Shown one piece after another: positions 1-64,000 of a stretch of 64,000 bases of DNA. The DNA is from an uncultured Gammaproteobacteria bacterium (lineage in GTDB: Bacteria > Pseudomonadota > Gammaproteobacteria > UBA9214). The stretch covers positions 32,001-96,000 of the forward strand of contig CAVYZN010000008.1 in assembly GCA_963773065.1 (NCBI GenBank). Reading direction: 5' to 3'. The position numbers and the translations under genes are program-made. Under the pieces are notes generated by a model, which saw only the letters and a program-made list of their open reading frames with translations, had not been told where the DNA came from and made no database searches. Position 1 is the stretch's first letter, and the number at the start of each line of letters is the position of its first letter.

Positions 1-79
1 ATGGGGTCAGACTCGATTGATCTCTGGTCATTCATCGATATTAACGGAAACCTGAGAGATCAATCGAGTCTGACCCCAT
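1..79. repeat. Perfect 25-bp inverted repeat (REP/MITE-like, GGGGTCAG ends)
   Basis: ATGGGGTCAGACTCGATTGATCTCT (1-25) and its exact reverse complement (55-79), 29-bp spacer; same GGGGTCAG/CTGACCCC ends as the transposase element at 7.6-8.6 kb. Confidence 0.85.
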
Positions 80-86
80 TGAAACC

Positions 87-359
87 TCAGTATTCCGCAA
101 AGGCATCGTCCGGATAGCAGTAAAGCCAGTGCTCTCCGGGCTCCGCCGAGGCGATCACGGGATGCCCGCTCACCTGCGCGTGCCGGGTGGCGTGACGGTT
201 TGGCGAACTGTCACAACACAGCGTCGCGCCGCACGTCTGGCAGGTACGCAGATGGACCCAGTTGTCGCCGATCTTGACGCACTCCTCGCACTCATGGCGT
301 TTCTCGTGTTTGACGGTCCTGATGGCGCTGAGGTGAACGCAGGATGATTTGGATGTCAT
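87..359 (-). CDS. UBP-type zinc finger protein
   Basis: CxH..CEEC..WVHLRTCQTCG...CCDSSPNRHA..H..HP...SAEPGEHW.YCYPDD pattern typical of bacterial zf-UBP proteins. Confidence 0.85.
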   Translation of the reverse strand: MTSKSSCVHLSAIRTVKHEKRHECEECVKIGDNWVHLRTCQTCGATLCCDSSPNRHATRHAQVSGHPVIASAEPGEHWLYCYPDDAFAEY

Positions 360-369
360 GGTTCTTCCT

Positions 370-2054
370 TTATTCGTGGAGTACCTGGTGTACGAAGGAG
401 ACCGTAATCGATCCCTCCCCGACCGCGGACGCCACCCGCTTGATATTTCCCGCCCGGACGTCGCCGGCCGCGAACACGCCGGGCACGCTCGTTTCGAGAA
501 GGTGGGGAGAGCGGTTGAGCGGCCAATGCGCCGCGCTCAGTTCGTCCTGGGAAAGATCGGATCCCGTCTTGATGAATCCCTGCGCGTCGCGCGCGACACG
601 CCCATCGAGCCACTGCGTGTTGGGAGCGGCGCCGGTCATCAGGAAGACGTGCCGGATGGCGTGGGTCTCGATGTTTCCGGTTTGATGGTCCCGCCAGCGC
701 ACGCGTTCGAGATGGTTGCCGCCTTCGAGGGCCGCGATCTCCGTCTGCGTATCGCAAGACGATCGCAGGGTTTCCTTCGATGCGCCGGATCAGGTAGCGC
801 GACATGCTCTCGGCCAGCCCGCCCGTGCGGACCAGCATGTGCACGCGCCTGGCCGTTTGCGCAAGAAAGACGGCGGCCTGGCCGGCCGAGTTTCCGCCTC
901 CCACCACGATCACCTCTTCGCCGGCGCACAACTGCGCCTCCATGAACGTCGCGCCGTAGTATACGCCCGCGCCTTCGAACCGCGTCAGGTTCTCGATCGA
1001 CGGTTTGCGGTACTCGGCGCCCGTCGCGATGATGACGGTGCGCGCGGGCACGCGCGGGCCGCTCGCCGATTTCGACGGTGTAGGGTTTGCGCTCGCAGGT
1101 GAGCCGCGTGGCGCTTTGCGCGATGATCACCTGGGCTCCGAACTTCTGGGCCTGCGTGTACGCGCGGGCGGCGAGCGCCTGGCCCGATATGCCCGTCGGG
1201 AAACCGAGGTAGTTTTCGATTTTCGAGCTCGAACCGGCTTGTCCGCCCGGCGCGCTGGTCTCGATCACCAGGACGTCCAGTCCTTCCGAAGCGGCATAAA
1301 CGGCCGCCGCCAAGCCCGCGGGACCGGCGCCCACGATGACCACGTCGCGCATCTGTGCCGGGTCGATCACGGCGTTGAAGCCCAGGCACTCGGCGATCTG
1401 CTGATTGGTCGGGTTGCGCAGCACCACGTCGCCGCGACAGATCAGCACGGGCACGTCCGCGGTGGAGACGTGAAACCGGTCCAGCAGCTCCTGGACGTCG
1501 GCCTCATGGTCGAGGTCGATATAGGAGTAGGGATGGCCATTGCGCGTCAGGAACTCCTTGACGCGCAGCGTCCCCGAACAATGATTCGACCCGATGAGCA
1601 CGACATCACCGAAGCCGTGCGCGATCAACTCCACCCGGCGCAGGATGAAGGCGCGCAGGATGATTTCGCTCAACTCGCTGTCGGTCTGCACCAGCGTCAG
1701 CAAGTGCCCGTGATCCAGCTCGATCACCTCGCCCGACGCGCTGGCGCGCGCCAGGACGAGCGCGCGGCGGCCCGAGAGCATCTGCACCTCGCCGGTAAAC
1801 TGACCCGGGCCATGGACCGCGATGAGCGTCTCGGCGCCGCCGGATGGCTGGACGATCTCGACCTGGCCTGTCGCAACCACGAAGAACGGCACGTCCACGG
1901 CACCCGCCTCGAAGAGCACTTCACCAGCCTGGACCGCTCGCCGGCGACCCTGCGCCGCGATGCGTTCCATTTGCGCCGGCGTCAGCGTCGGAAACATCTG
2001 GCCGATGCGCGCGGTCAGGGTCAGGGGTTCTGGCGTAGCGATGGTATCGGTCAT
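370..2054 (-). CDS. cNMP-binding domain fused to thioredoxin reductase-like FAD/NAD(P)H oxidoreductase (three frames, indels near 1060 and 750)
   Basis: N-terminal cNMP domain (GEVLF..G, GQFTGE), GAGPAG FAD motif, SSKIENYLGFPTGISG, IIATGA, VGGGNSAGQAA, ETSVPGVFAAGDVR, spread over ORFs 639-2054, 356-1051 and 370-702. Confidence 0.85.
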
Positions 2055-2246
2055 GGCGATGCGTCCATCATCAATCGGTACGGTTGCGTGAGCTCAACCA
2101 ATTAGGCTGCTTTATGAGCAGTTTAGACCAAAATCGTCATTGCCGATGGCTGCAACGCGGAAGCCAGCCAATGACGCAGAAATCGACAGGAGCCGAAAAA
2201 GAAGATCACGGGTTTCAGCAATGGACAATTTGTGAGGGAGCATCGT

Positions 2247-3611
2247 TTAATCTTCCCAACCACCGCCAAGCGCCTTGTACAGCGCGATCAGGTCCTGGCT
2301 CAGGCTGGAATCGCTCTGGACGAAGGCGGTCTCGGAGAGGTACAGCGAGCCTTGGGACTGAAGCACATTCAGGAAATCAGTTTGGCCCTCGGTATACAGC
2401 TGCGTCGCGAGTTGGACGGCCTTGCGGTTGGCAACGACGGCGTCGTTGAGCGACTTGTGGTGTTCCCATTCCTTCGCGTAGGCGATGAGCGCATTCTCCA
2501 CGTCCTGCAACGCGGCGAGCACGGTCTTCTGGTAGGTGATATAGGCCTGATCGCGGAGCGCTTCCTGTACATGGACGTTGGCGACGATGCTGCCACCCTG
2601 GAAAATCGGCCAGTTCACCGACGGACCAAACGACCAGGAACGATCAGCGCCGCTGGACAGCCTGTCAGCTTGCCAGCTCAGCGAGCCGGTCAGCGAGAAC
2701 TTCGGGAAGAGGTCGGCGACGGCGACGCCAATCTGCGCGGTGGCGGCGTGGAGCTGGGCTTCCGCCTGGCGGATATCCGGCCGGCGGCGCAACAGTTCCG
2801 AGGGCAGTCCGGCCGGCACCTCCGGAGGCGTCACCGGCAGCGGTCCGGTTACGGCAAGCTCGTTCAGCAAGTCGGCGGGCGGGCGCGCCAGCAGGACGCT
2901 CAACGCGTAGATGGATTGCCGGGCGGAGGTTTGCAGCGACGGGATGACCGACTCGGTGGTGGCGACTTGCGCATCGGCGTTGGCCACGTCGAGGCCGCTG
3001 ACGAAACCGGCATTGAATCGCTGCCGGGTGATGTCGGCGGTGTGCCGCTGCGCCCGCAGGTTTTCCTGCGAAATCACAATCTGCTGCTGAGAGCCGCGCA
3101 GTTGCACGTAATTCAGCGCCACCTCGGCAGCGAGGCTGACCTGCACGTCACGCAGCCCTTCCTGCGCGGCGAGAATGTTCGCCTCGGTCGACTCGACGTT
3201 GCGGCGGGTGCCGCCGAAGATGTCCGCCTCCCACAGCGCGTCGAGGCCGGTCTGAAACAGATTCTGCTCGCCCGCCTGCCCTTGCCGGGAGTGGGAGCGC
3301 TGGTAGCCGGCTGAGGCATCGACCGTCGGCCAGAGACCGCCGGCGATGACGCCGCGCGTGAATCGGGCCTCACGCAACCGCGCTTCGGCGAACTGGACAT
3401 CGAGGTTCGCCTTGATCGCCTCGTCCACCAGCGCGGTCAGCTTCGAGTCGTTGAACTGCTGCCACCACGCGCCCAGTTCGACCGGCGCACTGGTGACCGA
3501 TGATCCCGCCCAGCCGCCGGGCATCACCGTTTGCGGGGGCTGGTAGTTCGGGCCGACGGCGCAACCGGCCAGCAGCGCGACCGACGCGAGCCACGGGGCG
3601 ATGCTATTCAT
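2247..3611 (-). CDS. NodT/OprM-family efflux outer membrane lipoprotein
   Basis: Lipobox LLAGC, PSELLRRRPDIRQAE, C-terminal LYKALGGGW; start at MNSIAPW overlapping the macB stop. Confidence 0.9.
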   Translation of the reverse strand: MNSIAPWLASVALLAGCAVGPNYQPPQTVMPGGWAGSSVTSAPVELGAWWQQFNDSKLTALVDEAIKANLDVQFAEARLREARFTRGVIAGGLWPTVDASAGYQRSHSRQGQAGEQNLFQTGLDALWEADIFGGTRRNVESTEANILAAQEGLRDVQVSLAAEVALNYVQLRGSQQQIVISQENLRAQRHTADITRQRFNAGFVSGLDVANADAQVATTESVIPSLQTSARQSIYALSVLLARPPADLLNELAVTGPLPVTPPEVPAGLPSELLRRRPDIRQAEAQLHAATAQIGVAVADLFPKFSLTGSLSWQADRLSSGADRSWSFGPSVNWPIFQGGSIVANVHVQEALRDQAYITYQKTVLAALQDVENALIAYAKEWEHHKSLNDAVVANRKAVQLATQLYTEGQTDFLNVLQSQGSLYLSETAFVQSDSSLSQDLIALYKALGGGWED

Positions 3612-5712
3612 ACCGCAGCGCCTCGATCGGATCCAGACGAGAGGCTTTCCAGGCCGGGTAATAACCGAAGACAATACCGACGGTCGCCGAGACCAGCACC
3701 GCCGCCACGATGGCGCCGATGGAGATGACGGTCGGCCAGTTCAACACCAGTTGCACCAGAAACGAACTGCCGCGGCCGACCAGAATGCCCATCGCGCCGC
3801 CAATCAGGCACAGCACGACAGCCTCGGCGAGAAATTGCCGGAGGATATCGCCCGGTTTCGCGCCGACCGCCATGCGCAAGCCGATCTCGCGCGTGCGTTC
3901 GGTGACCGAGACAAGCATGATGTTCATGATGCCCACGCCCCCGACCACCAGCGAGATCATGGCCACCGCCAGCAGCAGCTTGGTCATCAAGTCGGTCGTG
4001 GAAGACATCGCCTTGGTCATTTCGGTCATGTCCCGAATCGAGAAATCATCCGGTTCACCCGGGTGGATGTGGTGCCGTTCGTGCAGCAGGGTGACGATCT
4101 GTTGAATGGCCATCGGAATCTGGCTGCCGGAGCGCGCCGCGACGATGATCTGGTCCACGCTCGTGAAGCGCACCGGCAGCGGCGTATCGGCCTGCTGGGT
4201 GGCCGAGGGCGTCGGGTAGGGGCTTGCCTTGCCGGGATAAATCTGGCTGAGCGTGTTGACCGCGGTCGAAGCGGTGTTGGCGGTGGCGGCGCTCTGGTTG
4301 ACGTTCTCCACCGAGGAGCCGGCGACGCGGTACTTGATCGTCGTCCACGGCGCGAGCACGACGTCGTCCTGGTCCATGCCCATCATGTTCGCGCCCTTGC
4401 GCTGGAGGACGCCGATGACCTTGAAAGCCACGTTCTGGATGCGCAGCTCCTGACCCACCGGCGACTGGCCGCCGAAGAGTTCGCGAACGATGGTCTGGCC
4501 GACGAGGCAGACCTTGCTGGCGTTGCGCACATCGCGATCGGTGAATGTGTCACCCTCCGCCAGGTCCGTCCAGTCGCGCACCTGCAAGTAGTCCGGCGTC
4601 GTGCCGTAGATGAACAATGGCACCCAGTTCCGGTTACCGTAAACGACTTGTGTGCGCACGCGCTCGACCGGTGCCACGCTGGCGACGGCGGGACATTCTT
4701 TTCCGATGGCCCTGGCATCCTCGGGCGTGAGCGTTTTCACGCTGCCGGCACCGAAACTGACGCCGCCGCTGGCGGCGGTGCCGGGCATGATGATCAAGTT
4801 GTTGGCGCCCATGCTGGCGATGGTGCGCTGGATCGCGGCGGAAGAACCGTTGCCGATCTCCATCATCGCAATCACCGCCGCGACGCCGATGACGATGCCC
4901 AGGGTCGTCAGCGCCGCCCGCATGATGTTGCGGCGCAGAGCGCGCAACGCCAGCTTCAAGGTGCGGAGTGATTTCATGTCGGGGCTCCGGCCGGTGCCGC
5001 CGCGCTTCCGTCCAGCGCCCGCGGGAGCGGTCGCGCCGTCTTCGATGAGTCCATCCTTGATACGGATGATCCGTTGCGCGTGTCGCGCCACCTCCGGATC
5101 GTGTGTCACGAGGATGACCGTGAGGCCCTCGCGCAGGTTGAGGTCCTGGAACATCCGGAGGATTTCCTCGCTGGTTCGGGAATCGAGGTTGCCGGTGGGC
5201 TCGTCGGCGAGCAGGATTTGCGGAGTATTCACCAGCGAACGCGCGATGGCCACGCGTTGCTGCTGGCCGCCGGACAACTGCGACGGCTGATGGTCCATCC
5301 GGTCCGCCAGCCCGACCCGCTTGAGCAATCCGGTGGCCCGTTCTTTCATCTGTCGGTCCGTGAGTGGCTCCGCGGCGTAGGACAAAGGCATCATCACGTT
5401 TTCCAGGGCGCTGGTGCGTGCCAGGAGGTTGAAACTCTGGAAGACGAAGCCGATCGTCCGATTGCGCACCCGCGCCCGTTCCGTCGCCGACAAACCGGAG
5501 ATTTCCCGGCTGTCCAGCCAGTACTGGCCCGAGCTCGGGTGATCCAGACAGCCCAGCAGATGCATCAACGTACTCTTGCCGGAACCGCTGGCACCCATCA
5601 ACGCCACCAGCTCACCCCGGGCGACACGCAGGGAAATGCCCTTCAACACCGGCAGATCCACTTCGCCCAGGTGGTAGGTCTTGCAAATGTCTCGCAGTTC
5701 AATCAACTCCAT
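3604..5712 (-). CDS. macB: MacB-family ABC transporter (ATPase + FtsX-like permease)
   Basis: GASGSGKST Walker A, LSGGQQQRV, ILLADEPTGNLD, GIMNIMLVSVTERTREIGLRMAVGA, LDPIEALRYE. Confidence 0.9.
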   Translation of the reverse strand: MELIELRDICKTYHLGEVDLPVLKGISLRVARGELVALMGASGSGKSTLMHLLGCLDHPSSGQYWLDSREISGLSATERARVRNRTIGFVFQSFNLLARTSALENVMMPLSYAAEPLTDRQMKERATGLLKRVGLADRMDHQPSQLSGGQQQRVAIARSLVNTPQILLADEPTGNLDSRTSEEILRMFQDLNLREGLTVILVTHDPEVARHAQRIIRIKDGLIEDGATAPAGAGRKRGGTGRSPDMKSLRTLKLALRALRRNIMRAALTTLGIVIGVAAVIAMMEIGNGSSAAIQRTIASMGANNLIIMPGTAASGGVSFGAGSVKTLTPEDARAIGKECPAVASVAPVERVRTQVVYGNRNWVPLFIYGTTPDYLQVRDWTDLAEGDTFTDRDVRNASKVCLVGQTIVRELFGGQSPVGQELRIQNVAFKVIGVLQRKGANMMGMDQDDVVLAPWTTIKYRVAGSSVENVNQSAATANTASTAVNTLSQIYPGKASPYPTPSATQQADTPLPVRFTSVDQIIVAARSGSQIPMAIQQIVTLLHERHHIHPGEPDDFSIRDMTEMTKAMSSTTDLMTKLLLAVAMISLVVGGVGIMNIMLVSVTERTREIGLRMAVGAKPGDILRQFLAEAVVLCLIGGAMGILVGRGSSFLVQLVLNWPTVISIGAIVAAVLVSATVGIVFGYYPAWKASRLDPIEALRYE

Positions 5713-5736
5713 GATCGAACTCCGTGTGTTTCCTAT

Positions 5737-7096
5737 TCAGGGCGCGCCTCCCGACCGGCCGCCGCCCGCCGCCACACCCTGGGCCGCATTGCCGCGGGCG
5801 CGGCCGAGTTGCGGCGTAAACGGACTGGCCCCGCCGCCGGCATCGGCGCTGGCCTGGGACGATTGCTCACCGACCACCACGTTCATCGCTTCTGACAAAT
5901 CGGCGCCCGCCACTTCGGTCAGTGTGCCATCCGTCAATCCGGTTTTGACCTTGAGCGGTCGCACAAAGTTGCCCTGCGCCACCCAGAGGGTCCGCTGCGT
6001 TTCGGCAGGACCGGCCGGCGCGGTGCCGGATACCGAACCGTCGTTTTCGCGCACTGCCAGTGGCCTCGGCCGCCTGGCGAAATTCCGGCGCGATGTCATT
6101 GGCTTGAGGCTCCCAGCGCAGCGCCGCGTTGGGCACGGCAAGCACATTCTCGCGGCGGCCGCTGATGAACTGCACATTGGCCGTCAGGTACGGGAGGAGC
6201 TTGCCGTCAGCGTTGTCCGTGTTCACCACCACCGTGTACGTGACGACGTTCTGGGTCATGCTGGCGTTCAGGCGGACCTTGCCGACCTGGCCGTGGAAAT
6301 CCTGGCCTGGAAATGCGTCCACGGTGAACGTGACGTCCTGGCCGGGATGGATGTTGCCGATGTCGGCTTCGTTCACCGAAACCCAGACCTGGATGCGCTT
6401 GAGGTCTTTGGCGATCAGGAACAGACTCGGCGCGTTCAGGCTGGAGACGACGGTCTGGCCGATATTGACGCGCCGGTCGATGATCACGCCCTTGACCGGC
6501 GACTTGATGGTGCAGTAGCCGAGATTGCGTCGCGCCCGATTCAACGCCGCCTGGGTCTGGGCCACTGCCGCCTGTGAGACGCCCAGATTGGCCTTGGCGA
6601 CCTCGAAATTGGCCTTGTATTGATCATACGCGCTCGGCGCCAGCGCTTCGGAGGGGCCGAGTTTTTGCGCGCGTTCCCAATCCTGACGGGCCTGGTTCAA
6701 CTTGGCCTGCGACTGGACCACGTTGGCCTCGGCGCTGTTCAGGTTGGCCTGGGCCTGCTGAACGTCAGCGGCGTACAAGGAATCGTCAATCTGCGCCAGC
6801 ACCGTCCCTTCATCGACGACCGAGCCGTAATCGACCGGCTTGCCGTTGACGTCCGTGCCGAATTCGTTGATTTGCCCGGCCACCTGCGCGCCGACGTCCA
6901 CGACTTCCTCCGGCTCCACCGTGCCGGTCGCGCCGATCGTGGCCAGCAGGTCGGCGCGCTTCACCGGGACCGTACGAAGTTTCGTGACCGGTTCACGTTC
7001 GCCGTACAGGTGCCACGCGCCCAGCCCGCCGAGCAGGGCCGCCACACCGATTGCAATCACCGTAAACCGAGATGTTCGTCGCATGTTTGTCTCCAT
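5737..7096 (-). CDS. MacA-type periplasmic adaptor subunit (frameshift near 6.1 kb)
   Basis: N-terminal TM, ATGTVEP..VDVGAQVAGQI, IKSPVKGVII, GQTVVSSLNAPSLF; C-terminus (GLTDGTLTEV) in a second frame. Confidence 0.85.
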
Positions 7097-7536
7097 CGTT
7101 CACACCCTGGCCGGTTCCCCGTCTGTGATACCGGCGCTGTGTCGGATACAGGGAGCATATAGAAACTACCTGGAAAACGGCTATAGCGGGTTCATTCATG
7201 GGGAATCCCGTCAGCGGCTGGCGAAAGTGCATCGCCCGGTCACCGTTAATACCGGCAGTCGTGGGGGTTGCCGTCCATGTCTGGCTGACGGTTTCGCAGC
7301 GCTTCCTCGGGTATAACGGATACGCCGACTGCACGATTTACCATGGACCGGCGCTGCTGGCGCTCGTCGCCCTGCCGGCCGGCATTGCGGTGGGGGATCT
7401 GATCGACGGGGTGATGCATCGCTAACCGAAAGGAATCCCCCGCCCGTTGCTATCCCGGTCATGGGGTGGTCGGGGATGAGATCCGATTATATGCCTCTTG
7501 GGGGCAGTGCCACCTGGCGTCCGCAAAGGGGTGAAC

Positions 7537-7632
7537 TCAGTTGGACTCCGCCTGGGCCGTGCCGTAGCGCCAGGAGCCATCAGGTTGCAGCCAGGCCGTG
7601 CCGTAACCGTCCACCTGTTTACCGCCGACCAT
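7537..7632 (-). pseudogene. C-terminal remnant of a 17-kDa surface antigen (RT0821/Lpp0805-like) gene
   Basis: Manual translation MVGGKQVDGYGTAWLQPDGSWRYGTAQAESN* resembles the GGK..YGTAC.QPDGSW tail of that family; cut at the left inverted repeat of the transposase element. Confidence 0.55.
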
Positions 7633-7633
7633 C

Positions 7634-8566
7634 GGCAACGGGGTCAGGTCTTGCATTGCAACATCATTCCTTCGTTTCATGCTCGATCGCCCGCACAGAT
7701 CGACTCACCGTCGAGTAATGCACGCCGAAATGCCGGGCAATCTCTGCCATCGTATACTGCCCGGACAAATAGGCGCGCGCCAGCGCTTCGTTGCGAGGAT
7801 AGCGTTTCCCGAACACCTCCAGCGGCAGGCTCAAAGGCCGGCGCTGTACCCGCGGGATTTCACCCACAGCAGGCTTTTGCTCTATCTGCGCCTGCATTTT
7901 CTTGACGAAGGCTTCCGAGCCCAGATAAATCTGCCCCTGCAATTGCGACCAAACACTCGGGAGCCGGGCGCCTTCATGGACGAAGCCCACATACTTGGCG
8001 ATAGCGCTGCCGCGCCGCTGACCAAACTGCGCCAATAGCCAGTCCGTCTGCAGCCATTGGGGCGATAGCGTTTGCCCGCAGGTCGCCAGATAGCTGCTCC
8101 ACGGCCAGGCTTCCAGTCGCTTCACCCTCTTTGCCCGCAGCGGGTTGAGAACGATGTAGCGCGCCAATTCCAGAAGATAGCTGTCGCGCTCGACCAGGAT
8201 CGCCTGGTAGCGCCCCTGAAATACATGCCCCACCCGTGAGTGGGCGCGGTTGAAGCGCTGGGTATACACCCCGTTGAGCTGGCGCATCCCCTGCGCCAGA
8301 TTCGCCCCCGGCGTTTCAATCAGGATGTGGTAGTGATTGGTCATCTGGCACCAGGAATGACATATCCAGTTGAAGCGTTCGCAGACTTGTCCGAACACGT
8401 TCAGCCACACCGCCCTGTCAGCGTCGGACAAATAAATAGCCTCGCTCCCATCGCCCCGCGAGGTGACGTGGTAAATCCCGCCGGAGAGTTCCAGCCTTAA
8501 AGGTCGCGCCATAGGACGCAAAATAGATGGGTAAATGCGTTAATGCAAGACCTGACCCCCGTTGCC
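7634..8566. mobile_element. Y1/HUH (RAYT-like) transposase element with about 24-bp terminal inverted repeats
   Basis: GGCAACGGGGTCAGGTCTTGCATT (7634-7657) and AATGCAAGACCTGACCCCCGTTGCC (8542-8566) tightly flank the transposase. Confidence 0.8.
7664..8512 (-). CDS. REP-associated-type tyrosine (Y1_Tnp) transposase with C-terminal HTH
   Basis: MARPLR..G.YHVTSRG, MTNHYH (HUH), GHVFQGRY, YIVLNP, WPWSSY; C-terminal EIARHFGVHYSTVSR. Confidence 0.9.
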   Translation of the reverse strand: MARPLRLELSGGIYHVTSRGDGSEAIYLSDADRAVWLNVFGQVCERFNWICHSWCQMTNHYHILIETPGANLAQGMRQLNGVYTQRFNRAHSRVGHVFQGRYQAILVERDSYLLELARYIVLNPLRAKRVKRLEAWPWSSYLATCGQTLSPQWLQTDWLLAQFGQRRGSAIAKYVGFVHEGARLPSVWSQLQGQIYLGSEAFVKKMQAQIEQKPAVGEIPRVQRRPLSLPLEVFGKRYPRNEALARAYLSGQYTMAEIARHFGVHYSTVSRSVRAIEHETKE

Positions 8567-8571
8567 CCAAG

Positions 8572-10053
8572 CTACACGCTGTTGCGCCACTCCGTGTCCT
8601 CGGCGTCGAACAGGCGGTTCGATTCCTCGGGACCCCAGGAGCCGGCAGTGTACGTGTGGATGAAGTCCCGCTCCTGAGCCCAGTCCTTCAGGATCGGGTC
8701 CACCACCCGCCAGGCCCATTCCACCTCATCGAACCGGATGAACAGGGTCTTGTCCCCCTCGATCACGTCCAACAGCAGGACCTCGTAGGCGTCCAGGGGT
8801 TGCTCGTCGGCGCGGCGGTAGCCAGCGTTCAGGCGCACCACGCGGGTGTTCATGTCCAGGCCCGGCTGTTTGGCGTGGATCTCCATGTGCATGCTCTCCT
8901 CCGGCTGGATGGAGAGCACGATCCAGTTGGGCTCAAGGGTCTCCAGAGGGGTCTCCCGAAAGAGCTGCTGGGGCGGGTGCCGCAGGCGGAGGGCGATGAT
9001 GCTCATCGACTGCTTCAGGCGCTTGCCGGTGCGCAGGTAGAACGGCACGCCACGCCAGCGCCAGTTGTCGATGTAGAGCTTGGCACAGGCATAGGTCTCG
9101 GTGACCGAGTCGGGCTCCACCCCCGGCTCGCTCTGGTAGCCCTGGATTTGCCGGCCCTGCACGATGCCGGACGCGTATTGGGCGCGGAAGGCGTGGGCGT
9201 GCACGGCGCCCTTGGAGATCGGGCGGATGGAGCGCAACACCTTGACCTTTTCGTCGCGCAGGGCGTCAGCCTCAAGGGCCGGCGGCGGTTCCATCGCCAC
9301 CAGGGTCAGCAGTTGCATGAGATGGTTCTGCAGCATGTCCCGCAGGGCACCCGCCTTGTCATAATAATCGGCGCGCTGCTCGATGCCCGCCTCCTCGGCC
9401 ATGGTGATCTGCACGTGATCGACGAAGTTGCGATTCCACAGTGGCTCGATAAGGGTATTAGCGAACCGGAACACCAGCAAGTTCTGCACCGTCTCCTTGC
9501 CCAGGTAGTGGTCGATACGAAACACCTGGCTCTCGTCGAAATAGCGGTGCAGCAGCTTGTTGAGCACCTGGGCTGATTCGATGTCCTGACCGAAAGGCTT
9601 TTCCACCACGATGCGGTGCAGGCCCCGGGGCTCGGAGAGGCCCGCGTCGTCCAGGTTTTTTATCACGGGCGGGAAGTCGTTGGGCTTGATCGCCAGGTAG
9701 AACACGATGTTGGAGCACGACCCCAGCTTCGGCTTGGCCAGCAGCGCCTTGAGCCGGGCATAGGCCTCGGTGTCGTGCAGCTCGCCGCGCAGATACTCGA
9801 AGCGCGAAACGAAGTGTTCTAGTCGCTCCCCCTCGGCCTTGACCAACTGGACCAGCAGTTCCCGCACGTGAGTGCGCCAGGCCAAGTCATCCCACTCGCG
9901 CCGGCCGAAGGCGACGACGTTGAGGCCCTCCGGCAGCTTTCCGGCGAGCTCCAGCCGGTACAGCGCCGGCAGCAGCTTGTTGGAGGCCAGGTTGCCCGTG
10001 GCGCCGAAGATGACGAAGTTGCACGGGGGCAGAGGCATTTCCAGGTCGAGCAT
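8572..10053 (-). CDS. zwf: Glucose-6-phosphate 1-dehydrogenase
   Basis: [51 protein letters not shown]. Confidence 0.95.
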
Positions 10054-10110
10054 TTAAGCCTCCGTCTGCCCGTTGCCGCCTGAGTTGCAATTCGCCATAC
10101 AGGTAGGCGC

Positions 10111-10629
10111 TCAGCCGCCTCGTCTCGAATCCGCTCTGACCGGTAGCCTCCAGCCCGGCCGGACGAAGTGGCAGGTGTAGCCATTCGGGATGCGCTCCAG
10201 ATAATCCTGGTGCTCCGGCTCGGCTTCCCAGAAGTCGCCGGCAGGCGTGACTTCCGTGATAACCTTTCCTGGCCAGAGACCGGACGCTTCGACATCGGCG
10301 ATGGTGTCCTCGGCGACCCGCTTCTGCTTATCGTTCGTGTAGAAGATGGCCGAGCGATAGCTTGTTCCGACATCATTGCCCTGACGGTTCACTGTCGTCG
10401 GATCGTGAATCTGGAAGAAAAACGCCAGTAGCTCCCGGTAGCTGACCTTCGAGGGATCGAAGATGATCTCGATCGCTTCGGCATGGGTGCCATGATTGCG
10501 ATAAGTCGCGTTCGGCACGTCACCGCCCGTATAACCGACTCGGGTCGAAATCACGCCGTCATAGCGACGGATCAGGTCCTGCATTCCCCAGAAGCAGCCT
10601 CCGGCGAGCACCGCGCGTTCGCGTTTCAT
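10111..10629 (-). CDS. msrA: Peptide-methionine (S)-S-oxide reductase
   Basis: AGGCFWG active site, [20 protein letters not shown]. Confidence 0.95.
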
Positions 10630-10721
10630 CGGATATGCTCCACTTGGTCGAGGTAAGAGCCGTAGCCTTCGGCCTCCATGTCATCACGGTGGACGAAGCG
10701 CAGCGACGCCGAGTTGATGCA
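10626..10721 (-). pseudogene. msrB: C-terminal remnant of msrB
   Basis: Manual translation [31 protein letters not shown]; stop overlaps the msrA ATG; the 5' part is missing. Confidence 0.8.
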
Positions 10722-10763
10722 TTGGGCGCCGTGGATAACGCCGCGCCTGGCGCCACCCGCCGC

Positions 10764-11603
10764 TCACGCGGCGGCCTGGTCGGCGCGCTTGAAGAACGCG
10801 AGCAGATCCGCGTTGACCTGGTCCTTCAGGGTCGTGCACAGGCCGTGCGGGGCTCCCTGGTAGACCTTGAGCGTCGCACCCTTGACGAGCTTGGCCGACA
10901 GCCGGGCCGAGTTGGCGATCGGCACGATCTGGTCATCATCGCCGTGCAGGATCAGGGTGGGCACGTCGATCTTCTTCAGGTCCTCGGTCAGATCCGTCTC
11001 GGAGAAGGCCTTGATGCAAAAGTAGGAGCCCGGGAAGCCGCACATCATCCCCTGACGCCAGAACGACTCACGCACGCCTTCCGAGACTTTCGCGCCCGGG
11101 CGGTTGTAGCCGTAGAAAGGCAGGCTGAGATCCTTCCAGAACTGCGAGCGATCGGCGAGGACACCCGCGCGAATCTGATCGAACACCTCGATCGGCAGGC
11201 CGCCCGGATTGGCGGGCGTCTTCAGCATCAGCGGGGGGATCGCACCGATCAGTACCACCTTGGCCACCCGTTGGGTGCCGTGGCGGCCGATATAGCGGAC
11301 CACTTCACCGCCTCCGGTGGAGTGCCCGATATGGATCGCATTTTTCAGGTCGAGCGTTTCGACGAGCGCCGCGAGGTCATCGGCGTAGGTGTCCAGGTCG
11401 TTGCCGTTCCAGGGCTGGCTCGAGCGCCCATGGCCGCGGCGGTCATGGGCGATGCAGCGGTAGCCCTGCGATGCGAGAAAAAACATCTGGTCCTCAAACG
11501 CGTCGGCGCTGAGCGGCCAGCCGTGGCTGAAGACGACGGGCTGTCCTTTGCCCCAGTCGTTATAGTAAATCTGGGTACCGTCTTTGGTGGTGATCGTGCT
11601 CAT
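10764..11603 (-). CDS. Non-heme chloroperoxidase-type alpha/beta hydrolase
   Basis: [24 protein letters not shown] nucleophile elbow, HGDDDQIVP. Confidence 0.9.
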
Positions 11604-12009
11604 GGGTGTTCTCCTTTCCTCTCGTTGGAGGAGCTTGAAGTTGCCGCCCTGGCACTTGCGGCACACCTCACCGCCGGAAATCCACCGACGGTTGCCATGA
11701 CGGCAGTGCCGAACAGGAAGTTGTGTAAGAAGGTATAGTCGCCTTATTTCCTAAAATCCATGGGCATTACCCAGCCATTCGCTGGGGTATCTCGTCTGCA
11801 ATTGTCACGCATGCTCGCTGAGTCCCGCCGCGGCCGCCCCGGAAGTAAACATCGTCTGGACGGATATGCCTAGCACGATCATGACGATTGCGTGCTGATC
11901 GACGTCGTGAACGCTGACGGGCGGCGCGAACTCCCCACGTAGTCCGCGAAAATAGCATTTCATTGTTTGCAGAGATATTACCACCATCGAATCGCGCCGT
12001 TACCCATGA

Positions 12010-12200
12010 TGTGGCAAGATTCTGCTCGCAAATGTGACAACCCAACCCACAGCAGCCTGGGCACTGCAGCAACTGCATAAAGCTATCCCGTCGGACCATG
12101 GTGACCGTTTTCTCATCCATCATCGCGATGGCATCTACTCGCCCCGGCTCGACCAAGCTATTACGCACATGGGGCTGCGAATATTCAGCTATCATTTGAT
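12010..12200 (+). pseudogene. Fragment of an rve (DDE) integrase-core transposase
   Basis: ILLANVTTQPTAAWALQQL...RFLIHHRDGIYS resembles the NVT.HPTAAW..QQ / LI.DRD motifs of IS integrase cores; no full ORF. Confidence 0.65.
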
Positions 12201-12302
12201 TAAATCTCTCCGCAGCCTTCTCGCGTGAGCAGAACTACCATTGGAGGGTCTATGTCGAGAATGCGCGAGCGTGACGCCACTACCAACCGACGGAGGTAAC
12301 CG

Positions 12303-12803
12303 ATGAGCAGCACCCAGGTACGCAGTGAAAGCGCGACCGAGATCCCGAGGCCCGGGATGGTCGACATGAAGCTCGAGGTCATCGTCATCCCGGTGTCCGA
12401 CGTCGATCGCGCCAAGCGCTTCTACAGCAGCTTGGGGTGGCGGCTCGATGCCGACTTCGCCACCGGTGAGGACTTCCGGGTGGTGCAGCTGACGCCTCCC
12501 GGCTCGGAGTGCTCGATCATCTTCGGCAAGGGAATCACGTCGGCCGTGCCGGGTTCAGTTCAGGGCCTGCATCTGGTCGTCTTCGACATCGAAGCCGCCC
12601 GAGCCGAGCTCGTCGACCGCGCCGTCGACGTTAGCGAGCTGTTCCACGACGTCGGCGGGGTGTTCCACCACGCCGGGGTCGAGGGACGCGTAAGCGGCCC
12701 CGATCCTGAACGCCGCAGCTACGCCTCGTTCGCCTCGTTCAGCGATCCGGACGGCAACGGCTGGCTGCTCCAAGAGGTGAAGGTACGGCTTCTCGGACGG
12801 TGA
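12303..12803 (+). CDS. VOC family (glyoxalase/bleomycin-resistance) protein
   Basis: MKLEVIVIPVSDVDRAKRFY, VQLTPPGS, FSDPDGNGWLLQE. Confidence 0.9.
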   Translation: MSSTQVRSESATEIPRPGMVDMKLEVIVIPVSDVDRAKRFYSSLGWRLDADFATGEDFRVVQLTPPGSECSIIFGKGITSAVPGSVQGLHLVVFDIEAARAELVDRAVDVSELFHDVGGVFHHAGVEGRVSGPDPERRSYASFASFSDPDGNGWLLQEVKVRLLGR

Positions 12804-12836
12804 CAGAGTCTGAACGACTGAGAAGGAGGACCAATC

Positions 12837-13025
12837 ATGGACGTCGCGACTCTGACAGAGCTTCTGCGTGAGGCAGAGGAGCACCATGGCGACTACGAAC
12901 CGTCCGCTCCCAAGCACCACTGGTCGGGCTGGTACGCCGCCTACATCATCGCGCGTGATCAGGGGAGGACTCCCGCCGAGGCATCCAATGATGCCGCGCT
13001 CCACATGGAAGGTGTCCGAACGTGA
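12837..13025 (+). CDS. Small VOC-associated hypothetical protein
   Basis: Strong RBS AGGAGG; 62-aa ORF with HG.YE...W..WYA.Y motif, overlapping the next start codon. Confidence 0.65.
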   Translation: MDVATLTELLREAEEHHGDYEPSAPKHHWSGWYAAYIIARDQGRTPAEASNDAALHMEGVRT

Positions 13026-13087
13026 GCGGCGACTATGACGTCATCGTCCTCGGGGGTGGCTCGCCGGGCGAGCACTGCGCCGCCGGC
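13022..13087 (+). pseudogene. N-terminal stub of a pyridine nucleotide-disulfide oxidoreductase
   Basis: MSGDYDVIVLGGGSPGEHCA Rossmann start; similarity then ends abruptly. Confidence 0.7.
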
Positions 13088-13237
13088 TTCGCGGTAGAAG
13101 ATGGAGAGGCCGTCCACTTTTACTGTACGATACGAGATATGCTGGGCCATCGCAGACTCCTTCGACTGAGCGAACACATTAAGGGACGAAATGAGTACGG
13201 CGACCAGACCGAGCCAAGTTATCCTCGGGGAGAACAT
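13083..13237 (-). pseudogene. N-terminal stub of a signal-peptide-bearing alpha/beta hydrolase
   Basis: Signal-like MFSPRITWLGLVAVLISSLNVFAQ then ISYRTVKVDGLSIFYREAG; truncated where it meets the opposing stub. Confidence 0.7.
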
Positions 13238-13238
13238 G

Positions 13239-14362
13239 TCATTTACCCTTGGCGGCAAAAGTGCCATCAATCACGCCGAGACGCCCGACACCAGCGTGTC
13301 CAACAGTTCGGTCGTCCTCGTGTGGTGAGTAAGGTTCGCAGCTCTGCCCGGCCCACATCGGGATGAGTTCCTGTCGGCCGGACTTCTCTGCCGGGCCGGA
13401 GATATTCCGCACGAGGAAGCGTTGGAGCGGGTATGGCAGAATTTCTACGCCCGGCGCGTTCATCGTATCAAGCAACCGGTTCTTGATGCCGCGTCCGAGC
13501 CTTCCTGTGAAGCCACGAGTCAACGCCGTTTGACCCGCCTTGCCGCGGAGCAAAGCCTCGCGATACTGCGGACTCGCCCCTGACTCTTCACAGGCGAGGA
13601 ACGCGGTCCCGATCTGCACGCCTTCCGCACCGAGGGCGAAAGCGGCAACGATGCCTCGGGCGTCGGCAATGCCGCCCGCCGCGACAACGGGCACCGACAC
13701 AAGATCGGCGACTTGCGGCACGAGTGAGAACGTCCCAGTCAGTGAGTCCTCTGACGCGCGCAGGAACGATCCGCGATGCCCACCCGCCTCGAAACCTGAG
13801 GCGGCGATCACATCCACGTTCGCCTTTTCTAACTCGATCGCCTCATCCGGTGTGGTGGCGGTGCCGATGATCACGATGCCCTTGGCGCGACATTCGTCCA
13901 GAATGTCTTTCGGCGGGATGCCGATATATGAAACTGAACACCGGCACTTTCGCGTCGATGAGCACGCGCACCTGCTCTTCGAACTTCATCGGCGAGTACG
14001 GCGTGGTAAGACGGAAGAGTGCCGCCCAGCGACTGAATGTGCGGCGCGAGCGTTGCGAGACTTCTCTTGAACGCTGCTTCGTCCGATGTCTTCGCTCCTT
14101 CGTCCTCCATCGAGACCCAGAGGTTCATCGCGAACGGCTTATCGGTCATCGAGCGCAGTTCAGCGATGACGTCCTTGATCGCGCCCGGGGTCAGTCCGTG
14201 TGCGCCGAACGAGCCAAGGCCTCCGTAATTCGAGACAGCAGCCGTCAGCCGTTGCGACGACAAGACCGCCCAGTGGTCCTTGAATGATCGGGTACTTGAT
14301 GCCGAGCTTCGCCGAGACTCTCGTGTTGGCCCACGCCGGCTGCTGTGTTGTTGGTTGCTCAT
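13239..14362 (-). CDS. Nitronate monooxygenase family protein (several frameshifts)
   Basis: LGIKYPIIQGP, AAVSNYGGLGSFG, SGFEAGGHRG, VAAGGIAD, GVQIGTAFL, WAGQS across frames. Confidence 0.85.
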
Positions 14363-14393
14363 CTCCTGAGGAATCCTCACGCCGGTTCAGGCT

Positions 14394-14861
14394 TCACTCC
14401 AGGATGACTTCCAGTTCGACCGGCGAACCGAGTGGAAGGCTCGCGACACCAAAGACAAGGCGCGAAGAGACGGTCTCTTCGCCGAAGACATCGCGAAGCA
14501 ACTCCGACGCCGCATCGGCGACCTTCGGGTGCTCAGTGAACTCAGGCGTCGCGGCGACGTACACGCCGAGCCTCACGACGTGGCTCACGCGGTTCAACGA
14601 ACCCAACTGCTTCTTCGCGAGCGCAAGCACATTGAGTGCGGCCGTGTACGCCGCTTCCCGGCCCGCCTTCACGTCAAGGTCTTTGCCCACGACGCCAACT
14701 ACCGTAGCCGTGTGGCCCGAGGTGGCGAGCATCCCGCTCAGGAAAAGGAGGTTGCCCGTCTGAACGGCAGGCACGTACGCACCAAAAGGCGTTGGCGCAT
14801 CCGGCAGATGAATGCCGAGCTTGGCGAGACGGTCCTCGGCGGTTGTTGAGTTTGTGGTCAT
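14394..14861 (-). CDS. RidA/YjgF family protein
   Basis: YVPAVQTGNLLFLSG, HPKVADAASEL, GVASLPLGSPVELE. Confidence 0.85.
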   Translation of the reverse strand: MTTNSTTAEDRLAKLGIHLPDAPTPFGAYVPAVQTGNLLFLSGMLATSGHTATVVGVVGKDLDVKAGREAAYTAALNVLALAKKQLGSLNRVSHVVRLGVYVAATPEFTEHPKVADAASELLRDVFGEETVSSRLVFGVASLPLGSPVELEVILE

Positions 14862-14879
14862 GACGAAAGCTCCTTTCAA

Positions 14880-15608
14880 TTACCAGCGGCCGAAATGAGC
14901 GCCGCCATCGACGTACAGGATGTCACCAGTGACCGTCGCGGCGTCGGTCAGGTACATGACCGCATCCGTGATGTCCTTGACCGTCGAAGGCCGACCCATC
15001 GGCGACAGGCTCTCCATCACGTCCTTCGGAGTCTCCCGGTGAAGCGGCGTGTAGACGACGCCCGGCGCGACGGCGTTCACGCGGATGCCGTCTTTCGCGT
15101 ACTCCATCGCCAGGTGCTGGGTGATCGTTTCCAGACCGCCTTTGGTGATCATCGGCACCGCCGCCGTGACGCCCCGGATCGGGTTGCGAGCAAGGGCCGC
15201 CGTGATCGTGACGATGCTCCCGCCGGTCTTCTGCGCCAGCATTTGCTTGATGGCGAGTTGGGTGACGTACAGGAAGCCCTCGACGTTCGTCGAGACGAGC
15301 GACTTGAAGTCCTCGGCCGTGTAGTCCGTGAACGGCTTGGTGAAGAAGATGCCGGCGTTATTGACCAGTGCGTCGATCGACTTGAAGCGAGACAGCGCCG
15401 TCTCGACGATCTTGGCGGCAGTTGCCGGCTCGCCGATGTGGCCGTCCACCAGAGCGACGTGGTCGGAAGCCGCGACCTCGGTGGATTGGGTCACCTTCCG
15501 GGAATTGGCAACGACGTTGAAACCCCGTTCGACAAACCCTTTCACGATTCCCGCGCCGATCCCCTGCGAAGCTCCGGTCACGATGGCTGTCTTCCGTGGG
15601 CCGCTCAT
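14880..15608 (-). CDS. SDR family oxidoreductase
   Basis: TGASQGIG, VNNAG, GIRVNAVAPG; catalytic Tyr appears replaced (PMITK). Confidence 0.9.
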   Translation of the reverse strand: MSGPRKTAIVTGASQGIGAGIVKGFVERGFNVVANSRKVTQSTEVAASDHVALVDGHIGEPATAAKIVETALSRFKSIDALVNNAGIFFTKPFTDYTAEDFKSLVSTNVEGFLYVTQLAIKQMLAQKTGGSIVTITAALARNPIRGVTAAVPMITKGGLETITQHLAMEYAKDGIRVNAVAPGVVYTPLHRETPKDVMESLSPMGRPSTVKDITDAVMYLTDAATVTGDILYVDGGAHFGRW

Positions 15609-15663
15609 GGTTGTTTACCTCGAAAACGTCTTGTCACTAGAAAAAATTCGATGGTCAAGCGGA

Positions 15664-16671
15664 TCAGAAATCCGCGTCCAGCACGATGCGGTAACGGGCC
15701 TTGCCTGATTCAAGTCGGGCGAAGGCCTCGTTGATATTGCTCATCGGGAAGTGCTCGGTCTGCGGCGCGACATTGTGCCGTGAAGCGAAGTCGAGCATCG
15801 TCTCGATCGCCACCGGCGAGCCGGTCGGCGAACCTGAGACGCTGCGCTGCTGCAGGATGAGCGAGAACGCCGCGACCGGGATGGGTTCCAGCACGGCACC
15901 GACGACGTGCAACCGGCCGTTGGGCGCGAGCGTGCCGATCATCGCGTCCCAATCGAGCTTCACGTTGACGGTGCTGATCAGGAGGTCGAAGCTGCCGCCG
16001 AGTTTCTTGATCGCCGCCGAGTCCTTGCTCGACACGACGTGATTCGCCCCGAAACCTTTGGCTTCATCGAACTTGCTCTCGCTCGACGTGAACGCCGTCA
16101 CGTCGCACCCGTAGGCCGCCGCGAATTTGACCGCCATGTGGCCCAACCCGCCGATGCCGATGATGCCCACCCGGTCGGTCGGCTTGGCGTACATCGCCAG
16201 CGGCGCGAAGACGGTGATGCCCCCGCACAAGAGCGGCCCGGCTTCGGCGAAGTTCAGCTTTTCCGGCAGCGGGATGGCCCACGCCCAGTGCGCGCGGATG
16301 TGGGTCGCGAACCCGCCGCGATGACCGACGATGGTCGGTTGCACTTGCGGGCAAAGGTGATGGCTTCCCGACATGCACTGGTGACAGTGCATGCAGCTAC
16401 CCGAGTTCCAGCCGACGCCGACGCGCTGTCCGACCTTGAGTCCCTTGGCATTCGGACCTACGGCCGTGACCCGACCGATGACCTCGTGGCCGAGAATCGC
16501 GGGGTACTGCGAAATGCCCCAGTCATTGTTCAAGACGGAGAGATCGGAGTGACACAAACCGCAGTGTTCGACAGCGACTTCAACGTCCTCGGCCCCGAGC
16601 GGTCCGAGATCAACGGTTTCGAGCACCATCGGCTGTTTCGCCGCCTTCGCAACCCATGCCTTATAATTCAT
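15664..16671 (-). CDS. Zn-dependent NAD(P) alcohol dehydrogenase (Ahr/YjgB-like)
   Basis: CGLCHSD, GHE, CxxCxxC..C structural Zn site, GIGGLGH. Confidence 0.9.
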   Translation of the reverse strand: MNYKAWVAKAAKQPMVLETVDLGPLGAEDVEVAVEHCGLCHSDLSVLNNDWGISQYPAILGHEVIGRVTAVGPNAKGLKVGQRVGVGWNSGSCMHCHQCMSGSHHLCPQVQPTIVGHRGGFATHIRAHWAWAIPLPEKLNFAEAGPLLCGGITVFAPLAMYAKPTDRVGIIGIGGLGHMAVKFAAAYGCDVTAFTSSESKFDEAKGFGANHVVSSKDSAAIKKLGGSFDLLISTVNVKLDWDAMIGTLAPNGRLHVVGAVLEPIPVAAFSLILQQRSVSGSPTGSPVAIETMLDFASRHNVAPQTEHFPMSNINEAFARLESGKARYRIVLDADF

Positions 16672-17376
16672 CGCGTCTCCTGTTCTGAAACTTGGGCCGG
16701 ATTGGACGGCGGAAGCAGACGCCGACTGTTTCTGCTTCAATCCGCTGGCTGGCTCGTTGCGGGTTTGGGTTGAATTGGCTTTAAGCGTTTCCATATCACA
16801 ACCCCGTAGCAAGTATAGTTCAGGCGACGCAATGGCAACCCTTGCCAATTCAGGGCATTCAGTTTGGTATGCAGAGCGGATTTTATAAACCTAGCGTTGG
16901 GGAACACTTATGTGCGGATAGGGTTGGAAGTTCCCTTTAAGTGATCGTTTATATTAGAGGCTGCCAAATGGCGGCACACGACTCAACTCGGAAGCGTGTC
17001 AGACTGGATGGCCGGAACGCCGGAAGGTACTGAAGCTGACATTCAGGTTCAAGTGGTATCGGCTATCCTTCGACCCGAGTTGCCGATTAACTGCTAATAA
17101 CTCAGGTCAGAATAGCTCTTACCGATCTTGCAGCTACCCGGGCGATAGTCTACACTCAAATTGCGGAACCAGGGTGTGCATCCGCCTAGGGTGTGCTGTT
17201 TGCACCGAAACGGGGTGGGGTTACGGCAGAGTCAGGTGCATGGCTCATGGGGCACACTAAACGACGTGTACTCGACCCATAAATCCGCCGAAAGGAGAAG
17301 ACAGCGTTGTACAAGGTAAGGAGGCGATAGTGAAAATCGAATATGTGATAGCAGATACGAAAAAGGAGGTGTTGAG

Positions 17377-17912
17377 ATGAACAGTAAAAAAATCCCGGCG
17401 ATTGTGATTATTGTGGTATTGCTCGCTGTCTTGGGTACCGTGGCGATTTCCGCGCAGGACAAGTACACCTTGCAAGTGCCGAATGGGCTCGCGTTCTCTG
17501 ACTTCAGGGGATACGAAGACTGGCAGGTTGTCGCCGTTAGCCAAACCGAAGCCCTTCTCAAGGTGATGGTCGCCAATCCCGCGATGATCGACGCCTACCG
17601 GGCCGGCATTCCGCGCAACGGCAAGCCTTTCCCCGACGGCTCCAAGATTGCGAAGATCGAGTGGAAACCGAAAAAGAGTACGGAGGCCCCCTTTCAGTGA
17701 GGGTGCCAGACACCTTGCAAGACATTTTCTTGATCGAGAAGGATAGCAAGAGATTCCCGAACACGAAGGGATGGGCATACGCCGCGTTTGACTATGACCC
17801 CGCGTCCGACACGTTCGCGCCCAATAAGACTGGGGTCGTCGATTGCGGCTTCGCGTGCCATACGAGAGTGAAGGCAAAAGATTACATTTTCACGGAGTAC
17901 GGGAAGAGGTGA
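17377..17912 (+). CDS. Cytochrome P460-family protein (frameshift near 17695)
   Basis: RBS AGGAGG, signal peptide, GYEDW, PFPDGSKIAK, GWAYAAF, CGFACH, KDYIFT.Y. Confidence 0.8.
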
Positions 17913-17914
17913 AC

Positions 17915-18095
17915 CGGTAGCTGTCATCGACCCACTCACGCCTGGCAATCTCTTTCAGAGACTTTGCCTCACCCGACTCCAGCATAGCCAGCCAGCGGTC
18001 CCCGCGGGTAAGCGCGAGATGAAGCGAGGTCGGCGTGTCATCCCAAGGGCGTGGCTGTAAACGGCCGCCATCTGGTAGGGTCACGACTTTGCGGA
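17915..18095 (-). pseudogene. Fragment of the small HTH protein usually found beside serine recombinases of integrated elements
   Basis: TLPDG...PW...PT.L.LAL.RG.RW..MLESGE..SL.EIA.RE.VD.SY; truncated at both ends. Confidence 0.55.
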
Positions 18096-18119
18096 GACTG
18101 CGACGTTGTCGGCTTTAGA

Positions 18120-18318
18120 CTAATCCAATGCGAGGGCCTTGAGTTTCGCGGAGTGAACCTCGGCGCGGAGGGAAGCAATCACTTCGTTCACGCGCTTTCC
18201 GCTGCGACCGTTGACGATGACGCGAGCGCCTTCGGCAGCGAGGGCTTTAGCAATAGCGAAGCCGATGCCGGCCGTCGAACCCGTGACGAGCGAGTTTGTT
18301 TTCAAGTTGAAGGTTCAT
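18120..18318 (-). pseudogene. N-terminal fragment of an SDR oxidoreductase
   Basis: MNLQLENK..LVTGSTAGIGFAIA..VIVNGRS; stops after about 65 aa. Confidence 0.75.
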
Positions 18319-18325
18319 GGCTGAT

Positions 18326-19090
18326 TCATCTTGCCGTCCAGCCGCCATCCGCCACGAGGGTGTGGCCGGTGACGAACGACGCTTTGTCCGAACACAGCCA
18401 CAGCACCGCTTCGGCGATTTCCTCTGGCCGGCCCGTACGGCCAATCGGATGCAAGGCCGCAATCTGGTCGTGAGCGTCACTGCCAATGGCAGCCGTGAAT
18501 CGATCGAACATCGGCGTCTCAATGCCACCGGGCGACACGGCGTTCACACGAATGCCTTGCGCCGCGTATTCGAGCGCGGCAGTTTTTGTGAGGCCAATCA
18601 CGGCGTGCTTGCTGGCGACGTAAACACCCACGCCCGGAAAACCAACCAGCCCGCCGACCGACGAGTTGTTCACGATTGCGCCGCCGCCATTCTTCAACAT
18701 GGCCGAAACCTCGTGTTTCATGGCGAGCAACACGCCGAGCACATTGATGTCCATCACGGCGCGATAATTTTCGACCGATTGTTCGTGCGTCTGTTTGCCG
18801 ACATCGCCTTCGATGCCGGCATTGTTGAATGCCGCGTCAAGCCGACCGTAAGCGGACAACGTTTTCGCGACGAGCGCTGACACGTCGGCTTCGCTGGACA
18901 CGTCAGCCTTGACGAACGTGGCTTCGCCGCCGTTCTTTTTGATGAGAGAAACAACTTCATTTCCTTCTTTTTCGCGGCGTCCGGAGACTACGACCTTTGC
19001 GCCTTCGCGGGCGAAAGCAATCGCCGTGGCCGAACCAATACCACTCGTGCCGCCTGTTACGAGCGCGATTTTATTAGCAAATGTATTCAT
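18326..19090 (-). CDS. SDR family oxidoreductase
   Basis: TGGTSGIG, FNNAGIEG, YVASK, intact 254 aa. Confidence 0.92.
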   Translation of the reverse strand: MNTFANKIALVTGGTSGIGSATAIAFAREGAKVVVSGRREKEGNEVVSLIKKNGGEATFVKADVSSEADVSALVAKTLSAYGRLDAAFNNAGIEGDVGKQTHEQSVENYRAVMDINVLGVLLAMKHEVSAMLKNGGGAIVNNSSVGGLVGFPGVGVYVASKHAVIGLTKTAALEYAAQGIRVNAVSPGGIETPMFDRFTAAIGSDAHDQIAALHPIGRTGRPEEIAEAVLWLCSDKASFVTGHTLVADGGWTAR

Positions 19091-19204
19091 AGCGTAAAAA
19101 AAGAATAGACGCCCTTTTCCCAGAAGTCCACGGGTAGCTCATGGGCAACCCATCGAACCCCTTCCAAGCCTCCTCCGCTGCTCCTCCCACAGTAACGGCG
19201 TCTC

Positions 19205-19360
19205 CGCCGCCATGGCAGCCGTCCCCCCGGAGTAATTGCCAGTCCGGCCGCTCCGCACGAATCTCAGCGTTGCGGCAGCCTTCGTACTGGCCGTAATCCC
19301 ATTCGACAAGGTCGCGATCGACATCGGCTATGGCCGCGAAACCTGCCAGCTCGCAGGTCC
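19205..19360 (-). pseudogene. Internal fragment of a histidine phosphatase (phosphoglycerate mutase-like) gene
   Basis: TCELAGF...DRDLVEWDYGQYEG...EIRAERPDWQL..DGC; RHG N-terminus absent. Confidence 0.7.
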
Positions 19361-19369
19361 AAGCGAAAA

Positions 19370-19428
19370 GGGGCCGGATACATTTCTTAGAGTACTGGGC
19401 ACTTGTGCCAGGAAATGTATCCGGCCCC
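19370..19428. repeat. 17-bp inverted-repeat hairpin with GGGG/CCCC ends
   Basis: GGGGCCGGATACATTTC (19370-19386) and GAAATGTATCCGGCCCC (19412-19428). Confidence 0.8.
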
Positions 19429-19444
19429 ATTTATTGGCTTTGTC

Positions 19445-20411
19445 AAGGACGTTCGAGCAGGCCGCAGCAAAGTTCGTACTGGAGCACCAGCACAAAGCGC
19501 AGCATCGATGACGACATCGGACGGATCAAGCTGCTCATGCCCTGGATCGGGCAGGAGCCGATTGAGCGGCTCCACCGGGGACCCTTAGAGCCCTGGGTGG
19601 AGCACCGGCGCAAGGAAGGCGCGGCGGCTGGCACCATCAACCACGGTTTGAAGGTGGTGCGGCGGATACTGAACCTCGCGGCAGGCGAGTGGGTTGACGA
19701 GCACGGGCTGACCTGGCTCGCGGGCGCTCCGAAAATCCGGCTGCTGCCGGATACGGAAAAGCGCCAGCCCTATCCGCTCTCTTGGGAGGAGCAGGCAAAG
19801 CTGTTCCAGCACTTGCCGCCGCATCTGGCCGAGATGGCGCTGTTTGCCGTCAACACCGGCTGCCGGGATGGCGAAATCTGCCGCCTGCGGTGGGAATGGG
19901 AAGTGAAGGTTCCCGAGTTCGAGACTTCGGTGTTCATCATACCGGGACGGTATGTGAAGAACGCCGATGACCGGCTGGTGGTGCTGAACCGGATCGCCGC
20001 CTCGGTGGTGGAAGCGCGGCGGGGGAAACATCCCACGCACGTTTTTACCTTCCGGGGGAAGCCGGTCGCGCGACATGCTGAACAGTGCGTGGAGTGCGAG
20101 CGAGAGAGAAAGCAGGCCTGAAACAGGTCCGGGTGCATGATCTCAAGCATACCTTCGGTCGTCGCTTACGCGCCGCCGGGGTGAGCTTTGAAGACCGGCA
20201 GGACCTGCTCGGGCACCGGTCGGGACGGATCACCACGCACTATTCAGCCGCAGAATTATCGCGGCTGATAGAAGCGGCCAACGCGGTGTGTGAGAAAGGA
20301 AACAACTCGGCCCGAACTGGTGGTATTGCGCAGGCTCAGCAGCTCGTAGCCTCACGCAAAACTCACGCAAGGAGATTTTCGAAAGGGACGTTTGTAATGC
20401 TAAGTAGTTGA
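19445..20411 (+). pseudogene. Phage-type tyrosine integrase, N-terminally truncated, frameshift near 20070
   Basis: RTFEQAA.., NTGCRDGEI (R), VKN, HDLKHTFG (HxxK variant), LLGH, ITTHYS (Y); no start between the hairpin and the first homologous residues. Confidence 0.8.
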
Positions 20412-20414
20412 TTT
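20351..20414. promoter_or_regulatory. att-arm-like region: CTCACGCAA direct repeat plus IHF consensus site
   Basis: CTCACGCAA at 20351-20359 and 20362-20370; minus strand AATCAACTACTTA (20401-20413) fits WATCARnnnnTTR, next to the tRNA 3' end. Confidence 0.55.
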
Positions 20415-20416
20415 AA

Positions 20417-20492
20417 TGGTGGGTCGTGAAGGATTCGAACCTTCGACCATCGGATTAAAAGTCCGGTGCTCTACCAACTGAGCTAACGACCC
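20417..20492 (-). tRNA. tRNA-Lys (anticodon TTT)
   Basis: GGGTCGTTAGCTCAGTTGGTAGAGCACCGGACTTTTAATCCGATGGTCGAAGGTTCGAATCCTTCACGACCCACCA; 76 nt, cloverleaf, encoded CCA. Confidence 0.97.
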
Positions 20493-20540
20493 GGTAAGCG
20501 CTGTCGCGGATGCTGCGGGAATCCCGGTCGGGAGGATGGA

Positions 20541-20568
20541 ATCATACTGGCCTGCGTCGAAAGCGCAA
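20541..20568 (-). promoter_or_regulatory. Putative sigma70 promoter for tRNA-Lys
   Basis: TTGCGC-16 bp-TATGAT about 50 bp upstream of the tRNA. Confidence 0.5.
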
Positions 20569-20594
20569 GCCCCGGGGCCCGCCGGAGCCGGGCA

Positions 20595-21293
20595 TCAGTC
20601 CGCCGCCGGCGGGCGGTAGTAGCGGGTGGGGTCGGGAATCCCGGCCTCGCGGAATCCCCGGGCGCGCAGGCGGCAGGAATCGCACGCCCCGCAGGCGCGG
20701 CCCTCGGCGTCGGCCTGGTAGCAGGAGACGGTGAGGCTGTAATCGAGGCCCAGGCGGGCGCCCTCCTGAATGATCCCGGCCTTGCTCAGCCGGATCAGGG
20801 GGGCATGCACGTGAAAGCGCGCGCCCTCGACGCCCGCCCGGGTCGCGAGACCGGCGAGGCGCTCGAAGGCCTCGATGTACTCCGGCCGGCAGTCCGGGTA
20901 GCCGGAATAATCCACCGCATTCACCCCGATAAACAGGTCGCGCGCGCCCAGCACTTCCGCCCACCCCAGCGCCAGCGCCAGGAAGACCGTGTTGCGCGCC
21001 GGCACGTAGGTGACGGGGATGCCGGCGGCGGGCTGCTCGGGTACGGCGATCGTCATATCCGTCAGGGCGGACCCGCCGAACTGTTCGAGGCCGATACGGA
21101 TGAGCCTGTGCTCCACCGCCCCGAGGGTCTGCGCGAGGCGCCGCGCCGCTCGCAGTTCCGCCTGGTGGCGCTGGCCATAGTCGAGGCTCAGGGCATGGCA
21201 CGCATAGCCCTGCTCCACGGCGAGCGCGAGCACGGTCGCGGAATCCAGCCCTCCCGAGAGGAGTACGACGGCTTTTGGGTGGTCCTTGGGCAT
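20595..21293 (-). CDS. queC: 7-cyano-7-deazaguanine synthase
   Basis: [33 protein letters not shown]. Confidence 0.95.
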
Positions 21294-21353
21294 CCTATGA
21301 CAGGGCTTGGTTCGGGCTCATCCGGTGAACTCTTCCATGAGCGTCGGCCGCAG

Positions 21354-21405
21354 GAAAACATGGATGTTCAAGTGTTGCGTGAGGAGCGGGCATGCCCGGC
21401 GCGAC
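21354..21405 (+). repeat. Diverged copy of the 48-nt ANGGA-loop element
   Basis: AACATGGATGTT-CAAGT-GTTGCGTGAGG...GCC...GCGAC has the same layout as 32300-32347. Confidence 0.5.
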
Positions 21406-21430
21406 ATGCTGATGATTAAGCATCGGCAGG

Positions 21431-21453
21431 TTCGCGGGCAAGCCCGCTCCTAC
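21431..21453 (-). repeat. GTAG-type REP sequence
   Basis: Minus strand GTAGGAGCGGGCTTGCCCGCGAA; second partial copy at 31005-31021. Confidence 0.75.
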
Positions 21454-21524
21454 ACCCGATTTATATCGAAAAATTCGTGGTGCCCTCAGTGTCAGGAGGA
21501 AGTATCTGTCGTGTCCGCCATGGT

Positions 21525-22197
21525 TCACCTGCCCCGCGCATTTCCCCACAGTTGCTTGTGCAACTGCAACTGCAGGCGCACCGGCAGGCGGTCATCGAGT
21601 ATCCAGTCCGCCAGTTCCGTGGCATCCTGCTGCCCGTGGCTGGGCGAGAACAGGATTTCACAGGTCGCATCCAGTTGGTAGTGGCCGATGATCTCGCGGG
21701 CCCACTGGTAATCCGCGCGATTACAGATGACGAACTTGACCTGGTCGTTCCGGCCCAGGGCGCCGAGATTCTCGTAGCGGTTGCGTTCCACCTCGCCCGA
21801 TCCGGGCGTCTTCAGGTCCATGACCTTGATCACGCGCGGATCGACCTCGTCCACGGCAAGGGCGCCGCTGGTCTCGAGTGAAACCGTATAGCCGGCATCA
21901 CACAGCTCCCGCAGCAATTTGAGGCAGTCCTTCTGCGCCAGCGGCTCACCGCCCGTCACGGTCACATAACGGGGCCGATACGCGGCGACTCGCGCCAGGA
22001 TGTCCGAGAGCCCCAGCCACTCGCCCGCCTTGAAAGGCGTAACCGGTATCGCAATACCCGCAACGCAGGGGACACCCCGTCAGGCGGATAAAAGCCGTCG
22101 GGCACCCCGCGGTGAGCGACTCGCCCTGCAGGGAATAGAAGATTTCCGTGATCCGCAGGCGATCCTTGCCGGCATGTGGTGTTTCGTCAGCCTGCAT
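21525..22197 (-). CDS. queE: 7-carboxy-7-deazaguanine synthase, radical SAM (frameshift near 22030)
   Basis: EIFYSLQGE, CPLRCGYCDT, VTGGEPL, QLHK.LWG. Confidence 0.92.
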
Positions 22198-22263
22198 AGT
22201 TCCAGAATTTCACCACGGAGACGCATGATGGCGGAGATTGCGACCCCGCGGTGATCCCATCGA

Positions 22264-23112
22264 TTAGTGACCACTCTCGTTCATGCGTTGCAGACGGTCA
22301 CCCGCCAGACGGGCCTCGGTGGTGCCGGGGTAGCCGGTGACCAGGGCGTTCAACTCCTTGCGCGCCGCCGCCCAATCCTGCTTTTCATAATAGATGTAGC
22401 CGATTTTCAGCCGCGCGCCCGGCAGCTTGGGACTTTGCGGATAACCCTGGACCAGCTTGCTGAATGCCGCCAAGGCGCGATCGAAATCCCGGGTGACATA
22501 ATAGGTCTCGCCCAGCCAGTAATAGGCATTGTCGGTAAATCCGCTGCCCGGGTATGTCGCCAGAAACTGGTTGAAGGCGGTGGCCGCATCGGCATAACGC
22601 CCCTCCCGGAGTATCGCCAGCGCCTTTTCGTAATCGGCCTGCTCTTCCGCCGTGCTGACGGGAGGCGCCGCCGGCGCACGCACCGGTGCGGCAACCGGCG
22701 GCGGTGAAACCTCGGGTGCCGCAGCGGCCGGAGCCGGCGGGGCCGCAACAGCCGCAACCGGGGGCGCCGCCGTGGTGGTAGCAGGGGGCGCGGAGGCCGC
22801 CGCGCCGGGAGCCTGACCGGTTTCCAACTGCTGCAGGCGGCGGTCTATATCCAGATAAAGATCACGCTGCCGGCGCTGCATATCCTCCAGTTGGTGAACC
22901 TGTACCTCGATATCGCCGTGCAACTGCTGGACATCGCTCTGCAGCTTTTCAAGCTGGTTGAGCAGATCGATCAGCCCGCGGCCCTCGAGCTGGCGTTCGA
23001 TGCGATCGAGCCGTTCCTGGGTCGAGAGATCACTGGCCGAGTGGACCGGAGACACCAGCGCGGCGGCAAGCACCGCCGCACCGAACACTGCCTTGTTGCC
23101 GCAGCCGCGCAT
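22264..23112 (-). CDS. cpoB: Tol-Pal cell division coordinator CpoB (YbgF)
   Basis: Signal peptide, coiled coil, Pro/Ala linker, TPRs (NAYYWLGE); follows pal. Confidence 0.92.
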   Translation of the reverse strand: MRGCGNKAVFGAAVLAAALVSPVHSASDLSTQERLDRIERQLEGRGLIDLLNQLEKLQSDVQQLHGDIEVQVHQLEDMQRRQRDLYLDIDRRLQQLETGQAPGAAASAPPATTTAAPPVAAVAAPPAPAAAAPEVSPPPVAAPVRAPAAPPVSTAEEQADYEKALAILREGRYADAATAFNQFLATYPGSGFTDNAYYWLGETYYVTRDFDRALAAFSKLVQGYPQSPKLPGARLKIGYIYYEKQDWAAARKELNALVTGYPGTTEARLAGDRLQRMNESGH

Positions 23113-23113
23113 G

Positions 23114-23638
23114 TCAGTAGCCGACGTAGACGATCTCGACACGGCGGTTCAGCCGGTAGGCCGCCTCGCTATGCCCCTCGGCCGCCGGCTTTTCCTCGCC
23201 GTAACTGACGACGCTGATCTGCTGTGCCGCGACACCCTGCAATTCAAGGGCGCGCTTTATACCCTGGGCGCGCCGGTCACCCAGGCCGATGTTGTATTCA
23301 GGCGAACCGCGCTCATCCGCGTGCCCTTCCAGGGTCACCATCTGCTCGGGGTGGGCGGACAGATAACCCGCGTGTGCGGTGATCAGTTCCTGGTCTTCCG
23401 GCAGGATAGTGTCGCTGTCGTATTCGAAGTAGATGACGCGGCGCGACAAGGGGCTGTTCGGATCGGTCAGCGAAGCGCCGGCATACGAGCCGGTACCGGC
23501 AGCCCCGCTGGTCTCCGCGCCGCCCCCCATACTGCGATCCTCGACCGCGGCGCCGCCGCCCTTTTTGGCGGCCGTGCTGCAGCCGGCCAGCACGGCAACC
23601 AGCGCCAGGGCGATAAAACTGTTCATCTGAGGTTTCAT
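23114..23638 (-). CDS. pal: Peptidoglycan-associated lipoprotein
   Basis: LAGC lipobox, EGHADERGSPEYN, SYGEEKP, NRRVE. Confidence 0.96.
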   Translation of the reverse strand: MKPQMNSFIALALVAVLAGCSTAAKKGGGAAVEDRSMGGGAETSGAAGTGSYAGASLTDPNSPLSRRVIYFEYDSDTILPEDQELITAHAGYLSAHPEQMVTLEGHADERGSPEYNIGLGDRRAQGIKRALELQGVAAQQISVVSYGEEKPAAEGHSEAAYRLNRRVEIVYVGY

Positions 23639-23686
23639 TGCTTTTTCTCCTGAGTTTGGAAAGACACACTAGTGTTGAAACAATCC

Positions 23687-24986
23687 TTATCTCCGCTGGT
23701 AGGGAGACCAGACCGGTTCACGGACATTTCCCGCCTGCAGCGACAGCCGCTGGCGAAAACGGCCGTCCGTGGACACGGCCGACAGCACACCCCGGTTGCC
23801 CGCCTCGGTGGCATAGATGATCATGCTGCCATTAGGCGAGAAACTGGGAGATTCATCAAGGGTCCCGTCGGTCAGCACCCGCAGCAGGCCCGAATCGAGA
23901 TCGAGCACGGCGATCCGGTACGCCCCGTCCTCGCCGTGCACCATAGCAAGTTTACGGCCATCCGGCGAGTAATCCGCCCCGGCATTGTATTTGCCGTCAA
24001 ACGTCAGGCGCTGCGGCTGTCCACCCGCAGGCGGCAATCCGGTATAACTGCGGGGAACCGCCGCGGTCCGAGGTGAACACGATGCTCTTGCCATCCGGCG
24101 CCCAGACCGGTTCGGTATCGATGGCGGGGCTGTTGGTCAGCCGCTTGAGGGCCTTGGAATTCAGGTCCATGACGTAGATTTCCGGGTTGCCATCCTGCGA
24201 CAGAGTCAATGCCAGGCGTTGTCCGTCCGGGGCCCAGGCGGGCGCGCCGTTGATGCCCGGAAAGGAGGCCACCTTGCGCCGGGAGCCCGAGGCGACATCC
24301 TGCAGATAGATCTCCGCGGCCTTCTTCTCGAAGGTGACATAGGCGATCTGCCTGCCGTCCGCCGACCACGCCGGCGACATCAGCGGCTGGTTGGAACGCA
24401 GGATCGTCTGGGGACTATAGCCGTCCGAGTCGGCCACCAGCAGAGTATAGGATTTTGCCGCGCCCGATCCGTCCGTGGTGATATAGGCGATCTGCGTATT
24501 GAAGGCGCCCTTTTCACCGGTAAGCTGCTCGTAGATCAGATCACTGATGTGATGGGCCACCCGCCGCAAGTCGGCGCGGCTGGCCGGGAAGCTGTAGCCG
24601 ATAAGCTGGTTGCTGCGAAATACATCCAGCAGTTGAAACTGGACATTGTATTGCTGCGCTCCGGCTTCGCTGACCTTGCCGATCACCATGTCATCGACAT
24701 TGAGCATGCGCCAGGTCTGATACTGCACCTGGGCGATGTCGGTTGGCCGGGAGACCAGTTCGCTATCGGGCAGCGGCGCGAACCGCCCGCTGCGACTGAG
24801 GTCGGAGGAGATGATCGCGGCGACATTCTCCGGCGCCGGGCCGCCGGAACCAGACCCGCCGAAGGGGATCACGGCTATGGGTATCGCGCCTTCCATGCCC
24901 TTGGTAATTTCGATGGTAAGGTCGCTGTAAACCGGCCGCGCCAGCAGCAGTAGAAGGAGTAACAGGGGTCGTCGATAAGGTTTCAC
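23687..24986 (-). CDS. tolB: TolB (frameshift near 24035)
   Basis: PIAVIPF, DLSRSGRF, PD40 repeats (SPAWS.DG, DESPSFSPNG); tol-pal order. Confidence 0.93.
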
Positions 24987-25005
24987 GGGTTCTCGGTTTC
25001 CTGGT

Positions 25006-25884
25006 TCAGTTGGGTTTAAAGATCAGACGCAGATCGCGGAAATGCTTGAACAGGGCCGCATCCGGCGGCAGCGGCAAGGGGGACGCCTTGTAGACGGCCG
25101 TCTCGACGGAGCGATCGAATACCGGATCGCCGCTGCTGCGCACGATCTCCACGCGGGCGACATCCCCGCCGGGAATCAGGCTGACCTGCACCACGCAGGA
25201 CAGGCCCGCGGCGCTGCCCGGAGGACGCAGCCAACTGCGCTGAATCCGTTCCTGGATATAAGCAATGTATTCGTTCACGACGCCTTGGACGCGCCCCGCC
25301 TCCATGCGATCCTGCTCCGCGGCCAGTTGCGACTGCAGCGCCTGTTCCGACTCACGCCGCTGCGCTTCCTCCGCCTTGCGTTTCTGGTCCGACTCGGCCT
25401 TGCGCTTGGCCTCCAGATCGGCCTGACGCTTGCGCTCGGCTTCCGCCTTCTGCTTGGCCGCCTGCTCGGCTTTCTGCTTGGCCGCCTGCTCGGCCTGCTG
25501 CTTCGCCTCCAGCTCGGCCTGGCGCTTGCGTTCGGCTTCCGCTTTCTGTTTGGCCGCCTGCTCGGCTTTCTGCTTCGCTGCCTGCTCTGCCTGCTGCTTG
25601 CGCGCCGCCTCGGCCTGGCGCTGTTCCTCGGCCTGGCGTTGCTCCTCGAGCGCCGCCTGGCGCTTGGCTTCCTCGATCTTGCGCTGCTCCGCCTGCTTCT
25701 TTTCCGCCGCGGCATCCAGTTGCCGCTGATCGACCAGCTCGGCCGGTATCGGCACCTGCTGACCGGCGGGGCGGCTGATCTTGGGCGTCCAGTCGAGACT
25801 GAAAACCAGCAGCGCCAGCAGTATCAGGTGCATCAGCACCGCGTACATCACGGCGCGCGGATTCTCGCGTATGGCCTGCCACAT
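25006..25884 (-). CDS. tolA: TolA
   Basis: N-terminal TM with His, A/E/K/Q-rich helical repeats, C-terminal SSGDPVFDRS..AVYKASPLP. Confidence 0.92.
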   Translation of the reverse strand: MWQAIRENPRAVMYAVLMHLILLALLVFSLDWTPKISRPAGQQVPIPAELVDQRQLDAAAEKKQAEQRKIEEAKRQAALEEQRQAEEQRQAEAARKQQAEQAAKQKAEQAAKQKAEAERKRQAELEAKQQAEQAAKQKAEQAAKQKAEAERKRQADLEAKRKAESDQKRKAEEAQRRESEQALQSQLAAEQDRMEAGRVQGVVNEYIAYIQERIQRSWLRPPGSAAGLSCVVQVSLIPGGDVARVEIVRSSGDPVFDRSVETAVYKASPLPLPPDAALFKHFRDLRLIFKPN

Positions 25885-26321
25885 GATGCCGCTATTCGCC
25901 TTCCGGGGGTTCGCGTAACCAGCCCCACGCTGGGCGCGCCGGCCTGCTGCAACAGCACCATGGCCGCTATCACGCTGCCATAGTCCGCCGCCTTGTCGCC
26001 TCGTACCAGCACGCTCGTGTCCTGCCGGCGGTGCAGCACCGCCGCCACGCGCTGCTTGAGGTCATCCCCGCTGATGGGCTTGCCCGGGTCATCCGCGATA
26101 TTGAGATACAGGTTCCCGGCCGCGTCCACGTTGACCACCAGCGGTTCCTGCTGCTCGGGCGGCAGGGCTTCGGCGCTCGCCTCGGGCAGGTCCACCTTGA
26201 CACCCTGCGTCAACAAGGGCGCCGTGATCATGAAGATAACCAGCATGACCAGCATGACGTCGATATACGGCACGACGTTGATTTCAGCCATGGGGCGTTT
26301 GCGAACTCGATGGCGTGCCAT
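25848..26321 (-). CDS. tolR: TolR
   Basis: AEINVVPYIDVMLVMLVIFMITAP; true stop probably near 25890. Confidence 0.93.
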   Translation of the reverse strand: MARHRVRKRPMAEINVVPYIDVMLVMLVIFMITAPLLTQGVKVDLPEASAEALPPEQQEPLVVNVDAAGNLYLNIADDPGKPISGDDLKQRVAAVLHRRQDTSVLVRGDKAADYGSVIAAMVLLQQAGAPSVGLVTRTPGRRIAASCGRPYARIRAP

Positions 26322-26389
26322 ATTAGTCCATTCCCCTCGTGCCGTTAATCACTTCCGCTCACCTTAGTTTGCGCTTCAGGAACAGGCAT

Positions 26390-27064
26390 TCAAGCGTGCG
26401 CCTGGCGTTGCAGGATGGTCGAGAATTCCTCGAGAAAATTGTCGTAGCGGTTGATCAGCCGTTCCACGTCGTTTGAATAGCGGTTGTAGGCAATCACCGC
26501 CGGTATGGCGGCGAACAGGCCCATCGCCGTGGCGATCAGGGCTTCCGCGATGCCGGGCGCCACCATCGCAAGGGTTGCCTGCTGCGCATTGCCCAGGCCG
26601 CGGAACGCATTCATGATGCCCCACACGGTGCCGAAGAGACCGACGTAGGGACTGGTCGAGCCGACCGTGGCCAGAAACGAGAGGTGCGTCTCCAGTTCGT
26701 CCGTTTCCCGTGACAGAACCACGCGCATCACCCGTTGCGCGCCTTCCACGACGGCCCGCGGTTCGACGCCGAGCTGCTTGTGCAGCCGGGCAAATTCACT
26801 GAACCCGGCATGAAAGATTCCGGCCATGCCAATGGCGTCATCTTCCTGCTTGGACACCTCGCGATACAGCGCTCCCAAATCACCACCGGACCAGAACCGG
26901 CGCTCGAATTCATCCGCGGCCAGACGCGCCTCCCGCAGCACGGCACGCCGCCTGAAGATCATGGTCCAGGACACCATCGAAACCGTCAGCAGCAACACCA
27001 TCACCAGTTGCACCACGGTGCTGGCGCCTGAAATCAGGTGAAAAAATGACATGTCAGTCGACAT
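26390..27064 (-). CDS. tolQ: TolQ
   Basis: FWSGGDL, GSTSPYVGLFGTVWGIM, APGIAEALIATAMGLFAAIPAV. Confidence 0.96.
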   Translation of the reverse strand: MSTDMSFFHLISGASTVVQLVMVLLLTVSMVSWTMIFRRRAVLREARLAADEFERRFWSGGDLGALYREVSKQEDDAIGMAGIFHAGFSEFARLHKQLGVEPRAVVEGAQRVMRVVLSRETDELETHLSFLATVGSTSPYVGLFGTVWGIMNAFRGLGNAQQATLAMVAPGIAEALIATAMGLFAAIPAVIAYNRYSNDVERLINRYDNFLEEFSTILQRQAHA

Positions 27065-27467
27065 GCGGTATCTCCTTCAAGATAAATTCGGGGATAGGCC
27101 GGGATCTGAAAGACGCCGCATCCAGGCAGGCGATCCGGATGCTCGCGGTGCACAGGGGTCCGTGGGCGTCACCGTGGCGGCTGACCACCTGTTCAAATGA
27201 CAGGCTGGCGCGGCGGCGTTCCCGCAGGCGCACGCTCACTTCAAGCAGATCATTGAAACGGGCGGGTCGCAGGTATTCCAGGCTGGCGGATCTTACCGCA
27301 AACAAGATCCCTTCATCCCCAATCAATGCATCCTGTTCAAAACCCAGCCTGCGCAACCATTCCGTCCGTGCCCGCTCCATAAACCGCAGATAGTTGGCGT
27401 AATAAACCACGCCGCCGCTGTCTGTATCCTCGTAATAGACGCGTACCGTCCATTGAAAATCAGTCAC
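27054..27467 (-). CDS. ybgC: Tol-Pal-associated acyl-CoA thioesterase
   Basis: RVYYEDTDSGGVVYYANYL.FMERARTE; GTG start assumed. Confidence 0.93.
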   Translation of the reverse strand: MTDFQWTVRVYYEDTDSGGVVYYANYLRFMERARTEWLRRLGFEQDALIGDEGILFAVRSASLEYLRPARFNDLLEVSVRLRERRRASLSFEQVVSRHGDAHGPLCTASIRIACLDAASFRSRPIPEFILKEIPHVD

Positions 27468-27589
27468 CGGCAAATAGTTCCCCTCCAATGACCGCGGGCC
27501 GGCGCATGAACTCCCTGGAGACGGCGCCCGCCGGGCAATGACTGTCACCGGCACGACGGAAGTCTCCTGCCTGGCGTGTAGCTATCTGA

Positions 27590-28639
27590 CTACCGGCCGT
27601 TCGGGAATAATTCAAGCGCATCGGCTGCGGATTGTGCGGCAGGCGGCTTGAGACCGCAATGCAGGTAGGCAGTGCGCGTCGCCATGCGCCCGCGCGGGGT
27701 GCGCATGAGGTAACCCTGCTGAATCAGGTAAGGTTCCAGCACATCCTCGATGGTGCCGCGTTCCTCCCCGATGGCGGCGGAAAGATTGTCCACGCCCACC
27801 GGGCCGCCGTCGAATTTCTCGATGATGGTCAGCAGCAATTTGCGGTCCTGGGCATCGAAGCCCTGCTTGTCCACATTCAGCATGTCCATGGCCAGCGCGG
27901 CGACCGTGGTGTTGATCCGCCCGTCCGCCTTGACCTCGGCGTAATCACGCACGCGGCGCAACAGGCGGTTGGCGATGCGCGGTGTGCCGCGCGAGCGCTG
28001 CGCCAGCTCCATCGCCCCGGCCGCGTCGATTTCGATGCCGAGTATCCCGGCGGCGCGGCGCAAGATGGTCGACAGATCCGCCGTCGTGTAGAACTCGAGC
28101 CGCTGCACGATGCCGAAACGGTCACGCAATGGCGATGTCAATAACCCGGCGCGCGTGGTGGCGCCAACCAGGGTGAAGGGAGGCAGATCCAGCTTGATGG
28201 AGCGCGCCGCCGGCCCCTCGCCGATCATGATATCGAGCTGGAAGTCTTCCATGGCCGGATAGAGGATTTCCTCGACCACCGGGCTCAGCCGATGGATCTC
28301 GTCCACGAACAGGACATCGTTGGCTTCGAGATTGGTCAGCAGGGCGGCGAGATCCCCGGGGCGCTCCAGCACCGGCCCGGCGGTATGGCGCAGGTGGACA
28401 CCCATCTCGTTGGCGATGATATGCGCCAGCGTGGTCTTGCCCAGGCCCGGCGGGCCGAAGATCAGGGTGTGGTCCAGCGCCTCGCCCCGCCGACGCGCCG
28501 CCCTGATGAAAATGTCCATCTGTTCAGATACCTGCGGCTGACCCACGTAGTCCTGCAGCGATTGCGGGCGAACGCTGCGGTCGAGGATCTCATCATCCTG
28601 CGTGCCTTGCGGGGTAACCAGGCGGTCGGCTTCGATCAT
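27590..28639 (-). CDS. ruvB: Holliday junction helicase RuvB
   Basis: [39 protein letters not shown]. Confidence 0.97.
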
Positions 28640-28677
28640 AGGCGCTAAGTGTCGGCTCTCCCGCGGCCCGAATCAAG

Positions 28678-29280
28678 CTATTGAACGCTGGCCTGCAAGG
28701 CCGTGCGTATGATCTCCTCGGAGGACAATTCCGCGGTGTCGATGGCGCGCACCATGCGGCTGGCCTCCTGTGGCTTGTAACCCAGCCCGATGAGGGCCGT
28801 GACCGCATCCTCCAGGGGAGTGGCCGGCGCACGGACGGCGCCTCCGGCCGCCTGGCCTGACGGCCTGGTCACGGCCATGGCGTCCAGCCGGTCGCGCATT
28901 TCCATGACGAGCCGCTCGGCCGTCTTCCGGCCCACCCCCGGCAGGCGCACCAGCGTCGCAATATCCGCGGCCTGGATGCAGCACGCAAAGGTGGCGGCAT
29001 CCATGCCGGAAAGAATCGCCAGCGCCAGCTTGGCGCCGACGCCATTGACGCGCAGCAGATGTCGGAACAGATCCCGGTCCATGACCTTTGCAAAACCGTA
29101 CAGCACGTGGGCATCCTCGCGCACGACCAGGTGGGTATGGAGCGTCGCCTCGGAACCCGTGGCCGGCAGTTCATGGAATGTCGTGAGGGTCGCTTCCAGT
29201 TCGTAGCCGACGCCCTGCACGTCGAGCAGCAGGTGCGGCGGCTGCTTGTAGAGGATCCTGCCGCGCAGCAACCCGATCAT
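28678..29280 (-). CDS. ruvA: Holliday junction branch migration protein RuvA
   Basis: [40 protein letters not shown]. Confidence 0.96.
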
Positions 29281-29795
29281 GCGGCGGGCCCCCCTGCGCA
29301 AGAGCGCAGGGCGGCGATGCGCTGGCGTGTCTGGCGGATGTGGCCATGGCAAATCGCCACGGCCAGGGCATCGGCGGCGTCGCTCGGCGGCCGCTTGCCG
29401 AGTGCGAGCAACACGCAGATCATGTGCTGGACCTGTTCCTTGCTCGCGCCGCCCTTGCCTACCACGGCCTGCTTGATCTCCCGGGCGGCGTATTCATCGA
29501 CCGGCACCGTGCGGGTGACGCCGGCACAGATCGCGGCGCCCCGGGCTTGGCCCAGTTTCAGGGCGGAATCCGCGTTCTTGTTCATGAACACCCGTTCGAT
29601 CGCCATTTCCTCCGGCCGGTAGTCATCGATAATCCGGCTTACCCCTTCGAAGATCATCCCCAGCCGGGCGGCGAGCGCATCGCCCTGGATACGGATACAG
29701 CCGCTCGCCACGTAACGGATCCGCTGACCGTCCTGGTCGATGATCCCGTAGCCGGTGACGCACGACCCGGGATCGATGCCGATGATCCGGGTCAT
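29277..29795 (-). CDS. ruvC: Crossover junction endonuclease RuvC
   Basis: [32 protein letters not shown]. Confidence 0.96.
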
Positions 29796-29879
29796 GCGGC
29801 CCGATCGCCCGTTTGTGGCGCTCTGTTGAAAATCATCACCAAACTATTTTCTCATGCCTCTCGTTGAACCGGTTTTTTC

Positions 29880-30092
29880 ACCGCAAAGACGCAAAGTTCG
29901 CAAAGAAATTCTTTAACAAAATCAATTAAGCAAGCTCTGATTAACTGAATGTATTTGTCATTGCAAGCTCAGCGCGGCAATCTGCAAGGTTGATATCCGC
30001 TCGCTTGGAGATTGCTTCGTCACTTCGTTCCTCGCAATGACGAATCAACTTGAGATTCCTTAATCAACTTTGCGACTTTGCGTCTTTGCGGT
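29880..30092. repeat. Three nested inverted-repeat elements
   Basis: Outer ACCGCAAAGACGCAAAG(T)TCGCAAAG / CTTTGCGACTTTGCGTCTTTGCGGT; middle TTAAGCAAGCTC / GAGATTCCTTAA; inner GTCATTGC..GCAATCT..AGATTGC..GCAATGAC (29957-30041). Confidence 0.8.
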
Positions 30093-30115
30093 ACATGACT
30101 CGGTGAATTTCCGGA

Positions 30116-30862
30116 TTAGCCCAGTTGCGCCAGGATGTCCTCGGGGATGTCCGCATTGGAGTAGACGTTCTGCACGTCGTCGAGCTCTTCCAGCGTTTCC
30201 AGCAGGCGCACCATCTTTTCCGCGTCCTCCAGTTCCAGGGTAGTCGAGTTGGCCGAGCGCATCGTCACTTCGGCCTGACCGGTTTCCAGCCCGGCGGCCG
30301 ACATGGCGTCCCGGACCGCAACGAACTGTTCCGGATCGGTCAGGACATCGATGGAACCATCGTCATAGGTGATGACGTCCTGCGCGCCGGCCTCGAGCGC
30401 GACCTCCATAATCCGGTCTTCATCGCTGCCGGGCGGATAGCTCAGCACCCCGGCCTTGGCGAACTGGTAGGCGACCGAACCGCCGGTGCCGAGGTTGCCG
30501 CCCGCCTTGGTGAAGGCATGGCGCACCTCCGCCACGGTACGGTTGCGGTTATCGGTCAGGCAATCGACCATGACGGCAATGCCGCCCGGGCCGTAACCCT
30601 CGTAACGGATTTCCTCGAAATGCTCGCCTTCCTGGGCGCCCGCACCGCGCTTGATGGCGCGCTCGATGGTGTCCTTGGTCATGTTGGCCGTGAGGGCCTT
30701 GTCCACCGCGAGGCGCAGCCGCGGGTTGGACGCCGGGTCCGGATCCCCCGCGCGCGCCGCCACGGTAATTTCACGAATCAGCTTGGTAAACAGCTTGCCG
30801 CGTTTGGCATCCTGGGCATTTTTACGGTGTTGGATATTGGCCCATTTACTGTGTCCTGCCAT
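30116..30862 (-). CDS. yebC: YebC/PmpR family protein
   Basis: [38 protein letters not shown]. Confidence 0.96.
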
Positions 30863-31004
30863 GTTTGCCTCACCTCATCACGTGCAATGGGCGCATTTTA
30901 GCACCGCCCGGATGGCGAGTTATAGCCGGCGCGCCGCGCGATTACCACACAGACAACCGCGCACCCACGTGACCTACGGGAAAGGCGCCTGGTCGCGATC
31001 ACCC

Positions 31005-31021
31005 GTAGGAGCGGGCTTGCC
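31005..31021 (+). repeat. GTAG-type REP (partial)
   Basis: GTAGGAGCGGGCTTGCC, identical to the copy at 21437-21453. Confidence 0.6.
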
Positions 31022-31039
31022 GCAGCGGGTCTTCGAAGC

Positions 31040-31721
31040 AGCGCTATGTTTCCGGCAGGAAATAACAGACCTGGTCAGCCAACCGCTTCTGGACAAGCAC
31101 CAGGCCGGTGTGCGTGGTACTCAGCACGCATCGGCAACCCGCCTGGAGACGAGCCCCCCACGTGCGTGGTATCCGCGATGAGCTGGCCGCGCGCCCTCAA
31201 TCCGTGTTTCATGAGTTCACCACGCCGACGTTCACCCCGCTCAGCCGCCCATCAGCCGCCCGATACCCAGCGGGATGCGACCGGCGATCACACCCAGCGA
31301 CTGCCATCTGCGCCCACTGAGGTCGCCGCCCAGCAGGCCCTGTTCGCAGCTGCGACCGATCAGCCAGCGCAATCACCGGCGCTGCAGACGCTGGGCGACG
31401 GCGCTGCCCCCGGCCGGCTGCCCAGCAGCACGATGCGTCCCGGTGGTCAGGCCAGGCTCGTTTGCAAGGCGTGCAGGATCACCACACCGCCCAGACTGTG
31501 GCCGACCAGATGCAAACTGGTCCCGCAGGATTTGCCGTACCCTGTGGGCAGGCGCGGGCATTGTCCCGGACGTCCGGCGCAGGGACCGGTAGTTGAACAG
31601 CCGCGGCCGGTAGCCGCAACGGCGCAGCCGCCGCGCCAGCAGCACCAGTTCCAGCCTGCTCATCCAGGATACCGTGAACGAGTACGACGGTTTCGGGCAC
31701 TGTCGCGTTATCCGGTTTCAT
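31040..31721 (-). pseudogene. Small alpha/beta hydrolase (esterase/lipase-like), heavily frameshifted
   Basis: ETVVLVHG, HLVGHSLGG, GRIVLLGS, GVIAG motifs scattered across frames; may be poor consensus rather than true decay. Confidence 0.6.
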
Positions 31722-32190
31722 GCAGGGACGACGCGGCGGCAAGGGATACTGCATCAGTGGATTGGTACAAACCGCAGCAGCGCTTCCCGGTTGGACCAGG
31801 AAGCGGCCAGCCCGGCGGCCGCCGCGCGCGACAGCCAGCGATAGGAGCGGTGTTCGTGCGGATTCAGCCTCACCGCCGGTCGGCTGCGCATTCGACCCGG
31901 AATACATGTTCAAGGTTGGTCGCGGCATCGGGCGCGTAGCGCGCGCGCCAGGCGGGATGAAGGGTAAAGCGGATCGATGTCCGGCAGTCGACCGGCGCCG
32001 CATCAATGCCGGTTTCCTCCCGGAGTTCGCGTCGTGCGGCCTGCGGCGGCGTTCTCGCCCCAGTCCAGTGATCCCGTGACCGACTGCCAGAAATCGGCGG
32101 GTCCTGCCTTTGCAGCATCAGGACCTCGCCCATCGTGGTGTAGACGATGACCAAGACCGATTCGGGCCGTTTGTATTGCGGAGGTTCCAG
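31709..32190 (-). CDS. nudB: Dihydroneopterin triphosphate diphosphatase (Nudix), frameshifted
   Basis: YKRPESVLV, FWQSVTGS, AARRELREETG Nudix box, WRARYAP..NLEHVF; aspS-nudB-yebC-ruvC order. Confidence 0.85.
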
Positions 32191-32256
32191 AACGTCCTCA
32201 CTGCCCGGACACGGAGGGAATGAAATTGTCCCTGCACCCGCGCCCGAGCGGGTTAT

Positions 32257-32285
32257 TCACTTCTCACTTCTCACTTTTACACTTT
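32257..32285. repeat. Heptamer tandem repeat (TCACTTC x about 4)
   Basis: TCACTTC TCACTTC TCACTTT TACACTTT. Confidence 0.65.
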
Positions 32286-32299
32286 CCCGTGGATTCGAC

Positions 32300-32347
32300 G
32301 TACAGGGATGTACAAGTGTCGCGTGAGGCAGGAGGCCGGAAGCGACC
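32300..32347 (+). repeat. 48-nt ANGGA-loop structured element, intergenic copy
   Basis: GTACAGGGATGTACAAGTGTCGCGTGAGGCAGGAGGCCGGAAGCGACC; 37/48 ungapped identity to the clpB insert unit with compensatory stem changes. Confidence 0.8.
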
Positions 32348-32395
32348 CGTGGCCATAAATTCAAACTGGTCATGCAGAACGCAGCCGGTCAGCTC

Positions 32396-34171
<1,776 letters not shown>

Positions 34172-34265
34172 GCAATGGAATTCCTGTGAGTTTCAGGGGC
34201 GAACGCGGCATGGTACGAGGTCGCCGCAGCCGGCGCAATACGGCACCGGACCCCGGTTGCCGGCC

Positions 34266-34604
34266 TCAACTGCCGGCGGTTTCCTTGCTGGAGGCGCCGC
34301 CTGAGGTCGTATCCGCGCCTTTCGGTGTGCCGGTGCCTGAGGTCGTGTCGCCGCCCTTCGGTGTGCCGGTGCCGGCGGCGGCGCCGTCCTTGCTGTCCGA
34401 CCCGACGACATTCTTCTTGCCGCCGGTCTTGAAATCGGTTTCATACCAGCCGCCGCCCTTCAGCCGGAAGGCCGAGGCGGAAACCAGTTTTTTCATGGCG
34501 GGTTTGCCGCATTTATGGCAGTCCGTCAAGGGCGGATCAGTGATCTTCTGCAGTGTTTCCAGATAGTGCCCGCAGGCTTCGCAACGATATTCATAGATAG
34601 GCAT
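34266..34604 (-). CDS. FmdB-family zinc-ribbon protein
   Basis: MPIYEYRCEACG..CHKCG..FRLKGGGWYETDF; tail has a 36-bp tandem duplication (34299-34370). Confidence 0.9.
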   Translation of the reverse strand: MPIYEYRCEACGHYLETLQKITDPPLTDCHKCGKPAMKKLVSASAFRLKGGGWYETDFKTGGKKNVVGSDSKDGAAAGTGTPKGGDTTSGTGTPKGADTTSGGASSKETAGS

Positions 34605-34813
34605 GTCAGGTACATCCGTCCGGTGATTCCACCTTGCCGCCAGCGACCCTGGCAACAAGCGGTAGTATTATAGCGCCCCGGCCGGGACCGGTGTCTACGC
34701 CCCGCGGTCCGGGTAAACACAACAGACAAAGGGTTTGCGCAAGGTTCCGCGGGCGGCGTGATTCTGTGACAATAGCGCATCGCACGGCCGGTCAGGAATT
34801 CATCCGACAGCAC

Positions 34814-36635
34814 ATGCATACTCACCCAACCACCCTTCCCGGCAGCGCCGGCGCGGACAGGGAAACGCTGCGCCTGCTGGCGCCGTTCCTGTGGAGGTAC
34901 CGGGGCCGGGTGCTGCTCGCTCTGCTTTTCCTGGTACTGTCCAAGATCGCCAACGTCGGGATCCCGCTGGTGCTCAAACACATCGTCGATCATCTCGATG
35001 CCGCCGGGGTAAAGTCACTGGTGCTGCCGCTCCTCCTGCTGATCCTCTACGGGGTACTTAAACTCGCAAGTTCCCTGTTCAACGAATTGCGCGACTCGGT
35101 ATTTGCCCGGGTGCGCCACGGCGCAACCCGCAGCGTGTCGCTCAAGGCACTGGAGCATCTGCACAAACTCTCCCTGCGCTTTCACCTGGAACGCAAGACG
35201 GGTGGCTTGTCGCGCGACATCGAGCGGGGCACGAGCAGCGTCAGTTCGCTGCTCAACTACATGGTGTTCAACCTGCTGCCCACGCTGGTGGAAATTCTCA
35301 TGATCGCCGGCATCCTGCTGTTCCGCTATGACGTCTGGTTCACGCTCATCACCGTCGCCGCGGTGATTATCTATATCGTGTTCACCATGAAAATCACGGA
35401 ATGGCGCATGCAGTACCGGGTCACCATGAATACGCTGGACTCCAAGGCCAGCAGCCAGGCCATCGACAGCCTGCTGAACTACGAGACCGTCAAGTACTTC
35501 GGCAATGAAGCCTATGAACTCAGGCGCTACGATGATTCCCTGCGCGGCTGGGAGGCGGCGGCGGTCAAGAGCCAGACTTCCCTGTCGGCGCTCAATTTCG
35601 GCCAGTCCGCCATCATCGCCATCGGCGTCACCCTGATCATGATCCTGGCCGCCCGCGGCGTGGTGGCCGGCACGATGACGCTGGGGGATCTGGTGCTGGT
35701 CAATGCCTTTCTGCTGCAACTGTTCATTCCGCTGAATTTCCTCGGCGTCGTCTACAGTCAGCTCAAACACGCCCTGGCCGACATGCAACTGATGTTCGCC
35801 GTGCTCGAGCGCGAACCCGAGATCACCAACCGGCCCGGCGCCCGGGAACTCGACGTCGGGGCGGCGGAAGTCCGCTTTGAACACGTCTCCTTCGCCTACG
35901 AGCAGGATCGGCCGATCCTGCATGGCGTCAGTTTCACCATACATCCCGGTCAGAAAATCGCGGTGGTCGGTCCCAGCGGCGCCGGCAAATCCACCCTGGC
36001 GCGGCTGTTGTTCCGCTTCTACGACGTCTCCGCCGGGCGCATTCTCATCAATGACACGGATATCCGCGCGGTCACCCAGGAAAGCCTGCGGCAGCGCCAT
36101 CGGCATCGTTCCCCAGGACACGGTGTTGTTCAACGACACCCTGTACTACAACATCGCCTACGCCAGGCCCGGGGCGGAGCGCGCCGAAGTCGAGCAGGCC
36201 GCACGGCTGGCGAACATTCACGCGTTCATCATGTCCCTGCCCCGGGACTACGCCACCGTGGTCGGGGAACGCGGGTTGAAACTCTCCGGCGGGGAGAAGC
36301 AGCGCGTCGCCATCGCCCGCGCCATCCTGAAAAATCCGAAGATACTGTTATTCGACGAAGCCACCTCCAGCCTGGATTCCCATTCCGAACAGCAGATCCT
36401 GGATGCCCTGCGCCAGGTCGCCGCCCACCACACCACGCTGGCCATCGCCCATCGGCTGTCCACCATCGTGGATGCCGACCACATTCTGGTCATGGACGGC
36501 GGCCGGATCGTCGAGCAGGGGACCCATCAGTCCCTGCTCGATCACAAGGGTTTTTATGCCAGGTTGTGGGCGTTGCAACAGGAGGAAAAGCGGTACGAAC
36601 TTCCGGCGGAGGCGGCCGCCGCGATGCTGGTGTAG
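34814..36635 (+). CDS. ATM1-type ABC exporter (TMD+NBD), frameshift near 36095
   Basis: LSLRFHLERKTG, DSLLNYETVKYF, GPSGAGKST, GERGLKLSGGEKQRVAIAR. Confidence 0.92.
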
Positions 36636-36712
36636 CTAGCCGTGATTTCCCGGACCACAACGCAGGAACCCACCAACAGGCGGGTTCCCGGAGGCGGCAG
36701 TGACTAACTGGC

Positions 36713-37303
36713 TCAGAAATTCAGCCGCACGCCAGCGAAGAAGTCGGTCACATCATTGTCGCTGAACCTGCGCACCCGTGTCCGCAGCGAGTACTGTTTG
36801 TTCAGGGCGTAGACCAGGCCGAGGCTGTAACCGGTATCTTCGTAGTTATCGGTATGCACCCGCACGATGGAGGGAGTCATTTCCAGCTTCTGCAGCGCCT
36901 GAACGCGGCCGCCGAATTCCATCTCATAACCTCTTTCGCTGTTATTGTTATTGCCCGAGTTTTCATTGTCGACAAAGCTGACGGTGCCGGTTAAATCAAC
37001 TTTTTCATGGACCGAATAATTGCCGCCCATCCCGATCCTGAAGGAATCGATATCGATATTATCGTTGCTACTGCCTTTCACATTATCGACCCAGAGTCGG
37101 GAATATCCGCCTTTTACATGAACATAATCACCCGCGGCGATGGACAGCTCCGTCGTGGCGCCGGAGGCATCCATCGGATCGGAGTTGATGTTTGTATAGC
37201 CGAGTTCGGCGTAGGAATAGTTGAACCCCTTGGCGCTCGTACCTTGTGAAACCGCCGCCAGCAGGACACATCCCAATGCGGCAATGAATCGACTCTTTAT
37301 CAC
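36713..37303 (-). CDS. Outer-membrane beta-barrel protein
   Basis: Signal peptide, NYSYAELGY first strand, alternating strands, C-terminal GVRLNF. Confidence 0.8.
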   Translation of the reverse strand: MIKSRFIAALGCVLLAAVSQGTSAKGFNYSYAELGYTNINSDPMDASGATTELSIAAGDYVHVKGGYSRLWVDNVKGSSNDNIDIDSFRIGMGGNYSVHEKVDLTGTVSFVDNENSGNNNNSERGYEMEFGGRVQALQKLEMTPSIVRVHTDNYEDTGYSLGLVYALNKQYSLRTRVRRFSDNDVTDFFAGVRLNF

Positions 37304-37502
37304 CTCGACTCCTCCTGTCTTTTGTTGTGATGCTCAAATGAATCTTGCAAGCACGGCGATACTAAGAAATAGCGGACGCCGATACAAGCACTTATCGCAA
37401 CTAACCGAATATTACCGGGTGATTTTGACAGCGGCACAGCGACCGGCCAGACTTCCCGGCCAATGGACATCCTTTAGATTCACAATGACTTAGGCTAATG
37501 CA

Positions 37503-38330
37503 ATGGACACACGAACGATCCTGATAACCGGCTGTTCTTCCGGCATAGGCCGATGCGTGGCCTGCGCCCTGAAGACGCGCGGTTACCGGGTATTCGCCAC
37601 CGCCCGCAAGCGGGAGGATGTTGAATCCCTGGAAGCGGAAGGGCTGGAAAGCCTGCAACTGGATCTGACGGATTCCGGTTCAATCGCCGCGGCTGTTGGC
37701 GAAATCCTGGCGCGCACCGACGGACGCCTCTATGCCCTGTTCAACAACGGCGCCTATGGGCAGCCCGGCGCGGTCGAGGACCTGTCACGCGAGGTGCTGC
37801 GACTGCAATTCGAAACCAACCTGTTCGGCTGGCATGAGCTGACCAACCGGGTATTGCCCGTGATGCGCCGGCAGGGCTACGGGCGCATCATCCACAATAG
37901 TTCGCTGCTGGGTTTTGTCGCCCTGCCGTTTCGCGGCGCCTACACCGCCAGCAAACATGCGCTGGAAGGACTCACCGACACCCTGCGACTGGAATTGCGC
38001 GGCAGCGGCATCCATGTCTCGCTGCTCGAACCGGGGCCGATCGAAAGCCATTTCCGGTCCAATGCCTTTGCCGCCTACAAACGCCATATCGATCCGCAAA
38101 AGAGCGTCCATCGCAGTCACTACAGGAAACTGGAGGAACGTTTGATCAAGGCGGGACCGGTCGCGCCGTTTACCCTGCCACCGGAAGCCGTGTTGAAAAA
38201 GGTCATCCACGCACTGGAAAGCCGCCGTCCCCGGGCGCGTTACTACGTCACCTTCCCCACCTATTTGTTCGGCGTGTTGAAGCGGCTGTTGCCACAGGAT
38301 GCACTCGACAGGCTGCTGCTCAGAGTCTGA
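37503..38330 (+). CDS. SDR family oxidoreductase
   Basis: ITGCSSGIG, FNNGAYGQPGAVED, YTASK. Confidence 0.92.
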   Translation: MDTRTILITGCSSGIGRCVACALKTRGYRVFATARKREDVESLEAEGLESLQLDLTDSGSIAAAVGEILARTDGRLYALFNNGAYGQPGAVEDLSREVLRLQFETNLFGWHELTNRVLPVMRRQGYGRIIHNSSLLGFVALPFRGAYTASKHALEGLTDTLRLELRGSGIHVSLLEPGPIESHFRSNAFAAYKRHIDPQKSVHRSHYRKLEERLIKAGPVAPFTLPPEAVLKKVIHALESRRPRARYYVTFPTYLFGVLKRLLPQDALDRLLLRV

Positions 38331-38509
38331 CCACGCGATGTGGTCAGAGAACGCATGCGCACCAGTGGTAAACACCGGTATCACCGCGTGACGTCACGCT
38401 CGCGGCCGCAACGGTATTCACTGCAGGACTTACCGCAGAGGCTTGCAACGTAGCGCGTTTGCGAGGTGAGCCAGGCAACTTCGTATGCCGTGGGCTTCGG
38501 TGACCTGCC

Positions 38510-41210
<2,701 letters not shown>

Positions 41211-41247
41211 GGGTTGTGTCTCCGCTGATGCAGGTTATTACCCTGTT

Positions 41248-41275
41248 TATTGGGGGTGAATCCACCGGTTTCAAG
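41248..41275 (-). promoter_or_regulatory. Sigma32 (RpoH) promoter of clpB
   Basis: CTTGAAA-13 bp-CCCCAATA about 40 bp upstream of the clpB ATG. Confidence 0.75.
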
Positions 41276-41331
41276 ACCCGCCGCAATTACGCCGACCACA
41301 TATGCCCGTCGACATCCGCGGTGGGCTGGGA

Positions 41332-42130
41332 TCAGTGCAGCGTCGAATGGGTAAAATAGATCACCATGACGCCGGCCGCGATCAGTATGATCTGCTGAAA
41401 TGTTGCATGAGACCTCGACACGCTGGTGCAGCGTGGGGATGAGATCCGCCACCGCGATGTAGATAAAACTCGACGCGGCGACGGCCAGCACGTAGGGCAA
41501 GACGGCTTGCAGGTCCTACAGGGCATAAAAGGCCAGCAGGCCACCGATCACGGTGGTCAGGCTGGACAGAACATTGTAGAACAACGCGCTCCCGCGCCGG
41601 TAACCGCTGTGCAGGAGCAGCGCGAAGTCGCCCACCTCCTGGGGAATTTCGTGGGCCGCCACGGCCAGGCTGGTCACGATGCCCAGGTGAACGTCCGTGA
41701 GAAAGGCGCCGGCAATCAGCACGCCGTCGAGAAAGTTATGCAGACCGTCCCCAATCAGTATCAAGGTACCGGCGGAACGCTGGCGGCCATTCTCTGCGTG
41801 GATGTGGATTTCACCGGGTGTATGGACTTCACATTGATCGGCATGGCAATGCCGCCATATCACCATTTTCTCCAGCAGGAAGAACCCCAGCAGGCCGAAC
41901 AGTACCGTCATGGGTATGAGGTGGGTATCGGTTATGCCCGGTGACTCGAGCGCATGCGGCAGCAGCCCCATGAAGGCCGCCCCCAGCAGGGCGCCGGTCG
42001 CGAAGCTGATCAGGTGCGGCAGCACCCGGTTGCGCAGCGGCTCCTTGAGGACCAAAAACACCGCCGCCGCCAGCACGCTCAGCACGCCGCCGACCAGGCA
42101 GAACAACACGATCCAAACGATCAGCGGCAT
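41332..42130 (-). CDS. ZIP family metal transporter (frameshift near 41520)
   Basis: His-rich loop, GDGLHNFLDG, HEIPQEVGDF, multiple TMs. Confidence 0.9.
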
Positions 42131-42185
42131 GCGGTTATCCCGGGTTCACTTGCGGTCGGTCATGATACCTGACGGTAACAGTACC

Positions 42186-42926
42186 TCATATATCCTGCAG
42201 CCAGATCAGCGTCGCCATGCGGCCGGTGACTCCCTCCCGGCGGTAGGAGTAAAAGCGCACCGGGTCCTCAAAGGTGCAGAATCCGCCCCCATAGACCGCG
42301 CTGACCCCATGGCTCTGCAGGCGTTGCCGGGCGAGATGGTACAGATCGGCATGCCAGCCCCCGGCCGCTGCAGGCCGGAATGCCGCCTCTGCCGCCGGAT
42401 CGTGCGTGACGAACGTCGCGCGGACTTCATCACCCACCACGTAGGCCTGCGCGCCGATGGCCGGTCCCAGCCAGGCCATCAGCTCGCCGCCCGGCACCGG
42501 CAGGGCGGCGACGGTCTGCTCGATCACCCCGGCCGCCAGGCCGCGCCATCCGGCATGCGCCGCCGCGACGGCGCGCCCGCCACGATCACACAACAACACC
42601 GGCAGACAATCGGCGGTCAGCACGGCGCAGACCACACCCGGCTCGAGGGCATAAGCGGCATCGGCCATGACCGGAGTATCGACCCCGGCGGCATCCACCA
42701 CCTGCGTGCCATGCACTTGCGTGAGCCACGCCGGCATCAAAGGAAGCCGCAGCGCGCGCCCCAGATGCAGGCGGTTTGCCGCCACCGCATCGGCATCATC
42801 CCCCACGTGAGCGGCCAGATTGAGGGAGGCATAGGGCGGCCGGCTGACCCCGCCAGCACGCGTCGTGGACACGGCGCGGACCCGCTCCGGCGCCGGCCAC
42901 TCGGGAATGATCCAGGCATTACTCAA
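42186..42926 (-). CDS. pgeF: Peptidoglycan editing factor PgeF (YfiH)
   Basis: SLNLA.HVGD, QVHG, TADCLPV, HAGWRGL, FYSYRR; TTG start overlapping the rluD stop. Confidence 0.93.
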   Translation of the reverse strand: MSNAWIIPEWPAPERVRAVSTTRAGGVSRPPYASLNLAAHVGDDADAVAANRLHLGRALRLPLMPAWLTQVHGTQVVDAAGVDTPVMADAAYALEPGVVCAVLTADCLPVLLCDRGGRAVAAAHAGWRGLAAGVIEQTVAALPVPGGELMAWLGPAIGAQAYVVGDEVRATFVTHDPAAEAAFRPAAAGGWHADLYHLARQRLQSHGVSAVYGGGFCTFEDPVRFYSYRREGVTGRMATLIWLQDI

Positions 42927-43890
42927 TCGAGTCGCCCTCGCGCCGGGCATCGGCGCGCAGGGCAGCAACGAGTAATTCCATATCGGGCGGCAACGGCGCC
43001 TGCCACGCCATCTGTTCTCCGCTTTTGGGATGCACGAGTTCCAGAAGCTGCGCATGCAGCGCCTGACGCCTGAAGTCGTGTAACACGTTCTTCAGGACAT
43101 CGCCGGCGCCGCGCGGCAGGCGCAGCCGCCCGCCGTAGACCGGATCGCCGAGGACGGGACTGTGTAGATGCGCCAAATGAACCCGGATCTGGTGGGTGCG
43201 GCCGGTTTCGAGGCGCACCCGCACCAGCGTGTGGGCGCGGAAGCGCGCCACCACGCGGTAATGGGTGATCGCCTCCCTGCCGCCCGTCACCACGGCCATG
43301 CGCTTGCGATCAACCGGATGTCTGCCGATCGGCGCATCGATCCGGCCGCCGGCGGTCAACACGCCATTCACCACGGCCAGGTACTCCCGCCTGATGCGAC
43401 GCGCCTGCAGTGCTTCGACCAGTTTGTTGTGGGCGCAAAGCGTGCGCGCCACGACCATCAGGCCACTGGTGTCCTTGTCGAGACGGTGCACGATCCCCGC
43501 GCGCGGCAGCGCCGCCAGTCCGGGGTCATGGTGCAACAGGGCGTTCAGCAACGTCCCGTCCGGGTTGCCGGCCGCGGGGTGCACCACCAGCCCGGGGGGC
43601 TTGTTGATCACCAGCAACTCCTCGTCTTCATGGATCAGATCGAGCGGTATCGCTTCGGGCGCGTCGACGATCTCAGCGGTGATCTCGGCATCGATGCGGA
43701 CCGTATCACCGCCGTGTACGCGCTCTCTGACCTTTGGGACCCGGCTCTCCAGCGTCACCTGCCCGTCCCGTATCCATTGCTGAAGACGGCTACGCGAATA
43801 ATCCGGCACCAGTTCCGCGAGCGCCTGGTCCAGGCGCTCGCCGTCGAGATGTTCCGGGATGCTGACTGAGAACCGGATGGGTTGGGACAT
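42919..43890 (-). CDS. rluD: 23S rRNA pseudouridine synthase D
   Basis: S4 domain, GIVHRLDKDTSG, LETGRTHQIRVH; divergent from bamD. Confidence 0.96.
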   Translation of the reverse strand: MSQPIRFSVSIPEHLDGERLDQALAELVPDYSRSRLQQWIRDGQVTLESRVPKVRERVHGGDTVRIDAEITAEIVDAPEAIPLDLIHEDEELLVINKPPGLVVHPAAGNPDGTLLNALLHHDPGLAALPRAGIVHRLDKDTSGLMVVARTLCAHNKLVEALQARRIRREYLAVVNGVLTAGGRIDAPIGRHPVDRKRMAVVTGGREAITHYRVVARFRAHTLVRVRLETGRTHQIRVHLAHLHSPVLGDPVYGGRLRLPRGAGDVLKNVLHDFRRQALHAQLLELVHPKSGEQMAWQAPLPPDMELLVAALRADARREGDSIE

Positions 43891-43974
43891 GACAAGATGA
43901 GGTTTGGGTTATACTCTGCGGCCTGCCCGGGGCAGGTTCATACCTGGGCACGCTATTTCTGATACCCTAAGCCC

Positions 43975-44781
43975 ATGCGTTTGTCGAGTTATTTTCCGAT
44001 ACTCCTGCTGCTCCTGGCCGGCGGCTGCTCTTTGTTGCCTGAACAGGTGGACAAGACCAAGGACTGGTCGGCAAGCCAGCTCTATTCCGCGGCCAAAGAG
44101 TCCCTGAATGACAAGGATTATAAAGAGGCCATCGACTATTTCGAAAAACTCGAAGCGCGTTACCCGTTCGGGACGTACGCCCAACAGGCCGAACTGGAGA
44201 TCGCCTACGCCTATTACAAATACGAGGAACCCGAATCCGCCATTTCCACGGCCCAGCACTTCATCAAGATGAACCCGCGTCACCCGAATGTCGATTATGC
44301 CTGGTACATCATGGGGCTAACCAATTACAACCGCGGCAAGACGTTCATAGACCGTGTCCTGCCCCAGGACCCATCGCAACGCGACACCACAATCATGCAC
44401 CAGGCCTACGACGACTTCTATCAACTGGTCAAGAACTTTCCCAACAGCAAATATGCCGGCGACTCGGCGCAGCGCCTGATACACCTGCGCAATAACATGG
44501 CGCTTTATGAAATGCACGTAGCAGACTATTACATGCGCCGTAGCGCTTATATCGCCGCCGCCAACCGCGCCGAATACGTCGTCGAGAACTATCAGCGCAC
44601 GACCTCGATACCCGATGCGCTGATCATCATGGTGCGCGCCTACCGCAAGCTCGGGATGAATGAACTCGCGGATGACGCCCTGCGCGTACTGCGTCTGAAC
44701 TACCCCGACAATCCCGACATTCCCGCCCTGTCGCAGGGGCTCGATCCGAAGCATAAAAAAGGTCTGTTCGGCTGGCTTTAG
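43975..44781 (+). CDS. bamD: Outer membrane assembly lipoprotein BamD
   Basis: Lipoprotein signal, LEARYPFG.YA.QA, HPNVDYA.Y..GL. Confidence 0.95.
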   Translation: MRLSSYFPILLLLLAGGCSLLPEQVDKTKDWSASQLYSAAKESLNDKDYKEAIDYFEKLEARYPFGTYAQQAELEIAYAYYKYEEPESAISTAQHFIKMNPRHPNVDYAWYIMGLTNYNRGKTFIDRVLPQDPSQRDTTIMHQAYDDFYQLVKNFPNSKYAGDSAQRLIHLRNNMALYEMHVADYYMRRSAYIAAANRAEYVVENYQRTTSIPDALIIMVRAYRKLGMNELADDALRVLRLNYPDNPDIPALSQGLDPKHKKGLFGWL

Positions 44782-44916
44782 CTAGTGTTCATCCATAAAC
44801 ACCGTACTCACCGCAAAGACGCAAAGGACGCAGAGAAATATTTCAACGAAAACAATTAAACACTTTGCGTTCTTGGCGTCTTTGCGGTGAGTTTATTTCT
44901 TTATGGAGGCCACTAG
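44782..44916. repeat. Nested inverted-repeat element between convergent bamD and nadE
   Basis: Outer CTAGTGTTCATCCATAAA / TTTATGGAGGCCACTAG; inner ACTCACCGCAAAGACGCAAAGGACGCAGAG / CTTTGCGTTCTTGGCGTCTTTGCGGTGAGT. Confidence 0.8.
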
Positions 44917-46571
44917 CTGGTATATCCCGAGGTAATCGGGTAACGCCGGTCACGCCCGAAGGCGCGCCGGGAAATGCGTATTCCGGGTGGCGCCTGGCGG
45001 CGCTTGTATTCATTGCGGTCCACCATGCGGACAACCCGCAGCACCACATCGGCGTCGAACCCGTCGGCGACGATCTGCTCGATACTCCTGTCCTGCTCGA
45101 TGTAGCGCTCCAGTATCGGGTCGAGCACGGTATACGGCGGCAGGCTGTCTTCATCCCTCTGATCCGGCGCCAGCTCGGCGGACGGCGCCCGTTCCAATAC
45201 CCGTCGCGGTATGACGCCGCCGAGGCTGTTGCGGTAGTCCGCCAGCCGGTAGACCAGCAGTTTCGGCACATCCTTGATCGGCGCGAAGCCGCCGGCCATA
45301 TCGCCGTACAGGGTCGCATAGCCAACGGACATCTCGCTCTTGTTGCCGGTGGTCAGCACTATCCTGCCCTTCTTGTTGGATAGCGCCATCAATATCACGC
45401 CACGACAGCGCGCCTGAATGTTCTCCTCGGTGGTATCCGCCGCCAGGCCGGCGAAGCTGGCCTCGAGGGCGGCAAGGAAGGTTTTGAAAACGGGTTCTAT
45501 GGATATCTCCTGATACTCGACCCCCAGCGCCTGCGCCTCGGCACGCGCGTCTTCCAGACTGATGCCGGCGGTATAGCGTGAAGGCATCATCACCGCTTCA
45601 ACCTTGTCGGCGCCCAGTGCGTCCACGGCGATCGCCAGCGTTAACGCGGAATCGACGCCACCCGACAGGCCGATCACCGCGCCGTCGAAATGATTCTTGC
45701 GGATATAGTCCCGCACACCCAGCAGCAGCACCTTGTAAATGGCCTCGGTGTTATCCAGATGCGCTGCACACTCACCGGGTATCGGCCGCACCCCGTCGGG
45801 GTCCGCCTCGAAATCGACCGGCAACAATACTTCCTCGCAGGCCGGCGCCCGGTGCGTCACCGCGCCATCCGTACTGACGACCACCGAACCCCCGTCGAAT
45901 ACCAGCTCATCCTGGCCGCCGACGAGATTGACGTAAACCACGGGGATGCCGGCCTCTCGGGTGCGCTGTCTCAGCAGGACCTCGCGCTCGACACCCTTGC
46001 CGGCATGGAAGGGAGAGGCATTCAGGTTGACGAGCAGGCGCGCGCCGGCGAAGGCGGCCTGCATGGCGGGACCCGTCGTCCAGATATCTTCGCAGATGGT
46101 GATACCCACGGGAACGCCATTGAGATTCACGACACAGGCGGAATCACCCGCCGAGAAGTAGCGTTTTTCGTCGAATACGCCGTAATTCGGCAACTGCTGC
46201 TTGCGGTAACTGGCGATGATTTCCCCGTCCCGGATGACGGAGGCGGCGTTGTACACCCGTCCCTCACGGCGCAATGGATGCCCGATGATGGCCACGATAT
46301 GACTGATGTCCCGTTTCAGGCGCGCCATGGCCTCATCGGCATGATCGATAAAGTGCGTGCGAAACAGCAGATCCTCCGGTGGATATCCGACCAGGGCGAG
46401 TTCCGGGAACACAATCACATCAGCGGCCAGCTCATCCCGGGCATAGCGGCAGGCGGCAATGATCTTCTCGGCATTCCCATGGATATCGCCAACCAGAAAA
46501 TCAAGCTGGGCCATGACGACGCGCAGACGATTCGATGATGGTTGCGTTGCTGAGGGCACGGTAGGGGTCAA
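44913..46571 (-). CDS. nadE: Glutamine-dependent NAD+ synthetase
   Basis: Nitrilase-fold N-domain (FPEL, LPNYGVFDEKRYF, ICEDIW), GLSGGVDS, ENIQAR, YATLYGDMAGG; start uncertain. Confidence 0.95.
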   Translation of the reverse strand: MTPTVPSATQPSSNRLRVVMAQLDFLVGDIHGNAEKIIAACRYARDELAADVIVFPELALVGYPPEDLLFRTHFIDHADEAMARLKRDISHIVAIIGHPLRREGRVYNAASVIRDGEIIASYRKQQLPNYGVFDEKRYFSAGDSACVVNLNGVPVGITICEDIWTTGPAMQAAFAGARLLVNLNASPFHAGKGVEREVLLRQRTREAGIPVVYVNLVGGQDELVFDGGSVVVSTDGAVTHRAPACEEVLLPVDFEADPDGVRPIPGECAAHLDNTEAIYKVLLLGVRDYIRKNHFDGAVIGLSGGVDSALTLAIAVDALGADKVEAVMMPSRYTAGISLEDARAEAQALGVEYQEISIEPVFKTFLAALEASFAGLAADTTEENIQARCRGVILMALSNKKGRIVLTTGNKSEMSVGYATLYGDMAGGFAPIKDVPKLLVYRLADYRNSLGGVIPRRVLERAPSAELAPDQRDEDSLPPYTVLDPILERYIEQDRSIEQIVADGFDADVVLRVVRMVDRNEYKRRQAPPGIRISRRAFGRDRRYPITSGYTS

Positions 46572-46584
46572 AGAAGATTGTTTT

Positions 46585-46612
46585 CTCTGCGTCCTTTGCG
46601 TCTTTGCGGTGA
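46585..46612. repeat. Single arm of the CACCGCAAAGACGCAAAG repeat family
   Basis: CTCTGCGTCCTTTGCGTCTTTGCGGTGA is the reverse complement of the left arm at 44808-44835. Confidence 0.75.
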
Positions 46613-46620
46613 ACGACGAT

Positions 46621-47493
46621 TCAGCCGTTCAGAGCGGCTGCCATGCCCGCGCCGATCTCGGCCGGCGAACGCACCACCGTGACACCCGCGGCTTGCAGCG
46701 CGGCGATCTTCGCCTCGGCCGTCCCGCTGCCGCCGCTGATGATGGCCCCGGCATGCCCCATGCGTTTACCACGCGGGGCGGTCACCCCGGCGATATAGGC
46801 GGCCACCGGTTTGCTGACATGGCCGCTGATGTAATCAGCCGCGCGTTCCTCGTCATTGCCGCCGATCTCGCCGATCAGGACGATACCGCGGGTCCGGGGA
46901 TCGGCCTCGAACAACTCAAGGCACTCCACGAATCCCAGCCCGTGTATCGGGTCGCCCCCGATGCCGATGCAGGTGCTTTGCCCGAGTCCGTTGCGGGTGG
47001 TTTGAAACACGGCCTCGTAGGTCAGCGTCCCGGAACGCGAGACGATACCGATATCACCCGGCAGATGGATGTTCCCGGGCATGATGCCGATCTTGCAGGC
47101 GCCCGGCGTGATGATGCCCGGACAATTCGGCCCGATCAACCGGGATGCGGAATCCGACAACACGGCCTTGACGCGCAGCATATCGAGTACCGGAATTCCC
47201 TCGGTGATGCAGACGATGAGCCTGATACCGGCCGCCGCGGCCTCCAGGATCGCATCGGCCGCGAAGGCCGCCGGCACGTAGATCACGCTGGCATCCGCGC
47301 CGGTTTCGGCCACGGCATCGCGCACGGTATTGAAAATCGGCAAACCCAGGTGGGTCTGGCCGCCCTTGCCGGGGGTCACCCCGCCGACCAGCCGGGTGCC
47401 GTAGGCGAGCGCCTGCGTGGAGTGGAAGGTGCCCTGCGCCCCGGTAAAGCCCTGGCAGATCACCCGCGTATTTGCGTCAATCAGGATGCTCAT
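46621..47493 (-). CDS. sucD: Succinyl-CoA ligase alpha subunit
   Basis: [35 protein letters not shown]. Confidence 0.96.
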
Positions 47494-47516
47494 CGGTCAG
47501 TGCCTGCAGGCACACA

Positions 47517-48684
47517 TCAGCGCGGCTGAGCCGCGGCCACCGCCTGCCGTGCCGCCTCGGTCAGGTCCCCGGCGGTTTGTACGGCGAGGCCGGATTGGCG
47601 TATCAGCGCCAGGCCTTCGGCGGCATTGGTGCCTTCCAGACGCACCACCACGGGCACGGTTACGGCGACCTCCTTGATTGCCTGCAGGATACCTTCGGCG
47701 ATGAGGTCGCAACGCACGATCCCGCCGAAGATATTGACCAGGATCGCGCGCACCCCGCCGTCACCCAGGATCAGCTTGAAGGCTTCCGCCACCCGCTCGG
47801 CGGTCGCGCCGCCGCCCACATCGAGAAAGTTGGCCGGCTCGCCCCCGTGGAGCTTGATCAGGTCCATGGTGGCCATGGCCAGCCCGGCGCCATTGACCAT
47901 GCAGGCGATGTTGCCATCCAGTGCGATGTAATTCAGCCCATGCGCCCTGGCGGCATGCTCGCGCGCATCCTCCTGAGTGGCATCCTGCAGATCGGCCAGG
48001 TCCTTGTGACGAAACAGGGCATTGTCATCCAGGTCCAGCTTCGCATCCAGCGCCAGCAGTTCGCCGGTTCCGGTGACGACCAGTGGATTGATTTCGAGCA
48101 GACTGGCATCGCATTCATTCACCAGCCGGCAGGCAGCGGCCAGCAGGCTGGTAAAGGCGCCGACCTGCCTGCCCCCAAGGCCCAGTCCGAACGCGAGATT
48201 GCGGCACTGATACATCTGCAGTCCTGCCGCCGGAATGACCGTCTCGGTCAGGATGGCGCCCGGATCCCGGGCGGCCACTTCCTCGATGTCCATGCCCCCG
48301 GACGCCGAGGCCATGACCACGATGCGTTCCCGGCCGCGATCGACCAGCATGCCGAGGTAGAACTCCCGCTCCAGGGCGACGGTTTCCTCGACCAGAACGG
48401 AATTGACCGGCAGCCCGGCCGGCCCGGTTTGCCGGGTTACGAGGCGGGAGCCCAGCATGGCATCGACCGCCGCTTCCAGTTCGGCCTTACCGGCTACATG
48501 CTTCACACCGCCGGCCTTGCCGCGTCCGCCGGCATGCACCTGCGCCTTGACGATCCAGGTATCGCCACCCACGATAGCGGCAACTCGCGGCGGCATCGGC
48601 CGATGAAGCCAGCACGGCGCCGGCCGGAACCGGTATGCCATACGTTGTAAACAACCGTTTTGCCTGGTATTCGTGCAGGTGCAT
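47517..48684 (-). CDS. sucC: Succinyl-CoA ligase beta subunit (frameshift near 48590)
   Basis: MHLHEYQAK, VKAQVHAGGRGKAGG, EINPL, GAGLAMATMD, NFLDVGGG. Confidence 0.94.
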
Positions 48685-48785
48685 GCTGGCAGTGTTTCAA
48701 ATAATGGGTAGTATTGTAAAGGAATCCGTGCAATGGTTGCGGCCATCCCGCCGGCGTCCGAAACACAAGGGGAGACTTATCACGG

Positions 48786-49016
48786 ATGCCCGGCCGAATA
48801 CTCCTTATCCTGATCGTCGTTGCCATTGCCATCCTGGTGGTGAGGCGTTTGATAAAATCTTCCTCCCGAGCCGTGACGCGAGGAATAAGGCCACCGGGAC
48901 AGCCCGGATGGTGCAATGTGCGCAGTGCGGGTTGTACCTGCCAGAACGGGAAGCCATCAGCCATGAAGGACGATACTATTGCTCGCAGGCACATCGCCAG
49001 GATCACACAATCCTGA
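48786..49016 (+). CDS. PP0621-family small membrane Zn-ribbon protein (frameshifted)
   Basis: N-terminal TM (RILLILIVVAIAIL) then MVQCAQCGLYLP..EA....YYCS.AH in another frame; usual position upstream of pilS. Confidence 0.75.
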   Translation: MPGRILLILIVVAIAILVVRRLIKSSSRAVTRGIRPPGQPGWCNVRSAGCTCQNGKPSAMKDDTIARRHIARITQS

Positions 49017-49076
49017 TTCGTCCGCAGGCGCCTAACGCACATCACAGCCCAACGGTATTTACAGTAAACTCACGCC

Positions 49077-50738
49077 ATGGATGCCATACTCGAGGACCGC
49101 ATCGAGGCACAGAAGGGTCGCGATGCCCTGACCTGGAAACCGTTACGGCTCCTGACCTTCTACCGGCTGATTCTCGCCGGCATGCTGATGGTGCTGTTTT
49201 TCGGGCTTGCGGATAATTCCGCGCTGGGGGAGGCAAATCCCGCACTTTATACCCTCACCTGCACCCTCTACCTCGGATTCAGCCTGGTCGCGGGATTCAT
49301 GGCGCGGCTGCGCCGGCCCGGCTATGAACTGCAAACGATCGTACAGATACTGATTGATATCCTTGCTATCACTCTCCTGATACACGCCAGCGGCGGACCG
49401 GCCAGTGGCCTGGGCATCCTGCTGATCATCACCGCGGCAACCGGCAGCCTGCTGATGCCGGGCCGCATGGCCTTCCTGTTCGCGGCCGTAGCCGCCATGG
49501 CGATCCTCTGCGAGCAAATCTACAGCACCCTGGTCATCCAACTGCCGCGGGAAGGCGGCTACACCCAGTCAGGACTGCTGGGCGCCGCCCTGTTTGCGAC
49601 CGCGAGCCTTGCGTATTTAATGGCGCGCCGGATCCATGCAAGCGAGGCATTGGCGCGTCGCCGTGGCGTTGATATCGCCAACCTGGCCAAACTCAACGCC
49701 CACATCGTGCAGCGCCTGCAGGCCGGCATCCTCGTCACCGATCACCGGCATACCATACGCCTGATCAACGATACGGCACGTAAACTTCTCGATATTCCCA
49801 AGGACGGCGAGGGACGGGCGCTAGCGGAATTATCGCCCGCGCTTTATGAAAAACTGATGCAGTGGCGTAGCTTCCCGGACAAGGAAGCCGGTTTGTTGAA
49901 ATCCGCTGCGAATGCAACCACCATCCTGCCACAGTTCACCTTGCTGGGTACCGCGGATGGCCTCGGCGCGCTTATTTTTCTCGAAGACACCGCCGCCTTG
50001 GCACGGCAGGCTCAGCAAATGAAACTGGCATCGCTGGGGCGCCTGACCGCCAGTATCGCCCATGAGATCAGGAACCCCCTCGGCGCCATCAGTCATGCCG
50101 CCCAGTTGTTGAACGAGTCGGATGCCCTGGACCATGAGGACCATCGCCTCATGGCGATCATCCGTGAGCATACCCGGCGCGTCAACACCGTGGTGGAGAA
50201 CGTGCTCCAGCTATCCCGACCGGGCGCCTCCATCCCACAGCGGATCGCACTGCTCCCATGGCTGGAGAAATTCAGGGATGAATTCATTCACAGCGGACAT
50301 TGCAGCGCCGACCAGATAGCCATCACGGTCAAGCCGAAGGATATCGAGGTATACATGGATCCAAGCCAGTTGCACCAGGTGGTGTGGAATCTGTGCCAGA
50401 ATGCCTTTCACCATGTAAAACTAGCCGATCTGCCTGTTAAATTGCAGCTTATGGGTGTCCAGACGGACATCCACCATGCGCCCCACCTTGATATCATCGA
50501 CAACGGAACCGGGATTGAACCGGATATGGCGGAACAGATATTCGAACCTTTTTTCACCACCAAGAGCGGCGGTACCGGGCTGGGCCTGTACATCTCCCGG
50601 GAAATCTGTGAAAGCAACCAGGCCCGCCTGAGCTACCAGCCGGCGCCTGATGGCGGCAGTTGTTTCCGCATCACCTTCCCCTATCATCAGGCTCTGCCTG
50701 TTCCCACCTTCGCACTGAAGAAACCGCTACGCTTATGA
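49077..50738 (+). CDS. pilS: Sensor histidine kinase PilS
   Basis: Multiple TMs, LGRLTASIAHEIRNPLGAISHAAQLL, FEPFFTT..GTGLGL. Confidence 0.92.
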   Translation: MDAILEDRIEAQKGRDALTWKPLRLLTFYRLILAGMLMVLFFGLADNSALGEANPALYTLTCTLYLGFSLVAGFMARLRRPGYELQTIVQILIDILAITLLIHASGGPASGLGILLIITAATGSLLMPGRMAFLFAAVAAMAILCEQIYSTLVIQLPREGGYTQSGLLGAALFATASLAYLMARRIHASEALARRRGVDIANLAKLNAHIVQRLQAGILVTDHRHTIRLINDTARKLLDIPKDGEGRALAELSPALYEKLMQWRSFPDKEAGLLKSAANATTILPQFTLLGTADGLGALIFLEDTAALARQAQQMKLASLGRLTASIAHEIRNPLGAISHAAQLLNESDALDHEDHRLMAIIREHTRRVNTVVENVLQLSRPGASIPQRIALLPWLEKFRDEFIHSGHCSADQIAITVKPKDIEVYMDPSQLHQVVWNLCQNAFHHVKLADLPVKLQLMGVQTDIHHAPHLDIIDNGTGIEPDMAEQIFEPFFTTKSGGTGLGLYISREICESNQARLSYQPAPDGGSCFRITFPYHQALPVPTFALKKPLRL

Positions 50739-52090
50739 GCATCCACCTGGCGCTGGTCGTCGATGATGAACCCGATATCCGCGAACTGCTCGAACTAACC
50801 CTCGGGCGCATGAATATCGACACACGCAGCGCCGCCAACCTGCATCAGGCACGCGCCCTGCTGGAAACAGAGCACTTCGATGTCTGTCTGACCGATATGC
50901 GCCTTCCGGATGGCAACGGCATCGACCTGGTGCGCCATATCCAGCAACAGTCTCTGAATGTACCGGTCGCGGTCATCACCGCCTACGGCAACGTGGATTC
51001 GGCCGTCGAGGCGCTCAAGGCCGGCGCCTTTGATTTCATATCCAAACCGGTTGACCTGCAGGTGCTGCGCAACCTGATCGGGAGCGTATTGAAATTAACG
51101 GACGATTACACCGAACGCGACCGGCGCAGCCGTGAGACCCTGCTGGGTGATTCACAGGCCATGTGCGCCATCCGCTCCACGGTGGAGAAGCTTTCCCGCA
51201 GCCAGGCGCCGGTCTACATCAGTGGCGAGTCCGGCACCGGCAAGGAACTGGTAGCGAAGCAGATCCACACCAAGGGACCGCGCGGGGACTGCCCGTTCGT
51301 GCCCGTCAACTGCGGCGCCATTCCCACCGAACTCATGGAGAGCGAGTTCTTCGGCCATAAAAAAGGCAGCTTCACCGGAGCGTTCAGCGACAAGGATGGC
51401 TTGTTCCAGATCGCCGCCGGCGGGACCCTGTTTCTGGATGAAATCGCGGAGCTTCCGTTGCATATGCAGGTCAAGTTGTTGCGCGCCATCCAGGAGAAAG
51501 CGGTGCGCCCGGTCGGCGCCCAGCAGGAAATCCAGACCGATGTCCGCATCCTGTCGGCAACCCACAAAAATCTCGGTCAACTGGTCGAGAGCGGCCAGTT
51601 CCGGCAGGATCTCTATTACCGCCTGAACGTCATCCAGCTGCAGGTTCCGGCATTGCGGGAACGCCGCGAGGATATCCCGATGCTGGCGGAGCATTTCCTG
51701 AAACAACTGGCCAGTCGCAACGACCATGCGGCGTACCGGCTCGCCGCTGACGCCCTGCAGGCACTGTCAGATTATCATTTCCCGGGCAATGTCCGGGAAC
51801 TGGAGAATATTCTCGAACGGGCCACTACCCTGTGCGAGGGCAGTTTGATTTCGGCCACCGATCTGCAATTGCCCGATACGGCAAGGGCCGATGATGACTC
51901 CCTGTCTGAGGCAGTACCGGAACCGAGGCCGGGAGCCACGCCCCTGGATACCTATATGAATACCGTAGAGAAGGAAGCCCTGCTCAAGGCGCTGGAACAA
52001 ACACGCTATAACAAAACCGCCGCCGCCAAATTGCTCGGCATCACCTTTCGGGCTCTGCGCTACCGCCTCAAGAAACTCGGTCTGGAATAA
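50735..52090 (+). CDS. pilR: Sigma54-dependent response regulator PilR
   Basis: Receiver domain, GESGTGKE, GSFTGA, Fis-type HTH with FRALRYRLKKLG. Confidence 0.93.
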   Translation: MSIHLALVVDDEPDIRELLELTLGRMNIDTRSAANLHQARALLETEHFDVCLTDMRLPDGNGIDLVRHIQQQSLNVPVAVITAYGNVDSAVEALKAGAFDFISKPVDLQVLRNLIGSVLKLTDDYTERDRRSRETLLGDSQAMCAIRSTVEKLSRSQAPVYISGESGTGKELVAKQIHTKGPRGDCPFVPVNCGAIPTELMESEFFGHKKGSFTGAFSDKDGLFQIAAGGTLFLDEIAELPLHMQVKLLRAIQEKAVRPVGAQQEIQTDVRILSATHKNLGQLVESGQFRQDLYYRLNVIQLQVPALRERREDIPMLAEHFLKQLASRNDHAAYRLAADALQALSDYHFPGNVRELENILERATTLCEGSLISATDLQLPDTARADDDSLSEAVPEPRPGATPLDTYMNTVEKEALLKALEQTRYNKTAAAKLLGITFRALRYRLKKLGLE

Positions 52091-52140
52091 CTACACCGAC
52101 CACCAACGGCGGAACCTGTCCCCGGCGCGAAGTGCTTGCA

Positions 52141-52159
52141 AGTGACGTAATACGTCACT
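52141..52159. promoter_or_regulatory. Perfect palindrome, candidate PilR enhancer site
   Basis: AGTGACGTA-A-TACGTCACT about 190 bp upstream of the putative sigma54 promoter. Confidence 0.45.
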
Positions 52160-52343
52160 ATCTGACCAATTTTGCGTACCTCATCACAGTTTCGTTGGCA
52201 ACGGATAGGAGATCTCAGGTGTCTTGCCGATGACCAGCTTAACCACGATCATCCCCCAATCAATCTGTAATTCATTGTTTTTATTGTTTACTACAATCGA
52301 CTCCTTCAGACACCGACGAGAATCTGGAATACAAAAAAGTAAC

Positions 52344-52359
52344 TGGCATGGATCCTGTA
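52344..52359 (+). promoter_or_regulatory. Putative sigma54 promoter of pilA (non-canonical -12)
   Basis: TGGCATGGATCCTGTA = GG-N10-GT instead of GC; context downstream of pilSR. Confidence 0.5.
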
Positions 52360-52481
52360 TCTGAATTAACAGCCAAAGAATTCGGGCATCCGCCCGATAG
52401 CAAGGGCTACACAGGGAAGCTCCGTATCGGGCTAACAGACAGGATGTCTATCGAGATCAACAAACCACAGAGGGCATCACC

Positions 52482-52943
52482 ATGAAACAGCAACACGGCT
52501 TTACACTGATCGAACTGATGATCGTGGTCGCAATTATCGGCATTCTGGCCGCCATCGCGATCCCGGCCTATCAGGACTACACCGTCCGCACCAAGGTCTC
52601 CGAGGGTCTGAACATGGCCGGCGCCGCCAAGCTGGCCGTCGCCGAGACCTTTGACAGTAAGGGTTATATGCCAACGGGTGGCAACGCGAGCTTCGGGTTG
52701 CCGGGTGCTGCGAGTATCGCATCGCAGTATGTCGCCCAGTCGACGTGGGAACCAGCTGGCGGGTTCATCACGATCACGTATGCGGCAACTGGCTTGGGCG
52801 GCAACCCGCCGGCCGATGGCTCAACCCTCGTGCTGTGTGCCGATCACTGCCAACTCAGGGGCGTTGGATTGGGAGTGCAACGACAGCCGCACGTTGCTGG
52901 TACTTTGCTTACCAAGTACCGGCCGTCGGAATGCCGTCCGTAA
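52482..52943 (+). CDS. pilA: Type IV major pilin
   Basis: G|[27 protein letters not shown]; C-terminal KYRPSECR; probable compensating indels around 52835-52890. Confidence 0.95.
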
Positions 52944-52964
52944 TACCGCTGAGCTGAGCAGCAC

Positions 52965-52992
52965 AAAAACGCCCCGGCAACGGGGCGTTTTT
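52965..52992 (+). terminator. Rho-independent terminator after pilA
   Basis: AAAAACGCCCCG-GCAA-CGGGGCGTTTTT. Confidence 0.9.
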
Positions 52993-53119
52993 ATTAATGG
53001 CATCATGTTTCCCGCGACGTCTGCCCACCGGGTGAAAATAAAATCATGGAATCCCTGCGGTCAATCCAGTGAACAAATCAGTGCAAGTCTGTCGCTCCAT
53101 CGGGATATAGTTAGTACTC

Positions 53120-55083
53120 ATGAGCAAATCTCACACCCCTACCGCTGCTACCTTGTTATTCGTGCTGATCGGTGTGCTCACAGCCGCCATCTACCTTCCG
53201 GGCCTCGCGGGCGACTACGTTTTTGATGACCTGCCGAACCTGCTGCACAACAAACGCCTGCAGATCGATTCCCTCCACATGGAATCGCTTCAGGGCGCCG
53301 CGTTCTCATCCGGCGCCGGTATACTGCGCCGGCCGGTCAGCATGGTGAGCTTTGCGCTGAACCGCTACTTCTTCGGAGTCGCCCCCTACTCCTACAAGGT
53401 GGTCAACCTGGTCATCCATTTGCTGACCGGACTCGGCCTGTTCCTGTTCAGCCGGCTGCTGGTACGCACTTACCGGCTATATCACAAGCCGGATTTGCCC
53501 GAGGCGGCCGTGGCCTGGCTGCCGGTCGTGGTCAGCGGACTGTGGCTGGTACACCCCCTGAACCTGACCTCGGTACTCTACATCGTGCAGCGCATGACCA
53601 GCCTGGCAACGCTGTTCATGGTGTGCGGGCTGTGCCTGTATGTTGCCGGCAGACACCGGATGCTTGACAACCAGCGCGGCCTGCCCTTGATCCTGACCGG
53701 TCTGCTGGTCTTTGGCGGGCTGGCGACTCTTCAGCAAGGAGAGCGGGGTCCTGCTGCCGCTGTATATGCTGGTCGTGGAAATGACACTGTTCCGCTTCAA
53801 GAGCAGCAAGGGACAATCCGACAAAACGGTGATTGCCTTCTTCCTTGCGACCGTGGCGGTCACCGGCCTGCCTGTTTCTGCTGTATCTGGCGATGCATCC
53901 CGCCGCGATTCTTGGCGGTTACAACGGCCGGGACTTTACCTTGACAGAACGGCTGCTCACCGAGTCGCGGGTGCTGGTGTTTTATCTGAAAATGATCATC
54001 ATGCCCTCGATCACCGAACTGGGTCTGTATCATGATGACATTGCCATCTCGCATGGCCTGCTGGATCCGCCCGCCACACTCTACTCGCTGGCCACACTCG
54101 CGGGACTGCTGCTCGGGGCCTTGCTGTTGTTGAAGAAACGCCCGCTGGTCAGTCTCGGCATCCTCTGGTTTTTCGCCGGGCATGTGCTGGAGTCCACCAT
54201 ATTCCCGCTGGAGATCGCCCATGAACACCGGAATTACCTGGCCGATTACGGCATCCTTCTCGCCGCAACCATGTGCGGTTGCACAAGCGCCAATGCGCCG
54301 ATTGGCTCCGGTAATCCAGGACTGCGGTACCGCTGGTGTTCTTTTTTCTGTTTTCCTCCACGACATGGCTGCGGGCCAATCAATGGTCCGACAATATCAG
54401 CCATGCCATCTACGAGGCGAGACACCACCCGGAGTCCTTCCGCGCGGTCTTCGCGGCCGGCCGTATTCATGGCCGTCTGGCGATTCAAGGCCAGCCCGGC
54501 AGCGAGGAAAAAGCCTATGCCTACCTTGACCGGGCCGGCGAACTGGACAAGATCGGCATCATGTCCGAAGTGACCAAGATCAAACTCAGCTATATCCTGG
54601 GGAATCCTGTAAAAGACTGCGTGGTTTGAGGATATACTTTACAAGCTTGCCCATTACCCGGTAACGGCTTCCGACATAATAAGCCTGCAGGAACTGGCAA
54701 GCTGTATCGGGGACAAGTGCGATGTCCCTCCCGAGACGATGGAGTCGATATTCGCCCTGGCTCTCAAGCATGAAAATGCACTACTGCTCACCATATACGG
54801 ATATTACACGATCAATAAACGCGGAAATTTCCCCAAGGGATTGGAGCTGTTTAACCGTGCCGTCGAACTCAGCCCGCGGGAACCCCAGCTCTGGATCAAC
54901 CTCATCAAGCTGCTGATAGTCATGCAAAGACCCGATGAAGCGGAGGAAAAGCTGATGCTGTTCATGGCAGCCGACACCCATGGCGGCAACGCGGCGGATT
55001 ATCGCAGTTTACAGGAATCCATTGATGCGCTACGCAAGGCGCAATCCTCTTCCGCGCAGATCAGTACTTCAGGCGACGGTTAA
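53120..55083 (+). CDS. GT-C-type membrane glycosyltransferase with C-terminal TPRs (TfpW/TMTC-like), multiple frameshifts
   Basis: FDD first loop, RPVSM.SFALN, HPL..TSVLYIVQRMT, SKE, EHRNYL, many TMs, TPR-like tail; fragments 53120-53944, 53712-54035, 53833-54573, 54336-54629, 54739-55083. Confidence 0.75.
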
Positions 55084-55086
55084 ATT

Positions 55087-55975
55087 ATGGCGCGTGATAT
55101 CAGCATCATCCTGCCGGCAAAGAACGAGGCCGACAGCCTGAGAAATCCTGTTACCCAAACTGCGCCAGCATTACCCAGAGGAAGAAATCATCGTTGTGAA
55201 TGATGGCTCAATTGATAATACCGCTGAAATCTGCAACCAGAATCACGTCAGGGTCGTGTCGCATGTCTATTCCATGGGCAACGGCGCAGCCATCAAGACG
55301 GGGGCGCGAAACGCCTCGGGCGATATCCTGGTTTTCATGGACGCCGATGGCCAGCATGACCCCGCGGATATCAATCGCCTGATAGAGAAACTGGATGCCG
55401 GTTTTGATATGGCGGTCGGAGCGCGCCAGACAGATACCCATGCCTCCCTGGCCCGCAGGATGGGCAATTCTATATACAACAGGCTGGCATCCTGGATGAC
55501 CAGTTATCCGATAGAGGATCTGACATCGGGGTTTCGTGCGGCAAGAGCGAGACACTTCAAGCGGTTTCTTTATCTACTGCCCAATAAATTCTCCTACCCG
55601 ACGACAATCACGATGGCCTTCTTCCGGGCAGGCTTGCCTGTTGCCTATGTTCCGATCCAGGCCATAAACAGGCAGGGAAATAGCAAAAGCCATATCCGGT
55701 TATTTCATGACGGATTGAGGTTCTTTATTATCATCCTGAAAATCGGCGCCCTTTTTTCTCCAATGCGCTTCTTCCTGCCGATCAGTGCCCTGCTATTCCT
55801 GGCCGGCATAAGCTATTACGGCTATACCTATATCAACTGGGGCCGACTCACTAACATGAGCACAATACTTATCCTGTCGTCATTATTTACATTCCTGATC
55901 GGAATCGTTTCCGAACAAATCTCCGCACTGCATTACAAGGATATTGAGGAAACCATGCGACACACAGAAAGATAA
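55087..55975 (+). CDS. GT2 polyprenyl-phosphate glycosyltransferase (DPM1-like), frameshift near 55145
   Basis: ISIILPAKNE, VNDGS.D.T, FMDADGQH, DLTSGFR, two C-terminal TMs. Confidence 0.85.
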
Positions 55976-56044
55976 ATTGCTGTTTCTCACATTGAGGATT
56001 ATGTAAAACTCCGCCGACTGTGACGATATCCGATTACCGTAATC

Positions 56045-56952
56045 ATGCACGTCAAGACCAAACTGTCGGTTGTCATTCCCGCTTTCAGCGGACTAGATCA
56101 ACTTAAACAGTGCCTGCAGGCACTGGAACATGGCGACTACCATAATTTCGACACCTTCGTGGTCGACCATGGCACGACAAATGCACTCACTACCTTGCTT
56201 AGTATGCAATATCCCAAGGTATACTTTTTGCGTGGGACTCCTGAACTGTGGTGGACTGGAGCGACAAACCTAGGAATAAGGCGTGCATTAGCTAATGGCA
56301 GTGATGCAATCATGCTGCTTAATCATGACTGCTATGTCCAGGCAGATACGATCGTCAAATTACTGCGCCATGCAGAGGACAACCCGGGCTGCGTTATAGC
56401 CCCCGAACAATTTGAAATCCGCACAAAACGGGTAATCATCGGCGCCACAAGCATTTTGACCTTTGGGCTTTCCGACAATCATTCCACCGGCATGGTGGTA
56501 CAGATGCATTTACGGTTCTGACCTAATACCAACACGCTTAATAGCTGGCGGACGCGGTGTGGTTATTCCTGCCGGTATATTTCACGAGGTTGGATATTTC
56601 GACGAAAAAAGACTACCGCACTATTATGCAGATCATGACTTCTATTACCGCTGCGTGAAAGCCGGTGTCAGACTTTTCGTCTGCACCGACGCCAAGGTAT
56701 GCATATAATGACGAGATGACTTCATACGCAAACAGGACTGAGAATTTATCCTATGCCGGATTCAGAAAATCATTGGCAAGCAGAAACTCTCACCGCAATC
56801 TGCGAGACTTACATGCTCTTTTTTCAAAACACTGTGCACTACGGTCATTCGCGGCTATCGGGGTGGCACTTAATCTGGCACGATATTCCATAGTTTATTT
56901 ATTCAAATATTTCAGCCGAAAAATATCACTTGCCAGCTCACTACACCGGTAA
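56045..56952 (+). CDS. GT2 family glycosyltransferase (three frames)
   Basis: SVVIP, VVDHG, LWWTGATN.G, LLNHD, GYFDE..PHYYADHDF. Confidence 0.8.
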
Positions 56953-57034
56953 TTCGTTGATTCTACCGGCTCCTTCAAACTCAATCGTAGAATCAATGGT
57001 TAGAATGAGCGCTTCCATCTAATTTGCATAGCCG

Positions 57035-57844
57035 CTAGGAACCAAGAAATTCCTGAAGCGTGTCTCTTCTAAATACCTCCAGTTTACCGCCAGTTGTGCA
57101 GTTGGTGATCTCTCTGTCATGGGCTGTATACACCTGTCTCGCACGCCCGTACCAGACTTCACTCTCAAACAAATCTGGCAGGTGCCACTTCATTCCTCCC
57201 GCAAAATAATTCGGATCAAAGTGACTCTCATCCTTATCACCAGAGGTCACGACTTTGTTAGCCGGGCCGTTAGCCGCATAATTATGATCTGCCCCAACCA
57301 ACGCGACTCGGTGGAATCCCATGTGAAACGCGAGTTGCAAGGTAACCACGGTTACTGTATGGCCCTGAAACAGGCTCATAGATACATCCTTGGCAAATTT
57401 CTGATGATTTGTACTATGCAGGAAGGTAATGTTCTTTCGTGGTTTAACGAGTTTTTTCGAGGCGGCATAGCTGTCTAAATACAGTTCAATATCGGTCTGA
57501 TTGAAATACTCGGCATTTTGTTCGATTACGAACGGATTTACCGAGATAATACAATGCGGCCGGAAATCTACTTTTTCAAATAACAGGTTGATCTTATTAA
57601 GTCCGAAGCAAAAGGCCGGTGACGAACCAAGGAGTTGAAAATCGACATTCATCAGCGAAGGACCATTACACAGTATTACCGCCTTCTGGCCGACATGGCT
57701 GTCCTTGACTTCTTTCAGCCTCTTTCTTGAAACAAAAGACTGGAACTGCAAATCCCATCTCAGCCGGTTAAAAATCATGTCCAATCCATGCAGATATGGA
57801 TTGACCTGATTTCTAGTCATTACCAGCGGATTTTCTTTATCCAT
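57035..57844 (-). CDS. DUF115/Maf-like putative glycosyltransferase (MptE-like fold annotation)
   Basis: AVILCNGPSL, FGLNKI, LQLAFHMGF..V.LVGADH, HFDPNYF, NCT.GGKLEVF. Confidence 0.75.
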   Translation of the reverse strand: MDKENPLVMTRNQVNPYLHGLDMIFNRLRWDLQFQSFVSRKRLKEVKDSHVGQKAVILCNGPSLMNVDFQLLGSSPAFCFGLNKINLLFEKVDFRPHCIISVNPFVIEQNAEYFNQTDIELYLDSYAASKKLVKPRKNITFLHSTNHQKFAKDVSMSLFQGHTVTVVTLQLAFHMGFHRVALVGADHNYAANGPANKVVTSGDKDESHFDPNYFAGGMKWHLPDLFESEVWYGRARQVYTAHDREITNCTTGGKLEVFRRDTLQEFLGS

Positions 57845-57856
57845 GGAACGGACTCT

Positions 57857-58609
57857 TTACTCTGGGTCATGGAGTCTGACAGCAATGCCGCCATTAATAT
57901 CAAGCGCGGTGCCGGTTATGGATGCGGACTGATCGGATATTAGAAACAATGCTGCGGCCGCAATCTCCTCCGGCTTGGCCAAACGATTTGCCGGATGATA
58001 GTCCTTAAGCCTGCCATAAGCCGCCTCGTTATCACGGAATCCCGCGCGCAGCATGTCAGTATCGGTCGCCCCCGGCTGGATGATATTAATGCGTATCCTG
58101 CCTCCCAAATCAACAGCCAGGGATCGGGTAAGACCCAGCAGTGCGGCCTTGCTGGTCGCATAAGAAATGAAAGACGGCTTGGTTAATCTCGAGTGAATAC
58201 TGCCAATGTTAACGACACTACCCTTCGCTGTTGTCAGGGATTCCTGAAACATCTGTATCAGCAGCAATGGTGCTGTCACATTGACATCGATTGACTGTTG
58301 AAAGTCGGCCAGTTCCATGTTTTCCAGATGTGAGAGTTTCTGCACCGCCGCATTATTGATCAAACCCTTCAAAGTCCTTCCTGAAAGAGAATTACTGATG
58401 TATCCCAGAAAGTGACGTCGCGTTTCTTCATCGCGAACGATCATTGATAGATCAGCTTGCACATAACCATCACAGTCACAGTCGCCTATCAGTTCAGCAA
58501 GGTCAGTAGCCAGAACATAATATCCTGAGCCTCGGAACGCCGTGCACAAGGCCATTCCGATCCCGCCCCTGGCACCGGTTATCAGCACCGCATTACTTCG
58601 GGTACTCAT
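57857..58609 (-). CDS. SDR family oxidoreductase
   Basis: ITGARGGIG, INNAA, YATSK. Confidence 0.88.
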   Translation of the reverse strand: MSTRSNAVLITGARGGIGMALCTAFRGSGYYVLATDLAELIGDCDCDGYVQADLSMIVRDEETRRHFLGYISNSLSGRTLKGLINNAAVQKLSHLENMELADFQQSIDVNVTAPLLLIQMFQESLTTAKGSVVNIGSIHSRLTKPSFISYATSKAALLGLTRSLAVDLGGRIRINIIQPGATDTDMLRAGFRDNEAAYGRLKDYHPANRLAKPEEIAAAALFLISDQSASITGTALDINGGIAVRLHDPE

Positions 58610-59549
58610 GCAACAATATCCAAGAAACGGAGCAGTTCGGAGATTGCGCGGTCGTTGGTTCTGGCCACAGCCTCATTCGTATTGGAAGCATTGTGCGAAC
58701 CGAAGATGCAGTATGGTATTTCTCTCAAGGGAGAATCTGATGGTAGCGGTTCCACTTCGAAAACATCCAGGGCTGCTGAACGAACCTGGTCGGACCTTAA
58801 AGCATCAATCAAGGCTTGCTCGTCCACTAACCCCCCCCTCGCAACATTCACCACCCTAACACCCCGCTTGCAACGAGCCAGCGTCTCTCGATTCAGCATA
58901 TGGCGGTTACCTTCATTCAACGAGCAGGTTAGGATGATGAAGTCACATATCTCCACTTCTTTTGGCCACTCTACAATACGAATGCCGTCCATCTGTCTCG
59001 CTGGCGCATAGGCCGGGTCGTAGCAGATAACCTTCATATCTGCTGCGAGAAGACGCTTTGCCAGATTCCTGCCGATATCACCGTAGCCCACAAGGCCCAC
59101 CCATTTATCTGCCAAAGATATCCCTCGGTATTTTGGCCATCTGCCGCGTCTGATTTCATGATCGATCAGGAATGTTTCCCTTGCCAGCCCGATGACATAA
59201 CCAATCGCGATATCAGCCACCTCTCTGCCAAACATATTGGGTGTATTAGTTATTGGAATGCCAAGGTTCCTGCATGCTTCGAAGTCGACATTATCAACCC
59301 CGATACCCCATTTCACTGCCGCCTTCAGGTGGCCATGCTTACCTGCTTCAAAGACACGCCTACGTTGCCGGATCATCCCCAATGATCCAGGCATCATATT
59401 TTGGCACCAACTCAATTAATTCATCCTCCGACAACACTTGGACAACATCCGGACAATATGCCTTGATACCCAAAGGTCTCCAAATAGGGCAAATATTGCT
59501 CTTTCGTATGCAACATCGGCGGGCACGTAATTAACAATTCACAACCCAT
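58606..59549 (-). CDS. D-2-hydroxyacid (phosphoglycerate-dehydrogenase-like) dehydrogenase, frameshifted
   Basis: LLITCPPML start, KWGIGVDNVD, GYGDIG, VNVARG, LDVFEVEPL, GSHN.SNT. Confidence 0.85.
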
Positions 59550-59587
59550 GGCACGGTTTTCCCTCGAAATCAACACGGTACCTTTTT

Positions 59588-60463
59588 CTAAGTAAATCTT
59601 ATAAACGAGTTACTATACTCATCGTTAATCGCAATGAAATTACCCCAGGAACTCGGGTCTTCAGTTTCACACGGATATCTCTTGATGCTTCTCCATGAAT
59701 GCTCGATTCCGTATCGCTCGATCGGGTACCATTCACTCATAAATACATCATAACCATGGTCAAGCAAGTAATTGCCAAGGTCTTTATACGTGTATCCGAT
59801 TTTCATCGTTTTGTTATCTTCAAATTCACATAAAACGACTTTTGGAGACAATTGTTCAAGCGTGCATCCTTTTAACACATTCAAATCATTATCCTTCCGT
59901 ATCCACTTTAATAAAGTCTATTATTCCAAGCGATTTATCTTTTACAAATCTGTTGAGCGTTCTGGTTTTTACCTTTTTTACCTCACGGTGTCCTTGAGTG
60001 AACGGCAACAATGACGAAATCCCAGTTGATTCATTGCTTACATAGAAGGAAAGTTCATGATCATCCACATCGGAAACAGCGAGGTCATACACGTGAAAGG
60101 TGGAGAATGTTTTTTCCAGATTGTGCAGTCTATTAAGCTTATTAGCATCGGGGTCAGGTTCAAAAGCATATACTGTCCAGCCAAGCATAAGAAATGGTCG
60201 CGCTGATTCGCCAAAGTGTGAACCGACGTCTAACATTATCCCCCTGTTACCAGTCTTCTTGAACAAAAGAAAACGAGTATAAGTTCATCGTATTTTCTAT
60301 TGATTTGATATTTAAGGTGCTTGTAATAAGCGCAATACAACCACTGTTTACTATTGAAATTTATCAAGGATAATCCCCTAGGGCCAGAAGCAGCGATGAT
60401 GCAGCCTTGCCAGTTCTTGATACGGTGTAATACCTCCCAAAGCCATATTCGATACTTCGGCAT
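59588..60463 (-). CDS. FkbM-family methyltransferase, frameshifted
   Basis: MLDVGSHFG, YAFEP, IDFIKVDTEG; start uncertain. Confidence 0.75.
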
Positions 60464-60479
60464 TGTACCGCCAGTATTA

Positions 60480-60740
60480 TTGTGTTTCCATTTCCTGGGC
60501 ATACTCAATGGAAACGAACAGGTATGATCGGCCATACATGCCGCACGTTCCGGTTGACAGCTCAACATGCGCATTCGGCTGCGGCTTGCCTTGCTGAATG
60601 TAAGGCAATTGGATGCCCTGTCTTGTCCCCCCACGCCATGAGTTGACCGCTAAGGTATCCGGGCCATTGTCATAGCGCATGGCTTCCGGTTTATCACGGC
60701 ATCGATGATACGCTCAAATATCCGGATAACACGGGCCGGC
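60480..60740 (-). mobile_element. IS3-family transposase remnant
   Basis: KPEAMRYDNGP, IQLPYIQQGKPQPNAHVE resemble the DNGPEF / IQPGKP.QNA.IE motifs of IS3 OrfB; degraded. Confidence 0.7.
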
Positions 60741-60896
60741 ACTGGTATATCTAGATTTGCGGGAGGTCAATAGTTACACCCAGACTCATGAAACACCCCA
60801 GGTCATGTTCCGGTAGTACGACATTTCTGTGAAGGATACCGTTTGTGTACCCTCGCTTGCTTCGCAGGAAGCAACCAATTGATAGGTACTGTCTCA

Positions 60897-61580
60897 TTAT
60901 TGCGGAGAAATCCCGTATCTTAGCAACGCTTCAGCCATCACCCAATCATCCTCTTCGTCGATATCAATGGACTCAAGACGTCGTACCTGATACATCATCG
61001 GCCTTTCCCCGATCCTGGCATTGGTTTTCAGAAAACTTTCCCTAGTAAAAATATACAGACATGAGTTTTCCTCATACCAGGGTTCCAGATCCTGGGTGCG
61101 CACAAGGTTTTCCGGATCATGATTAACCGGTGACAAATCTGCACGATAGAAGCGTGTTTGGTACCTGTTGACAGTGAACAGGGAATCTATGCCATCGGTT
61201 ATTGTAAACGTATCAAGAGCATCCCTGATTGTAGCTGCACTCAGTAATGGGTTGGTGGTATGGGTCATAAGATAGAGTTCTGACGGTTCCGCCTCGAGAT
61301 CATCCCTCAGGATGAGATTCATGCTGGTAAAATCACCACACAATTCTCCTTGCGATCACGTATATGGACCCTCATTCCTTCGGTCAAGACCATGCTCTTG
61401 CAGGATATGCCTGGCATCGGTATTGATCACAATCAAATCGACAGCTTCAAGCGACATCAAGGTATCTAGCACCCAGCGAAAAAGGGGTTTACCAGCAAGT
61501 ATACGAAAATTCTTGCCCGTAACCCTCTCGCTGTGCGCCTTCATCGGGAGCAGTGCTACGACTCTCTTTCCTTGATACAC
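60897..61580 (-). CDS. Acylneuraminate cytidylyltransferase-family (NeuA/KdsB-like) protein, frameshift near 61360
   Basis: ALLPMKAHSERV.GKN.R.LAGKPL, TH.TNPL, RTQDLEP.YEENS, SIDID.EDD. Confidence 0.85.
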
Positions 61581-61591
61581 AACAACCCCCT

Positions 61592-62497
61592 TTAGTTTTT
61601 CGGGTAGAAGTATTTTTCCTTATTTCTCGCAGACAGCTTCCGGTGCATGTGATTACCTTTATAGGTCCCCCAGTACTGCATCAGGCGAAAGAGTAGGATG
61701 TTCTTGAACTCACTCAGCAGGACACGGTTCTCGGTCGCTTCGCGACAGTCATGCAGAACAGCGGCCGAATAATAACGTAGGATATCAACAATGCTTAATT
61801 GCAATTCAGGCATTATCTTCTGCAAGGCCCGGGATTCACGTTCATAGCGGTATTTTATGTTCCTCCAGTTTTCATTGTGTATGTGGTAAACGCTCGCCTC
61901 TGCAACATAGGCAATAGACTTATTGCCCTCCACCAAACGTTTCGCCAGATGCATATCTTCAAGCCCCGTTAGTTCTTCGTCAAACCGGTACCGTTGCCAT
62001 TCCTTTCTAAGGAGAGCCGCATTGGCGTTATTGCAGAAATAACCATCCTGAGGAATCTGACTGAGTGGGGGGTAGTATTTTTCGAAAACCCTATACTCAC
62101 TGAATTTGGATGTATCACGCCCGATTTGTCGACCATAGGTAAACACCGCATCTCCCTCAATGAGCGGCTTAATCAACCTGGAGAGCCAGACATTATTCAC
62201 GGGAATACAATGCCCACTGATAAATGCCAATATCTCGCCACTTGCCATGTCGCAGCCATGATTCAGCGATCGACCGAAGGTGAAATCCTTTTTACTGATA
62301 TGCGTGATTCTGCAATTGTATGCTTCGGCGATGGGAAGTGTCCTGTCTGTCGATCCGGAGTCGACGATAATTATTTCTGTTTCCGAATAGGGTATTTCCT
62401 GGGCTTTGATGGCATTGAGAAGCTCCTGCAAATAACGCTCTTCGTTGTAGGTTCTGATGATGATGCTTATCAACACAGCCAGAACTCCTGGACTCAT
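61592..62497 (-). CDS. GT2 family glycosyltransferase
   Basis: SIIIRTYNE, IVDSGSTD.T, FTFGRSLN.G, FDEELTGLED. Confidence 0.88.
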   Translation of the reverse strand: MSPGVLAVLISIIIRTYNEERYLQELLNAIKAQEIPYSETEIIIVDSGSTDRTLPIAEAYNCRITHISKKDFTFGRSLNHGCDMASGEILAFISGHCIPVNNVWLSRLIKPLIEGDAVFTYGRQIGRDTSKFSEYRVFEKYYPPLSQIPQDGYFCNNANAALLRKEWQRYRFDEELTGLEDMHLAKRLVEGNKSIAYVAEASVYHIHNENWRNIKYRYERESRALQKIMPELQLSIVDILRYYSAAVLHDCREATENRVLLSEFKNILLFRLMQYWGTYKGNHMHRKLSARNKEKYFYPKN

Positions 62498-63264
62498 TTA
62501 CAATACAAGATTTCCAGTTTGAACTCCGGCTTTAGCATGTTATAGAGCAATTCAATTTCCTCAGGAAATACTCTATTGATCTCAAACATATCCCAGTGTG
62601 TCGGTACCAGTGTTTTTGCACCGATTGATTCAGCCAGATAAAATGCCTCGCGTATCGACATATTGCCAATCACCCTCTGCTTGTCCTTGCAGTAATTTCT
62701 TTCATTGACTGGCAGAAATGCAATGTCAATATGACCGCGACTTATAACTGCTTCTATTATTTCATCGCAAAGCGAGGTATCACCGGCATGATAAAGCCGG
62801 TAACCCAGGTATTCGAAAATGTAGCCGATTGCAGCCCAGCCACCACCGTCGATGAGTTCAATTTCCGGGTGCGAAGAAGGTACCGGGTAGATGACGAGTT
62901 CCGGGCACACCGTGACGGGTGCTTCCCTGACAGCAACCAACCTGCTTTCAGCTATACCGGCTTTCCTTAATTTGATGCAAACGGGAACGGGGCCGATGAA
63001 TACAGCCCGAGGAGATGACTGCGACACCGCCAGAAGCGTATCCTCGTCGCAGTGATCCCTATGCGCGTGGGTAATAAATACGCAGCCTGCATCATCTATT
63101 CTTTCAGGCAGGACCGGGACTGGCAATAATCGTCGCATATGACTGTCTTCCTTTTCCTGAACCGAGTTAGATAGGTAAGGATCTATATAAACCACACGCC
63201 CGCCAAACTGGTAGCGGTAACCAACCTGGCCCAATGGTCGAATCTTGATATCAGGTTTTTGCAT
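62494..63264 (-). CDS. MBL-fold metallo-hydrolase (UlaG-like)
   Basis: IDPYLS, THAHRDHCD, YHAGDT, VPTHWDMF. Confidence 0.85.
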   Translation of the reverse strand: MQKPDIKIRPLGQVGYRYQFGGRVVYIDPYLSNSVQEKEDSHMRRLLPVPVLPERIDDAGCVFITHAHRDHCDEDTLLAVSQSSPRAVFIGPVPVCIKLRKAGIAESRLVAVREAPVTVCPELVIYPVPSSHPEIELIDGGGWAAIGYIFEYLGYRLYHAGDTSLCDEIIEAVISRGHIDIAFLPVNERNYCKDKQRVIGNMSIREAFYLAESIGAKTLVPTHWDMFEINRVFPEEIELLYNMLKPEFKLEILYCK

Positions 63265-64000
63265 AGTTGAGGATACATACAGTTCCGGTCATAACGGCCA
63301 GCCAGGGCAGCATCACATTCCTTTCATAGGTAAAAAAACTCAGATTGAACGCGCGGTATGAATACCCTGAACAATACCACGCATAAAAACCAAGGTATCC
63401 GATCACCAATGCCATCGGGAAGGCATATACATCAATGACGGGATACAGCACTATGCTCAACGAGAGCATGATAACTCCGGTAATCCCGTTAGCGATGTGC
63501 CACACAATATGATTAGTGATGCTATAAAGTTGGATGTGCATGGCGCCAAACCGTTCAAAGAACAGGCCGAAACCGAGCAATGACCACATCATCGTGTCAG
63601 GAAATTCCACATTACTCCGCATGAACGTCAATAGGCTATCTGAGAACCAGCCGACGAGAAAAAACCCCGCGGTAAACACGAGGTAAGCCATTCGCATACC
63701 TTCTTTTGCAAAAGAGATTATTTCGCCCGTCCTGTGACTCGCATACAATCTAGCGAAAACCGGCAACTTGGTATAGAAAGGTGCTTGGGAGAAGGAACTG
63801 ATTGTGCGGATTAGCTGTAATCCAAGTAAATATGAAGCTACCGAGCTAGCTTGTCCAAGCTGTGCGTAGATAATGCCGCTCAGTTGTATCAACCCAGCAG
63901 ACATCAGCACCCCTACACCTGATCTAAGGGCAGTTGGCCAGACTACTAACCACACAGTCTGCATATCCTCTGCAGTTATGTTGTTACACTCTAACTTTGC
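63251..64000 (-). CDS. Wzx-like polysaccharide flippase (5' part outside window)
   Basis: Multi-TM C-terminal half within a glycan gene cluster. Confidence 0.65.
   Translation of the reverse strand, partial: AKLECNNITAEDMQTVWLVVWPTALRSGVGVLMSAGLIQLSGIIYAQLGQASSVASYLLGLQLIRTISSFSQAPFYTKLPVFARLYASHRTGEIISFAKEGMRMAYLVFTAGFFLVGWFSDSLLTFMRSNVEFPDTMMWSLLGFGLFFERFGAMHIQLYSITNHIVWHIANGITGVIMLSLSIVLYPVIDVYAFPMALVIGYLGFYAWYCSGYSYRAFNLSFFTYERNVMLPWLAVMTGTVCILNYAKT

Follow-up and report, generated by a model that had tools for sequence, protein, structure and literature searches.

A 51-nt two-hairpin repeat with CsrA-like loops in the aspS-nudB spacer of an uncultured gammaproteobacterium is probably one copy of a mobile mini-repeat family

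The spacer between aspS and a NUDIX hydrolase gene of an uncultured gammaproteobacterium contains two small hairpins whose loops resemble binding sites of the RNA-binding regulator CsrA, which raises the question of whether this is a regulatory RNA of the operon, a Csr-type binding module or something else. The window, i.e., the whole stretch of DNA that was analysed, comprises 64,000 nt (C8:32001-96000) of a source genome of 3.84 Mb in 33 contigs that is 91% complete. The spacer is 241 nt long and lies between the upstream gene aspS (32396..33891, - strand; Pfam tRNA-synt_2 and GAD) and the downstream NUDIX hydrolase ORF (31870..32154, - strand; Pfam NUDIX, 36.6 bits), called nudB in an earlier sequence-only reading. 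It holds a 51-nt unit at 32296..32346 on the + strand (nhmmer E=1.6e-12; cmsearch 70.7 bits), which reads CGAC-GTAC-AGGGAT-GTAC-AAGT-GTCGC-GTGA-GGC-AGGAG-GCC-GGAA-GCGAC and is missing from the orthologous site of the closest relative, G004. Hairpin 1 (32300-32313, +) is GTAC-AGGGAT-GTAC with the loop AGGGAT, and hairpin 2 (32318-32346, +) is closed by GTCGC and GCGAC around an inner stem GGC/GCC with the loop AGGAG; the letters agree with the two hairpins described in the sequence-only reading. Both loops carry GGA, and the exact match to the CsrA SELEX consensus, also pointed out by that reading, is present in the unit. Since both genes are on the - strand, the GGA strand of the unit (+) is antisense to aspS and to the NUDIX gene. 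No promoter-like or terminator-like sites were found at 31900-32600. One metatranscriptome run, available as contigs only, contained 9% of the sampled words; two of its contigs cross position 32324, maybe from other copies or organisms, and they reveal neither strand nor transcription. As a side observation, aspS consists of two overlapping ORFs (32396-32911 and 32905-33891) that jointly span tRNA-synt_2 and GAD, a split due to either a frameshift or an assembly error.

Taken alone, the copy at 32296-32346 is within chance. The hairpin-1 word GTACAGGGATGTAC has two matches in the window at up to 3 mismatches, when 2.46 are expected, and the SELEX consensus RTACARGGATGT at up to 1 mismatch has one match versus 0.42 expected, with at least one match in 35 of 100 shuffles. 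The fold of this copy is no stabler than that of shuffled sequences (z = +0.28 for the + and -0.29 for the - strand). The family of copies, by comparison, exceeds chance. Iterated nhmmer (E<0.01) revealed 43 copies of the unit in the genome, arranged in 33 clusters, so that the "structured cassette" of the sequence-only reading is indeed a structured unit but not a locus-specific one. Four copies, the number claimed from the letters, fall within the window: the copy in the spacer, a tandem pair at 38919-39021 and a degenerate fourth copy (21358..21405, +; nhmmer E=7.2e-6, model positions 7-52) that lies between two - strand genes. The unit multiplies in tandem, with three head-to-tail abutting copies at C4:28971-29126 and two at C32:355494-355597, and it is also nested within other repeats.

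In the alignment of the 32 full units from this genome, 91.4% of the cells are paired, 7 of 14 pairs are changed on both sides, and the covariation score was reached by none of 500 shuffles. RNAalifold, with the structure not supplied, returned the same two hairpins. GGA is kept in 30/32 units in loop 1 and in 26/32 in loop 2, and in loop 1 the positions directly before and after GGA vary freely. Strong covariation of the stems is thus combined with fixed A(N)GGA loops. A second, related module, with the hairpins CTGCA-GGGA-TGCAG and GGTAAC-GCAGGAGCA-GTTACC, gave 35 matches (E<0.01) and is often found as a 47-nt insert in the hairpin-2 loop, here and in other genomes. Arrays of unit and module parts contain up to 8-13 GGA per 128-268 nt, and some copies are enclosed by an outer stem whose arms are CGTCGGCCGCA..TGCGGCCGTCG.

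Other repeats are found around these copies. A MITE-like shell of ~150 nt with the ends CATGCCGGGTAA..TTACCCGGCATG occurs in the source genome at C7:6200-6330, C15:28850-28990, C23:33550-33700 and elsewhere; its central stem encloses a unit, and its topology is like that of TwoAYGGAY RNAs. The degenerate unit at 21358-21405 is adjoined by a GTAG-type REP, GTAGGAGCGGGCTTGCCCGC, on the reverse strand (~21431-21453 of the window). A separate dispersed repeat, beginning TCACCGCAAAGACGCAAAG, is present at 29878-29932 and 44808-44862 of the window (84% alike), with 14-mers that are found up to 68 times genome-wide. The region 25339-25671 of the window contains 24-nt periodic repeats, nine copies in register, and is probably coding. 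Heptamer (CACTTCT) tandem repeats at 32258..32279 (+) form a separate repeat family adjoining the unit in the spacer; their word GAAGTGAGAAGTGA is found ~90 times in the genome, and the heptamer run is longer in G004.

Comparison with the closest relative revealed how the copy in the spacer is bounded. The flanks of the aspS-nudB spacer in G004 are 82-92% identical to the window, and the orthologous spacer lacks the unit, reading ..TTCCGTGGATT|CCGTGGCCAT.. and ..TTCCGTGGATT|CCGTGGCCATAAATTC.. around the empty site GGATT|CCGTGG. The 51 nt of the window fall between GGATT and CCGTGG with exact boundaries, apart from a one-base C ambiguity, and with no target duplication. In the relatives G001, G002 and G003, no unit aligns in this spacer. 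The direct repeat CCCGTGG noticed in the sequence-only reading is present at 32286-32292 and 32346-32352, but belongs to another repeat and preexists in G004: both copies stand side by side at the empty site, and they are therefore not a target duplication, which also rules out an insertion scar. The left CCCGTGG (32286..32292, +), outside the 51-nt unit, is part of a short repeat of TTCCGTG type that terminates another small repeat element on its right side; G004 reads ..TTCCGTGGATTCCGTGGCCAT.. unbroken, a matching end exists in G001, and the genome contains 15-16 occurrences of related words. The right CCCGTGG lies within CCGTGGCCAT (32346..32355, +), the terminal sequence of the host repeat, and its first C is common to the end of the unit. 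In G001, a host small repeat of this type has the ends ATGGCCACGG..CCGTGGCCAT with TTCCGTG/CACGGAA sub-repeats (L218:1780-2140, beside groEL), and the unit of the window is nested in the right end of a repeat of the ATGGCCACGG..CCGTGGCCAT type. The word CCGTGGCCAT also follows directly after units at C9:142147, C9:178315 and C9:187730.

The clpB gene presents a second series of filled and empty sites, with no unit in G002 and G010, one in G001 and G003, and two in the window. The unit in clpB of G001 and G003 is 51 nt long and adds 17 residues. In the window, the first tandem unit (38971..39021, -) measures 51 nt and the second (38919..38970, -; taken from the alignment) 52 nt, both sense to clpB. 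Because the two units add 103 nt, the clpB reading frame (38694-41210) is shifted; likeness to E. coli ClpB ends at the insert, and the listed ORF continues in the wrong frame to 38694. This frameshift is either real or an assembly error. The hairpin-1 stems of the clpB copies are GCGC/GCGC, and their second loop, ACGAC, has lost GGA. The contrast drawn in the sequence-only reading, antisense in the spacer, sense in clpB and without GGA in the second clpB loop, thus agrees with the sequence throughout. The array of this genome on the groEL side likewise has no close match at the orthologous site of G001. In 44 units of other genomes (among the matches listed), the left flank has G at -3 in 26/44, G at -2 in 26/44, and A (22) or G (14) at -1, while the right flank has C at +1 in 35/44. 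The unit is gained or lost whole, with exact boundaries, without target duplication and with a preference for GGA^C. Its dispersal and its exact presence or absence at orthologous sites support the mobility of the unit.

Loci in other genomes were gathered with a degenerate 22-nt pattern, which revealed at least 118 loci in named MAGs and isolates. Nearly all of these belong to Gammaproteobacteria, including Acidiferrobacterales, Lysobacterales, Chromatiales, Sedimenticola, a Solemya symbiont, Thiohalophilus, Luteimonas terrae (strain 4099, L136) and Gilvimarinus (sp. 2_MG-2023, L122). Other labels, i.e., Halobacteria, Methylomirabilis, Solirubrobacterales and Klebsiella pneumoniae, are borne by a few MAGs (L054, L075, L091, L109, L110, L117, L138), which may reflect mis-binning or transfer. 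Our covariance model R1 identified 127 units in 100 of the 118 loci among the matches listed, and in this set 93.2% of the cells are paired, double changes occur in 13 of 14 pairs, and none of 500 shuffles reached the observed covariation. The covariation of the stems around a kept GGA loop, first proposed from the comparison with the clpB copies, is therefore clear in both the 32 units of this genome and the 127 units of other genomes among the matches listed. The closing pair of hairpin 2, whose 3' partner lies outside the search pattern, is CG in 56 and UA in 56 of these 127 units (among the matches listed). Loop 2, which the pattern does not constrain, reads A-G-G-A at 86-97% per column and keeps GGA in 95/127 of the other-genome units among the matches listed.

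Within the same family, all 24 sampled genomes carry the unit, with at least 5-41 scored copies each, and a match was found in 1 of 16 genomes of other families in the same sample. Sampling the class evenly gave matches (E<=1e-6) in 23 of 150 further gammaproteobacterial families. Because only some candidates were scored per genome, the counts for the relatives and for the class are lower bounds. Among the relatives, the single-contig genome G010 has at least 16 units, no csrA match and a Y1_Tnp match below threshold.

The codon context of these loci revealed copies inside protein genes. The 200-nt flanks of other-genome loci were scored with a codon model trained on the source genome, and 117 loci were scorable among the matches listed. 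Coding sequence runs into both edges of the unit in the sense orientation at 22 of these 117 loci, and in the antisense orientation at 4 at most. At 22 loci (among the matches listed), one stop-free frame passes through flank, unit and flank. Pfam families were matched by 18 of the 22 read-through translations among the matches listed, i.e., ClpB-type AAA_2, TGT (3 loci), the tRNA-ligase anticodon domain (3 loci), GlnE, DnaE-type HHH_6, PheT B3_4, CysS, MnmA, homogentisate dioxygenase, DsbD_N, RHS and others. The usual read-through peptide is (G/D)DAQG(S/C)ASVAGGR(T/M)PGA(T/A). The unit contains no stop codon in any of the six frames; being in addition 17 codons long, it is tolerated inside genes. 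The source genome has two further sense copies within ORFs, and the ORF holding the copy at C11:313979 matched no Pfam family. In-gene copies score as high as intergenic copies, and this equal preservation is easier to reconcile with constraints on propagation than with a role at each individual site. At one residue of valS, a Thiodiazotropha MAG and a Sedimenticola MAG (L098, L144) have an insertion in common, with third-codon identity of 16/16 in the unit versus 61/124 in the flanks; this could be due to selection in place, to gene conversion or to repeated insertion.

Based on these results, the copy at 32296-32346 is probably one member of a family of non-autonomous 51/52-nt two-hairpin mobile mini-repeats that has landed in the end of another small repeat, and at the aspS-nudB site it is most likely neutral. 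We infer that propagation of a copy would require both folding of its single strand and recognition by a putative trans-acting enzyme, possibly of the HUH/Y1 type. This need for folding and recognition would be what keeps the stems covarying and the A(N)GGA loops fixed, and the likeness to a CsrA site would be a by-product, or a secondary property of those copies that are transcribed.

The reading that competes most directly assigns the loops to CsrA itself. From the sequence, it is doubtful that the unit acts as a CsrA/RsmA-binding module in which two GGA loops ~25 nt apart would bind one CsrA dimer per transcribed unit. That the family forms a distributed transposable sponge, or a set of portable regulatory sites in the manner of mobile RsmZ/CsrB or TwoAYGGAY RNAs, appears unlikely as well, and so does the fuller version, a transposable bidentate CsrA/RsmA site of 51 nt that would spread Csr-type control, buffer free CsrA and be under nucleotide-level selection even in ORFs, as hinted by valS. 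Several features of the loops would suit such a role. Loop 1 with its closing pairs gives C-A-N-G-G-A-W-G within (A/G)CANGGAWGU, i.e., the SELEX consensus quoted in the sequence-only reading, which presumably also corresponds to the RsmE consensus (A/U)CANGGANG(U/A); the only variable positions of loop 1 are the two N positions of this RsmE consensus. Five of the six exact RTACARGGATGT matches in the genome, and 34 of 770 matches to WCANGGANGW, fall within the 2,081 bases of the family. Loop 2 keeps its GGA even though it is outside the search pattern, and sub-hairpins duplicate with compensating stems while GGA is retained. The four hairpin types of the family all have GGA in the loop. On the GGA strand, G-U pairs outnumber A-C mismatches (28 vs 14), and the third-codon-position conservation in valS also favours a role of the nucleotides. 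The host encodes csrA (one gene), and searches of the genome with the CsrB (RF00018), RsmZ (RF00166) and RsmY (RF00195) models gave nothing above cut-off. An equal idea has been put forward in a 2026 preprint for the multi-copy TwoAYGGAY RNAs (10.64898/2026.09.22.753630).

The orientation of the units, however, argues against this role. Counted over co-directional contexts, it is about random (23 sense vs 20 antisense; 10 and 13 in the source genome, 13 and 7 at the 29 loci of five relatives), so the bias towards a transcribed GGA strand that a Csr function would lead one to look for is lacking. At other-genome loci where only the flanking gene was scorable, roughly 16 were antisense and 7 sense (a rough count from 200-nt flanks among the matches listed). 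Where the neighbouring genes converge, the unit has the sense orientation relative to the nearer one at 7 of 7 loci of the relatives and, judged by eye, in 4 of 5 clear cases in the source genome, which hints at a preference for 3'-UTRs and at nothing further. The copy at 32296-32346 is itself antisense to aspS-nudB, many copies lie within ORFs, where ribosomes would unfold the hairpins, and no array is kept at a fixed locus. In addition, csrA was not found in 5 of 24 unit-bearing relatives, including the single-contig G010; of 16 families lacking the unit, 14 have csrA.

An origin from a Csr sRNA, the other half of the original proposal, has no counterpart in the genome either, where no source sRNA gene for the unit was found. 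The array on the groEL side (C6:18882-19009), which is followed by a strong terminator, was considered as such a gene and rejected because it is not kept in G001; one sub-cut-off RsmY match (14.5 bits) overlaps this array and another (24.7 bits) lies inside a gene. No exact match to a GacA-type box was found in the genome, and there is no dense GGA run around the two one-mismatch sites. The densest GGA windows of the genome were likewise rejected as sRNAs, being polypurine tracts. Separately, we observed that G/A-only tracts of several hundred bases occur outside the window at C19:73790-74370, C15:11550-12110 and C28:78200-78470, that the C19 tract, flanked on either side by a copy of GGTCCAGGGCC, appears to interrupt a gene, and that 14-mers of A (394) and of C (195) are very frequent in the genome; these tracts may be assembly artefacts. 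The unit shares with the CsrB/RsmY/RsmZ sponges the A(N)GGA-loop hairpins and a spacing suiting CsrA dimers, but it has no fixed locus, promoter or terminator, occurs in both orientations and inside ORFs, and matches none of their models above cut-off. Of the earlier proposal of a mobile repeat carrying CsrA modules, mobility stands on the G004 and clpB sites, and what points to CsrA is likeness of motif, which does not support binding at the copy at 32296-32346.

We consider it quite improbable that the units are classical REP/REPIN sequences, i.e., repetitive extragenic palindromes moved by a REP-associated tyrosine transposase (RAYT). Like REP/BIME elements as generally described, the units are short, structured, dispersed, with covarying stems and no target duplication, and Y1_Tnp is commoner in genomes with the unit in the class sample (20/23 unit-positive vs 69/127 unit-negative genomes; Fisher p=0.005), a comparison confounded by kinship and genome size and whose negative group includes the unpublished genome G165. 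The sequence-only reading had suggested looking for a transposase alongside the repeat, and this co-occurrence is not matched by adjacency: none of the 10 Y1_Tnp genes of the source genome is flanked by units, a single unit within 1.5 kb of any of them is ~1.1 kb away, and no Y1_Tnp lies next to units in the five relatives. No mobilising enzyme was thus found near units in the source genome or in these relatives, and G010, with its copies, has a Y1 match of only 21 bits, below cut-off. A conserved GTAG head is lacking: GTAG is present in some copies but varies, and ahead of the closing GCGAC the units read GGA, GTA, ATA, GAA or GGG. A separate GTAG-type REP family with ~20 copies at up to 3 mismatches exists in the source genome. 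Head-to-tail tandems and copies inside genes are also unlike the habit of REPINs.

Other types of small mobile elements agree with the unit in part. Like the PATEs derived from IS200/IS605, it has hairpins near both ends, appears to insert 3' of a short motif without duplication and may be lost exactly; unlike them, it is far smaller, and neither matching tnpA ends nor a parent IS was found. A replication-strand bias is expected of IS200/IS605 elements, and the orientation of the units relative to GC skew (17 vs 14) shows none. As for MITEs, there is no duplication at empty or filled sites, and the unit ends CGAYG.. and ..GCGAC are not inverted repeats.

A closer structural relative is the TwoAYGGAY RNA (Rfam RF01731), a motif described by Weinberg et al. 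(2010; PMC2864571). Li et al. (2026; 10.64898/2026.09.22.753630) describe two-hairpin AYGGAY RNAs as multi-copy in Pseudomonadota, with flanking repeats, mobile-looking and possibly acting as Csr/Rsm sponges. That the unit is simply a diverged TwoAYGGAY RNA is nevertheless very unlikely. In both, two hairpins follow each other and carry A(Y)GGA(Y)-like loops, and the preprint gives for TwoAYGGAY tens of copies per genome, short flanking repeats, a mobile-like expansion and a proposed Csr/Rsm binding, all of which recall the unit; copies between outer-stem arms have a topology like that of TwoAYGGAY. The model, on the other hand, gave no match (gathering cut-off 43 bits) in the whole genome at E<=1, at 31500-33200 at E<=10 or at the eight array loci at E<=1, although RF01731 matches 7 of 151 other genomes of the class; conversely, R1 misses the true TwoAYGGAY matches at 10 loci of seven other genomes. 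TwoAYGGAY RNAs are longer (115-170 nt), and the examples compared here have 115-130 nt and a long basal stem, whereas the unit has 51 nt and no basal stem of its own, having one only where it sits inside the outer repeat. Loop 1 of the unit is ANGGAW, with a pyrimidine (U or C) at N in 40 of the first 100 rows when the 127 units are aligned (among the matches listed), and loop 2 is AGGAW, without Y. The unit also inserts in frame into genes, and sections 8 and 11 of the preprint report no such insertion for TwoAYGGAY. Elsewhere in Rfam 15, no relevant match was found at the locus or at the eight array loci, those at L172 belonging to a terminator region beside groEL, so the unit is not an already catalogued repeat there. 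Literature searches by CsrA and repeat topics or by the sequence words of the unit did not find it; the TwoAYGGAY variants in figs. S25-S27 of the preprint's supplement, outside this comparison, may include it.

The insertion into genes resembles that of the Rickettsia palindromic elements (RPEs), which are described as in-frame insertions in numerous unrelated housekeeping genes, translated there as a conserved peptide (PMC10969869). The unit is likewise a small palindromic repeat found in frame in unrelated protein genes and read through, at 22 loci among the matches listed, but it has 51 nt versus the ~150 bp given for RPEs, belongs to Gammaproteobacteria, probably has no likeness to them in sequence and is also intergenic and in tandem. 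By the model comparison and the sequence context, the unit would be a family beside TwoAYGGAY, not a member of it, combined with RPE-like insertion into genes. The idea of a locus-specific cis-regulatory RNA of the aspS-nudB operon, for which the position in the 241-nt spacer speaks, is refuted by absence at orthologous sites, the G004 spacer lacking the unit and those of G001, G002 and G003 aligning none, and with 43 copies in the genome and a structured GGA strand antisense to the operon it has practically no remaining probability.

With the mobile mini-repeat as the preferred reading, the family brings the RPE-like "selfish DNA inside proteins" to free-living Gammaproteobacteria and in a much smaller form, a unit of 17 codons translated as part of ClpB, Tgt, tRNA ligases, GlnE and a DnaE-type polymerase domain. 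In the gene calls of MAGs it produces apparent insertions and frameshifts, and it is best masked in searches for structured RNAs. It is also a second multi-copy family, alongside TwoAYGGAY, with hairpin loops that copy the CsrA/RsmA consensus. If CsrA does not bind the units, they are a caution that the demands of a mobile element can suffice to produce covarying stems and a perfect SELEX match; if CsrA does bind them, a global post-transcriptional regulon would be subject to rewiring by mobile DNA.
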